DNA from: Vitrella brassicaformis CCMP3155
Lineage: Eukaryota > Protista > Chromerida
Direction: 5' to 3'
Length of the DNA: 64,000 nucleotides
Assembly: GCA_001179505.1 (NCBI GenBank)
Contig: CDMY01000488.1
Coordinates: 297,652-361,651 of the forward strand
Shown here one piece after another: positions 1 to 64,000 of this stretch. The notes beneath the pieces were generated by a model, which was given only the letters and a program-made list of their open reading frames with translations, ran no database searches and had not been told where the DNA came from. Position 1 is the stretch's first letter. Every line of letters begins with the position of its first letter. The position numbers and the translations under genes are program-made.

Positions 1-31
1 ACTCACTTCGTGGTCGTTGTGGAGTGGGCAG

Positions 32-734
32 GGTGAGCGGTTTGTGGGTGCGGTCGACAAGGCCAAAGGCGAGCTGCACGATAAGCTCAGTGACGTGCTC
101 GACGGTACGCGACTGACAGCGGCAGACAGCTGCGGACGCTCCTCTTCTGATGTGCAGACGCATGTGTGTGTGTGTGTGTGTGTGTGCGTATGCAGGTGTG
201 CTGTCTCGCGTCGATGTGCTGCTTGATGGCCTGAACTGCAGTAAGACACCCAACACACACACACACACACACTGACACACACGTGTGTCTGTTGCCATAT
301 ACCCCATGTGCGGTGTGTGCAGAGGTCATGTACCGCGGAGCCCAGACCGTGTCCGACCGGCTGTGCGAGAGAATAGTCCCCAACACGGTGCGTGAGGCAG
401 ACACAGGCGCACATGCCGGCCGGGCATCTGCATGAACAGGTTCCATGCATCTCCCTGCTGTGCAGGTGTTGGTGGCTCTGTCGTGGGTCGCCCTCGGCGC
501 ATTGGCATTCATCTCGGCTGCACTCTTCTTCACCGTATGTGAAACACAACCACCCACGCGACTCGTGCAGTGCACATCAGCACTCTATCGCCCCCTCCGT
601 GTGTTGCGTGTGGTTTCTGACTGACACGTGTGTGGTGTGTGCAGCTGTGGTTGAACCTGCGGCGTGCTGCCGACTGCTGCCCCCTGCAGGAGACCGATGC
701 AGGAGAGGAACAAAGCGTCACGAGCGAAGCGTAG
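32..734 (+). CDS. 3' part of a spliced membrane protein gene (5' end lies before the window), unknown function
   Basis: Five exons joined by GT-AG introns in consistent phase (starts about 32, 196, 323, 467, 646): GERFVGAVDKAKGELHDKLSDVLD/GVLSRVDVLLDGLNC/KVMYRGAQTVSDRLCERIVPNT/VLVALSWVALGALAFISAALFFT (TM-like)/LWLNLRRAADCCPLQETDAGEEQSVTSEA*; TAG at 732-734. Confidence 0.7.
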
Positions 735-1377
735 ACAAGGCTTGACACACTCTGCCTGCCAGGCAGACAGACAGATGCCGGCCGACTGGGGGGGTGGGTG
801 GCTGCTGACTGATTGATCTGTGTAACTGTGTAAGTAAGTATTCGTCCCCACAGAGAGTGAATGTACTGTAGTCTGTCATCACCTGTATAGCGGTGGGGAG
901 CAAGCAACGTGTTTTTGAACGCATGGACGCACTGGCCGGCTGCAGTCAGTGGGGGACAGACCAGACCAGACCAGGGGAGGGATGGGATGGGACGGGATGG
1001 GGGCGGGTGTGGTGTCGATACGTGCGTGCCGTGTGTGCGTCATGCATCGAGTCATTGGTTTGGTCCTTTTTTGTACAGCGGGGATGGATGGATGGATGGA
1101 TGTGGTTGAGTGAATTTGTCGCTGGGTGGACGAGTGAGTTACTATCGCTGTCGCTCGCATTATTAATGATGATCGCGTTCATTTGTTAGTCAGCCGGGGC
1201 CAGAGGGGCAGACAGACAGACAGACAGACATGCAGACGTATTGACGCGCGTGCCCGCGTGTGTGTGCGTGTGTGTTTGGTTGAGCTGACGATCTTATGGC
1301 TTCCTGTCGTGGTTCTGGGCACCGAACTTACGGGCATCCGTGTGGGTGCATGTCTCGACTTGCGGACGGACTGACCG

Positions 1378-4186
1378 ATTGACAAAAAATAGTCACTGAG
1401 TTGGTCTGAACGCCTGGCCTCATCCCATGCACCGAAGTCCATGGCCCTTTGGGCACATGGGCACCGCACCCGGCCGGACACTCACTCCTCACTCACACAA
1501 ACAAGAAGCCCTGACTTAGCGAGGCATGGCTTAAGGAACTTCGACTTAATGCACAATGCACCGCACACACCACCAACAATACACAGCAGACTGTGGGAGG
1601 GAGGGAGGGAGGGGGGCACCGAAAAATGGCACAATCACAGCATGTTGGTATGTCACAATTAAGGCCTTGAATACTTCTTGGCTCGACTCGTCGCTGGTAG
1701 ACTTGGCACGGAAAATTGTCCTGGAGAGGGAGACATGACGGACACAGCCATTCGCTTGCCCGGTGCGTCGCCTGTCCGTTACCTCCCGAATTTCTCCGGA
1801 TGTATTGGCCTTCATCCTTCTCCCGCCGTGGTGGACGGGGCCACGGACTCCTGGATCGATGCCGCCGACGACGTGGCAGGCAGTGTGGTGGGCGGCCCCT
1901 GTGGTGTGGGGCTTTCCGGTTGACCAGTGGTAGTGGCTGCCTGTGGCTGGGGGCCTTCTGACTCGGGCTGCTCCTCGGTGGTGGCGTCGACCGACGACCC
2001 GGCCGCCGCTTCCGATGCACTGCTGGCGGATGGGCCGCCCTGCCCTTGGCCCTGGTCGTCGGCGCCGTTGCCGCCTGCGGGGTGCAGGTGCAGCGACGCT
2101 GGCATCCTGCTCAGGCCGTATCACTGAGTGAGACACACCATAGACAGCAGCACAGAGGAAGACTTCCTTGAGGGCGGCTGTAAGGGCCGACTTGGCTTAC
2201 CAGCTCTGGGTAGGGTGGTCTTGATCTGAATGGCGTTGAATCTGCGTCTCATGTCGGTGGGATGGTCGGGGTCCTGACAGACAGACACAGACAGACAGAG
2301 ACAGAAAGCGGCATCCTTGCCACACCTGTCCGTCAGGTGTGGCTCACTCACTGACCGGTTGGATTGGGTACACCGGATGAAGGCGGGGTCTATCTCCTCC
2401 ATGAACGAAGAATTTGAAATCATACTCGGCGATGCGACGAGGCACCGCATGCACGAAGCACCTGCATGAACGACAGACAGACAGACAGACAGACAGAGTG
2501 CACTGTCTATGTGTTTGCTCTCTGTGTTGTGGTTGCCTACTTTCGGCTGCGGCACCATTTCATCCTCACTGGGTCTTGCCACGGCGTGGCGGACCGTCTT
2601 GCGTCAACCTCCTCCGGTGTGTCTCTTCCCCCATATTTTGGTCCCCCATCATTTTCAACGATCCTCACGCTGATGTCGACGGTCTTCCCGTCCTGGTCCC
2701 ACACAAACACGACCTTGTCCTTCTCTTTCTTCCCTAGCTCCCGAGCAATACGCGCCCGCCACAATCGCTGGATGTCGGTGGCCCCAATGTCGCGAGACTT
2801 CATGATCCCTATAATCTGCCACCATCGGTCCACGGCAGCCACAAACAGGTGAGGCGGTGCCATCGACGTCTGTGTGTGTGTGTGTCGGGTGCTGGCTGAC
2901 TGACCATGATTTCTTTTTCCAGCCATCTCATGGTCAGGACGCGACGCCGGCAGGCTTGGATGTGTGTCTGCGGGTGGGAAAAGGTCAACAAGGGTTCCTT
3001 CATGTGTGTGTGGACGAGCCAGGCCCAGCCGCCACCCGCTCACCGCCTTGTCGTATCTCCGTTTCTGGATATTCTTGAGCTCCCTTTCGGATTTCGCCAC
3101 TTATCGCCCTTTGAAACCTTCATTTCACAGACAGACAGACAGACGTGGCGGTGCGGTCTCGGCTGTCTGTCTGACTGACCTCTGTAGAGGCTCTGTATCT
3201 TGAGTGCCTTTGGCGTCACGGCAGCCTCATAGGCGAGACGGGCTTTCCGGTAGCGGCGGACGCTGCGGCTGAACAAGCCCCTGGCGCAACGCTGAATTGT
3301 GACCTGCACGGACCACCCAACAAACACAGCAAACACACGGCCGCCCCCTTGACGTGTGTGAAGAGCCACTCGTCCCGTCCCGTCTCCCTCCACTACTCAC
3401 CGCAGCTAAGTCCATCACCACCGCCCTCATGAGGCGGGATTTGCGGCCAACACGCGGCCCCGTGGTGGCTGACGCGGCTGCTGCTGCTGCTGTGGTTGTG
3501 GTTGTGGTAGTGGCGGTTGTTGATGCCGTGCGCTCTGAGCCTGGGGATCGGCCGTCGGAAGGGTCGGAGTGGCCGACATGCTCCTGGTCGGAGTGGCCGA
3601 CCTGGTCACTGTCAAGGGGATGGGCCAGCCCCCGTAGGGAGCCCCTGCATGAGGAAGCACCGACAGATGGGCGGAGACACAGACCAAGGGAGACAGAGGC
3701 AGATGGATTGATGGGTACTTCGGTGGCCGCCTCTTTCTGTCAGACCTGACGAAGTGTTTCAGGCAGTCCACAAACGCCGGAATGTCCTCCGGCGGAACCT
3801 GCAGCCGAAAGGCCTGCGAGACACAACACACACACATGCAGTATGTCGGTGCGGTCGGGTATGGCGCGTCATGGACCCCCCTCCCAAGGAAGGGCTGCTC
3901 AGCTCACGGTGGTGGCCGTCGCAGTGCTGCCTACTTCCACCCTGACACCATCACAAGGGCACAAGGAAACAACGAAATGCCTCACGCACTCTCCCACCGC
4001 CCAGGCATACCACCCCCTCTTCCCTCCCTCCAAGCCCAAAAATCAGTTTGTACGCCCCTCCCCCCTCTCTGCCCCACTCGTCCCTCTGCCTGTTGTGTGT
4101 GTGGCCACCCACTTGATGTAGGAGGAGCCAAAACGCGCCGACTCCTGCAGCCGCTCCGGGCTGTCCTCAACTTCGACCCCACTCAT
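1378..4186 (-). pseudogene. Multi-exon IQ-motif + AMPK-beta-type CBM48-like protein, disrupted by premature stops
   Basis: ATG 4186 (MSGVEVEDSPERLQ). IQ-like exons VTIQRCARGLFSR, LKIQSLYRG, THIQACRRRV, TDIQRLWRARIAR. CBM48-like VVFVWDQDGKTVDIS...PWQDPVRMKW...YDFKFFVHG...DPDHPTD. In-frame TAA at 3101-3103 where the paralog has CAA, and a probable second stop at about 1812. The 3' end is uncertain. Confidence 0.65.
2835..3431 (-). repeat. Segmental duplication, copy 1 (IQ-motif exons plus introns); copy 2 at 7070-7671
   Basis: Exons and introns align directly, e.g. cttgagtgcctttggcgtcacggcagcctcataggcgaga and gaacaagcccctggcgcaacgctgaattgtgacctgcacggaccacccaacaaac occur in both copies. Confidence 0.95.
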
Positions 4187-4347
4187 TGACTCACTCAGAG
4201 TGGGGAGGTACTGATTGCTTGAAGGCGTAGAAACAACTTGAAGGCAGCGAACAATAGAATCTCGAGCTTGCGAGCTGGAGGGGGCGAGGTGGGGGCTCCC
4301 GTCTCGAGCCTGAGGTCCCTTCGCAGAAAGAGGTCACATGGAGGCAG

Positions 4348-4700
4348 ACGGATGAGCTGCGGGACGCCTGGGGCTTCGACGGCTTCGTTGTGAGCGACTG
4401 TGACGCCATCAATGACATGAATGGCAGTCACCGCTTTGTCAATGCGGTCTCTATGAAGGCTGATGAGTGGTGGGAAGGGCAAGGGGGAGAGGGTGACAGT
4501 GAGTGGATGTGTGTGTGTGTCTCCATGCATCTACAGGCTGAGCGCCGCGTTGGGCACTGGATGGGCGACACTGCATGCCGGCACGCCATTGCAGCCCTGC
4601 CGTCGCCGAGCAACCAAGTGGCATTATTGATTCATTCTACCTTGTTATGTATAGCTATAGACCGACCCGAGTTGAAGCTTGGTGTTTGTGTGACATCTCA
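4348..4700 (+). pseudogene. Orphan fragment of a glycoside hydrolase family 3 (beta-glucosidase/xylosidase) gene
   Basis: 4348-4446 encodes TDELRDAWGFDGFVVSDCDAINDMNGSHRF, the GH3 nucleophile motif (WGFxGxVVSD). Later exon-like pieces (LSAALGTG..., AIDRPELKLG) only weakly fit GH3. No N-terminal exons were found; there are in-frame stops at 4228 and 4255. Confidence 0.6.
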
Positions 4701-5543
4701 GCACACAGAGGCAACGGGCCGCCACACGCACAAACAACTGTCTGTAAGTGAGGCGCATCGTCCTCGGAAAAACCCTACTCACTGCCACTAAGAACTCGGG
4801 CTGTGCCATTGGTCAGTCTGTCTGTCGGGCTATCGGCCACCCGTCCGTTGGCTACTCATCATGACACAGTCGATTGGTATACACATGACGTCATACGGAT
4901 GAAGGAGAGGAAGAGATATACATATATACAGGTCAATGCACGTGTGGACGTGCTCGTACTGGACGGATGTGATGAGAGAGAGGAGACATCCATCCAGCCA
5001 CTCGCCCACCCAACACACACACTCAAACAGACAGACATAGACAGACAGACAGACAGACAGACCCATGGCAGCCAGCAGAGAAGGGGTAAAGCAGTGAGCA
5101 GCGAAGAGAATGGTCACCACGACCCACACAGACCACCCATGGACTCCGTGTGCATCGAACAGCCAGGCAGCCAAGCAGCCAGGCAGCCAGTCAGGCAGGC
5201 AGGCAGGCAGATACCACCGCCACCGTCCAAACCCGACAGACACAGAGAACACGGCCAGGGACATTGTGGTAAAGCCATTGCTCTCTCCCCTCTCCCTCTC
5301 AATGTGCACTCACTGGCGAAGCCAAATGAACACACTTCATCCATTCATCTGCACAAGCAGCTCATGGCCATCCATCCATGACTCCACGTGCCATCGCAGT
5401 CCACGGACACCACAAACGCAAAACAGAATGGCAGTCAGCCAGCCACTGTTTGTCTGGAGAATGAGTAGCGAATTGATAGGCAGACTCGCCGTGTGAGCCA
5501 TTGAGATGTCTATGCAGTGCGGCCACCAGCAGTTCCTCCGCTA

Positions 5544-7817
5544 TCACCTTACCTGACACACACGTCGACAGCCACAAGTCGGAGGGACAGACAGACAGAC
5601 AGACAGACACCATTGCGTACGTCTTGTCGGCACCGCCCGCTTGTGTCGGGAGTGGTTGATGCATACCTCGGCAGGAATGTCGGTTGACCTGCCGGTGTCT
5701 TGTCGAAGAGCTCCGCTGCGATGACTGGCCCCAGCACCAAACGCGCCAGCTGAGCGGTCTCTCGGAAGCGGTTCTGAAAGGTCCAGATCGGACCAATCAA
5801 CGGATCCCGATCCGGCTCGGTCGTCTCAGCTAAAACCTGCACTGCAGACGAATGACAGGACGGCACAGCAGATGAGTGTAAGTATTGCACCCTCTCTTGG
5901 TGAGCTGCGCTGTGCTGCGCTGACCGTAGGTGCCGATCCGTGATATCCGAAGCCAGGCGACGAATGGGTGGCTGGCGTCTGTCAGGACGAGACGACGCTC
6001 AAATATGCCGGTGGTAGGGCTGCAGAATGATGCGGTTGTACTGCAGCCCTCGACTGGTGTGTGGGGGGACTGCGACAGGATGGTGTTCAACAGCTGGTTC
6101 TCGTCCACACCCCTGCATGACCGATGAACAACACACCGATGTACTCACTCGGTTGTCGCAACGATGCCCACCCAGAGGGATGCCCGCCTTACCTTCCCAG
6201 CAGATGGAAAGTGAGAGTCGTCAAAGCCGATTGGGTCGACTTGAAATAGTCGAGGATCTTGTTCTTGACCAGCGACGACGCAGACGAGTAGTCACGAGGA
6301 AGATGCGACCGCCAGCCATGAGCGCCGTACACGATTGGGCTCCGGGTGGGTGGGTCGTGGTCCTGCCGATGCTGCTCGTAGAGGTGGTCGGGAGGGAGGG
6401 TCGGTTTGGTCGTCAGCTCGAAGCCATCCTGGTCCCGGATGGCCCGCACTGTGTGGCCGCGGTGGAACAACTGGAAGCTGATGTCGTTGCCGAAGTTGAT
6501 GTGGCGGCCGACCACCGTGAGCTGAGCCAACACACGCGGGAGGGCCAAATACACCTGCACACACAACACACGACCACGGCACACACACGGGGATTGCCAT
6601 TCATTCCTCCCTCCCTCCCTGGTCGGCTTACGCCTTTGTTTGGGAATTGGTGCAGGTCGGCCGAAGTGATCCTCACAGGCAGCTGGCAGATGCCACACTG
6701 CGCCGCCAGCGCAATCACCTCGCCCGTCTCCTCCCGCACGGCCGCCTCGGCCTCCGCCTCCGTCACACACACGGCGGCCAGCAGGCCACCCTCATCTATC
6801 TGGTCGTCGAATGTCAGCAGCTCCACCACATTCCCATTGACCGTCCGTCGCGGCAAGGGCTTTGTGCTGAGTGTGTGTCTGAGCCGCAGCCGCAGCTCAT
6901 CCACGCCGAAGAAGTCCCTCACCCAGCGGCAGGTTGCTCTGAGCTGCAGTATGTCCTCGGCCTGCAGCAGGAATGCGCTGCGCCGGCTGGCCGGGGAGGC
7001 TGCGGGCGGGACGCAAAGGTACCACAGGGAATGCCACAGCTGCTGCTGCTCCTGAGCAAGGCGTCAACGCAGCCACAAACAGAAGAGGGGGTGCCATCGA
7101 CGTCTGTGTGTGTCGTGTGCTGGCTGACCGACCCGGAAACGTTTCAGCCATCTCATGGCTAGGTAGCGACGGCAGCAGGATTGGATGTGTGTCTACGGGT
7201 GGGAAAAGGTCAACAAGGGGGTTGCTTCATGTGTGTGTGGACGAGCCAGGCCCAGCCGCTACCCGCTCACCGCCTTGTCGCATCTCCGTTTCTGTATGTC
7301 CTTGAGCTCCCTTTCGGATTTTGCCACTTGTCGCCCTTTGTAACCTTCATTTCACAGACAGACAGACAGACACAGACGTGGCGGTGCGGTCTCGGCTGTC
7401 TGTCTGACTGACCTCTGTAGAAGCTCTGTATCTTGAGTGCCTTTGGCGTCACGGCAGCCTCATAGGCGAGAAGGTCCTTCCGGTAGCGCTTTATTCTGCG
7501 GCTGAACAAGCCCCTGGCGCAACGCTGAATTGTGACCTGCACGGACCACCCAACAAACAAACACAGCAAACACACGGCCGCCCCCTTGACGTGTGTGAAG
7601 AGCCACTCGTCACGCCCCATCTCCCTCCACTGCTCACCGCAGCCAGGTCCCTGTCCATCACCGCCGTCATGCAGATCTGCCGAGAGCGGCAGATGGGCGA
7701 GATAGGAGGCGGCGGATGGCCTGACCGGAGAAGACGCGCTGTTGCTTGGTGTTGCTCGTCTGCTTGACAGGTGCGATGACCACCTGACACCTCAGGGGGT
7801 CGAGTCTGAGCTCGCAT
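5544..7817 (-). CDS. IQ-motif N-terminus fused to an uncharacterised C-terminal domain (probably a lineage-expanded family)
   Basis: ATG 7817 (MRAQTRPPEV). IQ exons are intact (GYKGRQVAK). They are followed by EQQQLWHSLW...LRATCRWVRDFFGVDELRLRL...LAQLTVVGRHINFG...SQSPHTPVEGC...LTDASHPFVAW...FQNRFRETAQLARLVLG, joined by canonical introns. The last exon and stop are tentative. Confidence 0.7.
7070..7671 (-). repeat. Segmental duplication, copy 2 of the IQ-exon module
   Basis: Aligns with 2835-3431 across both exons and introns. Confidence 0.95.
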
Positions 7818-7895
7818 GGCAGAAGGGGAGAAAAGAGATGAGCAAAGGCGGCAGCCCTCTCCAGGCAAGCCAAAGCACACAATAAAAAGCACAAT

Positions 7896-8301
7896 ATGTC
7901 GTTCTCTCACGACGCCTCATGCCTTATCGGTGTGCAGGACCGTGGCCGCCTCTCTTCGTTTGCTCGGTCGTCGAACAGCAACTCGGGCGAGGCCGACAAC
8001 GATGACGCCAAGTCCCTCTCGACCGAATCAATGCCTTCACTTGGTGAGCGATTCATCATCCCATGCATGTGCCATGATGATCACGCCCTCGTGCCATGTG
8101 TCCATGAGTAGTGGAGGACAACGAGCCCATCATGAGCCCGGCGTCCCTGTTTTGTTGGCGACGAGACGAGCCCAATCCGCAGGACGATCAGTCATCGCCT
8201 GAAGTCGACTCTCTCGGCTTCCACTACACCTTCCCCTCACTCATCAGCCGTGAGCCACGCGCAACACAACACCTGTACACGCATGGCGGCAGGGGACGTC
8301 A

Positions 8302-8332
<31 letters not shown>

Positions 8333-9824
8333 GTGTCTGGTGTCAGTGATGCACACGAGCTACTATGGCGGTCTCGCGTCGAGTGCGTCGGGTGCTGGGC
8401 CTGCTGCTGCACCTCCTGCCGCCGCTGCAGCTGCAGCTGCAGCTAATCCTGGTGTGGCGAGTGGCTCTGATGGCGAGGACAACAAGTCCGACTCGGACGA
8501 CGATGTGTGAGTTGAGAGAGGAGGAGGGAGGGAGGGAGGGAGGGAGGGAGGAGTGGGGCAATGGTGTGGCGTTTGTCTGCGTGTATGGATGCAGCCCTGA
8601 GTTGGAGACCATCACTGACGAGTTGGATAACGAGGAGTGGGCACCGCAGCAGCCGGGTGACGATAGTGACGATAGCGGAGAGGACGACCACGGTCACGAC
8701 GATGACCATGACGACCGCCAGGACGGTACGCCCAAACACAGAGAAGGAGTCAGTCGATGGTGGCTGAATGCATGCCTCTGTGTGTCTGCGTCTCTCGTCT
8801 CAGCTGACGATGGCTCCTCTGATATCGAGAAGTCGACAGTCGAAGAGGTGTCCACCGGTCAGCGTGAGAGCTCCCTTGGCGGTCAACTTAGTGGCGTCAG
8901 TGGCGGGAGCGTTGGCAGTGTGGATGTGGTGGGCGGGCAGTCGCCGGGGTCCAGCGGTGCTGGTGTTAGTGTTGGTGGTGTTGGTGAGAAGTCTTTGGCC
9001 ATTGTGCCGAGCCGCGCGTCGGCCGCTCGCGACACCCCTGCCTGGGCCCCGTGCCCGACATACACGAGTCAGTTCCCCAGCCTGCCGTCGGTTCTGTCGA
9101 GGTCCGCATGCACACGGGCAGAACGATGCACGCGCTCACATGAGGACTGTTGTGTCTGTTTGTATGTGTCAGTTTCAACAATCGTCCTCGCGTGTTGGGT
9201 CCCTCCATAGACGGAAGGCGTGGCCTGGGCAGACGTAAGAGGCACAAAGGCCAAGGGAGGGAGGGAGGGAGGGAGGGAAGCCGACAACGCCCCTGATGCG
9301 GGAGGCCACTCGGCTGCTGTGTGTGGTGTGGCGTGATCGGTCAGGCTTCCCTTTGAGCATCACTGACGGCGGTGGTCCGTCCCTTCCCACCCCTAGCAGG
9401 CCGTCTGCCATCGCACCTGCACCTAGCCGTAGACCCGTAAGCAGCAGCCACACATACACGCATGGCAGACCACAACACGCCCTCCTGCATGCCCCTGTCA
9501 CCATCAGGTTGTGACACCGAGTCCGCGTATCGAGGATGTCGAGGATGAGCAGGATTCAGACGACGACATGCCGTCGTTGGTGTCGGACGACGAGCCCATC
9601 ACGGCCTACACCGCACCGAGGTACTCCAGGTACTACAGCCACGCCAATCCGCAGGAGGGAACCGACCGGCTGATGGGCCTTCCCGTACACGTGAGTACAA
9701 TAAATAGTAGACCACACACTGACTCTGCTATCCCATTCGTTCGTTCGTTCGTTCGTCCTTGTGTGTGTGTGTGTGGATGGGTCCAATGCAGGTGTTCTTC
9801 TTCCCGCCGTGGGCCGAGCTCTAA
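7896..9824 (+). CDS. Multi-exon acidic, low-complexity (D/E/S/G/A-rich) hypothetical protein
   Basis: Exon-like segments flanked by GT/AG and microsatellite introns (GEDNKSDSDDD, ELETITDELDNEEW, RIEDVEDEQDSDDDMPSLVSDD). Terminal exon VFFFPPWAEL* with TAA at 9822-9824. Start is uncertain. Confidence 0.5.
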
Positions 9825-9903
9825 ACAGAACGATAGATAGTCGACAGACGGACCGGCAGACGCGTGGTGCTTCCCTGTGTGTGTTGGGGGGGGGGGGGGG
9901 GGG

Positions 9904-10203
9904 NNNNNNNNNNNNNNNNNNNNNNNNNNNNNNNNNNNNNNNNNNNNNNNNNNNNNNNNNNNNNNNNNNNNNNNNNNNNNNNNNNNNNNNNNNNNNNNNN
10001 NNNNNNNNNNNNNNNNNNNNNNNNNNNNNNNNNNNNNNNNNNNNNNNNNNNNNNNNNNNNNNNNNNNNNNNNNNNNNNNNNNNNNNNNNNNNNNNNNNNN
10101 NNNNNNNNNNNNNNNNNNNNNNNNNNNNNNNNNNNNNNNNNNNNNNNNNNNNNNNNNNNNNNNNNNNNNNNNNNNNNNNNNNNNNNNNNNNNNNNNNNNN
10201 NNN
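9904..10203. other. Assembly gap (300 N)
   Basis: Run of N preceded by a poly-G tract. Confidence 1.
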
Positions 10204-11013
10204 GGGGATGTGTGTGTCTTGAGACATGCACGCACACATCCACACGCGCGTGTAGTGTAGGAGGTGGTTGTTAGCCTACATGTGGCTGCCAAGCCAGGGG
10301 AGAGGGAATGGATGGGGGGAGTGGGATGCCTAAAGGGTAGAGGGCTGACAGGCCCCGCCCCGCCCCGCCTTGCCTGTCTGCGTACGCTTTTGCAGATCGC
10401 TTTGCCTTGCCTAATGAAATGCCCGTGAGGGCATTTTGCACGCTCGTGACTGACTGGATGTGGGCGCAGCGCTTGATGGCTGGGTCGATGGATGGTTGCT
10501 CGCAGTGATGTGAGGCGAAGTGAAGCACGGCGGAGTGAGCCCGAAAAACACCCGGTTGAGTGCTATGTAGATCTATCCTGGGGGGCGGGTTGCTGCTTAA
10601 TCTGTCTCAGGATGGATGGATGGATGAGCGAATGCGTGATATAATGACTTGGTGACGTCTGCTTGCCCGTGATGCGCAGCCAGCCGATCGATACAGTCAG
10701 TCAGTCAGTGCCTAGCGAGACTTCTATCGCAGTGAGCACAATGAATTAGAGTCTGACCGAGGCACTCGCTCACACAATCCATTCGACGGCACCTCAAAAG
10801 CAACCAGACCGCCTCACGTGTGTGCAGCCACGGACAAGGCGAGTGGGTCTTTGTGAGATGAGTGTATGTGTGTGCGGGTTCACTGGCTGTCGATCGAAAA
10901 GAGACACGCAGGCGTGGATAGTGAAGTCCGTCCATCGCTCGCAACTCAGTCTGTCGTCTTTGTACATGGCTATGTCTAAAGCTGCCGTGGCGTCACCCTT
11001 GCACCTCTCTCAG

Positions 11014-12130
11014 TCAGCCCGACTTCACCTGAGGAGCACACACACAGCCATCCATCCATCCATCCGTCCGTCTATCATCCTGGTTGGGTTCTGTCTGATG
11101 CTCGCCCACACCATTCACGCCAGCCACCAACACACCCACCTGGTAGATAGCGATCTCCTTTGCGGTGAAGTGCCAGGCCGCCGCCAGTGTGCCCTGGTTC
11201 TCGTGGTTGAATTGGCCCAGGTAGCCGTTGTCGGGCAGGTCCGCCTCCTCCACAAAATGGCAGCAGCGCCGAATGTCATGTGACGGACGGGGAGTGCCGA
11301 AACAGAGCCACAAATACCCACGGCCCAAAGTCAGCTGCACACATGAGATGGCAGCCAGTCAATTAGTCAGTCTCATTGCAATGACACCAATTGTGTATAC
11401 CCGCCACCCACCTTGCCGCGGTAGTCCATATTGGTGGCCTTGAGGGAGCCGTCACGGCCGGCGACCTCCACCCACTGCCGGTGCTTGGGGAGGGGCACCT
11501 TGGTGGGCTGGCCATATGCACCGCTGATGGAAATGAAGAAGGTCGGCGCGGGATAGTAGTTGGCCCGGGTGGGGTCGGCGGGCGACTTGAGTTGGTCCCC
11601 GACGAATGCTCCAAATCGGTGTGTGTCGTTGTGGTTGACGAGGAAGAGCAGACCGCTCGCGTCGCCCACCTTGTCGAGCAGCGTGCCGAAGTCACCACCG
11701 TCACGCGTCGAACTGACAGGAAGGGAAAAGCAAGACGTCATATCCTGGAGAGTCGCAACAGATCAGCTGCTCTGCTCACCTGTAGAGGAGTGTGGGTGTT
11801 GGGTTGGGTATGTCTATCATGGCCAGCACCTCCCGCGTCTCGTCAGTGTTGAGCATGGGTGAGAGAGGCCGCTGAAGATCCTCCATCTTGAGGCCATACA
11901 TCTCTACATCTTTCTGTGCACACACACACACGCAGACAGACACACAGTGCACATGGCGGTTTGCACCCGTGCTCAAGGGACCTTCAACTGAGCGAGGTGC
12001 TTGGGCTTGGCCGTGGGCTTCTTGACCACACGACCCGACCGGGTCTCGAATCGCTGTCTACGGGCAAAATCCACCACCTTCACCACAGACAAAGGACATC
12101 GGAAAAGTGATACAGACGTGTCCTTTTCCC

Positions 12131-12168
<38 letters not shown>

Positions 12169-13309
12169 TGTGACTGTGTGTCACCTTCATGAAGTGCTCA
12201 ACGGACGTCTGCCGAATGGGTGCATCCCCCTGCACCACCTCGCCACTGCACATCTCGCGCCCAAATGAAAAGGCAACACAATGCGTCCATCCAGCCGCAA
12301 TGTGTGTGCGGTGGAGTGCCTTAAGCTGACCTGAATCGTCTGTAGAGGAGGCTGTTGGGTCCCAGCCGCGCTAGCGTCGCCTCGGTGGTCGACACCGTCT
12401 GCTGGGAGATGGTGACGCTCCTGACGGTGTGGTTGCTGCCGTCGTCTGCCCGGAGGAATGGCCCCATCGCCGCACCGAATCCCTCCAAATCCACCACCGC
12501 TTTCTCCAACGCCGTCGCCGCATCGGTGTAGCTCTTCACGTACTCACGCAGCCGACTGCCGCCATCCCCTGCCCCCTGCCCAATGGCATCTCCCTCCTCC
12601 TTATTGCCCTCCGCCACCCCTCCGTTGTCCATGTCGACGTCCGCCGGTCGCACGTTGATGTCGAGCGATGTCTTGGTGAGGAACAGCTCGTGGTAGCATG
12701 CGAAGGTGGGGTCGTTCTTCTGTGTGTCGTCCAACTCGATCTCATACTCCTCGCCCTGGGCGTCAGCACCCTCAACGAGATAAATCTCGTCTACCAACCT
12801 GAAGAGCACAAAGGAGAGCAAAGGGTACACAATGAGCGCAATCTAAACGGACGTGCATTCCTTCCCGCCTACCACTTGACGTAGCCGGGGTCAGCGTCCA
12901 GGAATGGCCGGCCCTCCTCATCGCGGGGCAGCGCGTCCACACAGTACAGCAGCAGATGGGCCAAGTAGGTGTGCCGGATCTGATCCAGCATCAGCCCCTT
13001 GCGCGACACACCCACCACCCGCCCGCCCACATTCAGAGCCACCTCCCCCTCGATGCTGCCCGTCAGCTCCAGCTTGCCTCCTGTGGCCTCGATGAGCTCT
13101 TTGATGGCCTCGGCTTTGCTCTGCAGCTGCTGGCGGGCACTCCTGGCCGCATTCTCGATGGCGAGGAGGACGGCGATGGTTTTGTGCAGCACCCTATCGA
13201 GCGACTGGCGACCGATATGGGGGGAGGGGGGCTGCTGGTCATCGTCATCTTGCTGCCCGGCAGCCGCCGCGGCAGCGTCGCCCTCTGCCTTGCGCTTCTT
13301 GGCGAGCAT
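11014..13309 (-). CDS. BTB/POZ (KCTD-type tetramerisation domain) + TLDc domain protein
   Basis: EVALNVGGRVVGVSRKGL...YLAHLLLYCVDALPRDEEGRPFLDADPGY is BTB_2-like. LLYSSTRDGGDFGTLLDKVGDASGLLFLVNHNDTHRFGAFV...FTAKEIAIYQ is TLDc. Exons splice in frame to the terminal VKSG*. Confidence 0.85.
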
Positions 13310-13446
13310 TTGCGATTATTCAATGCTGCATCCTGAAGCTACACGCATCGAGGAAAGGACTCCGCGATGAGTCCTGAGCTTCACAGAGAGCGGTTTCACG
13401 GAAAAACTAACTCGTCTCCACACCCACACCGCCGCCGTCCTCGTCA

Positions 13447-16060
13447 ATGGTGTCGTCGACCCGCGGCATGCACGGCCTCGCCCGGCTCCCTGCAGAGCTG
13501 TGGACGCTCAACCTCTCAGGCACACTCACGGACAAGGTAAGCTACGCATTAGAAAGGCGCACACAGGCAAGGTCCGGCTCAGGCACACTCACAGACAAGG
13601 TATGCAGCAAACCGGCACACAGTGGCACTAATGCATCCCAATTCCGTGCATGTAGGAGACCATGCGGCTGTCTGTCCTGGACGAAAGCTGCTTCGAGGCC
13701 ATCTGCTCGTCCACCCTCGTCATCGGACCAGACGTCCCTCGGCCTCGGCGAGCCCAGCTGTGCTCCAATGGCTCTCAGAAGATCATACTAGTGGTCGCCA
13801 AGGGAGGCTGCCGCCTCAAGAACGAGGCTCTGAAGTTCTTCGTCACTACTATGCAGCAGCAGGGCGACACCATCAAGGCCATCAAGTCGGTCCAGTGTGC
13901 ATTTGAAGGTTACCGCCGGCCGGGGTGGGACCCCAAGTGTCTCCGGGGCGAAGCGCGGACGTTTCCGGCGCTCACCGACATCGACGTGGGGCTCATTCCT
14001 GTGCTGCAGATATTCCGGCACTTCAGCTGGAAGGCACCCGGCCTGAAGACCCTCACAGCCCGAGTGCGCAGCGACAGCCAGCCATTGCTAGATCTGACGG
14101 GACACCTCAATGCTGGCGGTTTCCAAGACGCGCTGAGCCAACTGTTGACCCATTCGCCCCTCATCCGCCACATTGACGTGTTCCCTCTGCCTACACACGT
14201 CTGCGGCACGGCACTCGACACACGTGGAGGCAGCCTGGAATCGGTGGGCGACATGGTCTTCCTCACGCACGATAAGGAGATGGACAGGCTTGTGCGGGGC
14301 CTGCCGCGCATCCAGGCGTCAGCGTCGAGGAAGCACATCGGCATGTTCGACCGCAACTTGGCCTTCGACTCGACCCTGCCGGCCTCATTCAGCCCGACCC
14401 GTCGTCGTCACACGAGCGGCATGGAGGCCGGACCCCTGCTCATGCAGCTGCTGGTCGAGCTGGAGAGCCGTGGTACGCACGAAGTATGGGGCACAAGAAG
14501 GCGGGCAATGCTGTGGATGGGACTGTGGTCTTGATGTCTTGATTTCAGGCTATTGCCCGGTGGCGAAAGGGGAAGGGTATTCTGTCGAGCTCAAGGGAGT
14601 CCCAGCACCAGCATCTCCTGACACGTGCCCACCAGAGGTGGAGGGTTCAATCCGTGACATCGTCAAGCGCGCATTAAAGCAGGCCATCACGGTGGAGATG
14701 AGCTATGACGAGGACTCGCAGCCCTGGGACGACTCCTGGGACCTCACCGACTCGTGTGGCCGACCGGTCGTGTTCGACAAGACCAAGTACCTCATCATCA
14801 AGTACGTCGATAATCTTCGTGGCTACGTCGGCCATGATGCGGTGAGTGAGTAAGGACGCCGGAATCAGTGGACGCACCCATGCATCTCTCTCCCTCTCCT
14901 TTGCTGTCCGTTCCGTCTCGTAGATTGCCGGTTGGACGGCGGGCGGCTGGACGAGTGTCGAGGAGCTCACCCTCGTGAAGGTCGAGCTGCAGAGCGTCAA
15001 GGATCACGTCTCTTTCCACGAGCATCAGTTTACGGCCGAGGGCATCTACGAGAAGCCCCTCCCTCCTCAGCTCCCCATGACGCAGCAGCAGGCGGCAGAG
15101 CAGGCGGCGGAGCAGGCGGCGGAGCAGGCGGTATACGCAATTACAGGTACATGGGTACCGGTGCGCCCTCCACTTCCCAGGAACGACTACGTGCTCTCGG
15201 ACCCCCTGCAGCGGCTGCTCAAGACCATGCCACCCACACTCCACACCGTCCGACTCATCGACGTGCCCTGGTGGGTGGGTAGGTGGGTGGGCGCACACCT
15301 TGAGTCACCGTGAGACTTGCGTGGGTGTATGTGGTGCACTCATTCAGGTGGGCGGCCTTTGACGCGTTTGCGTGTCTGTTTGAGGGCACTGCGGCTCAGC
15401 CAGGGGAGGGAGGCACCAAGCGTGTGTGTCTGGACAAGCTGGAGGTGCGGACGGAAGTGCAGGACAGCCCCCTGGTGGTGCCTGAGAAGGGCGGCGCCTT
15501 GTGGAGTACCATTCAGGAGCGCCTCTCGGTCGGCCAGCTCACCATGCACGTCAAGACAGAGGTGCGCTGAATGCACCCCAGTCACATCTCTCTCACACAC
15601 AATCATCTGCGCCTCCTGCCTGTTCAGTTCGACTATCCTTTGAAGGAAGACGTGCCTCGCTACTCGCCTGACCATTTCCGAGTGTACTACGACCTCATCC
15701 TCCTGCTGCAGCCCGACACCGTGGGGCTCACCGTCAATACTCTGCTGCGACGTGAGCATCCACAACACACACGTGAACATTGCTGGAACATGCTCTATGT
15801 GGTCCACAGGAGCTCCTCTTGAACACGTCTTCGACTGGTCGGATGATGGATCTGACATCGAGCCTGACGAGGCCAAGTATCCCTACCTGAAGGGATTCAC
15901 CGGCGACATCCGCACGAGGTATCGCATGTGCCACTGCGGGGCCAGAGGCGACTACCCAGGCCACATGAACTGGACGGACAGCCGGATGGATGTGGTGCTC
16001 AAGAGGCGCAAGCTGGGTGACCTCAGCGGCCTGGGGGCCAACAAGTGTGCCATGCAGTAG
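13447..16060 (+). CDS. Hypothetical protein with an F-box-like N-terminus
   Basis: MVSSTRGMHGLARLPAELWTLNLSGTLTDK/ETMRLSVL is F-box-like. A long exon from 13656 is followed by further in-phase exons ending GANKCAMQ* at 16060. Confidence 0.6.
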
Positions 16061-16431
16061 CTCAAGTGATTGCAGTGAAGGGCTTATGAGGTTGCGTGTT
16101 TTATGCGTGTGTGCAGACTTGTGCATATGATGTGTTGTGTGTGACGGCTGTACTTCATCCGTTCAAGCATCGTTGCTGCACCGCGTGTCCTCGAGGTGAT
16201 GCACACAGCCCTCATTGCATGATCAACCAGCATAACTTCAGAAAGTCATCCATGTCAAAACCCGCCTCCATCGACCATGCATTCAGTGAGTCAGTGAGTC
16301 GAGTGCATCAGCAAACAAACAGACCATGATGCTTCCGACCCCACACCCCAAAAACGCCCCCAAACCCCCGGCTATTGCACTTGATAAGTTGTGAGAGCTC
16401 TCTTTTCATCTAGGTGTGCCTCTCTCCCTGA

Positions 16432-19400
16432 TCAGTCTTCCTTGGCTGCCTTGTCTTTGAATGTGTAATGCCCCTCCTCCATCGCACGGCGGTGGGCTAT
16501 CGCCGCCTGCTTGGCGCCCTCATAGCCCAGCTGACGCACAGAGAACGGCTTGGTCTTCTCTTTGCCGCCCTCGCGCCAGCTGGCCATCCATGAGTTGCTG
16601 GCCTTGTGATAGTAGACGCCCTTGACGCCGCTCTGGTGCTCCGATCGCTTCCTCACCGCCGCCTGACCGGTGCGCTCCAGCTCACGACGATGCTCCTCGG
16701 CCAACGCCTGAGAGACGGAGGCACACATATGGGACACTCAAGACAGACAGAGGGAAGAGGCGGCTTCATGCGCACCTTGGCTCTGTCGTAGCCATGGTCC
16801 CTGACATAGAAGAGCTTCTGCTTCAGCTTCCGGTCGCCCTTCTCGTACCATTGTGCCTTCCAGGCCTGATGACTCTCTTGCCACGTCACCCCCGTCACAT
16901 CCGACTGGTGCTCTGCAGTTAGCGGGACACATCAAGGTGAGTGATGGTGTTTAATTCGCCTTTTGGTTTTCTCACCCGATTTGGTGATGATGGTCTTGCT
17001 CTTGGTGCTGGCCTTCTTGTCTGTGTCGGCGGCCCACTCGGGATTGGACGCATAGATGGACGACGGCACATCACCGGCAGGCGCCGACACACCATCCCTC
17101 TTGGCTGCCTTGGGCCTCCGTCGTGGCTGGGGAGATGATGAGCTGCTGCCATCGTCACCGTCGTCACAGCTGTCAGACTGACGGCTCGCCCGAGCCGCGC
17201 TGTTCCTCTGCCGGCCATCCCGGCCCCTTGTTGCGTCGCCTTCATCGCCTTCTCGAGGCCCAGGGGGGCGGGCCGGGAGGTGAGGAAAGATGGACCGGGG
17301 AGGGCGGGAGGGGGGAGAGGGGTCGAGGGGCGGGTCGTCACTGGGTCTCTTGGTGCGTTTGCGACGCTGCGGGGGTGGGCTGGAGTCGAATTGCCCCTCA
17401 AGCATCCCGCCGTCCATCTGTCCCTGCCCCTGCTGTGCCTGCTGCAGCCACGACAGATCGATGGCCATCGCCCGATCGCCCACACGCGACCGGTGCAGGG
17501 CATTCCGGTACTCGACAGCCTCACGGAAGGCCGTGAAGATGGCCGCTCGAGAGGCGCCATAGCCGACAGGGAATTGACGCAGGCCGACAGTCGTCGATGC
17601 GTCGTTGTCCCAAAAGTAGGCCTCGCAAGTGTAGTTGGTCCGCCAAGTAATGCCGATCCTGACACACACACACACACACACACAGATGCCACTGTCAACA
17701 TGAGAGCGTCCATCATGCCCCTTGTCATGCTCACTCGCCTCTGTCTGGCGCATGGAAGTCGTTCGGCTGCTCCTCCCGCATCCGCCGCATCAACATCCGA
17801 GCCAGCTCGTCGCCACATAACCCATCGAGACTCGTCAGCTCCCGATGCGCGCCATGGTGCCCCGGACGCCGATTGGCGAGGCCTCGGCCGTGTGGGCCGC
17901 GCTGGCGCTTGAGGGGGCGGCTTTTGTTGAGGGAGCCATCACGTCCATCACCATCGCCGTCGAGGGAGGGGAGAGGGGATGGGTCGCGGGAGAGGGGCCG
18001 CTTGCGACGGTCGCCGGGGCCTGCAAGGGGACACATTAGCAGGCAAGATGAGAGCTAGTCGTACATTGGCCCTGTCTGTGTCATTGATCTCACCTCTGTC
18101 GTGACATGGGCTGGCCGTCTTCTTGTGTTTGGGAGGCCGCGACACCGCTGGCTTCTTCCGACGCTGCGGAGCCCTCCACTGCACCACTTGCCTCTCCTCG
18201 CCAGCCACCACAGCAGTGACGATCTCGAAGCGCTCGTCGGTGTCCACCGATCCCGCCCGCACCACCGCCAGCATGTCCGTCAGTCGCCACAGCTCCCACC
18301 CAGTGGCAGTCCCGTTGGAGTCGCGATACACCGCCGCCCGCACACACAGGGGCTGGTCGGCATCGCTGTCAGATGGCCAGCCGGTGACCAGAAAGTGCCG
18401 CCCGTCCGCCATCTTCTCGGCGCTGAACTGCATGCCCTCGTAGGCCGCCGAGTACGCCTTGTGACCGGGGTCCTGCTTGTGGCGTATCGTCCTCAGGAGC
18501 TGCCCAACGGTGTTCCTCTCGTCACCTGGACCACCCACCGCAGCTGCGGCCGGGGAGGGATGGTTGGATGGACCAGCGGCCGGTGGGGGCGAGGGAGATG
18601 GCGTGTCGATCGCCCTCTTCTTGGCGGCACGTGAGGGGGCCCTGTTGCGTACTGACCGACCGCTGCCGGACGGTTGCGGCTTTGTGTGGTTGGCTGACCC
18701 GATGTCCTCGTAGCTTGGGTGTGCGGGAGGTGGGGGTGGGGGAGAGGGCGACATCGGACCTACACCGACACACGCAACAGAGATGGCAGATATGGGAACT
18801 GACAGGCTGTTTGGCCTTCCTCTCCCCTCCCTCTCCCTCTCACCTGCTGCGTTGCCCTTGGGCGCATCTACAGTCGGCTTCATCATGAGGTACCGCCGGG
18901 CCCTGTGGTGGCTCGTCCTCACCTCAAAGGGCTCGTCCGCCGCTATCGGGCCCCCCCTCTTGACCCGCTCCAGCACCTGCGTCACGTCGCCCAGCAGCCA
19001 GCCCTTCTTCGAGTCGCGAGTCACGCCCCACTCGTCGGCGAACAGCTCCCCCTGGCTGTCGTAGAAGGGCCCTGCGAGCACCTCATACGCGCCGCCCTTT
19101 GCGCCATCGACGCGACGCACAGAGGACTGCACTTCTTGATAGGCCGGATGGTAGCCGGTCGTCCTGGTGGGGTCGCCTCGCTTGTACAGCACCTGCCGCA
19201 GTTGCTCCAGAAGGCCGTCTTGCTGGGAGGGAGGGCCGTTCGGGTGAGCTGGGGAGGGGGAGGGGTATGTGGCGGCCGCTGACATTGCCTGTGGATAGGG
19301 CATGGTGGGGGTCGAAGCGGCAGCCGATGGGCCTCCAGCTGCAGTTCCATCACAAGCCCCACGGTGGCCCTCCGCCCCGCCTGCCGCACTGTCCTGGCGC

Positions 19401-19597
19401 ACGCCACCAGGAGAGTGGCCCTCCTGCTCGATGTCCATCGCCGCTACTGAGGCTGCTGCAGATGGCTGATGGGCCGCTGTGGGATTCTGCATGGCTGGAA
19501 CGACGCAGGCAGCCGCAGCCCGGGATGAAGACGAAGCAGCAGCATCAGCCGATGACGCTGGCCTCCCGAGATGGGCGGCTTGGGTCGCCATCGTCAC
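16432..19597 (-). CDS. ApiAP2-family transcription factor with three AP2-like domains and two copies of an unrecognised ~110-aa domain
   Basis: AP2 motifs SGVKGVYYHKASNSWMASWREGGKEKTKPFSVRQLGYEGAKQAAIAHRR and DVTGVTWQESHQAWKAQWYEKG...FYVRDHGYDRAKALAEEHRR, plus a diverged IGITWRTNYTCEAYFW...AFREAVEYR. Introns at about 18.05, 17.7, 16.95 and 16.75 kb join the ORFs in frame. Start codon is uncertain (19597 or 19492). Confidence 0.85.
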
Positions 19598-19901
19598 TCT
19601 CGTTGCTGCTGCGCTGTTGGCTGTGTCATCGACTGTCGTGCGTCGTCCCTCAAAACCGGATGACGCCCTGCGAACGTCAAGCGGTCATAGTGATTGAACT
19701 CGGTGGGCTGAGAACCACGATGAGCAAGTCTGCTCAGCAGAGATCTGCCGCCAAGGGCATCGTTCCGCTACGAAATCGAGGGAAATGGTGGCCAAAGATC
19801 CATGCGAGCTTAAAAGCGACGACTTCCAAAGCGTTCCTCGCTAGCCGCCCGTGATCTCGTCATATTGCCTGAAGACGCTCCATCCCATCCTCCCCATCGC
19901 C

Positions 19902-22151
19902 ATGTCATCATCAAACGGGCATTTCCTCCACCCCTCATCTGCAGCATCGACGGCCTCTCAAGATCACCATGACCACTACCAGCTACACATGGAGGAGCTG
20001 GATCACGACCACGACCACATGGCCCACTCACCGGGATGGAGTCGGGGATCTGGCCTGGGTGGCGGTATCGTGCGCAAGGTCTCGTCGGGGCTGGACCAAG
20101 TATGTCAGTGATGCGACAGATGAGAGTGCTAGCTATGAGCCTGATGTACTGTTTTGTGTGACGCATGCATGCATTCAGGCGTTTGAGTTCCGCGGCGCAT
20201 CTCCTGTGTGGTCGCCGCCTGTCATGGCCCACCCAGAGGCAACCTTCTTCGCCTTCTCACCCATACAGGTGAGTCGCAGCACTTTGTCCACGCCCACGAG
20301 ACAGACAGACAGATGCTTCTGTATCGTCTCGTCTCTATGTATGTTGCAGACCGAGCGTCAGCGGCGCCAGGGCATCGATAGGATCCGGTCGATGGCTTCA
20401 GGTGACTTGGGAATGGTGTCGACGCCTCTCACGACAGTGCTTGAGGGCGAGGAGGCAAAGCGGCAGGAGCTGGTAGGGCGGCAGACGGGCGTGGAAGCAC
20501 CGGAAGGGCGACCCGTCACGGCTGTCGAAGCGGCCTTCTCGGTCGGTGGGATGGGGCGATGGGAAGGAAGAAGGCATTTGAATGTTGCTGGCTGGTTCAT
20601 GTGTTGCCTTATGTGTGTGTGTGCAGATCACCAACACGGTGATAGGCGCAGGCATCCTGTCGCTGCCTTACGCCTTTGCCGTGAGCGGTTTCATATCGGC
20701 CCCCATTTGCCTGGTCCTGACGTTCGTCTACTTCTACACGGCCACGCTCATCGGGAAGGCCATGGAGCTGGCACAACCCATCGCCAAACTCCACAAGATA
20801 CCCAAAATGGCCCAGGACTGGTACTGCCAGCACAACGCACACAAGGCATCCCATCCATCCATCCATACATTGCGATGGTGTCATCCCTCCCGTTGTGTTG
20901 GTGTGCGTGAACGCACTCAGGCCGTTTCTGGGCATGGCTGCGTTCGGTGACATGGGCCAGCGACTCGTTTCCATCTTCCTCAGTGGCGAGCTCTATGCCA
21001 TCCTGGTGTCCTACCTGGTGGTGGTGGGCAGCAACCTGGTGGTGCTCTTCCCCTCCATCAGCAAGAGCGAGGCCATCATCGGCGCCACCGCATTGGTTTT
21101 TTTCCTGATGCTCGTGCCCCACTGGCTCCTGGCCTACGTCTCGCTCATCGCCAACCTGTCGACCATCATCTGTGTGCTGGCCTTCATCTACACGGGACTC
21201 TATCTGCCACACACAGCCCCATCCAGCGACTGGGTCTTCGTCGCGCCTCTCGGCCTCCCTATCATGATTGGCATCGTCAACTTCTGCTTTGTGGCCCACA
21301 GTGTGTTCCCGACCATCTACCAGAGCATGGGCAAACCCTCGCAGTACAAGTGGTCGGCCTTGGCGTCCTTCATCGTCGCCCTCGTCACGTATGCCGGCAC
21401 GGGTGCGTTCGGCTACCTGGTCTTCGGCGCTGCCTGCCAGGAGCAATTCACCCAGGTGACAATGGCACGCCAAAGACGAGCAGACAGACAGTGTCTGTTG
21501 TCACACGCGTGTGCGTGTGTGTGCGTTTTGTTGGTTGGTTGATGTTGTTCTATCTACCAGAATCTTGGTGTTGACCTGGAAGGCCGCCCGATCCCCGGCC
21601 TGGCTTACCTGCCGATGATATCGACCCTCTGCATGTGCATCAAGCTGGAGGGCAGCTTCCCCATGTTCGCCGCACCACTCATCATCGCACTCGAGAACGT
21701 AATGGGACTCTCTCCTGACATGCCCGCATTCGACGCCTCGAGTCCCAAATACATCGCTTCCCCGACTCTGCTATCGCCCTCGCCGCGCATCGTGAGCCCC
21801 GCCCTGCGGCGAATGGCGAGCATGCAGCAGCGGGACGTCAAGGGGAGGGGGATCTATCGGTTCCTGCTGCGTGTGGGGTTTCTGGCGGTGACGGGCATCG
21901 TGTCGCTGGTGTTCCAGTCGTCGGCTGCGGGCATCCAGGGGCTGACGGGCTCGCTCTTCTCGCCCTGCACGTGCGTCATCTTCCCGGCGCTGTTCTTCTG
22001 GCGGATCGCGCACCAGCAGGGCGTCAAGCTGCCGTGGTGGCAGCAGGCATTCCTGGCCCTGTTGCTGCTGTTTGGTTTTTCGTGCCAGATCTTCGGCACC
22101 ACTTTTTGTGTCTTGAGCATGCTGGGGGTCGTCAAGGGCGCTGCATTTTGA
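19902..22151 (+). CDS. Amino acid transporter (AAAP / Aa_trans family)
   Basis: AAFSITNTVIGAGILSLPYAFAVSG signature, CFVAHSVFPTIYQSM, GYLVFG, and many TM segments. His-rich N-terminus. Stop TGA at 22149-22151. Confidence 0.9.
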
Positions 22152-23199
22152 AGCGATTGACCCGACATGCATACATACATACATACAGACGTACGTACAT
22201 ACGTACCGGCTGCTTGCTGTGAGTCTATTTTTGTGCAAGAGCGACTGGGTGTTGATGTGAGCATTCGGAGTGAGAGAGTGTTGGCGTCTGTGTTCCCGGC
22301 CATTGGCACGCACCACCTGCACTGCACTTTTTTCGCAGACTGCGGGGTGGGTGCTCAATGAGTGAGACAACGAGTGTGACAATGAGGCCTTGTGTGCGCT
22401 AGGATCTGCCGGCAGCCAGGGCGGATTGTATGCATTGTGTGTGTGTCTGTGCGTGTGAGCGAGTCTTCGTATCGCTGCTTCGTGTTCTGTGTTTGAGCTA
22501 GCTAGGGGAGCCTTTTTGATCACCCTAAGACATTGATTGGCATATGCTATGCACGGGCCTTCGCCCTTTTATCGACCACGTACGGCTGTGGGCGCACACC
22601 GTGCTGGATTGCATCGTTGTGCGGATCTTTGTCTGCGGCTGCCTTTGCTATCGGCGCAATATATGTATGTCGATGCAATGGCCCGTGTGGGTCAAGGCAC
22701 CATGGGGTATTTGCCTCCGGACGCGTCATCGGATGTCATCAGTGGGCTCTGCTGCCCTCACTGATCTCATTTGACGGCCGTCGTGGTGGCGAAACTCACG
22801 GCGATTTGGCCATCCCCTGGAATTGCGTGATCTACAGCTCCGTGTCCCGGTCAAACCCTCTCCCCCTGTGTGTGTGGTGGATGGCGTCTCCCTTTGGCTG
22901 AATGGCTTGTGAAAAGGAGTGCAAGATCACAGACATGGCATGTAAAAAAAATGGCCATTGAACAAAGGGAAAGCTATCATGGTAGAGACGATGCCTAGCC
23001 ATAGCACACAGGACTCAGTCTGCTTTTCTTTCACCCACCACAGATACAAGACACACCGACAGGCAGAGACATGATGGATGCCATGGATAAAGACACCATA
23101 AACAGGAAGCCATGGGAGCCACTGCTGATTCAAGCAGATCACAATGCGTCAGGTACGTTAACGGCAAGCACCACTGTAAAAGCAAAACACAAGAGGCAG

Positions 23200-23437
23200 C
23201 GATTTGCGCAGCCTGCCTGTCTGGCTGCCTGCCACTCAAATCTGTCTATGTGTGCATCTCACGTCATCCCCAGCCGTCTGAATGTCTCCCTCCCGTCCCG
23301 CCCCCTCTCGATCCACCCCACCGCCCCCCACTCGACGGCAGGCACATCCTTGCTGAAGCCGTTGTCGATGTCCCCCACCAGCCCCCACTTGGCCGCCTCG
23401 TCCAGGATGGCCCGCTGCACCACCTCACGCAACTCCA
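23200..23437 (-). repeat. Paralogous 3' end (last codons and 3' UTR) of the ankyrin gene at 27264-29506, truncated by the gap
   Basis: ELREVVQRAILDEAAKWGLVGDIDNGFSKDVPAVEWGAVGWIERGRDGRETFRRLGMT* versus ...KDVSAVEWGAVGWVDKGRDGRETFRSLRMT* at 27264-27440. Substitutions show a paralog rather than an identical collapse. Confidence 0.85.
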
Positions 23438-23737
23438 NNNNNNNNNNNNNNNNNNNNNNNNNNNNNNNNNNNNNNNNNNNNNNNNNNNNNNNNNNNNNNN
23501 NNNNNNNNNNNNNNNNNNNNNNNNNNNNNNNNNNNNNNNNNNNNNNNNNNNNNNNNNNNNNNNNNNNNNNNNNNNNNNNNNNNNNNNNNNNNNNNNNNNN
23601 NNNNNNNNNNNNNNNNNNNNNNNNNNNNNNNNNNNNNNNNNNNNNNNNNNNNNNNNNNNNNNNNNNNNNNNNNNNNNNNNNNNNNNNNNNNNNNNNNNNN
23701 NNNNNNNNNNNNNNNNNNNNNNNNNNNNNNNNNNNNN
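23438..23737. other. Assembly gap (300 N)
   Basis: Run of N. Confidence 1.
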
Positions 23738-25169
23738 AACCAGCGGGGTCTTGTGAGCACCAGATCCACCAGATCTCGCATAGCTCCACGACTGGAACGC
23801 CCACGCTACGTGCAGGGAAGGCTCACAAGGCGGAGGGGAGAGGGAGAAGAAGGGACGAAGAAGATGTTTCAGACGGAACGCCACAAGAATGGATCTCCGC
23901 CTATCGGATGTAGATCTTGCTTTGACGTGCTTCACAGCCGCTCACACGTCGATTAACTCGAATCGAACTGCACGTATGGGTCTGGGTCTGTCCCAAGTCG
24001 CCTACTGGCGGTACACGGGTGCACTAAGCCGGAACACATGCAGCTCGTGTCCATGAGACCTCCATCGTTACTGAATGCTTCTTCCGGCTTCGTCACATTC
24101 CATCACAGCTCACTGTGCGTATGTGCATGCATTAGTTTTATCTATTGTTTGTGTGGTGCATGCCATGCTCGTCTGTCCGCATGGACTTGTCTGTGTGACG
24201 CTCAGCAAGTGACGTGTATGTGTGTCGCGCTCAAGTATTCAACAGTCAGTGTGTTCCACATCCATGCCATGAAATGGTCCATGCCGACAGCAAGGATATA
24301 GAAAGAAAGAAAGGATGCAACTAGCACCCTCTCTCTTGGCCGTGGTATCAGGTTTCCTTCATTAGACTCACTCTTCCCACACACACCGACGCATCGACCA
24401 AGGTTACACACTTCCGTGCAGCGTGATCGACGGCAGCAGCTGTGGCTAGAGTGAGTCTAACAGGACGAAACACGACTGACCCACACGACACCGATGGTCA
24501 AAAAGACACGCCTGGCCTGGCTGCGAGGGACTGGACTCATCTCATCTAAGGTGGTGAGTGCGTATCCTTCTCAGCTATCTTCTTATCCACAACAATCGTT
24601 CAGCAAGAAAAGTGCCGCCACCCATCCATTTATCGCGGCCCTCTCCCTCCCTCCTTCTCCCTCTCTCTCTACACACACATGTACACAGAGAGCGTCAACT
24701 GACTGACCGCTTGACTGAGTCGGCCTCGGCGAGTGTGTATCGACACGCATACAAAGCAATCCAGCAAGAAAGAGGGTGCGAGCCAGCGGTGGATGCCGCC
24801 TGGCCCGGCGTGTGTGTGTGTATGGTACAGCTAAGGTAGGGTAAGGTGGTGAGCAAGCAAGCAAGAGAAGAGCAAACCAACCAGTCTGTCTGTGTCAAAA
24901 TCGGTGTGTAGGTGTGAGTGAAGAGAGACCACCCTCCTCCCTCCCTCCCTCCCTCCCTCCACGTCATGTTTTTCAAGTAGTAAGTGCCATCATATATACA
25001 CATACATAGACATACATACACTACAACGCAACCTCTCCATCCCCTGCTTACAATTTCGACGACACACGCAAAAAACAGCCACACCATCAAATCAAGTGCT
25101 CTCACCCACCCCCCTCCCCCCTCTGCACAGTAATTACCCACCTCCCCTTCCCCCTCCCTCTCTCCCTCT

Positions 25170-26668
25170 CTAGCCTGCCCGCACCGATGGTGCGCTCTCC
25201 TTGTTGGTGTGGTGCAGCGGCTCCTTGTCTCGGATGCATCGCACCAGCAGGGTGGCCATCTGCTGGAACCACGGCTCTGAGGGCGCCCAGAAGGCCGCCC
25301 CCAGGTACTCCCGCAGGGCTGCGCTGAGGTTCTTCTTCTGGTTGAGGTAGTAGACGGCCGCGTTTTGGTAGGGGAAGTGGCGCTGGCTGTAGCGCGGGGC
25401 CGACTTGGCACGCTCGAACCACAGCAGGCACTCGGCCGCCACGGATGGGTCGGGATGGGACATCTTGCACACACCCTGGACACACACACATACACACGGA
25501 GCACAAAGACAGAAAGAGAGAGGGGTCAGTTGCAAAGGTGGATGAATGGATGGATGGGGTGGATTTGTGGGTGCCGTTTGCTGGCTCACAATGTCGTTGT
25601 ATGGGTTCCCGAATGTTGGGTCGATTTCGATGGCTTTCTTGCAGAGGTCGATGACCTCACTGTTGACCTGATCCTTCCACCGCTCGTCCCGCCCGCAGCC
25701 CTCCTCCTCGCCACGCAGCAGCACAGACCACCCCAGATACGTGTAGGCGTCGGCCGTCGGCTTGGCCGCTATCGACGACCTGTGTTGTGTTACATACCAC
25801 ACACACACACCCACACACACCAAGAAAAAGATGGATAGTCCACGCCGTGACGTGACACACACCGTCGCTTGCTTTTGCTGGGCGTACCTACCGAAATGTG
25901 TCTGCAGCGGCCTGCAGTGCCGCCACTGTGCGAGAAGTCCCCTCCCCTCCCACTTCGCCCTTCGCCGGGTGACTCGTTGCCTGATGCGCGTGTGCCGTAT
26001 AGACAGGCCCTCTTCTTGACGACTTGTCTTCACTGGCAGTGGCAGTGGTGTGCTGTGCGGCAGTGATGATCTGCAGGCCTTGCTTGACGAGCGTGAGGGC
26101 CTGGTCGAGGGCAGGGTCTTCTTTGCGGAGAGCCGCGTAGAACTCGTCGTCAGTCACCGTCTGAACGAATGAACAATGGACACACAGCACAATGTCCATC
26201 TGTCTGTCTGTCTGTCTGTCTGTCTGGCGTCTTGGCCTGTGCTTACTTCCACTTGATCAACACGACGGGGGTTGTAGTTGAGCTGAAAAACCAACATGAG
26301 ACAGAACGACACACCGTTGACTGATGGACTCAAAACCGTCCTCGCGCCTCCCGTCCCGTCTTCCACCTCACCATACTGGACGTGTCAAGAGCCTCCGACA
26401 GCAGCTGGAGCAGCAGCAGCGATGCCGGGTGCACACCATGCGACTGAGTCTTGCGGAAGAGGTGCCTCACGTAGCGGGTGAGGGACTGCTGCTGCTCGAA
26501 GCCCTTGATGGGGCAGTTGGGAGCCAGTTGCTGTGTGATTCGGTCGAAGGCCTCGGCGATGGGCGCTGGCCACGGCTGTGCGATGAGGATGCGGAGGGGC
26601 TTGTGATCATCGAACTTGTGTGCGCGACGCAGCAGCGCCCGGTACGTCAGCCGCCGGAAGCTCTCCAT
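25170..26668 (-). CDS. TPR-repeat protein with a LYR-like N-terminal segment
   Basis: MESFRRLTYRALLRRAHKFD... splices to SSIAAKPTADAYTYLGW...LCKKAIEIDPTFGNPYNDIGVC...WFERAKSAPRYSQRHFPYQNAAVYY, which are TPR-like helices. All introns are GT-AG and in phase. Confidence 0.75.
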
Positions 26669-27263
26669 CTCGAGAATTATGTCCACACCCGTTAGGGTTT
26701 GGGTGACGGGTTTCAAACCCTACACCTCGTCAGTTCGGAGGAAGGGGATGGCGCATGTACGTGTAGATGTGTCGTGTGTCTATGTGGATCCGACTTTGTC
26801 ACTTGACACTCTTGTCAACGATGATTCATTCGGCACACGAAATCTCTCACACGAAGGTCAGCCATCACCACACACCCACACACCGAGGCAAAAGCAACAG
26901 CAGCCACACACAACGAGTTCGAGCACCGATAAAGCACCGGTCCGGCTGGTGGCAGGCAGCAGGTGGGCAGCAGGTGGGTGAGCCCCTACCCCATTCGTCC
27001 GTTCACATGGCACCTCAGTGGATGCGTCAGTGAACACATGAGGGTGAAAGCTCTCCACCTGCCAACCTTCCATCCATCCATCCATCCACCCACCCCATGT
27101 GTCGAGCCGTCCATGCAGACATGCAGTATCTACCACATACATACCAGTGCCAGGCGACAGGGAAGCACTCGAGTGGGTCAGGCACCGACAACCGTCCAGC
27201 CACACATCAAAACCCCCAACCTGCCTCCCTGTCTGCCAGCTAAATCTGCCTCTGTGCGCCTCT

Positions 27264-29506
27264 CTATGTCATCCGCAGCGACCTGAATGTCTCCCTCCCG
27301 TCCCGCCCCTTGTCGACCCACCCCACCGCCCCCCACTCGACGGCCGACACATCCTTGCTGAAGCCGTTGTCGATGTCCCCCACCAGCCCCCACTTGGCCG
27401 CCTCGTCCAGGATGGCCCGCTGCACCACCTCACGCAACTCCATCTTGCAGCCACCCACGCCGCCCACCACAAAGCACTGCAGCTGCGGCACCGTCACCTT
27501 GACGCGTTTGTCGCTCTGCTGCTCATGCCTCGTCCCGCCCACCACCTCCCGGTTGCTGCTGGCTTTGTACACGGCCGAATGGACAAAGTGCTCAGCAGCC
27601 GCACACACCCGCCGGGCCATGTCGGTGTGCCGCACACCGATGGCCTCACTAACGGCATCCTGGGCGGTATCCATGTCGAAGAGGTATGATGCGATGCGCC
27701 AGCCGAAGATGGGGGCCTCCTGCGGGCCGACGGCCAGCCAGGGGGTCAGGACGGCCGCGAGTGAGCGGTGGGGGACGAGAGCGGCGTTGACGGCCGCCAT
27801 GACGGCAGTGGGCAGCTCGTTGAGCACTCCGGCATACTCCGTCAGCACCAGCTGGCGGCCGCGGCGGCCCCTCTCTGTGGCCGTGGGGATGCTGCTGATG
27901 TCGCCTCCCGCCCGCAGCAGGGAATGGATGATCCGCTGGTATTTGTCAATCTCGGCGCGAATCATCTCCCTGATGGCCTCGGGTGTGTCCAGGTCCTGAA
28001 GGTCTTGAGTGTAGCGATCGAGCTGTGTGGCAGCAATGGCGATGGGCGTGTCACCGTGGTTGTTCTGTGTGTCGATCCGGTCAGCGGGCAGGTTGCTGCA
28101 GAAGTAGCCGGCCACCTTGAGAGAGCCCCACGCTGCCGCGTAGTGCAGTGGCGTCTCCCCTAAGGCGTTTCCTGCCGCCATGTCGACCCCGTTCGCCACT
28201 ATGAGGTCCAGGTAGGCGTAGATGAACGACTGGGGATAGCGCCCCCCCCGGCCACCTCGGCTGCCGCGTGCACCAGGTTGCAGCCAGACCGTTCTTCGGT
28301 GGCGAGGGTGGGGTCTCGTTGGATGAGTCGCTCATACATCGACATGAGCAGCTGCAGATACTCAGATGGGGGCTGACGCAGGGGACGGGGCAGCATCAGC
28401 ATGCGTGGGCCTGGTGCGTGAAGGTCGATGTCGTGACGAGTTATCAGGATGTCGAAGGCCGTCTGATTGCCGGATGCAATCGCCAAGTGGAGGGGGGTCT
28501 CCCCGTTCTCGTCGGCTGCCGCATTGGGGCCGGCGCCGTCGTCGAACAGTGCGGTAAACGGCCCTCCGTCGAGCAGTGCGGTAATGATTGCCGACTGCTG
28601 CTCATCCGACGACCACTGGGGCAGGGCTACCCTCCAATCATCATCATAGTCTCCTGCTTGGACGGTGTTGACGGTGTAGCCCGACTTGTTGTCAATGGCG
28701 AGGCCCAACAAGCGGTAGCCAAGTCCATGACACCCGAAGCCCTTTCTCCTCAGCCGAGGGATGACATCCGGGTCGGCGCCCTGCTGGATGAGGTCGGTCA
28801 CGTGCTGTGGATTGATTGTGCGGCCGATGATGCCCAGCGTCAGCTCCTTGGTGAGATTGTCCGTGTCGTGGGGGAATTGAGCCTCGATGTCGTTGGCTCC
28901 CCGGAAGCCGTCAGGCACCTCAACCGTGGTGGCCACCAGCACAGGATGACCTGCAACACACACAGCCACCAGACGACACACACAGTGAAGGTGTGTGCGG
29001 ATCACATTCTTTCGCGTCTGTCTGTCTGTCTGTCTGGCGTACCGTCCTCCTCATAGCCGTCGTCCTCCTCAGAGTCGTCGTCGTCGTCATCCATGTCGTC
29101 CCACAGCCACCCGCCCTCACCACCACCATCATCCTGCACACCATCCTGCCACGCTCCCTCCTCCTCGGCCATTTCACCGTCCTCCTGCTCACGCAACAAA
29201 TCTGAAACGAAGACATTCCAACACATTCGTCAGCAAAGCAAGATGATTATGCCACTGATGTGTTGATCAGTCCGTGTGGCGTGCTGTTGACTCACCACTG
29301 TCAGTGTCATTGTCGTCTTGCCCGCCTGGCTGCCCGCCACCATTGTTATCCTCCTCAGCCACATCGTCTGCACACGCAATCGAAGACATACAGTACACAC
29401 CCGTGTAGCGATCACGATCTGTGTGTGGCGTACCTGTATCGTGATCGCCATCAGGACCGTCCGCCACGTCACCGGAGGCCATGTGGGTGTCGTGACCTCC
29501 AGACAT
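27264..29506 (-). pseudogene. Ankyrin-repeat protein with an acidic N-terminus, frameshifted at a G8 tract (pseudogene or sequencing error)
   Basis: ANK motifs ENGETPLHLAIASG, NALGETPLHYAAAWG and NNHGDTPIAIAA. Four exons start at MSGGHDTH (29506). The reading frame switches at the C8/G8 run 28242-28249. Confidence 0.8.
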
Positions 29507-29762
29507 CTCACTCCACAGGGGTGATTCGGTGCTGCCTTTTCTCTGTGCGATGTCCCGAGTTGCTTGCAGTAGTGATTCCGCCTGCTCTTTCCAATTTGCT
29601 CTCTTTCCTGCGTGAATGGATGGTCTTGAAGGGAAGACTCACCCCGAAGGTCGCTTTCCGTTACGTCAAATGTCAAACGTCAAGTCAACGTCAAACGTTA
29701 TAATTAGGGCGGTCCGCCTGAAACTGCTGCGAGTTCCCAGCTCGCAAGTGGAGGAGAAAAAC

Positions 29763-31220
29763 ATGACCATGGCGCTTGTGCCATTGTTTGGAGACCACCT
29801 CATGTGAGCAAATCGAAACAGATGGGTTCACGAGTTCAATTTGTTCATGCCTTTGCCTGCCTGTGCTGCAGACGTGGCACGACACCTGTTCCGACGGCCT
29901 CGCTTGATGCCGATGTGATTGGCATATATTTCTCTGCACACTGGTGCCCGCCCTGTCAGATCTTCACGCCTCAACTGGCTCAAGTAGGCACATGCATGAT
30001 GGGTACGCTCAGCTGACTCAGTCAGGTTCATCTGCTTGCGCAAATGAATACGTCTGATCTGTATGCTGCAGGTGTACATGGTGGCGAAGACTATGGAGAA
30101 GAGCTTCGAGGTCAGTCGGGCACAAAACACAAAGGATGCGCATCGCTCGGCAGTGGGTGACTCGTGTGCTGCCTGTCTGTCGGCGTGTGTGTGTATGCCG
30201 CGGTCAGATTGTTTTTGTGAGTTCGGACCGAGACGCATCATCGTTCCAGCACTACTTCGCCACCATGCCCTGGCTCGCCATCCCATTTGACAAACGTACG
30301 GACCACTCAAACACACCAAACCATCCATCTTCACGTAGCGCTTTTTTTCCCCTTTGTCCCTCGTCGTCAGCAACTCGGCAGGTGCTCAAGAGCCGATATG
30401 GCATCAGTGGCATTCCCAGCCTCGTCCTCATCAATGGCCGCGACGGCTCCCTCATAAACAAGGAAGGCCGGCAGCAAGCCTTGCAGCCGAACTTTGTGCA
30501 GGGCCTGCCCATGGGTGGCGGGTTGGATGCGTCGGTGAGGGGGGTCGACTTAGAAGCGGCGTTGGAGGCCCTCGACAGCAGTGGCGTGGGGGATGAGGAG
30601 AAGAGGATCGGCCTAGAGACCATCGCAACCGTCATCAGAAAGTAAGCCGGTGGGAGGAGGGGAAGGAGGAGGGCAAGCAAGCTGTCGTGGTGGCCATGGC
30701 GCGTGTTGGTATCCATCAGTGTGGTCAACCATCCTGGCGAGGCCAAGTATCGCACCCTCAAGAAGAGCAACAAGAGCGTGCAGCAGAAGGTACGTACGCC
30801 CAACCGGTCCAGATGCAGCGAATGGATGTGCCTGCTGATCTATAGTATTATCGTGTCTGTGCGTGACTGACTGACATGGATGGATGGATGGGGGATGCAG
30901 TTGGGTCGTCCCGAGTTCGCCCAACTGCTCAAGGTCGCGGGTTTTCGCGAGCAGCAAGACAGCTACACCATCCCGGAGGCCAACACAAGGGACACCTCGC
31001 ACATCAAGGTCAGCTAGACATGCGAACACACTCGCGATCGGACCGCACACTGGCCAGGCCGGCCGGGGATCAGTTCAGTGAGTGCTTGCTGGTGGTTGTT
31101 CAGGCGGTGCTAGACACGCTGTCGTGCTTGATCGAGACCCTCCCGCAGCAGCAGCAAGAGCAAGAGCAGCTGCGGCAGGCAGATGACGCACCCCAGCCTA
31201 ATGCTGATGCAGCTGCATGA
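29763..31220 (+). CDS. Nucleoredoxin/tryparedoxin-like thioredoxin (WCPPC) fused to a C-terminal PUB domain
   Basis: IGIYFSAHWCPPCQIFTPQL...FEIVFVSSDRD...MPWLAIPF...YGISGIPSLVLI is nucleoredoxin-type. LETIATVIRNVVNHPGEAKYRTLKKSNKSVQQKL...LLKVAGF is a PUB consensus. Exons join in frame. Confidence 0.85.
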
Positions 31221-31427
31221 CGCGGCGTGAGAGAGGCTTGTTTGTTGGATAGGCACACACACTGACACACTAGCTGCATGCATTGCCTTGCATCGACAGA
31301 AAATTGCTGCGCTGACACCAAGGCCGTGTACATGTAATTCGCAATTCAAGATGGACGGCTGAAGGTCACGCTAGAGACCAAGGCTTCCGAGACGCCCCCA
31401 TCCAGCCCCCGCCCGTCTCAACGCGTC

Positions 31428-33114
31428 ATGGAGCTCACAGCTTTGATTGCAGCCGTTGCCGTTTTCTCCTGCCTCGGCGCCGCAGCCTCCCAGGCAGCGT
31501 TTCTTGCACAAGCTGAGCGGCAGACCAGATTTCACCAGGTCCATGGCGGCATCGTGGTGGAGCCGGAATACGATGAAGTCCTGAGTAAGATCGTCCAGGC
31601 GAATGAGCAGCTGGAACGGCGCTGGCGCATCAACGGAGGGCTGTTCTCCGAGAAAGACGCCGAGAAGGCAAAGGAATTGTAATGAACGCTGACTGCACTG
31701 CATGACATCACGCACCGCCTGATGAGTTAGTTCGTCGGCAGGATTTGTCATTGGTTCGTGCGTGGTGTGACTGTGTATAGGTACGGCTTCACCAACAAGG
31801 TGCCCGCTGCGCTGAACGAGCTGCTTGCGGCGTTCACAGATCTCTTTGTCTACTTTGCAATTGACAATCTCGGCAAGGCAGACGACGCCCATTCCTGGGA
31901 TGTTGAGCAGGCCGCAAAGGCTGATGCCGTCATCACCTTCACCAACGAGATGCTCGGAAACAAGCTCACCCTGGTGCTCGCATGTCTCCACACACTCGGG
32001 GCTGACGGTGGAATGAGTGGTCTGGTCTCTGTTTCGTCGTTTGTCGCAACAGGACTTCTTGAGGCTCGACCCCGTGACGAACAAAAGACGCTTCGACGAC
32101 TTTTCAAAACCCTACAACCTGAAAGCGTCCATGACCACTGCCGACGAGGTCAACAACGGCGCCGCGTCTCGCGCATTTGGCGCGTGGAAAGCCCTGCTCG
32201 ACCTGTACGTCCGACCTGTGTGTCTCTCTGTTGTCTCCCGCACGCTCATCTCGTTGTCTCCATCAGGTACAAGACCCTCCATCCAAAGGGATGGATGGCG
32301 GAGCGGCTGGAAAGCGGCTCGGCTGACCCCACCGACATGACACCGCCTCTTCACATCGCTGAATTCTCGAAAAACATGGGCCGGGCCATGGAGCTGCTCA
32401 TCCATGGGATCAAGCAGGAGTGGATGCCAATACTGATGAAGTATCTCAAGGCCAAGCTGACACAGGCGATGGCCTTGTACGAGGAGGGACAGCTGACGCG
32501 ACAGCAGGAGGAGCTCCTGCAGATGATCTATAGCGAGATAACGACCAGCCCCAATGGGATCAACCTGCAGTGGGCCGCGTTCTTCAGCAAGTGGGAGCCC
32601 AACCAGCCTAATCGCCGCGTGTGAGCAGGACATGACTGACATACTGACCGGCCGCATGGGCGTGTGGTGTGTGGCTGGTTGAGAATTTGGTGTTTCTCTT
32701 GCCTGATTGCTGTCAGGTACATTCTCATGATGACCGTTGAGCAGGCTTTCAACTCGGTAAGGAAAAAAGCAGATACACACACACACACACACACACGCAC
32801 AAAAGGCCGCGCCACACACGCCTTTCCCTCGTGACTGGGTGTCTGCCTGCCTGCCTGTGTGTCTGCAGGTGGTGCGCTTCATCCGTTCCTTGAGCAGCAA
32901 GGAAGTCGTCCACGACCCGAGGGAAGAGGAGCGCATGGAGCAGCTCTTCGCCGACCTGGCCCAACAGATGGGCCCCAAGCTGAGGCCCGTCGTGACATTC
33001 CTCACCGATGTGGCCTCGGGCACCGCCGCTGCTGCCAAAGCGACGAAAGACGCAGCCAAAGTTGTTGGCGAGAGATTTTCCAAGGAGATTTCCAAGTGGT
33101 GGGGGGGCAAGTGA
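31428..33114 (+). CDS. Secreted (signal peptide), predicted helical hypothetical protein
   Basis: MELTALIAAVAVFSCLGAAAS signal peptide; six in-phase exons ending SKWWGGK*. Confidence 0.7.
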
Positions 33115-33453
33115 GACAGTGCGAAAACACAGCGAGAGAGAGAGAGAGAGAGATCAGATGGTGTGTGTTGGTTCTGTGTGGAAGCGAACCGCAAAGACAT
33201 TCACGCACGTCAATGAATGAATGACGACAAATTTGCCGATTGAGTGGGGGAGACGTGTAGTCTATTAACCGATGAGTTTAGTCATGTTCTGTGTTGCCAC
33301 CCTGTAGCTGTCTCAAGCTCATGCATGTGTCTCTTCCATGAGTGAATGATTGAGTCCATCCATCGGTCCGTCAGCAGGCACATGACGCGACTCACACCCA
33401 TTCCCTCTCTCTCTCACACACACACGCAGGCCTACACGTCCCCGCTCGCTCCT

Positions 33454-34788
33454 TCAGCCGTTCCCTGTCGTGTCTTTCTTCCAGCGGCTGTGGTGCCAGC
33501 TGTCCCGAATGTTCCACTCCTCTCGCGAGTACTCATCATCATCCTGCAGCATGATATGATACACACATACATATGTCTTTCACCAGCTCATGATCGTGCT
33601 CAGCCCATCTGCCACCTGTACATCCTTCAGGACGAAGCGAATGAATTCGGCCGCCTCGTCAGCTGTGTACAGCTCACCACGATCCCTCATACCCTACAGA
33701 CACACGCACATGTGCACACAAACCAGATGCCGCCTTGGACATGGAGGTGTCCATCGGCTCACCCGTAGGTACTCCACATCAGGCAGCTGCGTCGCAGGTG
33801 TCTCGATGAGCTTTGTCAGCCCGGGCGTGTCCACTGTCCCCGGCCGCACACTCGCTATCCTCACTTTTCCCATCGTCGGCAGCTCCAGCTGACATACACA
33901 CAGACACACACGTGGGCTGAGGCAGGGCATGTCTGGTCGGCCATCGATATGTATTCCGTCTCTCACCCACCCGCAGCTGCTCGTACAACCGATGGAAGGC
34001 GGCTTTGGTCACGCCATAGGTCAAGCTGCCCACCTGTGGCCTGCGCAATGCAATCAGACATCCATCACACACAAAGTAAATTGCCCCTCGTTTGTGCACA
34101 GCTGTGGGTGTGGTGTGCCGCGGCAGGCATGTACCTTACCGGTGTGCGATGCCGGCGCCGACGTGCAAGATGCGCCCTGGCGGCTGCGATCGCTCCAGCA
34201 GAGGCAGCAGCTCTTGGGAGAGGAACAGCGGCGCCGTCACATTGGTCTCCATCGCATCCTACACAACCAAGTACACAGACAGACAGCAACACCTCCAAGG
34301 ACGAGCCTGCGAGCCTAATAGTGCATTCATTCATTCATCTCACCTGAAATTGCTCGAGAGAGATGTGCCCGACCCTCTCAGGCTCCCCCACAGCCGCGTC
34401 ATGAACCAGGTATCGCACATTGGCCCCTTCCCTCGCCCGCAGCGCACCGACAATGTCGCTCCATGCCTCGGGGCGTCTGATGTCGGCTCTACAGGGGTGG
34501 ATGAGGGACGGATTGGGGCACGACTGACGCAGAGCGTCAAGCGAGCTGCCCGTGCGACTGACAGCAAGTACGTGAAGGCCGTCGTTGGCGAGAGCGCGGC
34601 AAAGCGCAGCACCGATCCCCGAACCCTGCAAGCCAAGCAGCCAAAACCAAACACAGCCGGCCACCAGTTGCCGGGGCGCATGGCTCGGCTCCTCTGTGCC
34701 GTCGGTGCCTCTGCCTCCCTCCCTCACTCACCGCGCCAGTGACAACAGCCCATTCCTCTCCTGCATGAGGCTGATCTGAGCCTTCCAT
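33454..34788 (-). CDS. Short-chain dehydrogenase/reductase (classical SDR, sepiapterin/benzil-reductase-like)
   Basis: AVVTGA/GSGIG (TGxxxGIG) split by an intron; ETNVTAPLFL; YGVTK (YxxxK); SVRPGTVDT. Ends EWNIRDSWHHSRWKKDTTGNG*. Confidence 0.9.
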
Positions 34789-34808
34789 GCCGGCTGCTGT
34801 GTGTGTGT

Positions 34809-35412
34809 CTATCCCAGGCCCTTGATGCTGTTGAAGAGGTTCTCCACGGCCCTGTCGAAGAGCTCGCATCGGATGGGCATGTCGATGTCGTGGAAGGGAT
34901 TCTTGAGCACGTAGTCGGTGTAGACCTCGTACACCTGCTTCAGAAAACTGTCCAATATCACTGCTGGGAAGGTCGACGATGCCACGGCAAAGAACTTCAG
35001 ACCTGTGACCACACGCAGATCGACGAGACTGGTCCCGCATATATCACTCATCCGCAGTGCATGTCTGTCGGCTTCGTTTGCCCGTGTACCAGTGAGTGTT
35101 TCGAAGCACTGAATTCTGAATCCCTCAGCCTCGATGAGGCTGATGCCGGTGGTCTGGAGGAAGCCGAAGGGCAGCCGCTTGGATGTGTTGACGGGGGAGA
35201 TCTGGGCTGCAATGGCGCTGAGGCCGTGGAATGTCGATGCAAGCCGGATGCGGTCGTTGGCCGTAAGCTTCACGTCAGACAAGAAATCCTAACAGATAGC
35301 ACACAACAAGGCATCAGACAGTCAGTCGTCATGACTCTGTGCTTCTCTCTTCTGTTTTCACCTTTTGGTAGACCAGGCTGCCGTGTCTGTTGTTGATATA
35401 GAGCGTGTACAT
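34809..35412 (-). CDS. TRAPPC4: TRAPP complex subunit 4 (Trs23/synbindin)
   Basis: MYTLYINNRHGSLVYQK/DFLSDVKLTANDRIRLASTFHGLSAIAAQISP...FETLTG/LKFF...VYEVYTDYVLKNPFHDIDMPIRCELFD matches sybindin family motifs. Two introns. Confidence 0.9.
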
Positions 35413-35500
35413 CACTCGCGCAGAAAATCACTGCACAAGAGATGCGAGCTCAAACTCCGTCTGCGAGTTAGCGCGCCGAGCAGAAAGATCTGTGCCAACG

Positions 35501-36408
35501 ATGAAGCTGCTCACTGCGATCATGTCGGTCATGGCCGCTTCCATGCTCCAGCTTTCGAGTGCCTTCACATCTGTCATCCCAGAGCCGACGAGCATGATCC
35601 CGTCACGGCAGCCATCTCTATCTCTCAGGAACATGCGTGCAAGACGGTCGGGCGGCGCATCGTCCCTTTCGATGCTAGGCAACTTCTTCAACAGTGACCC
35701 GAAAAAGGCCGCAGTGTCAAAGGCAAAATATGAGACGGTTGTGGTGCCGCCGGACTTCAGGTGAAGTCGAGAGCACTCGGACTGACAGGAGTGCAGGGAT
35801 TGCGTGCTGCATGCGCCTGTGTGTTTCGATGCTTCCAGGTTGGCGGCTGGCTTTGTCGCGGGCGGCGCTGCACTGTGTCTGGCGGCCAACAACTACGCAG
35901 CGGGCGTGCCCATCGGCCTCATCGGGGCATTCCTCGCACTGCAGACCACACGAGTGCGGTTCGAATTCGATGCCGACTCACTCGAGGTGACTGACACACA
36001 ATTAGTGTCGTCATGCCCACGGACGGATGGTCTCCTTGTGGATTGGGGATGTGATGTGTGCAGGTGAAGATCTTGAAGAAGGACGGCGACGCCGAGACGC
36101 TCGCTGATTCAGGTGACAACTTTGCGGTGGGTGGCGCGAATCGGTGGAAGTACGACACGTTCACCAACTGGGAGATGTACCCGAGCCCATCGCTGCCCAT
36201 CCTAGTCTACTTCAAGGAGACCCAAACCATACCAGAAGGACAGATACACTTGTAAGTGAGGCCATGAACGCAGCGCGCCACGCGACAGCACACTTCACCA
36301 TCCCTTCCCTCTTCCCTCTGTGCGGTGCTCAGCTTCCCCGTTATCATGAATGGCCGAAAGCTTTACGAGATCATGGAGGAGAGATGTCCTCGTCTGCCCA
36401 GAGACTGA
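35501..36408 (+). CDS. DUF3119-family plastid protein with a bipartite targeting leader
   Basis: Signal peptide MKLLTAIMSVMAASMLQLSSA followed by F and an S/R-rich transit peptide. QTTRVRFEFDADSLEV, GGANRWKYDTFTNW and PILVYFKETQ...GQIHLFP match the cyanobacterial/plastid DUF3119 pattern. Confidence 0.85.
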
Positions 36409-36791
36409 CACATACAGACGGACAGGCAGGCAGGCAGGCAGGCAGACACGCAGGCACGCACACACCTAGGCATTGCGAAGGGTTGACGAGGGAGCGGGAG
36501 CGGGCGGTCACTGCACTGAATGGGGTGGCGATGTGATGCATCGCGCACGGTGATCTGGGTGCATGGTGGATCTGAGAGGCTGTGCCACACCACGAGTGTT
36601 TTCTGAGTGTGTGCATGGAAGTGCATTTGGGACATTCACTGACGTTGCCTGGCAAAGAGCCTCTCCAGACATACAGCCAAAGCACTGTCGCGGCAGCGGT
36701 TTCAGGGAGAAACCCTGCGAGCTAAGAAGTGCGAAGGGTGGAGAAGTTGTCTTCCCACAGCGTTCTTCGATTCGTTGGTGAAAGAGGCGTC

Positions 36792-38168
36792 ATGGAAGAC
36801 CTTCAAGGCATCATCGCACGGTGGGCCCCACGGGAAATGCACCACTTCTTCCTCACGCACACTCCCGCAACCTCATGCGCATTGAGCGGCTCTATTGTGC
36901 TTCGGGGGTGCCCATCGTCTCATGGGGGTCACGCGTTTCACGATGCATGACACTGTGGACGGTCTCTTCCTGTGGTTGCGTGCCATGTGCATTCTCTCAG
37001 TCGCCCCAAAAATGAGGCCTGCTTCTGCTTGTGTGCTTCGCAGGTGCTGCCGTCTTGGGTGTGGCGACCTTGTTGTGGTCCGGTCCACACCCCAAGACGC
37101 CACCGCAGTGGAGCGTCTCGTCGAGAAGACAATCAACAAGCACATCGCCACGTTCGACAAAGCGACCCAGCCCTTCCAGCCAAACGTGCTGCACGTCGAC
37201 GGTGTGTGTGATGCGGCCGATGTGCTGCGGGACATCTGCGAGGCCATGTGGGGGCGCAGTAAGGGCGGCGGGGGGATCAAGAATGAGGTGCAGTTTATGT
37301 TTGATCACGCTACCCTCGGCGGAGAGTTGCACATGGGGGCGTTGCTACATCTCATTCTGGAGAAATTCAGAAAGAAAAAGGGCATCTGGTAGGTGCAGGG
37401 AGGGCAAGGAGAGAGGGAGACGGGAAAGGGATCTCCCTCATCGCATCGATGTGTGTCTCGCCCCTGCAGGTACGTGGTTGTCACGAATGTGGACCAGTTG
37501 CCTCTCGGAATGCTGGCTGACCTCACTCAAGACCCTCGCTCGAAGATTGCAGTCATTGGTACAGATGCATAGCAGAAAGACCGATCGGGCGCTGCCTCTT
37601 TGCCACTGTACTCGCTGTCTCTTGTAGGCCTGGACACCAATGGATCACATTCACCCAGCTATAGCAGCAGCGCCTCTGATGGTATAGTCACTGAGCGACC
37701 CCTTGCAAAAAGCTGTCATGTGCCGGCCTGTGTCTCTCTGGCTATGCCTCAGATCCGAATGCCACGCCCAAGTATGAAATGCTCCACCTCGACGAGACCA
37801 AACAACTCACAAACCAGAAAACCCCCGGCCCTCCCGGGGCCCGACCGGAGAACAACACTGTCACACCCGCCGGCCTCGGAGCCAAGGTGATCGACCTCGA
37901 GATGTCCTTCCTGGGCAATGACATCAGCGAAGGTGCAGCGAAGAAGGCCAAGCAGAGAAACCTCACGGGCTCCATTCGTGAGCCTCGCAAGCGTGTGTCC
38001 AAGAAGGTCGGGCCGTACAAGGAGGAGGATGGCCTCTTTGTGATGCGGATGGCCAAGATACGCAAGTATGCGACGGCCTGTGGCCGGGCCTATGAGTTGC
38101 GGGAGCGTCAGGGGGACAATTTGGCGATTGACATTGACAAAGACGAGGCGGAAGACAAGGCATTGTGA
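36792..38168 (+). CDS. Hypothetical protein, possibly a degenerate ORC/Cdc6-like AAA+ domain
   Basis: In-phase exons LVVVRSTPQDATAVERLVEK...NVLHVDGVCDAADVLRDICEAMWG...KGIW/YVVVTNVDQL; last exon ends EAEDKAL*. 5' exons are uncertain. Confidence 0.5.
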
Positions 38169-38389
38169 GCACACAGCCCCGAGACATTCATGAGTATATC
38201 TCCATCTCTTTGTCGATTCAGGTTTGCGTTGGTTGATAGTCGAAAGAAGTACACGAGATCGCCCAAGAGATCTCGCAAACCAGTCGACGAGTGAGCCGTG
38301 AAGAGCTTTCGTCCATGTACCATGGCATTCATGCCTAAATGTATGTATGTCTGTGGGTGTGCAGCTCACCAGTGGGCTTCATATACCAT

Positions 38390-39640
38390 GGCCCCAAGAC
38401 GAAGAAAGGCGCAGGCTGCGCCGCCGCCATGAACCCAATCTCTCTGTGAGGACACACAAGGGGAGACATGCGACATGAGAGCAAAGAGACACCACCTTTG
38501 TGACGTTGTTGTGACGTGTCTCTACAGCGATCGCGCGGGCACCTGGTCGACAGAGGAGGGCACCAACCGCATGTCTGATGGCTCTGGATCGCTGCCGTAT
38601 TTCCCTCCGTACTATGAAGAGAAGGGGAAGCCGCTCGAGCCCGAAACCAAAAACAAGCAGCACAACAAAGAAAAGTAAGCCTTAGGGATGGAAAGGCAGC
38701 CTTTCACACGGTCATCTGAATTTCCTTCCCAGGATATCGCTGGCTGCCGAGCTGCGGAAGGTGCACAAGAGAGGGAAAGGGACGAAGGGCACCCTCCTTG
38801 TGCCAACTCCTGAGGCGCAGCACATCAAAAGCAAGCCAACAATGGAAGACGTCAAGTAGGGAACTGATGAATGCAGGGCCAAGAGGCAGGGAGAAGTGCC
38901 GTCTCTGTGCCTTCTTGGCCTGTGTGTGCAGCGTATATGCCCCTCTGGATCTGCCGTCGGTCGCAAACAAGTATCGTCATCGGTTGTCGTCGCCTCCGTT
39001 CCCTGAGCAAGAGCCCGATCCCTTCCAAAACGCACCATCGCACCGTCATGCCAACAACAGGACCCACCAGATGATCACCCGCGGTCGCAGGGCCAACGTC
39101 AGCAAGCGCTACCGCAGCCCCTCGCCATCTTCCGTGCGTCAGCCGCCCAAGAAAGCGGTCCGGAGGGACGCACCCGCACGCAAACGCCGCAGCGGCCCTC
39201 ACATTGTCGAGATGCCAATGTTCGGTGGCCTTCCTGAGCCGGATGGAGGCGCTCTTGCCCCTCTGTGGCAGGGCGAGAAGAAATGGAAGGAGTGGCATGC
39301 GAGACGTCTGGCCCGGGAAGCGATGAAGCCAAAGGTGGTCGTGCTGCCCCAAGATGTGGCGCTGATTGAGAGCCTCAGACAGGACGAGCCCCTGCTGCGT
39401 GACCGGACCGCAGATGTGGAAAGGATCCGCATTCGCTGCCGGTCGGTCAACACACACACACACGCACGCACGCACGCACGCACGCACATACACACGCATG
39501 GATGGTGTCCCCCCCTCTCACACACAGGGCCCAGGGTATCGATGACGAGGAAGAGGAGGACATTGCCAAGTATGAGGCGGGACTCCCCAGCATGAAGGAC
39601 TGGCTCGGGGAGAACTGCAGACACAGCTGGATGCGGCACT
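38390..39640 (+). CDS. Multi-exon hypothetical protein (basic, P-rich)
   Basis: Exon-like segments with canonical junctions (DRAGTWSTEEG...KQHNKE; ...WQGEKKWKEWHARRLAREAMK...; AQGIDDEEEEDIAKYEAG). Both ends are uncertain. Confidence 0.4.
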
Positions 39641-40199
39641 TGGTCGGTGAATATACCCCATGAGCTATCTGCTCACTGCACTGGGAAAGGGATGCTCTTC
39701 AACACATTTTTTCGTTTGACAGTTTTGTTTTTGACAATCGATCGGGGGATGATGTCGGCGAATGAGCAAAGACTCTCAAAGCACTTGCTTTCAATGCACT
39801 TGGTGCATGGCAGCCTGTGTGTGGCCCATTAAGCAATTGACATTCAGCCAGCCAGCCAGTCAGTCATGCATCTTATCAGAGCACTCAACATTGCATGAGG
39901 ACGGGTCAGTCAGATTCCCGCGCCAACCCCTCACCTCACAGGAGGCCTCCCTTAGACACCCGTAATATTTCTCCCGCCAATCGTCGCAATCAATGTTCTT
40001 TCCCGTTTGCGAAGAGCAGCCGAGCCCCGCTGCCTGACCGGCTCTTGCACTCGTGTTCCGAGGCAGAAAACCTTCCTGGAAAGACGAGGACAACACTTTG
40101 GTACCCATGGACATATCCATGTGTCTCCTCGTGGATGTACCTCATGGGCGGCGGCCTCCTCTTCGCCGCAGGAGCACTCGTTGAACATGCACGCCTTCC

Positions 40200-43100
40200 G
40201 CAGATCCAAGAGCACTGGCTGCAGTCTTGTGGCGCTTCCGCTGTGGTAGTGTTGTGCTGTCTCATTGAGTATCCCGATGCAGGCGTCTCCAGTCACAATG
40301 CCAAAGCCCTGGCCGACTAAGAACTCTGTCAGAGAAGCCGACAGACTTGAAACGGGCGGCTCTTCCTCGGTCGAATTCTGCAATGCCATGCCAAGAAAGA
40401 TACGAAGCTCAATCATCATTTTCTCGTGAGCTCACCTCAAGGGCGCTGCATGACGTCAGGCACCCCAGAACAAAGAAGGAGACAATGAAGGGGCACATGT
40501 CGTTCTGAGACTGGGGGGAAGTCATGCAGGTTAGGGGCCCAGTAGCGAGCTCGAAACACGAGAGAAACCCTATCAAAAACCATCTTGAGAAAGAGCGTCG
40601 TACGGCCATGCGACAGGGCAGCAAGAGAAGTCCATCAATGAAAGGGCATGTGGGGGGATCCGCTTGTCTCAGGTCGAGTCTCTGGTACGCATTCACAGGA
40701 CATCACCTGGTGATGCCCATTGTGTGTCCGACTGATTGTCTTCAGGGTTGGTCCTGAGGCTCTCCTGGCTGTATCATCCCTCTTCGCTGCGCTTCTGAAC
40801 CCTGAACTGGACGCCGCATATACCAAGACGGAGGCTTTCGAAGTGTCTTGCACCGGGGAGATGGCGATCGTGGAAAGCGGCCTCCGATTTAGGGCCCTGC
40901 ACCACATGGCCATGTCGTAAGAACGCAGGAGGATGGCTCAGCCATTTTTGGACCCGCCTTGCTGTCGTGTCTTGCAGAGCATTTCAGGCGAGCGGCGCGG
41001 ACTCCGTCCTTCTGGTCCTGTCACAGCTGATGATATGGCTCACTGAAGAGGTAGAAACATGGTGTCCATCTGTTCCGCATTGTCTCGGTCGTGTTATGCC
41101 TGCTTCTTGCAGCACGCAATGGGTCTTGTTCCAGACGATGCTGACGTGCCCATGCTGCAAAAGGTATGTATGCACGGCTGCGTACCTCAATTATGGACGC
41201 CAGGTCACCGGCTCTCTGATGCGGTCAGATCCTGGGTTTGGCACTTGCGACAGTCATACTCAAGCTGGTGGAGTTCCCCCAGACGAGAGACACAGGGGCT
41301 GCAGTGCCACACAAGCCCAAATCGAGCGGCGACTCGGCAGACCAGACACACAAAGGGTGGTCGAGCAACGCCGACGGGAGCGAGGGCGAAGCATTACCAA
41401 TGAGTGCCTCCGAGGTCTGTGATGAGATTGTAAAGACCGTGTCACGGTGCTGTGGTTTTCTTGAGGGCAACGCGCCAACCCCAGACATGACGTCGACGGA
41501 CAAGAAGTGGGGCCAGCGCACGAAACCCGACGACAGATGTCTCATCGATCAACACGGCATGCATTTTGCGTGTGTGCGTTGTAACTGTGCTCAGCTCTGA
41601 CACACAAGACGGAGCAAGCCATCGAAGCGGCCGTGTGGACGTTGAAGATACGACGTGGCGCACTATCGACCTCAGAGTCATGCTCGCAGCTGCTTCGGGC
41701 TTTCTTCATCACCTGAAGGTAAGAAACAGCTCTTCACATAGGGTGGCTGCCAGCAAAATATGCCCTTGCGTTGTCAATCAGAAGGAGGCAGCACGTGCCA
41801 AGGAGCACTTCGAGCATGCAGCGAGGACGGCAGAGGAGCATTCGGCGCCTTGGCCCACAGGGCCAGCGACACAGCCCAAGGATGGCACCCTTGCTGTCAT
41901 ATTGCTCAACCTGGCCACGCTGAGTAGCCAGTGCCCAAAAAGGTACCTGTGTGTGAGTTCGCGATCACTTCATCTGTATCTAACCTTATTTGATGTCATT
42001 CGTTGTAGGATGACGGCTGAAGAAGCCGTCACAACACTCAATTCGCTGCAGGGGGCCCTCAACTCGCTGAAGAACTGGTGACAAAATAGCCATGAGGGCA
42101 TAAAGTCAACAAGTGCTTGTCACGTTCTCTTGTTGTCTCTCTCAGTGGCGTGATTCCAGCTAGTGTCTCCAGACAAGCCCTACCGCTGCAATGTGACACG
42201 CCTGAGCTACCTCTGGTCCCGCCAGATAGCGGTAGGAACATCGGGCCGAGCAGGGCAAGGACAGCATTGCACAACTCCGAGGATGACGGCGCGTCCCTTG
42301 TGGGGTTCTTGGTGCGAGCTGCAAGGCTTTTATTCAGCCGGGCGGCGCTGCAAAATGATGCTCCAAGCAACAAAAGGCCGGCAGAGGGACGAAATGGCAC
42401 ACTCGATGACGTCTTGCGGGAGCTTCTGCTGGTGAGACACCCTCTAGCGCATTTCTCCCGACGGTAGTCGACTGCCCATTCTTTCTTCGTGTGTTAGGTA
42501 TGTTTCTACAACTGCGGCGCTGTACTATCCCAGCTGGCAGTGACTCCCCTTCGCAATTCCGACCCCGAATCATCAGCATCCCAGTCTCCCACCAGTCCCT
42601 ACTACACCCCTCCCCATTCGGCCCTTGATCGTCTGGAGAGTGTCCACGAGGGAATGGAGCGTCTTGAGGCGAGCGTTGCTGTTCTGGGGGAGGGTCTTGA
42701 GCTGGGCAATGCTCTATTCGGATCGGAGCACGCCCTGGTGGAGATGCTCACGCATGCCCTCGCACGACAGGTTAGCCTTCAGCAACGAGTCCTGTCTCTT
42801 GCACTTCTCAATGCGTCTGACTTCCTGCGTTTTCAAGAGAGCATTCCTGAAGGCTGCTCTGCTCCGCGAGAGGAGACGGAACCCTCAGCCGGCAGCAGAG
42901 CGGCGTAAGCACCGGACAGAGCGGCTTGAGGATAAGCCCAAGCCAGCCGTATCTCGGAGCAAGCCGACTCCTGCCCCATCGAAATCCTCGCCAAAACGCC
43001 CAGCTGTCCCTGCTGCATCACCCCGCACGCAGGCGTCCCCCCGTCCATCAATCTTGTCGTCCAAGCTACGGCTATCGAGGCCGTCGGTTCCAGTGCTGCA

Positions 43101-43924
43101 GGAGCGGCCGACGTGCAGTGCTCCCCAATACACACTCGTGACGGCATCTGTGTCGCCCATTGAGAAGAGCCAAGATGCCGCAAAGATCGTGCACTGCCTG
43201 GACGACCATGTGGGGGACAGCTGGCAGAGACCGACTCTCCCTCCCTCGCGGACGACCTTATCATCGCGAGCATCGCATGTCAAGACACGCCCAGCATCCA
43301 GGTCCAATGTTCGTGCGTCTCCATATGCAATCACATCGATATCGTCCTCCGTCCTCACACAGCAGGCAAGCAATGCGCGCAAGTGATGCATCACTCCACA
43401 TCATGTCGCGTGAAGTCTCTGTGCCGTCTGTGCAGGGTCGTGTCTCGCCGTCCAGCCATCCACCACAAACCGCAGCCGTGGTCACGCCAGCGCCCTCTGC
43501 ATATCCTCGTGGCGGCACCCCTGCCCCTGACAAGACTGTGGGCAGCAAAACGACGACCAAGCAAAGACCCCAAAGTTCTCCCTCGCACAGACAACGACGC
43601 GCCACACATCGCCATCAGCCATCAGCAACAGAAGAGGGCATTGGAGAGAGCTGCGATGCGGCAGAAGAGACACCGCATCCACATGATGAGCAACTGACGT
43701 CGCCTCTGGTGCTGTCCGCTCCCACCCCATCGCCTCAAGCCCATCGAGACAGCGCCATCCAGCGGAAAAGAGTGCCGGTTTTGTGGTCTTCTGCAGCGCT
43801 ACGACTGCCGAACAGCATGGAGAGGAGCATGCACAAGCGCCTGCCTGACTGCAGCCTGCAGAGGCCTCTGCTTAAGACATCAATCCTTCGCTCTCATTTG
43901 CATCGGTGGACCTGTCAAAGCTAA
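40200..43924 (+). CDS. Long multi-exon hypothetical protein (helical middle, S/P/R-rich tail); may be more than one gene
   Basis: Chain of short exons with GT-AG junctions (RVGPEALLAVSSLFAALL, HAMGLVPDDADVPMLQK, ILGLALATVILKLVEF, LELGNALFGSEHALVEML) followed by low-complexity ORFs 42625-43386 and 43160-43924. The model is not fully resolved. Confidence 0.4.
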
Positions 43925-44329
43925 TGGATGGTCGGATGGATGGATGGATGGATGGGTCGGTTGCTCAATTGGTGTACTCGCTACACGTAGTCCTTCATCA
44001 ATGTTCTTGAGGTGTGAGAATGATTCGAACTAATGTCTCTGGCAAGACCACACATGTGTGCCCGGGCGGGCGCGCATCCATCAACTAACTGGGTCCATAT
44101 GCATGTCGTTGCATAGAAAACACAACCGATCGATCGCGTGCTCTGGCTGCTTAAGGGAAACATCCAGAAGGGGAACAAAGGACCTGTCTCGATATAAAAT
44201 GTACGCAGCGATCTCTGCTGCCGTGAGGTGAGTCTTGCAGTCCTGAATCACACCTACAGAGACACTCCACGCGGCGGCGTCCTGATCGATCACATCACTG
44301 ACACCCTACCCGTGTCGTGGACAACATAT

Positions 44330-46515
44330 GCATCGTACCCCGGTTTGCTTCTTGTCTTCCAGTTTGGTGGCATCTGAGTGCTCGATGATCCCAGCCGCCA
44401 GCATCTTGTCGAGCTTGTCCTCTAGCCTGACGAGCTGCTGGATGAGCTGCTGGATGAGGGGGGGATTGGCGGGCTGGGATGGTGTCGGTCGCGGTCAGAC
44501 ACGCGCACGACACCCCCACCAGGCCCGCTCTGCTCTCACTGTTGCATCAAAAACGGAAGCGGCGCAGGGCCGCCTCCTCCCTCTGCTTCGTTAGCTCCTC
44601 CAGCCTGGCCAAGGCCTCTGCCCTCTGCTGCTGGTGGCGAGCCCCAGGCAGGTCGCCACTCGGAGCGGCTTGGCGGGTTTGGTGGGCTTGGCGGCCATGG
44701 CGGGCCTGGTGGGCTTGGTAGTGGTGGGCTTAGCGGGCTTGGCGGCCTTAGCGGGCTTGGTGGTGGGGGGCTTGGCGGCGGGTTTGGTGGTGGTGGGCTT
44801 CTGCTTCAGCGTGCCCTCCCTCGCCCACTTCCGCATCAGACGAGCCAGCTCCGCGTCCCTGGTGGCTCTGGCTCTGGCGGCACCTGCCGCCATCTTCTCC
44901 GACTGCACAAGCAAGCACACGGGAACAGACAAAGGGAATGACCTTCCTGTCCTCGACCGCTGTTTGGTCCATCATTTTGTTACCTCTGCCCACATCCTGG
45001 CCTTCTCCTAGGGTGTCAGCCAGTTCGCTACCTCCTGATGGACAGACAGACAGAACACCGCACGCCGAGATTGAGAGGTGTGCTGCCATTCAATGCGTGT
45101 GCCGTCGCTCACCTCCTCAGTGAGCGGCTCGTAGCCAAACATGACATCGTCCCACTCTATACACTGGCAAGCCATCTCATAGGCCGACGTCATGGGGCCG
45201 TGCGCTTGTTCGATGGCCGCGAAGTGCTGCGCATTGACGTGCTCGATCTCCTCAGCCGTGCACGGGCGGAAGGTACCCACTCGCATGCCCTTTGGGAAGC
45301 GGGTCGTCTCTCCGTGAGGACACGCAGGGCGACCGTGCCGTCTGCTTGGACGCGGGCGATCCCTGCCTTGGGCAGCAGGAAGAGTGGGTGCCGACGCATC
45401 TCGTCAGGATAAAAGTAGCCAAGCGTCCCTGGACGGAGGCACTCTGCCTGCCGGCCGCCCTTCCCCTTGGTCGGCTTGGTGAGAGAGAAGGGGATGTCCA
45501 GCCACCCTGGCCCGTCCACCACTAGGGCCTCCTTGAAGCGCACCGGGTAGCTGTCGAGTGTGGCTCCATCCCATGGTGCCGGCTGAGGTGTCTCCCCTGT
45601 CGCCATGTGTGCGTGGGGTGGTGGGTCGATCCGCAGGGGCGGCACGCCTGTCGGCCGGGCGGAAGGGATGCTCCTCTGCCCGCCCGACTCATCATCTACA
45701 CCATCACAACTCCTCACTCCATCATGGGGCGCCTTCGCCCCGCCCTCGCAGGCCTCGCGGAAGAGGCCTGCCATGCCATCCACCACACTAGTCGCCCTGT
45801 CGCCCATGCTGTCGGGCCAGATGTCGGCTGCAGTCACCAATGTCAAGGTATCCGTCTGTCGATCGCTCGAGGTGGTGGGGTAGTCGTCCAGCAGCGCGTC
45901 GATGTCGTCTGTGTGTGCGTGGGGCCGCAGACATTCTCGGTATTCTGGATGCGTTGCCGAGCCATAGACGACTTCTTCGCGTGCCCAAGCAGGTCCATGC
46001 CGAAGATGACCGGGTGGTGCAGGTCTCGCACGACTCGGAAAGGCCAGCGTGACGTCTTGCGGCCCACAGACACGTCCGTCCAGAAACACCAACCCGACCA
46101 CCTCGAGCGCTTTGTTGGTCTGTCCCTCCGGCCGTATCAGCTGCCGAAGCGGTTGGAACCTCTCGATGAGCTCGGCGCGCTTGGACGGATGACGCAGGAC
46201 GATGTCGCGTAGGAATGGCATGCTGACGCATGTGATGCCTGCGCCCGTGCCGTCCAGGACGGCCAGCCCAGCTCCCCACTTGTTGCTCGATGTGGCTGCC
46301 TCCATTGCCTCGACAGCAGAACGATGGGCGATGGATGCGGCCATCTCGCGCATGGCGTCCGTCAGCATGTCGATGTTGTCGGATAGCCGCGGATCGTCTC
46401 GCACTCCAAGATGCTCTAGTCGATGCCTCCGACCCGCTGTCGAGCCTGGCCGCCGTGGTGATGCGGGCGGCTCGATCGTCGTACAACTCGAGGAAGCGCC
46501 TCCTCGCTTATCCAT
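44330..46515 (-). mobile_element. Degenerate Ty3/gypsy-like pol fragment: retropepsin, spacer and RT N-terminus
   Basis: Protease LAVLDGTGAGITCVS...(frameshift)...FRVVRDLHHPVIFGMDLL; spacer PKGMRVGTF; RT-start-like TDTIPARQSP...LDKMLAAGIIEHS. Several frameshifts and stops. No RT core, integrase or LTR pair found in the window. Confidence 0.7.
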
Positions 46516-46749
46516 CGCCCCTCCCAGCTATAGGATAAATTCCTCCTCACACTAAGGGGGCGGTGTGTCAGTCGGCGATGGGATGAGGTCGAGGGATCCT
46601 GCTTCTCCTTGGTTGTCTCGTCGAAGACGGTCCCCCATCGCGCTTGGAAAAGAGGAGAGGGCCTAGGCGGTGCAAACTGGCAAGAGAAAACAGAAACCGA
46701 CAAAAAAGGCTCAATATATTCCGCGCGTCTTCACAACTCTCGACAGTCT

Positions 46750-47283
46750 AAAAAACCCTGGACCTCGGAAACCCTGCGAGCTCAGATTGCTGACTCTCCA
46801 ATTCTTCCCCCCCGATGAGACGGTGATGAAGGCACGGCAAGAAAGCTGAAGCCCATCAGCCGCGGAGTTTGTTGGTACCGTTGCTGAGTAGCGGCGCCTC
46901 AGCGGAGGGGACCGAAGCAGCGGGGAAACGGGGAAGGCCAGGACACCGCTGCAGCCACATATCTGCAGCTCAGCAACCACACAAAGGTGAGAACATACCT
47001 CCTTGATGCACTTGATTCGCCGCTCTCTTCTCATCTCATTATGTTCGTCTGATGGGTCTGCAGATGGGCGGGCAAGAGCATCGCAGCGACACGAGCAGCC
47101 CCGTGTACCACATGGCCCACACATCCTCGCCCAAGTCGTCGGCCTCCCGCCCCTCCACCCACTCCCCTCTCCCCCCCAGCCGCAGACCCGCATCCATCGC
47201 ATGGCTCAAGTGGGGCGGTCTCGTCGCCTCATGCGCCGTCATCTCCCTCTTTCTCACCTCTCAGCTGCTCTCCTTCCGCTCTT
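46750..47283 (+). repeat. Duplicated promoter, 5' intron and first exon of the glyco-enzyme array (paralog at 52820-53363; exon part also at 50361-50540)
   Basis: Near-identical from ggaaggccaggacaccgctgcagccac onward, more diverged further upstream. Confidence 0.95.
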
Positions 47284-50060
47284 GTGGCGACCCCTGTGAC
47301 GAAGACACTGAGGCAGAGGAGGCGCCGGACTGGTGGTCGAGGCTTGGCCAGGGGGAGTGGGGCGGCACATGGGGATGGAACCCATGGGGACCCAGGCGGG
47401 CGTTTCCATGGAAGGGCTATCCGCCAGTGGAGGAGCCGCCACCGGCCGAATTTGCCGCCGCTGTGAGTGGTGCTGAAGGGGCGCCCGTGACGACTTTCCC
47501 GACTGAATTCGACGAGAAGAAGCCATGGCGGTTTGCTCTCTGGAACTTGGGAGCGACTGAGATGGATGACTTGGTCGAGAGGCAGAAGGCCTCCATTCTC
47601 GCTATATATGAACAGGTAGGGGACGAAAGGCAGGGCTTACAGGCCTTCTGATGAGATCGCTGTGCTGTCTTGTCTTGTGTTGTGTGCAGGTGCTAGGTCC
47701 GTATAGGAACGGTTATGCTGCTTTAGTTGGGTTGGCTGACCATGAGAACAAAGGCGACTCGGCTATCAACTACGGAGAGTACCTCATACTCCAGGTCGGC
47801 ACCAGCGAACGACAAACCACACGCCCATTGTCCTCTGACCCATCTCGCTCCGTCTCTCTCTCTCTCTCCTTCTGTGTGTGTGTGTGTGTGTGTGCGTGTG
47901 ATGGATCGGCCAGCACTTCAACATAACGAGTGTCTATCACTGCAGCACCGGCGGGCTGGGCCCCTGCGACATGGACCAGATGGAGAGCGCCGTCCGCAGC
48001 GCTCCCAAGAACCTGGTCATCCTCTGCCACGGTGGAGGCAACTTTGGCGACATCTGGCGGCAGGACCCAGAGGTACACACACTCACCCACTCACTCACTC
48101 ACTCACTCACGAGCGCACCCAACACACACGCGACACGCGCACTGCCACGCCAGGCGTGATGTGACGTCCTGGTGTGTCTGTCTGTGCTGCTGCTATCAGT
48201 TGCGTGAGAGGGTTGTCGCCCGTTTCCTGGACTACGAGATCGTCGTCTTCCCTCAGAGCATCGCATTCACTGATGATGTAAGTCGACCTCCCACCCCAGC
48301 CCGCCCCTCCTCTCTGAACACAGACACTCGACTCTGTCTGTGTCTTTGTCTGTCGTGTGTCGATCCATCGATCAGCGTCAGCGATTGGCGCATGCCCGCC
48401 GTATGCGTCACCGCAGGATCACCTACCTCGTCCGCGACCACGCCTCGTACAAGTTCCTTGTCGACCCCGACAACGGCTTCCAATTCAAGAAGGCGATCCT
48501 GTGCCCCGACTCAGCTTTCATGATCGGCTCAAAGAGGCCGGGGTGGCCGAAGGACATTGACATCTTGTGGGTGCACCGGGGGGACCCCGAGCGGACCGAC
48601 ATCGCCATCCCCAAGGCGCCCGAGGGTGTGGTGATGGTGTCGGAGGACTGGCTCAACTACAAGAAGCTGTCCAAGGCAAACACCGTCAGCTGGCAGAAAT
48701 TCCAGCTCAACTTTTTCATGGACAAGTTCTCACACATGAGGGTCGACAGGGCCTTCTCGTTCCTTGCCAGAGCCAAGGTGCGGGAGGGAGGAATGGGGAT
48801 GGCCGGCTGGCTGTAAATGCGCATGTGGTGTGTGATGGTGTGTGACGCGTGTGTGTGTGTGCATCAGATTGTGGTGACGGAGCGGCTTCACGGTCACATT
48901 CTCTCGACCATGCTCGACACACCACACGTCGTCCTCGACAACAACTACGGGTGCGTACACATCAAACGACCCCCAGCATGCTCATCTGATGAGCCCACTC
49001 CTTCTGTTTGTTCGTTTGTTCGTTCTTCCGTGCAGCAAGATAAGGCACTACCGCGAGACGTGGACGGCCGGCCTCCGAGACGTCCTGGTCGCCAACAGCA
49101 CGGACAGCGCCCTCCAAAGCGCCCTCGTCCTGCTGAACCGGTACCAGCAGGACGAGAAGTCTCCCAAGGGCGGCCGCAACTCGTCGCCCTCAGACTTCAT
49201 TGTCAAGACGGGCAACCAGATGACGACCAAAAGGATGACCGTGCCCGGCAAAGGCAAGCCCACCCCCAAGAGGCCCCGGCCTTCACGCCAGTCGCCAGCC
49301 GGGCCCCAAGGAGATGGAGAGAGTCTGCGCGAGACGGCGGAGAGCCACATACGGCGGGAAGAGGAGGCGAAGGCCAAGAGGACGGCGGCAGCTGTGGAGA
49401 AGAGGAAGGCCGACGCTAAGTTCCGCGAGTGGCATCCTTTGCACATCTGCATGGCGGTGGACGGGGACGGCATCGAGCAGCTGCCGACTGTCCTCAACTC
49501 CATCCACAAGAGCAACGCCGACGACTTTGCGGCCGTGCACGTTCTCCACCGCGATGTCGACTCGGCAAAGAGGGGGATGGTCAACGCGCTGATCGACCGC
49601 TTTGAGGCCAATGGTAGGAGGCACATGGTCCTCGAGTGGGTCCGTGTGCCTGATCACTTCGCCCACTTTGACTCTTACAAGCAGCCGCACGACATGCCCC
49701 ATCTGAGCAAATCGCAGGCCACCATGTGGCGGCTGTTCACCCCCACCATGCTGCCCTTCCAGGACCGGCTGATCTTCCTCGACCTGGACGTCATTGTGGA
49801 CGGCCGGCTGCGGCCGCTGTGGGACCTCCCGCCGCAGCAGCACTGCGGCATATGGGCGCGGAGCTCCAAGACGCCCAAGGTCATCAACGACTGGCTGAAC
49901 GACACGGGCAGCTTCCCAGCGCTCAACTACACGGCTTCCCGATCGTTCAATGCGGGCGTGTTGGTGATGGATCTGTCGTGGCTGCGGGGCAACCATTTCG
50001 AGCCCTTTGCGAAGCGCTACATCAACGAGTACGGCGTGAACGACCAGATCATTCTCAACT
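47064..50060 (+). CDS. Type II membrane protein: polysaccharide pyruvyltransferase (PS_pyruv_trans) fused to a GT8 glycosyltransferase (array copy 1; 3' end lies in the gap)
   Basis: TM segment WGGLVASCAVISLFLTSQLL. Pyruvyltransferase motifs HENKGDSAI, LCHGGGNFGDIW, FPQSI, LVRDHAS, CPDSAF and VVTERLHGHILSTMLDTPHVVLDNNYGKI. The same exon (from about 49037) continues into GT8 motifs RLIFLDLDVIV, FNAGVLVMDL and NDQIILN. Confidence 0.9.
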
Positions 50061-50360
50061 NNNNNNNNNNNNNNNNNNNNNNNNNNNNNNNNNNNNNNNN
50101 NNNNNNNNNNNNNNNNNNNNNNNNNNNNNNNNNNNNNNNNNNNNNNNNNNNNNNNNNNNNNNNNNNNNNNNNNNNNNNNNNNNNNNNNNNNNNNNNNNNN
50201 NNNNNNNNNNNNNNNNNNNNNNNNNNNNNNNNNNNNNNNNNNNNNNNNNNNNNNNNNNNNNNNNNNNNNNNNNNNNNNNNNNNNNNNNNNNNNNNNNNNN
50301 NNNNNNNNNNNNNNNNNNNNNNNNNNNNNNNNNNNNNNNNNNNNNNNNNNNNNNNNNNNN
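50061..50360. other. Assembly gap (300 N) inside the tandem array
   Basis: Run of N between array copies 1 and 2. Confidence 1.
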
Positions 50361-51614
50361 GCCCACACATCCTCGCCCAAGTCGTCGGCCTCCCGCCCCT
50401 CCACCCACTCCCCTCTCCCCCCCAGCCGCAGACCCGCATCCATCGCATGGCTCAAGTGGGGCGGTCTCGTCGCCTCATGCGCCGTCATCTCCCTCTTTCT
50501 CACCTCTCAGCTGCTCTTCTTCCGCTCTTGTGGCGACTCATGTGTCCGCGAGTGGCATCCTTTGCACATCTGCATGGCCGTGGACGGGGACGGCATCGAG
50601 CAGCTGCCGACTGTCCTCAACTCCATCCACAAGAGCAACGCCGACGACTTTGCGGCCGTGCACGTTCTCCACCGCGATGTCGACTCGGCAAAGAGGGGGA
50701 TGGTCAACGCGCTGATCGACCGCTTTGAGGCCAATGGTAGGAGGCACATGGTCCTCGAGTGGGTCCGTGTGCCTGATCACTTCGCCCACTTTGACTCTTA
50801 CAAGCAGCCGCACGACATGCCCCATCTGAGCAAATCGCAGGCCACCATGTGGCGGCTGTTCACCCCCACCATGCTGCCCTTCCAGGACCGGCTGATCTTC
50901 CTCGACCTGGACGTCATTGTGGACGGCCGGCTGCGGCCGCTGTGGGACCTCCCGCCGCAGCAGCACTGCGGCATATGGGCGCGGAGCTCCAAGACGCCCA
51001 AGGTCATCAACGACTGGCTGAACGACACGGGCAGCTTCCCAGCGCTCAACTACACGGCTTCCCGATCGTTCAATGCGGGCGTGTTGGTGATGGATCTGTC
51101 GTGGCTGCGGGGCAACCATTTCGAGCCCTTTGCGAAGCGCTACATCAACGAGTACGGCGTGAACGACCAGATCATTCTCAACTGCTACTGCGACGGCAAA
51201 TATGGAGAGCTGCCGCCGCAATACAACGCCTTCGTTGGTGAGATGGAAATGGGAGGGCTCATGAGTTGTGGACTCACTCGTCTGTCTGGCTGTGTGTATG
51301 TGCATATTCCAGGTTCGTCGAGCAAGAGGGACACGGCACTGGGCAGCAAGGCGCCCATCGTCCTGCACTTCGCTGGCAGACGGAAGCCGTGGAACAACCA
51401 GGACGGGAAGCCACTTGAGTTCCAGGTCAGAAGCTGAGCATCGACTCAGCGACCAGAGCCATGCACCTCCTCTCCCTGTCTGTTTGTGTGTTGATGAATG
51501 CAGAGCAAGTGGGATGAGTATCAGTTGGAGCTGCGGCCTCTGAGTGACGATGAGAGGTCCCAGCCGCTGGCCCCAATGCCTGACGGGCTTCCGCGGCACA
51601 TGCGAATAGGTTGA
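50361..51614 (+). CDS. GT8 glycosyltransferase, array copy 2: TM anchor joined directly to GT8, with no pyruvyltransferase domain (start lies in the gap)
   Basis: In-frame ...FLTSQLLFFRSCGDSCVREWHPLHICMAVD...; DLD, FNAGV, DQIILN and HFAGRRKPW motifs; two 3' introns; stop TGA at 51612-51614. Confidence 0.85.
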
Positions 51615-53142
51615 GATCGGCAGAGGGGTCGCTCACTCCCGTCCTTACTTGAGCACGAAGGCGCCAACTCCTGCGGCGTTCCTGCGGCGCGAACAGGTGC
51701 TCTCGGCGCTGATGACAGACGGAGTGCCAACGTGCTCTCCTTGCGCTGGTTTGCTGGTCACCCAATGCATCAGCGCCCTCACGATCTTCCGCTTCTCCCT
51801 CACTGCTGTCATCCATCACCTCGTCGGCCACGGCAGAAGTGTCCAGTTGTTGGTCGACGAGCCAGCGGATCACTTCTCATGATCTCCCGCGAGAAATCAG
51901 GAAACGTGAGGCTCTTGACCCGCTTTTTTCGCTTCGCTTGTGGCCTTCAGGATGGCGTCCTCTTGGTCTCTCTCACCGTCTCCCTGCTCAACGGGTGCAG
52001 CTGGTGAGTAATATGAGTTCGTCCACTATGTAGAGCGGATGGGTCTTGTCCTCTCGTTTTATGGACGAGAGGATACCAGGGCGTGACAATGCTGTAGCCG
52101 TCAACACCACAAACACTGCAAGCAGACAGGCAGACAGGCATGCAAGAGGGATAATGCGCCACAGGCAGACAGGGGCAATGAACGCTGTCTGGACGCGAGT
52201 GAGGTGCGCTGTCTGCCCTATCTGTCTTGTTCCTGCTTTTTTCTTCCCATCGCTTCCTACCTACCTATATTGATGCTGACATCATGAATCAATGATGACA
52301 GCCGTGACTTTTACCTTTCTGCAAGGTCAACTTCACTTGTTCATAGAAAGTGTCAGCTGTCTGCTCCTTGCCTGCACTGCCAGCGCAGCCACTTTTTGTG
52401 TTGTTGCCTCGAGTGGGCAGTGAGTGGTGCACCCTTGTACAGCTGTGAGGGGGCGGGTGCCTTGTCGTGTGGGCGGATGGATGGATGGATGTGTGGACAC
52501 GGCAATCGCATGAATGGATGGATGGATGGACACCTGTGGCCACAGAGGGTGGTGTGGTGGTGTCATCCATCGGTCGACTGAAACTCTGTGTGTGCCTTGC
52601 GATGAAAAAGCTGTGATTCAATCCAAGAAGCTGGCAGTCTGGTCAAAGAAGCTGGCTTCTGTACTCATGCATACAGCTTTCGTGGACGTTTTCCACCTCC
52701 GCAAGGGTCGCCTGCTGCCCTGTTGTGATATATTAATGGCGAGGCAATTGGTCGGTGAAGAGGAGGCGTTACTCGGGTGGACATCCAAGCGTGGTCCGTG
52801 GCGGGAGCCGCACCCCAGCAAACCCTGCACCCCAAGCAAACCCTGCGCGCTCAGATTGCTCACTCTCCAATTCTTCTCTCCTGATGAGACGGTCATGAAG
52901 GCACGGCAAGAAAGGTGAAGCCCATCAGCTGCGGAGTTTGTTGGTCGCGTTGCTGAGTAGCGGCGTCTCAGAACGGAGGATCAAAGCGGACCGAAGCGGT
53001 GAGGAAACGGGGAAGGCCAGGACACCGCTGCAGCCACATATCTGCAGCTCAGCAACCACACAAAGGTGAGAACATACCTCCTTGATGCACTTGATTCGCC
53101 GCTCTCTTCTCATCTCATTATGTTCGTCTGATGGGTCTGCAG

Positions 53143-53826
53143 ATGGGCGGGCAAGAGCATCGCAGCGACACGAGCAGCCCCGTGTACCACATGGCCCACA
53201 CATCCTCGCCCAAGTCGTCGGCCTCCCGCCCCTCCACCCACTCCCCTCTCCCCCCCAGCCGCAGACCCGCATCCATCGCATGGCTCAAGTGGGGCGGTCT
53301 CGTCGCCTCATGCGCCGTCATCTCCCTCTTTCTCACCTCTCAGCTGCTCTCCTTCCGCTCTTGNNNNNNNNNNNNNNNNNNNNNNNNNNNNNNNNNNNNN
53401 NNNNNNNNNNNNNNNNNNNNNNNNNNNNNNNNNNNNNNNNNNNNNNNNNNNNNNNNNNNNNNNNNNNNNNNNNNNNNNNNNNNNNNNNNNNNNNNNNNNN
53501 NNNNNNNNNNNNNNNNNNNNNNNNNNNNNNNNNNNNNNNNNNNNNNNNNNNNNNNNNNNNNNNNNNNNNNNNNNNNNNNNNNNNNNNNNNNNNNNNNNNN
53601 NNNNNNNNNNNNNNNNNNNNNNNNNNNNNNNNNNNNNNNNNNNNNNNNNNNNNNNNNNNNNNNGTTTGTGTGTTGATGAATGCAGAGCAAGTGGGATGAG
53701 TATCAGTTGGAGCTGCGGCCTCTGAGTGACGATGAGAGGTCCCAGCCGCTGGCTCCAATGCCGCCCGGGCTGGCCATCGCAGTGCCTCAGACGCAGGGCA
53801 ACTCCAAGCCAGAGGTGTGGGTGTGA
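53143..53826 (+). CDS. Array copy 3: N-terminal TM exon and last exon of the same family; middle hidden in the gap
   Basis: MGGQEH...FLTSQLLSFRS matches copy 1. After the gap, SKWDEYQLELRPLSDDERSQPLAPMPPGLAIAVPQTQGNSKPEVWV* has a different tail from copy 2. Confidence 0.75.
53364..53663. other. Assembly gap (300 N); true size probably larger
   Basis: Flanked by the first and last exons of a gene whose paralogs span more than 300 bp between those points. Confidence 1.
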
Positions 53827-55296
53827 TCTGCCTCTTGTTGTTTCCTTTATGGAGGGGGCTTACGGGGTGAATTGCAGTGTACATGTATGGGGCGAGGAGG
53901 GGAGGGCTGTGTTCGTGTGTGTGGGTGTGTATGTATGTTGTAGAGAAGCCTGACTGTGTGTGTGGTGCGTTTGTCGGGCAATGGGCGTTGTTGTATAGTC
54001 CTAAGGGCATCTCTCTGTGGCTCTCTGTGCGGAAGGACATACGCATAGGTCGATCACTTGTTTGGTACAGTGAGTGACCCTGGCCTACCCTCTCTCTCTC
54101 GTATGTACCCTCGAGTGCCTGCCTGCCTGCCTGCCTTGTTTCCTCTGCCTAGTCTAGTTGTGCAGTTGCGGTCTTTTCTTCATTGGTACACATGCTGATG
54201 AGTGCATTCACACACGGTGATGCATTCGATTTGCTTGGCCCAACTCGTCCATCCATGAGATAGATGAGTCCAGCGAATCGAGATTCTGACTAGCTAGCTG
54301 TCCAGTGACCGTGGGTGCAGCCAGGTATTGCCTCTTCATGTGGTTCCTTTCCCGTCCTTCTCTCCTTCTGATGGCCACGTGGTGATCTTCTGACTGAGGC
54401 TACGGATTGAACAGCTTTCCAGCGGGCGAGCAACGGTAAGTGATGGCGCACTGTTTGGTGTGCCTCACTTGACGTAGCTCGTGCGCTGCACGGCTGTTGT
54501 CTGATCCAAAGCCAGCCACACCGTGTCCCTGACTCATTTCTCCCTCTATCTGTCTACCTACCTGTCCCCCCTTGCCTCCCTCCCTCCCTCCCTCCCTCCC
54601 TGCTCACCTCCTCAACAGCAGCTGTCCGTTGGCGGTTTTGTCCACGCCACCATGTCAGACACACTGACTGGGCAAGGGAGGGGGGTGCCATGTCATGTCG
54701 TGTGTGCATGTATGTGTCTTTGTGTGTGTGGGTATGGATTGCTGAATGAGAGGAGGAGGAGGAAGAGGAGGGGGGGCGCCGCGGTGCCTTGCCTCTTTTC
54801 CCTCGACAGACATTGATGATTGATTGATTGAATGATAGCACGTCGGTCTACAATTCGCAAGCTGTCTACCTGTGTATGATGCGCGTCTCTCTCTCCCTCT
54901 CTCTCCCGTTGCTGATCCCATCCACATAGAGTATCATGTGCAGCTTCCTGCCTGCCTGCTCGCGTGTCGGTGTGCTGTTTGTCCCTCATGGATGGATGGA
55001 TTATGGATAGATGGCTAGATGTCTGTGGGTAGCGGGACAGACAGACTTGAGTCCGTCAGATTTGCGAGGGGCATTTTTTCGGTCGTCCTTGCACTGCACA
55101 CACACGTGACGGACGATTGATTGCACCACGACGACAGCGTCGACAGACGTGCAGTAAGGCCATCGCCCGTCAGATGGGGACAGGCAGACAAGACAGTTTT
55201 GTGTCAACACAACTTTTTGGCCAATCGATCAGAGAATTGCCAACCTATCGCCAATGGACACACATCTCACCCGCCACCACCCACGGCACACGTGCG

Positions 55297-56004
55297 TCAG
55301 AATCCGGCCGAGAAGTAGCCAGCAGTGATCTGTCTCCACTGATAAATGTCAATGTGCTCTGGCTTGCCAATGAGCGGCCCTGTGCCCGGTGCCTCTGGCG
55401 GCTCGTACATGAGCTCATGAGGCTCCCAGTACAATCGGTCAATCGGCTGCTGCTGCTGCTGCCCCCCGGACCGCCCCAGCTGCCGTGATTCGTTCCTCAG
55501 CATTTGGATGGCATACTCGTGGGCCTGGAGCAACTGCACTTCACGAGCCTGCACTCCATGGCCACACACGCACACCAGCGTGTTGATGATGCGTGTGTTT
55601 CGCTTACGCATTCGTCCCACGCCTCGCATATCAGCGCGTGCATCTCCTGCTTGTGGTGGAGCAGCGCCACGTCTGGTGTGCGGTCGTCTATCTCATCCAA
55701 ACGGAGTGACCGCTCAAAGAAGGCCCTGAAAGACTGCAAATGACAACCAACACACACACACCGAGACAACATCCAGACACACGACACAGACGTGTGTCTC
55801 GCACGCACCCTCTCGTCGACCACTCTGGCCTCTGCGTCCTGCGACAGGAGTGATCCGCTGCTGTTTGCTGGGTGCTGCTGTGAGCGTGCCATGGCCTCAA
55901 AGACGCGGTCCTGCATCGCATACTCTCGCCCGCACCTGTCAATCAGCACCAGAAGCAGAGTCCCCAGTGCTGATCGATCGACAGACAAAGACAGAGAGAC
56001 AGAG

Positions 56005-56036
<32 letters not shown>

Positions 56037-56830
56037 GAGACATGAATGGAATAAAAGCAGAGATGGTGAGACGCACGGTGCAAAGCGCGCACGATGGAAG
56101 ATGTTGGCAGTGACAGTGTGCCACGTCTCGAATCCAAACTCGTGTGACCCCTGAGATCATGATCATACACACGACACACAATGCTATGCTCGGTGGTGAG
56201 ACACGTGTTGATGTGTCACATCAGTCAGTCGTCTCTTACGATTTCGGCCCACGATTTGTCGATGAGTTCGTGTATCTCCCTGTACTTGGCATCGTTGCAG
56301 TGGGACGACTTCCAGTGCTCTATCGGGTCAGTCGGGCACAGCACCTCCATGAGATAACCAAAGAACGACTGCAAAGAAACAAGGAGGAAACAGACACAGA
56401 AGCACCTTACGTGTCTCTTTCCTCCGCGTTTGGTGCAGCAGCGAGTACGTACGTCATATGTGGCGTGGTCATGTACGCCAGAGACGATCATGCCTCTGAA
56501 GACGTCCTCGCTGCTGCACACGCTGCGGCCGCCAAGACACGCTATCACACGAATGAGGAGCTGCTTCAGATAGATGTGCGGCTGCATCCCGCCCAACGGC
56601 AAAGGAATAGCCCCGGGACCACCGTGTCTGATCCGCCTGAGCGACGTGGCGTGTCCCTGGTGAAAGTGGTGTCTCATGGCTGCCCAGTATGCGGTGGTGT
56701 CGGTGAGGACGGCCGGCAGATGACCCGTGAGGGGGAAGGTGCTCAGCCTCGTGGCAGCCACTCGAGCTGCGGCCTCGGAGCTGGTGTTGCCTTGAGTGTA
56801 GGAGGGTGCCAGTGGAGGGCCTGAACAATC
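55297..56830 (-). CDS. Multi-exon hypothetical protein
   Basis: Exon-like segments SFFGYLMEVLCPTDPIEHWK...KSWAEI, LGTLLLVLIDRCG, SFRAFFERSLRLDEID and VQAREVQLLQAHEYAIQML...YFSAGF*, separated by microsatellite introns. 5' end unresolved. Confidence 0.45.
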
Positions 56831-57254
56831 ACAAAAAGGAGGCTCTTCAATTCCCGCCCCGTCCTGGCGGCATCTCTCCCTCATCTCTCCCTCCTTCATA
56901 GCTGTCTTACTCCTGCTGTTGTGCCGTCGAAGTTCGACTCTCATCCTTCGGTTACCCATATCGCGGGCATGCGAGTGCAGGTGAGTGACCCTCATGGCTG
57001 CAAACAAACATGAGCATATCCACAAGCGGCTGCGCTGCTGATGCAGGGCAATAGATGGAAGGCTTAGCTTGGTCTGGTCTCACCCTTCGATGAAAGCGAG
57101 GGAATGCGGGGGCGGTCGTGGGTGCTGGTTCGTGAGGCTGTTGCTCCCAGGAGGCAATAGAGGGCCACGAGAAACCGCATGGCGACTCGGAGACTGGGGG
57201 TGAGACGGGAGAAGGGGGGATGGGGGGCAGCGCGACCGGCAGTATCTTACTTAA

Positions 57255-58164
57255 ATGGGTGTCGGCCGCTTCATGTTGCTCTGCGCTCTTCTTGTCGGCT
57301 TCGTGGTTGGTGGCCAGGGTCAGCATGGCCCCACCCCCGAAGATACCCAGGATTGGAACTCCAGAGGTAATCCGCTCGTGGGGCTGGTGCATGGACAAAC
57401 CGCAGATGCATTGCTTCCTTCTCACTTCCTTCTCACTTGCTGCGTGTTTTGCAGTGATGACTGCCGACTATCCCTCACAGACAGGTCGGTTAAACTTTCG
57501 CAAACAAACACACAGTTTTCCTTTGCAAATGAGGTGTGGAGTCTCAAAGAGAGTTTGTTTGTTGCAGGGAAGATAGGGGATGAGCTTGCCAGCCTCAAAC
57601 AGACCCTGCAGACACTCCAGGCCGAGATGAAACGGACAGCAATGGACGCTGGGATGACGGACGCCTTCAAGACAGCCATTCAGACCATCCGAGCGAACGG
57701 CGAAGCCCTTCAGGCTGGATTCTCAGCCGACAGCATCAAGGCCGCAGCAAAGAGCCGAAGCAGTGAGTCGACAAAGAGGACGCACAGTGGGCAGAGTGCT
57801 CTACATTGACGATATATATGTGGTGTCCTCTTGCGCATCAGCGGGCCGGTGGATGTACAAGTGGACGTCGGCAGAGCACTGCCTCGAGAACCAACGCAGC
57901 TACTGCCTCGAGGAAAAAGGTCCGCAATTCCGCCTCATTATCGTGCATGCAGGCAGGCAGGCATTCCTTGGCCTCTCATGTCTCTTTGTTTCTTCAGAGA
58001 AGGGCAGGTCCTGGACGGTGTTTGCCTTGGATAAGAGCGGGAGCAAGGGTCAGCGGGTGGGGACGGCCGAGCCGATCGAGGGCGAGAAGTGGGAAAGGCG
58101 AGTCAAGCTGGACGAGAAGCTGGGGGGCCACACATGCGAAATACTCAGTGATGCCAGGTGCTAG
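57255..58164 (+). CDS. Small secreted protein (signal peptide, helical middle, Cys-containing C-terminus)
   Basis: MGVGRFMLLCALLVGFVVGGQG signal peptide; five exons joined in phase 1; ends GGHTCEILSDARC*. Confidence 0.7.
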
Positions 58165-58726
58165 CAGATGAGGACAGGACAATCTTCTCTCTCTTTTTCG
58201 GAAAGGCATCTGTACCCATCATTCGTCACACGTGCATCCATCGGTTCCTTCTTACACACTGTGGATGGACGCCAAGTCTTCTGTGCACACACGTAAAGGG
58301 CGGCTTCATGTACACAATACGAAGGATGACGCATTTTCCCACCCCATTCCTCCCCCGCCCCACGTACGTCACACGATCGAATGACTGACACTAATGTACC
58401 CACTCAAAAGCCAACCGACTCTCTGGCAAGAGACGACACACACACATGCCATGCGATCAGTCCACACGGCCCAAGAGCACAGTGCGATTGATTGTGGTCA
58501 GCCAGTCCGGCCCCATCCCACAACCTGACTGCCCGATGAGACATGCGATGCGCAGACCTGCGATGCGCCGAATAAGACCTGTTTTCTACATACACGAAAG
58601 CTCACTCACACCACCACACAGATGAACACACTGTATACAACCTGACCTGTCTGCACGCAACACCAAAAACAGAACCACAAGACACTCGATGGCACCATTC
58701 TACCACACGCAGCATCCCCCCCAACC

Positions 58727-60328
58727 CTACTTCCTGCTTGCCCCCGTTTCAGGCCTGCTCTTCCTCAGCGGCCCGTAGATGACCCCATCCACCGCCACGG
58801 CCTGCGCCGACGCCGACGCCGATGCCGATGCCGATGCCGATACCGCCCTTCTTTCCCCCTGGCCCCTCTGCGCCGTCTTCTCCCTCTCACTCTCCCTGTG
58901 CATCGTGGCCTTGTAGTGTGACTGAGCCATCCCCAGCAGTGTCAGTGGAGGATCCGGCGAGCAGGTGCTGCGATTGCCGGAGGACGAGTCGGCTCGCGAC
59001 GTCTCTGGCGTAGGGAGGGCGTGGGATTGGCACGTGCACGAGAAGGGCAGACACGGAGCCCGCTTGGCTGGCAGGTTTGTCCGATTCGCTCTCCTCACCA
59101 ACGAGTCCGTGATCTCGAGCACCGTCCTGCGCGGCTCCCTATCCTCTTGTCCTTCTTCCCTCTCGGCCACCATTGTGTGTGGGAATCGTGGTTCGCTCGT
59201 GTGGTCGCTCGGCGGCTGCTGCTCAGATGAGTCGGTATACGATAGGCTGGCGCTTGAGGAAGACGGTGACGGTTGCGGTGAGAGGGGAGGGCCGGTCGGC
59301 AGCTGGTCGATGTCTATGTCTGGTGGGCATGGGGGCGGGAGTGGCAGCAGTGGAGGTGGAAGGATGGAGTCCTCGGACAGGTCGCTCAGCAGGGGCTTCA
59401 TGAGACCTGACGGCGGGGTGTCGTCGGGCAGCGAGATCGACACACTTTGGGGTGACGCTGTCAGCCAGGCAGACACACACAGACAGCAATGTGAGCTGCA
59501 AGTGCAGTGAGCTTGTGCAGCGTACGTACCCGCATTCGTCGTTCGCGGCGACATGCCGGGCAGCCCCGTGATGGTCGTGACGGTTGGCAGCTCCGTTGGC
59601 ACCGCACCCATAGTGATCGACAGCGCCTTTGGTGACACGATCGGCAAGTCACACGCCCCGAAGGGCATCAACGCCGACATGATGCCTCTGCCCACACACG
59701 ATGACGACCACAGGGAGGTCTCCACCAACGTCGTTGCACCGTCCCCGTCCTCCTTCCCCGCGGCCCCCCTGCTGAGCCAGCCCGGGCACCAGGTCGGCCG
59801 GCAGGCCACGACCCCAACCCCCTGTTTGCCGTCATCCGCACCTTCAATCACCACTCTGTCACGACGGCTGCTTGCCCCGGGAAACAGGCAACGCCCCTCT
59901 GATGATGGAACGGGCGACGAGAAGGGGGGCATTGCCTGCGACCGAGAGCCGAGCGAGCGGCTGTAGATGTATGGGTGTGGCAGGAAGGCCGGGAAGTGCG
60001 GCGCCGCGACGAGGAAGGCTGTCCAGGGGTGTGAGCGGCAGAAGGTGTGGATACAGTGAACGAAGTCGCCGTGGAAGTTGGCCTCGTGGCCGTTGAGGGG
60101 CGTGGGGGTGCTGGGCGCGTCATCATTGCCGTTGAGCGGGACAATGCTGCTGCAGCAAATGTCACCATCGCCATCGCCGTCGCCATCTCCCTGTGCGAGT
60201 GAGCTGCCGCTCTCCCTGGCGACGCTGCTGCTCTTCTCGGGCGTGTCCTCGGGGACGTGGTCGATGGCAAAACACCCACGGGGAGGCAGCTGGAGAGTGA
60301 GGGGAAGCTGCGCTGGTGTGGCCGCCAT
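58727..60328 (-). CDS. S/P-rich low-complexity hypothetical protein
   Basis: 533-codon ORF with an ATG start and probable internal intron(s) (microsatellite stretch at about 59460-59530). No recognisable domain. Confidence 0.4.
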   Translation of the reverse strand: MAATPAQLPLTLQLPPRGCFAIDHVPEDTPEKSSSVARESGSSLAQGDGDGDGDGDICCSSIVPLNGNDDAPSTPTPLNGHEANFHGDFVHCIHTFCRSHPWTAFLVAAPHFPAFLPHPYIYSRSLGSRSQAMPPFSSPVPSSEGRCLFPGASSRRDRVVIEGADDGKQGVGVVACRPTWCPGWLSRGAAGKEDGDGATTLVETSLWSSSCVGRGIMSALMPFGACDLPIVSPKALSITMGAVPTELPTVTTITGLPGMSPRTTNAGTYAAQAHCTCSSHCCLCVSAWLTASPQSVSISLPDDTPPSGLMKPLLSDLSEDSILPPPLLPLPPPCPPDIDIDQLPTGPPLSPQPSPSSSSASLSYTDSSEQQPPSDHTSEPRFPHTMVAEREEGQEDREPRRTVLEITDSLVRRANRTNLPAKRAPCLPFSCTCQSHALPTPETSRADSSSGNRSTCSPDPPLTLLGMAQSHYKATMHRESEREKTAQRGQGERRAVSASASASASASAQAVAVDGVIYGPLRKSRPETGASRK

Positions 60329-60684
60329 CGCCTAGCGGACTATATGATACGCAACGGCAATCGTAAATATCAGGAGGAGCGTAGTGATGTTTCTCACGGG
60401 AGAGCAGAGTCACATCAAAGTAACGAATACATTGGCCCTATTGCTTAATTAGACTGCAGACCCGGAGGCCGAGACAATAAGACAGCACAGCCAAGCCAAC
60501 CTCTCTCTCGATCGCCCCCCCCCCGATAGGACAGTCATCCCTCCCTCCCTCGCTCGGTCGTCCCCCTTCCTCCATCCCTCCCTTCCCGGCCTTGAAAGCT
60601 ATTGAGCCCAGATTGACAGCGCAGTCCCTCCCTGCTTCAGCTGTGCTGTCTGCCGGCCAATCACTCACTGCAGAACAGCCTGCA

Positions 60685-61669
60685 TCACTTGGTGGATGCC
60701 CGCTGGATCTTGACGATGTTAGGGCTCCATCCATCGATCGACGAGTTGGCCCGGGCCAGCCATGCAGCGGCTGCATTGCACTGACGCACAGTCCCGATGC
60801 GCTTGAAGCGCAACGACCTCCACTCGTGGCCATCGCCAGGGACGTAACAAGACTGCCCCTGCTGATTCTTCTCAACCGCAGCGCCCTCCTGCACAGTCTT
60901 CTTGCTTCGTCTCTTCTTGCCAGTCGTCTCGTTCTCGTCTTTTTTCCCGTCGCCCGCTGCTCCGATGGTGTTGGCTTTTGTCTTCAGCTCATCGCTGTGA
61001 TCTGCGTGCAGAGCAGCTGCAGCGCCGTGCTGCTGAGTCTTCTTGCCTCCTCTCTTTTGGGCCAGGCGTCTCGTTCTCGTCGCTTTTCTCGTCGGGACGC
61101 TTTTCTCTCTTTCTCGTAGCCGTCGTCCCGCTCGTGCTTGTCTTCAGCTCATCGCTGTGATGTCCGTCCAGTGCATCACCCGCAGCCATCTCCCCCCGCT
61201 TGTGCCCATGGAGATGAGGTGGCGACTTGTCCTCCTGCGCCATCAGCACGGTCTCTCGGGCAGCATGTTCATCATTTGTTGCTGCGCGACGCTCGTGTAT
61301 CTTGGTCAGGCGAGTGTGCGTCGAGTGCGGGACCAGAAGGGTGGATGGAGGTCGACGATGTGTTGCTTGCCCCGTCGAATCTGTGTGTGCTTTCTTCAGT
61401 CGCTGATATGTCGAACGCACCACCACAGGACGATTCTCGGAGTCCTTCCCTGCCCATGCGCTCTCACAGAAACAGCACAAATGAGCCAACCGAAGGCATG
61501 CATCCGCATGTGAGTCACCGTACATACCTTCATTCTTGCGTTTCTGTGCCGCTTCATCTCCTCTCGCTAGATCAGCCTTGGCTGTCTTCCTCCCCCAGGC
61601 ATCCTTGCCGCTGATCTTCGTCTTGCGTGGTGCCGTTTTGCCATCTCTGTCCCACTTGAGCGTCGCCAT
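60685..61669 (-). pseudogene. K/E/R-rich hypothetical gene with an internal tandem repeat and an apparent +1 frameshift
   Basis: MATLKWDRDGKT... with an intron at about 61.5 kb. Two HSDELKT...DENET(P/T)G units; the first has CCAA where the second has AAG, which shifts the frame at about 61057-61062. Confidence 0.4.
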
Positions 61670-61928
61670 GTCGCTCCCCACACCGATGTAGACCCTCGGC
61701 AGGCCATTGCTCCTCAACACCCCTCTCTCCATGTGCACGCAGCCGAGAGCACTCCAATACACTCAGAAAAGGATTTCTGGCAAAGTAAACGCGTTGTAGG
61801 CACGCCCCAAGGGCTTGGAAGGCCCAGATGGTTGAAGATCTGCGAGCTTTTGACGGGGAAAGCTAAGCTCGCAGGATTCACGCCGCCACTGCTCCTGCCG
61901 AAGGGGTCTTCGCGCTGCCCTCCACAGA

Positions 61929-63130
61929 ATGGCTCCCAGCTTCAGTGGTCCTTTCAACCCCGAAGTCACGCATTTTCAGCGATTCTTGACCGGGCAGCTG
62001 TCGCAAGAGGCATATTTCGGCCTCCGGCATCAGGACGAGGCGTGGGCTCTCTCCGAGATCAAGACGGCTGACCCTTCCCCTACACCCCAGGTGCAGATTG
62101 CCCTCCACACGTTTATGACCCTCTCTGACCGCCGGACAGTTTGGCTCGGCATCCATCTCGACACAGGCGGCAAGCGGTACGATAACTTCCGCAGCTGTCC
62201 CATCGAGTACCACAACAAAGACCAGTCGAGGCGCGGTGGTCCCTCCATCACAGGGCTGAAGAACACAAAGCGTGTGCTGGATCGGCTGGTGAGGGACCTT
62301 ATGCGCAACGGGGTTTATCCGCATCCCTTCATTACCGTGTCATGCAGTTTGGCGCAGCTATCTAGCATGAGCACAGAGGTAAACAAGTAGTGGCATGCAA
62401 GCGTTGTCTATTTTCTTATTTGTTTGATGTCTGCTCTACTCTCAGGCACACACCATCACGCTCCCGAATGTCCACTCTGATACCCGCAACGGGCCGATGC
62501 GTCCCTACTGCTTCCTGCCGCCTGATGAGGCCTTCAGTCTCATTCTTGGTGGCACCGTCGACACTCTGTTGGGGCTGGAGGCAGGCAGTGAGATCAGGAC
62601 AGCAGTCGAGGCAGCGCTCTCGGAGTTGAAGCAGGGAGAAGGCTCCGAGATCCCCTGGGACCAGCCCATGTTGCACCAGTCCTGGTGGCGACAGGTGGTG
62701 GAAGAGAACCTGGCGGAATTCATCAGGCCCGTTCTTGATAAACACTGTGCAAAACAGGCTTCAGCGGTGAGTGGGAAGGGGAGAAAGTATCGGTATGATG
62801 TGCTTGTAACGTCTTTGCCGTGCTGCTGAGTGTGTTAAGGCCTTATCAGTCTCAGCGTTGCGCTCTCACGTAGTTGACAAGTTTCTGCAGGCGTGGGATG
62901 GTTACCGCTTTGCAACACTTCAGCACATAGAATGGCCAGACATGCAACTAATGGGAATACCCGAGCAGGCCTACGGACAGCTTCAAGAACTCTTGAGGGG
63001 GCGCCTGGTGGGAGTGGGAATGGACTATAGCTTGGGGCAGCTGGATTTGGGTAATGAGGGGCTGTCAGGATTGCCAGCTTGGCAAGACGAACCACTGCGA
63101 GCTTGTGAGCTAGGGTATATTGCTGTGTAA
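61929..63130 (+). CDS. Three-exon hypothetical protein
   Basis: ORFs 61929-62390, 62497-62829 and 62858-63130 are linked by in-phase GT-AG introns (MSTE/AHTITLP; QASA/AWDGYRF). Confidence 0.55.
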
Positions 63131-63902
63131 CGGGTGGAGAGATGAGAAGACAAGGAAAGACAAGGAAAGCATTCTGAGGAGACACGATCTTATCAGCCAT
63201 CACCGAAGTGAGATCTGTGTTGACCACCCTTCATGATGCCATACATGGGCCAGGAAGTGATTGAATGAATGAATGAATGAATGAAGGGGGGGAAACTGTC
63301 ATTAACCGTAACACTCGTCTGTGTGTCCGTGATACTCATACAAATACAGTCCCATCAGCACGCAGACTCAAACAGGCTCAAGGGGAGGAGGGATCAATCC
63401 CCGCCCCATCAGCACACCCCAGTCCCGCAAACCCTCCCCTCCCTCCTGCATGCGCAACAGGGGGGCCCGCCGCCGTCTCGCGGGATGAGGGTAGGTGGAG
63501 GGGGTTGGGTGTAGTCCGATACACGCTCGCTCATCCGAAAAGGAGGAGAAACAGCCGAGAAATCACCAACTCAATCATGGGGGGTAAGATGAATGAATGA
63601 ATGGACAGAAACAACTTTGACTGATTGGCCAGTCCATCGGTCTTATTAAAGAAAAAGCACTCTTACTCTGGGACTTACCGCCCAGCAGATCCTCTATTCA
63701 GCTAACTACAGGAAAGGTCCTCACCGGCCTTTTCTCTCATGGGCGCAGCAACTTGGTTCTTGCTTATCTGAGCCGAAGTCTTCACCAGCTGACTGACAGA
63801 TCCTAACAGGTCTATCAGTGTCTTGCGCAGTATCAGCAGCAGTCAACTACTAGCAGTATCTGAAGAAAGACAATAACTACATCAACAAAGCAGACAGGAG
63901 AG

Positions 63903-64000
63903 ATGACACTCAATCTCAAGACAAAGGCCACCTTCCCCGTCTTTACCGGCAGGAGTGGCGAGAACGACATCAAGTGGCGTGAATGGGACTTTACTCTCAG
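63903..64000 (+). mobile_element. Possible start of an LTR-retrotransposon gag ORF running off the window
   Basis: MTLNLKTKATFPVFTGRSGENDIKWREWDFTL resembles gag N-termini (FxGxx...WxxWxF). It follows about 300 bp of microsatellite-free, more AT-rich sequence. Confidence 0.35.

What the first reader, a model, noticed from the sequence alone, without database searches (positions are those of the whole stretch)
47064..50060. Pyruvyltransferase-GT8 fusion: candidate Golgi enzyme for pyruvylated glycans in an alveolate alga
One ORF joins a type II membrane anchor, a complete polysaccharide pyruvyltransferase domain and a GT8 domain; the two catalytic domains meet within a single exon. The pyruvyltransferase family includes bacterial EpsI-type enzymes and fission-yeast Pvg1p. 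Ketal-pyruvylation is mainly known from bacterial polysaccharides, S. pombe N-glycans and some seaweed galactans. A bifunctional enzyme could add a sugar (GT8 members often transfer Gal, Glc or GalA) and cap it with pyruvate, giving an anionic wall or surface glycan. I know of no description of this fusion or of pyruvylated glycans in chromerids. This is the strongest candidate for a new system in the window.
Basis: partly seen in the sequence, partly recalled or inferred. Interest (0 to 1): 0.8.

Follow-up and report, generated by a model that had tools for sequence, protein, structure and literature searches.

The report
Pyruvyltransferase–GT8 fusion enzyme gene in Vitrella
The alga really has an expressed gene that joins a yeast-type enzyme which caps sugars with pyruvate to a sugar-adding enzyme, but similar two-enzyme fusions are already common in public sequence data, so it is a new variant rather than a new kind.

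Summary
Window 47064-50060 is a seven-exon gene encoding a type II membrane anchor, a complete Pvg1-type pyruvyltransferase (PvT) domain, a roughly 90-residue linker and a GT8 domain. PvT and GT8 meet in exon 7. Spliced RNA contigs from two studies confirm every intron and cross the PvT-to-GT8 boundary. An MMETSP transcript gives the complete 903-aa protein. Proposed catalytic residues of both domains are present.

Corrections:
- The GT8 domain is cut by an N gap, and the gene's last exon lies at 53686-53826.
- The locus probably holds two genes, not three: the fusion, and a paralog that lost the PvT module by an in-frame deletion of about 2.1 kb. The scaffold is probably mis-ordered.
- The public 1113-aa model CEM17423.1 bridges the gap artificially.

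Novelty is overstated. 67 of the 149 nearest GT8 relatives also carry a PvT domain of a different subfamily, on giant-virus and crAss-like phage contigs and in an Ostreococcus transcriptome. The Vitrella PvT module is sister to the PvT of a Vitrella transporter-PvT fusion, so this fusion arose independently. I found no functional study. Bifunctional Golgi pyruvylation is inferred, not shown. The scan already noted this stretch (s1-209585) and other PvT fusions in this genome.

The parts
46909..46986 (+). 5'UTR exon (A-up copy) spliced to the coding exon
   Evidence: RNA joint 46984->47062 (cut +2), GT..AG, in X6 and X8. In X8 the letters upstream of 46909 match the other copy, C-up 52958-52987, exactly.
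47064..47615 (+). Coding exon 1: cytosolic tail, signal anchor (about 47199-47279, residues 46-72), low-confidence stem, start of the PvT domain
   Evidence: Translation matches P0001. Hydropathy peak. AF2 helix 51-69. Splice joint 47615/47690.
47690..48950 (+). Exons 2-6 (47690-47794, 47914-48072, 48200-48277, 48376-48777, 48868-48950): core of the Pvg1-type pyruvyltransferase domain
   Evidence: Spliced RNA contig X6 record 17 and X8 records 20 and 21. PF04230 at E 2.9e-22 on P0001. Pvg1p 5AX7 at E 4.8e-35.
49036..49156 (+). Exon 7, first part: C-terminal helices of the PvT domain (residues 460-500)
   Evidence: Alignment to Pvg1p runs to residue 469. AF2 pLDDT is above 90 up to about residue 500.
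49157..49432 (+). Exon 7, linker (residues about 501-592): a Lys/Arg/Pro/Ser-rich disordered stretch, then a long helix (554-592)
   Evidence: Composition. AF2 pLDDT is below 50 for 508-552, and helix 554-592 is predicted.
49433..50060 (+). Exon 7, GT8 domain N-terminal two thirds (residues 593-801, DxD at 709-711), cut by the gap. From 49422 on it is 638/639 identical to the paralog at 50545-51183.
   Evidence: PF01501 at E 3.9e-15. One mismatch, at 49456. X8 RNA contig 49127-49827 crosses the boundary unbroken.
50061..50360 (.). Assembly gap (300 N)
50361..51614 (+). Paralog B: the same anchor exon joined in frame at 50545 directly to GT8 (exons 50361-51237, 51313-51425, 51504-51614 including the stop). 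It has no PvT module.
   Evidence: PF01501 at E 1.4e-19. The joint 47298->49422 is present in DNA runs X1 and X4 and in RNA run X6.
52838..53363 (+). C-up: second promoter/5'UTR copy plus exon 1 (ATG 53143), cut by the second gap. This is the probable true 5' end of the fusion gene.
   Evidence: 94.7% identical to 46753-47284. X8 RNA contig 19 links the C-up-type UTR to 47424. P0001 residues 1-73 map at 100%.
53364..53663 (.). Second assembly gap (300 N). The body of the fusion gene probably belongs here.
   Evidence: Inference.
53686..53826 (+). Last exon and stop codon of the fusion gene (P0001 residues 858-903)
   Evidence: tblastn gives 100% over residues 857-903. The P0001 C-terminus differs from that of paralog B.

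Best explanation
This is a real, expressed gene of Vitrella brassicaformis for a protein of about 903 aa. The protein is a single-pass type II membrane protein.

Domain layout, in order:
- a short cytosolic tail;
- a signal anchor at residues about 51-69;
- a low-complexity stem;
- a Pvg1-type ketal-pyruvyltransferase domain (about 165-500);
- a roughly 90-residue linker, disordered and then one long helix;
- a GT8 (GT-A, retaining, DxD/Mn-type) glycosyltransferase domain (about 593-870).

Most likely working (inferred): both domains face the lumen of the secretory pathway, probably the Golgi. GT8 uses a UDP-sugar to add an alpha-linked hexose to a glycan. The PvT domain uses phosphoenolpyruvate to put a ketal pyruvate on a terminal Gal-like residue of the same glycan. 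The result is an anionic, possibly chain-ending, cap.

The PvT module was duplicated within the Vitrella lineage; its sister is the PvT of a TPT-transporter-PvT fusion. It was then joined to a GT8, independently of the PvT-GT8 fusions seen in giant viruses, phages and green picoalgae.

Beside the fusion lies a very recent paralog that lost the PvT module and linker through an in-frame genomic deletion (507 codons, about 2.1 kb including six introns). This paralog is also expressed. The true locus is probably two genes: an A-up promoter driving anchor-GT8, then a C-up promoter driving the fusion. The window's scaffold has put the body of the fusion behind the wrong promoter copy.
For: Shown:
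- Exon structure and transcription. Spliced contigs of X6 and X8 remove the introns of the model. X6 record 17 runs 47242->49451. X8 record 22 runs 49127-49827 across the linker/GT8 boundary.
- Full-length transcripts. MMETSP transcripts encode the 903-aa ORF and an 860-aa isoform that retains the last intron.
- The junction exists in DNA. X1 record 6 (48122-49451) and X4 record 13 carry it.
- Domains. PF04230 at 80 bits and PF01501 at 92 bits. Pvg1p 5AX7 matches at E 4.8e-35 over chain residues 40-316. Foldseek ranks 5AX7 first (TMt 0.82), then LgtC (0.73), WbbM, GlyE and LARGE1. AF2 pLDDT is about 90 in both domains.
- Catalytic residues. Pvg1p D106/R217/R337 (PMC4872226) correspond to D207/R318/R438, which are conserved here and in the 14 relatives wherever the extracted domain reaches the position. 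GT8 has LDLDV at 707-711, aligned to the LgtC DxD, and HFAGRRKPW at 838, aligned to the GlyE HxxxxxKPW.
- Secretory features. The flanking charges fit a type II orientation. There are five N-x-S/T sequons, all C-terminal to the anchor.
- Precedent. Pvg1p is a type II Golgi protein supplied with PEP by the Pet1p/Pet2p transporters (PMC4872226). Vitrella has a TPT-PvT fusion, P0151, whose PvT is sister to this one with support 99/95.
- Two-gene layout. In DNA run X1 the depths are: exon 1 = 40, GT8 = 41.5, A path = 22, B joint = 21, A-up = 24. P0001 ends with the exon at 53686-53826. X8 contig 19 joins the C-up UTR to the PvT-specific sequence.
Against: - No biochemical, localisation or glycan data exist.
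- The donor sugar, the acceptor, the order of the two reactions, and whether they act on one glycan at all are unknown.
- The residue at the Pvg1p H168 specificity position is Asp here, so the acceptor may differ from that of Pvg1p.
- GT8 enzymes make alpha linkages. In the work cited here Pvg1p was assayed with beta-lactoside and asialo-glycopeptide acceptors.
- Contigs cannot show that each mRNA molecule runs through both domains; that rests on de novo transcript assemblies and k-mer graphs.
- The two-gene layout rests on contig depths. It also rests on one RNA run labelled as a different organism code (X8) and on a transcriptome assembly.
- The window's own contig joins A-up to the PvT path without a gap.
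Confidence: 0.6

Rival explanations
1. The fusion is an assembly or annotation chimera. A stand-alone PvT gene and a stand-alone anchor-GT8 gene were joined through the repeated GT8/exon-1 sequence.
For: The region has two N gaps and near-identical repeats. The public 1113-aa model CEM17423.1 is indeed an artefact that bridges the gap and duplicates GT8. The window's GT8 segment looks like a mosaic of the two copies: G at 49456, but C and T at 49547 and 49615, where X8 and X4 have T and C.
Against: The PvT-linker-to-GT8 junction at 49421/49422 has unique sequence on its left. It is carried by independent DNA contigs (X1, X4), by RNA contigs (X6), and unbroken over 700 nt in X8. It is also in two MMETSP transcripts with one open frame. 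The frame is open with no stop between the domains.
Confidence: 0.03
2. The fusion is real, but the two domains do not cooperate on one glycan, or one of them is a non-catalytic or binding module. Tethering would then only co-localise two independent activities, or the gene is a transient product of local domain shuffling.
For: The locus is in flux: a recent paralog lost PvT. The PvT module combines with many partners, namely TPT, GT31/Fringe, PF03407, GT2 and GT8. This could reflect simple co-localisation. The placement of GT8 in the tree is unresolved.
Against: Catalytic residues of both domains are intact. The same functional pairing has arisen with a second, unrelated PvT subfamily in at least 67 other proteins and in both domain orders. 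That argues for selection on the pairing. Both forms are expressed.
Confidence: 0.2
3. It is a polysaccharide (wall or mucilage) synthase with a built-in terminator rather than a glycoprotein-glycan capping enzyme. GT8 would extend a polymer, and the PvT, held at a distance by the helical linker, would cap and stop it. This resembles Klebsiella WbbY with WbbZ.
For: WbbZ pyruvylation of terminal Gal terminates O1 polymerisation in vitro (PMC10629545). WbbM and LARGE1, both polymerising enzymes with GT8 modules, are among the fold matches. A 39-residue helix precedes GT8.
Against: There is only one GT module, whereas known polymerases of this kind have two. No polymer is known from Vitrella that would fit. 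The PvT is closest to Pvg1p, which caps N-glycans.
Confidence: 0.15

Closest known systems
Schizosaccharomyces pombe Pvg1p (PDB 5AX7), Golgi galactose pyruvyltransferase
   Same: It is type II anchored with a GT-B-like PvT fold. The sequence match is E 4.8e-35 and the fold match TM 0.82. D106, R217 and R337 are conserved. It uses PEP as donor and lies in a PEP-transporter-dependent Golgi pathway.
   Different: Pvg1p is a single-domain protein of 401 aa. Here a GT8 domain follows on the same chain. The H168 position is Asp. Activity is untested.
GT8 retaining glycosyltransferases (Neisseria LgtC 1G9R, S. pneumoniae GlyE 5GVV, Klebsiella WbbM 6U4B)
   Same: PF01501 matches over its full length. 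The DxD and C-terminal HxxxxxKPW motifs are present. The fold match has TMt 0.73.
   Different: This one is eukaryotic, membrane-anchored and C-terminal to a PvT. Identity is 16-20%. The donor sugar is unknown.
LARGE1 (GT8 + GT49), a bifunctional type II Golgi enzyme
   Same: It is a type II anchor with two luminal catalytic domains, one of them GT8, that act in turn on one glycan. It appears among the fold matches.
   Different: The second domain here is a pyruvyltransferase, not a second glycosyltransferase. There is no evidence of polymerisation.
PvT-GT8 and methyltransferase-PvT-GT8 proteins of giant viruses, crAss-like phages and Ostreococcus (for example P0015, P0010 and the P0020 cluster)
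   Same: They share the Pfam pairing PF04230 + PF01501. Their GT8 domains fall in the same well-supported GT8 clade of 94 rows.
   Different: Their PvT is a different subfamily: its HMM scores only 12 bits on the Vitrella PvT. Most lack a Pvg1-like sequence. Some have the reverse domain order. All are uncharacterised as far as I could find.
Vitrella TPT-PvT fusion (CEL96597.1, P0151) and Cryptosporidium ubiquitum GT31/Fringe-PvT (P0161)
   Same: They have the same Pvg1-type PvT subfamily with conserved D/R/R. P0151's PvT is the sister of this one, with support 99/95.
   Different: The partner domain is a transporter or a GT31, not GT8.
Klebsiella O1 WbbY (two-GT polymerase) with WbbZ pyruvyltransferase
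   Same: A glycosyltransferase and a PEP-dependent PvT act on the same chain end, and pyruvate caps terminal Gal (PMC10629545).
   Different: These are separate bacterial cytoplasmic proteins. The ketal is 3,4-linked. No close sequence relation was tested.

Membership tests
Polysaccharide pyruvyl transferase, PF04230 (Pvg1p-type) | Profile match above Pfam's gathering score over the whole domain | tested here: met
   P0001 residues 225-458 score 80.3 bits against a cut-off of 25.3, E 2.9e-22. Single exons alone fall below the cut-off.
Polysaccharide pyruvyl transferase, PF04230 (Pvg1p-type) | Homology and fold match to the solved Pvg1p structure | tested here: met
   phmmer against 5AX7 gives E 4.8e-35 over chain residues 40-316. 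Foldseek ranks it first at E 3.6e-20, TMt 0.82.
Polysaccharide pyruvyl transferase, PF04230 (Pvg1p-type) | [quoted passage not shown] | tested here: met
   They align to D207, R318 and R438. H168, a specificity residue that is not catalytic, is Asp270 here.
Polysaccharide pyruvyl transferase, PF04230 (Pvg1p-type) | PEP-dependent ketal-pyruvyl transfer to a sugar | not testable with these tools
   This needs an enzyme assay.
Glycosyltransferase family 8, PF01501 | Profile match above the gathering score over the full length | tested here: met
   P0001 residues 596-848 match profile positions 1-251 of 253 at 91.7 bits against a cut-off of 24.3. In the window itself only positions 1-189 are present before the gap.
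Glycosyltransferase family 8, PF01501 | DxD metal/nucleotide-sugar motif and C-terminal His motif | tested here: met
   LDLDV at 707-711 aligns to LgtC LDIDV. HFAGRRKPW at 838 aligns to GlyE HYISQDKPW.
Glycosyltransferase family 8, PF01501 | GT-A fold | tested here: met
   AF2 pLDDT is about 90. Foldseek matches LgtC at TMt 0.73 and 3TZT at 0.80.
Type II Golgi glycan-modifying enzyme | A single N-terminal signal anchor with the catalytic domains on the C-terminal (luminal) side | tested here: met
   There is one hydrophobic segment at residues 53-71 and an AF2 helix at 51-69. Basic residues lie before it and acidic residues after it. The sequons lie only C-terminal to it.
Type II Golgi glycan-modifying enzyme | Golgi localisation | not testable with these tools
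   Inferred from Pvg1p (PMC4872226) only.
PvT-GT8 fusions of giant viruses, phages and green picoalgae ('PvT-II' type) | PvT domain of the same subfamily | tested here: not met
   An HMM of 75 PvT-II domains scores 12.3 bits on P0001, only at the TxRLH motif. phmmer with the Vitrella PvT finds none of them.
PvT-GT8 fusions of giant viruses, phages and green picoalgae ('PvT-II' type) | GT8 domain in the same clade | tested here: inconclusive
   The query lies inside the 94-row clade (support 100), but its position within is unresolved. A clade with the alveolate stand-alone GT8s is not rejected (p-AU 0.23).

The most novel reading that the evidence does not exclude
Myzozoan alveolates (chromerids and Cryptosporidium) run a Golgi ketal-pyruvylation pathway like that of fission yeast. 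Three 'Rosetta-stone' fusions would spell out the pathway: TPT transporter-PvT for PEP import, GT31/Fringe-PvT, and this PvT-GT8 for sugar addition plus capping. In Vitrella, the expressed tandem pair of a fusion and a PvT-deleted copy would tune how much of one glycan carries the negative cap.
Probability: 0.4. Interest if true: 0.65.

Novelty: new variant of a known kind. Interest (0 to 1): 0.45.

Why it matters
Ketal pyruvylation of eukaryotic glycans is understood enzymatically only in fission yeast. This is a verified, expressed Pvg1-type enzyme covalently tied to a glycosyltransferase. Together with sister fusions to a putative PEP-type transporter and, in Cryptosporidium, to a GT31, it gives a concrete and testable prediction. 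The prediction is that chromerids and some apicomplexans make pyruvate-capped, anionic surface or wall glycans. It also names the proteins to express and assay. The fusion partner narrows the search for the acceptor sugar.

The work also corrects the public gene model and the scaffold at this locus. In addition, it shows that the PvT+GT8 pairing has been assembled at least twice from different PvT subfamilies, which argues that the pairing is functionally meaningful.

Tried and rejected
- Single exons in Pfam gave only a sub-threshold PF04230 hit (exon 5, 16 bits). Exon 5 alone found nothing in the PDB. The joined public protein was needed.
- I first read the locus as a three-gene array (A, B, C). 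I dropped that reading because DNA depth shows two copies of exon 1 and of GT8, the transcript ends with the 'C' exon, and its UTR is C-up.
- I tried to place the GT8 domain by phylogeny with a quick and a careful tree. The placement is unresolved, and an AU test does not reject a clade with the alveolate GT8s.
- NCBIfam gave only a weak CsaB hit of 25 bits against a cut-off of 213.
- The TPT part of P0151 found no solved structure.
- Literature searches found no description of the fusion and no pyruvylation in chromerids or Cryptosporidium. The terms were pyruvyltransferase with GT8; PF04230; pyruvyl transferase with Ostreococcus or Micromonas; and pyruvyl with Vitrella, Chromera or Cryptosporidium.
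- A bacterial promoter/terminator scan is irrelevant to a eukaryote and is ignored.
- The joint 48353->48841 and the loose ends at 48861 in the DNA runs rest on 21 letters of GT-rich microsatellite. I take them as spurious.
- Read laying was given 3,161 letters.
Full report
**What is in the window**

ORF listing and reading of 46900-51700 give a seven-exon + strand gene with GT..AG introns. The exons are 47064-47615, 47690-47794, 47914-48072, 48200-48277, 48376-48777, 48868-48950 and 49036-50060. The last of these runs into a 300-N assembly gap at 50061-50360.

Directly after the gap, 50361-50544 repeats the anchor part of exon 1 at 98% identity. At 50545 it is joined in frame to a copy of the GT8 segment 49422-50060, with 638 of 639 bases identical. 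This copy continues through two more exons to a stop at 51614.

A third copy of the upstream region and exon 1 lies at 52838-53363. A second 300-N gap follows (53364-53663), and then a last exon with a different C-terminus.

**Domains**

Single exons give only weak Pfam hits. An all-against-all HMMER search with exon 7 returned P0001, a 903-aa public protein. It is identical to my window model over all 801 residues before the gap, except H631Y.
- P0001 matches PF04230 at 80 bits (E 2.9e-22) and PF01501 at 92 bits (E 7.4e-26). Both are well above the curated cut-offs.
- The PvT part matches fission-yeast Pvg1p (PDB 5AX7) at E 4.8e-35 over chain residues 40-316.
- The three residues proposed as catalytic in Pvg1p are D106, R217 and R337 (PMC4872226). 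They align to D207, R318 and R438, which are conserved in the 14 nearest PvT relatives wherever the extracted domain reaches the position.
- The Pvg1p specificity residue H168 is Asp here.
- The GT8 part has LDLDV aligned to the DxD motif of LgtC. It has HFAGRRKPW aligned to the equivalent motif of GlyE.
- An AF2 model built on a 34-row alignment has pLDDT of about 90 in both domains. Residues 508-552 are disordered, residues 554-592 form one long helix, and a helix at 51-69 corresponds to the membrane anchor.
- Foldseek ranks Pvg1p first (TMt 0.82), followed by LgtC (0.73), WbbM, GlyE and LARGE1.
- The only strongly hydrophobic segment is at residues 53-71. Basic residues lie before it, acidic residues after it, and all five N-glycosylation sequons are C-terminal to it. 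This gives a type II orientation.

**Transcription and reality of the junction**

I laid the contigs of four public runs from four studies on 46900-50060.
- X6 and X8 are RNA, because their contigs lack the introns at exactly the predicted GT..AG sites.
- They also reveal a 5'UTR intron at 46987-63.
- X6 record 17 is one spliced contig from 47242 to 49451. That is 30 nt past the point where the repeat begins, which is where a k-mer graph must break.
- X8 record 22 runs unbroken over 49127-49827 across the linker/GT8 boundary.
- X1 and X4 keep the introns, so they are DNA, and they carry the same junction (X1 record 6, X4 record 13).
- In X6 the depth of the shared GT8 (77) is at least the sum of the two paths that enter it (28 and 31). 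Fusion transcripts therefore do not stop before GT8.
- P0001 is an MMETSP transcript ORF marked complete. A sister transcript, P0198 (860 aa), retains the last intron.

The refutation criteria "transcripts ending between the domains" and "no PS_pyruv_trans hit" are thus not met.

**The locus is not as scaffolded**

- The direct anchor-to-GT8 joint (47298->49422) is present in DNA runs X1 and X4 and in RNA run X6. The PvT-less paralog is therefore genomic and expressed.
- In DNA run X1 the depths are: upstream A = 24, exon 1 = 40, PvT path = 22, direct joint = 21, PvT-to-GT8 path = 25, shared GT8 = 41.5. That means two copies of exon 1 and of GT8, not the three exon-1 copies in the scaffold.
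- P0001 ends with the exon at 53686-53826, at 100% identity. It does not end with the paralog's last exon.
- In X8, one RNA contig joins a 5'UTR to PvT-specific sequence up to 47424. The unmatched letters of that UTR occur only at 52958-52987, in the 'C-up' copy.
- The window's GT8 segment also looks like a mosaic of the two copies. It has the fusion's G at 49456 but the paralog's letters at 49547 and 49615, where X8 RNA and an X4 DNA contig have T and C. The T at 49547 is what gives Y631 in P0001.

My reading, at about 0.65 confidence, is two genes. The first is A-up + anchor + GT8, ending at 51614. The second is C-up + anchor + PvT + linker + GT8, ending at 53826. On this reading the segment 47272-50060 belongs in the second gap.

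The public genome model CEM17423.1 (A0A0G4FRX3, 1113 aa) splices across the first gap and so carries one and two-thirds GT8 domains. It is an artefact. Its presence in the same 90% identity cluster identifies the organism as Vitrella brassicaformis CCMP3155.

**Direction of change**

The paralog lacks 507 codons and six introns between non-splice positions. It keeps the frame and is otherwise more than 98% identical at the DNA level. The nearest other PvT in the databases is only about 40% identical (38% by BLASTP). A recent deletion in a duplicated fusion gene is therefore more parsimonious than a recent insertion. This is inference.

**Is the architecture new?**

No. Of the 149 other best GT8 hits, 67 carry a PvT-like domain found with an HMM I built iteratively.
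- Pfam confirms PF04230 above its cut-off in P0006, P0007, P0009, P0010, P0020 and P0027. It is just below the cut-off in P0011, P0015 and P0016.
- Many of these proteins have an N-terminal methyltransferase, and a few have GT8 before PvT.
- One (P0015) lies beside an NCLDV major capsid gene.
- One (P0010) lies among crAss-like phage ring and muzzle genes.
- One (P0174) lies on a gene-dense 83-kb contig with ubiquitin/U-box and ankyrin genes.
- The P0020 cluster contains an Ostreococcus sp. RCC789 MMETSP transcript.

Their PvT belongs to a different subfamily. The HMM scores 12 bits on the Vitrella protein, only at the TxRLH motif. phmmer with the Vitrella PvT finds none of them.

The Vitrella PvT is instead sister (support 99/95) to the PvT of a Vitrella TPT-transporter-PvT fusion, CEL96597.1. 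It sits within a clade of such fusions (support 94/96, just below the starred level), near a Cryptosporidium ubiquitum GT31/Fringe-PvT protein.

The GT8 domain falls inside a well-supported clade of 94 sequences in which fused and unfused GT8s are mixed. Its exact place is unresolved. A clade with the stand-alone Vitrella and Cryptosporidium GT8s is not rejected (p-AU 0.23).

So the Vitrella fusion is an independent, lineage-specific assembly of a pairing that has been made elsewhere from other parts.

**Literature**

No paper in the searchable library holds both "pyruvyltransferase" and "glycosyltransferase family 8". None of the papers listed for "pyruvyl" combined with Vitrella, Chromera or Cryptosporidium holds the word pyruvyl. 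The pyruvylation review (PMC6801904) lists eukaryotic pyruvylated glycans only from S. pombe, red and green seaweeds, a sponge and a sea hare. It does not use the words fusion or bifunctional.

The S. pombe work establishes that Pvg1p is a type II Golgi enzyme fed by the PEP transporters Pet1p and Pet2p. The Klebsiella O1 work shows a PvT capping terminal Gal and stopping a GT polymerase in vitro (PMC10629545).

**How it most likely works**

Shown: one expressed polypeptide with an N-terminal anchor and two intact-looking catalytic domains.

Inferred:
- luminal Golgi location;
- GT8 adding an alpha-linked hexose from a UDP-sugar;
- the PvT adding a ketal pyruvate from PEP to a terminal Gal-like residue of the same glycan;
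- PEP supplied by TPT-type carriers, one of which is itself fused to the sister PvT;
- the PvT-less paralog making the uncapped version.

The order of the two reactions, the sugars involved and the carrier glycan are unknown.

**Verdict**

It is a new variant of a known kind, of moderate interest.

Earlier notes of this scan on the same genome describe this stretch as a tandem array (s1-209585). They also describe other PvT fusions and clusters (s1-221632, s1-233269, s1-252828, s1-231158). I re-derived the first two points independently. The others were not tested here.

Noticed in passing
window 47064-51614; public protein P0197 (CEM17423.1 / A0A0G4FRX3): The public 1113-aa genome model splices across the 300-N gap. 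It takes fusion residues 1-798 and then the paralog's anchor tail and whole GT8, which gives a partly duplicated GT8. The MMETSP transcript product (903 aa) is the correct protein.
   Followed up: yes
window 46769-47298, 50361-50544, 52838-53363; gaps 50061-50360 and 53364-53663: The scaffold has three copies of the promoter/exon-1 block, but DNA depth supports two. The scaffold probably places the fusion gene's body behind the wrong copy.
   Followed up: partly
P0151 (Vitrella CEL96597.1, another contig); P0152-P0155: These proteins join a TPT-family transporter (PF03151) to a Pvg1-type PvT, in Vitrella and in several environmental sequences. The PvT of the Vitrella one is sister to the PvT studied here. 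It is a candidate PEP importer tied to the enzyme.
   Followed up: partly
P0161 (Cryptosporidium ubiquitum XP_028874404.1), P0158, P0162: These are GT31/Fringe-PvT fusions, and one has GT31 + PvT + PF03407. They include an annotated 'galactosyltransferase' of a Cryptosporidium species. From memory, S. pombe uses a separate GT31 (Pvg3p) to make the Pvg1p acceptor, so this would be the same pair fused.
   Followed up: no
L005:8001-10607 (next to Capsid_NCLDV at 5990-7387); L004:8001-9743 (among crAss ring/muzzle genes); L002:8001-10769: Methyltransferase-PvT-GT8 and PvT-GT8 proteins are encoded on giant-virus and crAss-like phage contigs. This suggests viral glycans with pyruvate caps.
   Followed up: partly
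window 49456, 49547, 49615: Three positions distinguish the two GT8 copies, and the window's first copy is a mosaic of them. The C>T change at 49547 turns His631 into Tyr in the transcript.
   Followed up: partly
window 51426-51503 (paralog B's copy of the last intron); P0198: A second MMETSP transcript (860 aa) retains the last intron and ends ...EFQVRS.
   Followed up: partly
runs X10, X14-X20: Marine sediment metagenomes hold 7-63% of the sampled words of this stretch. This suggests that Vitrella or a very close relative is present in those samples.
   Followed up: no
window 45190-46515 (- strand): A 441-aa open frame directly upstream on the opposite strand has no Pfam match.
   Followed up: partly
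window 47860-47900, 48075-48110, 48841-48861: GT- and CACT-rich microsatellites inside introns cause contig breaks and one spurious joint (48353->48841) in the DNA runs.
   Followed up: no
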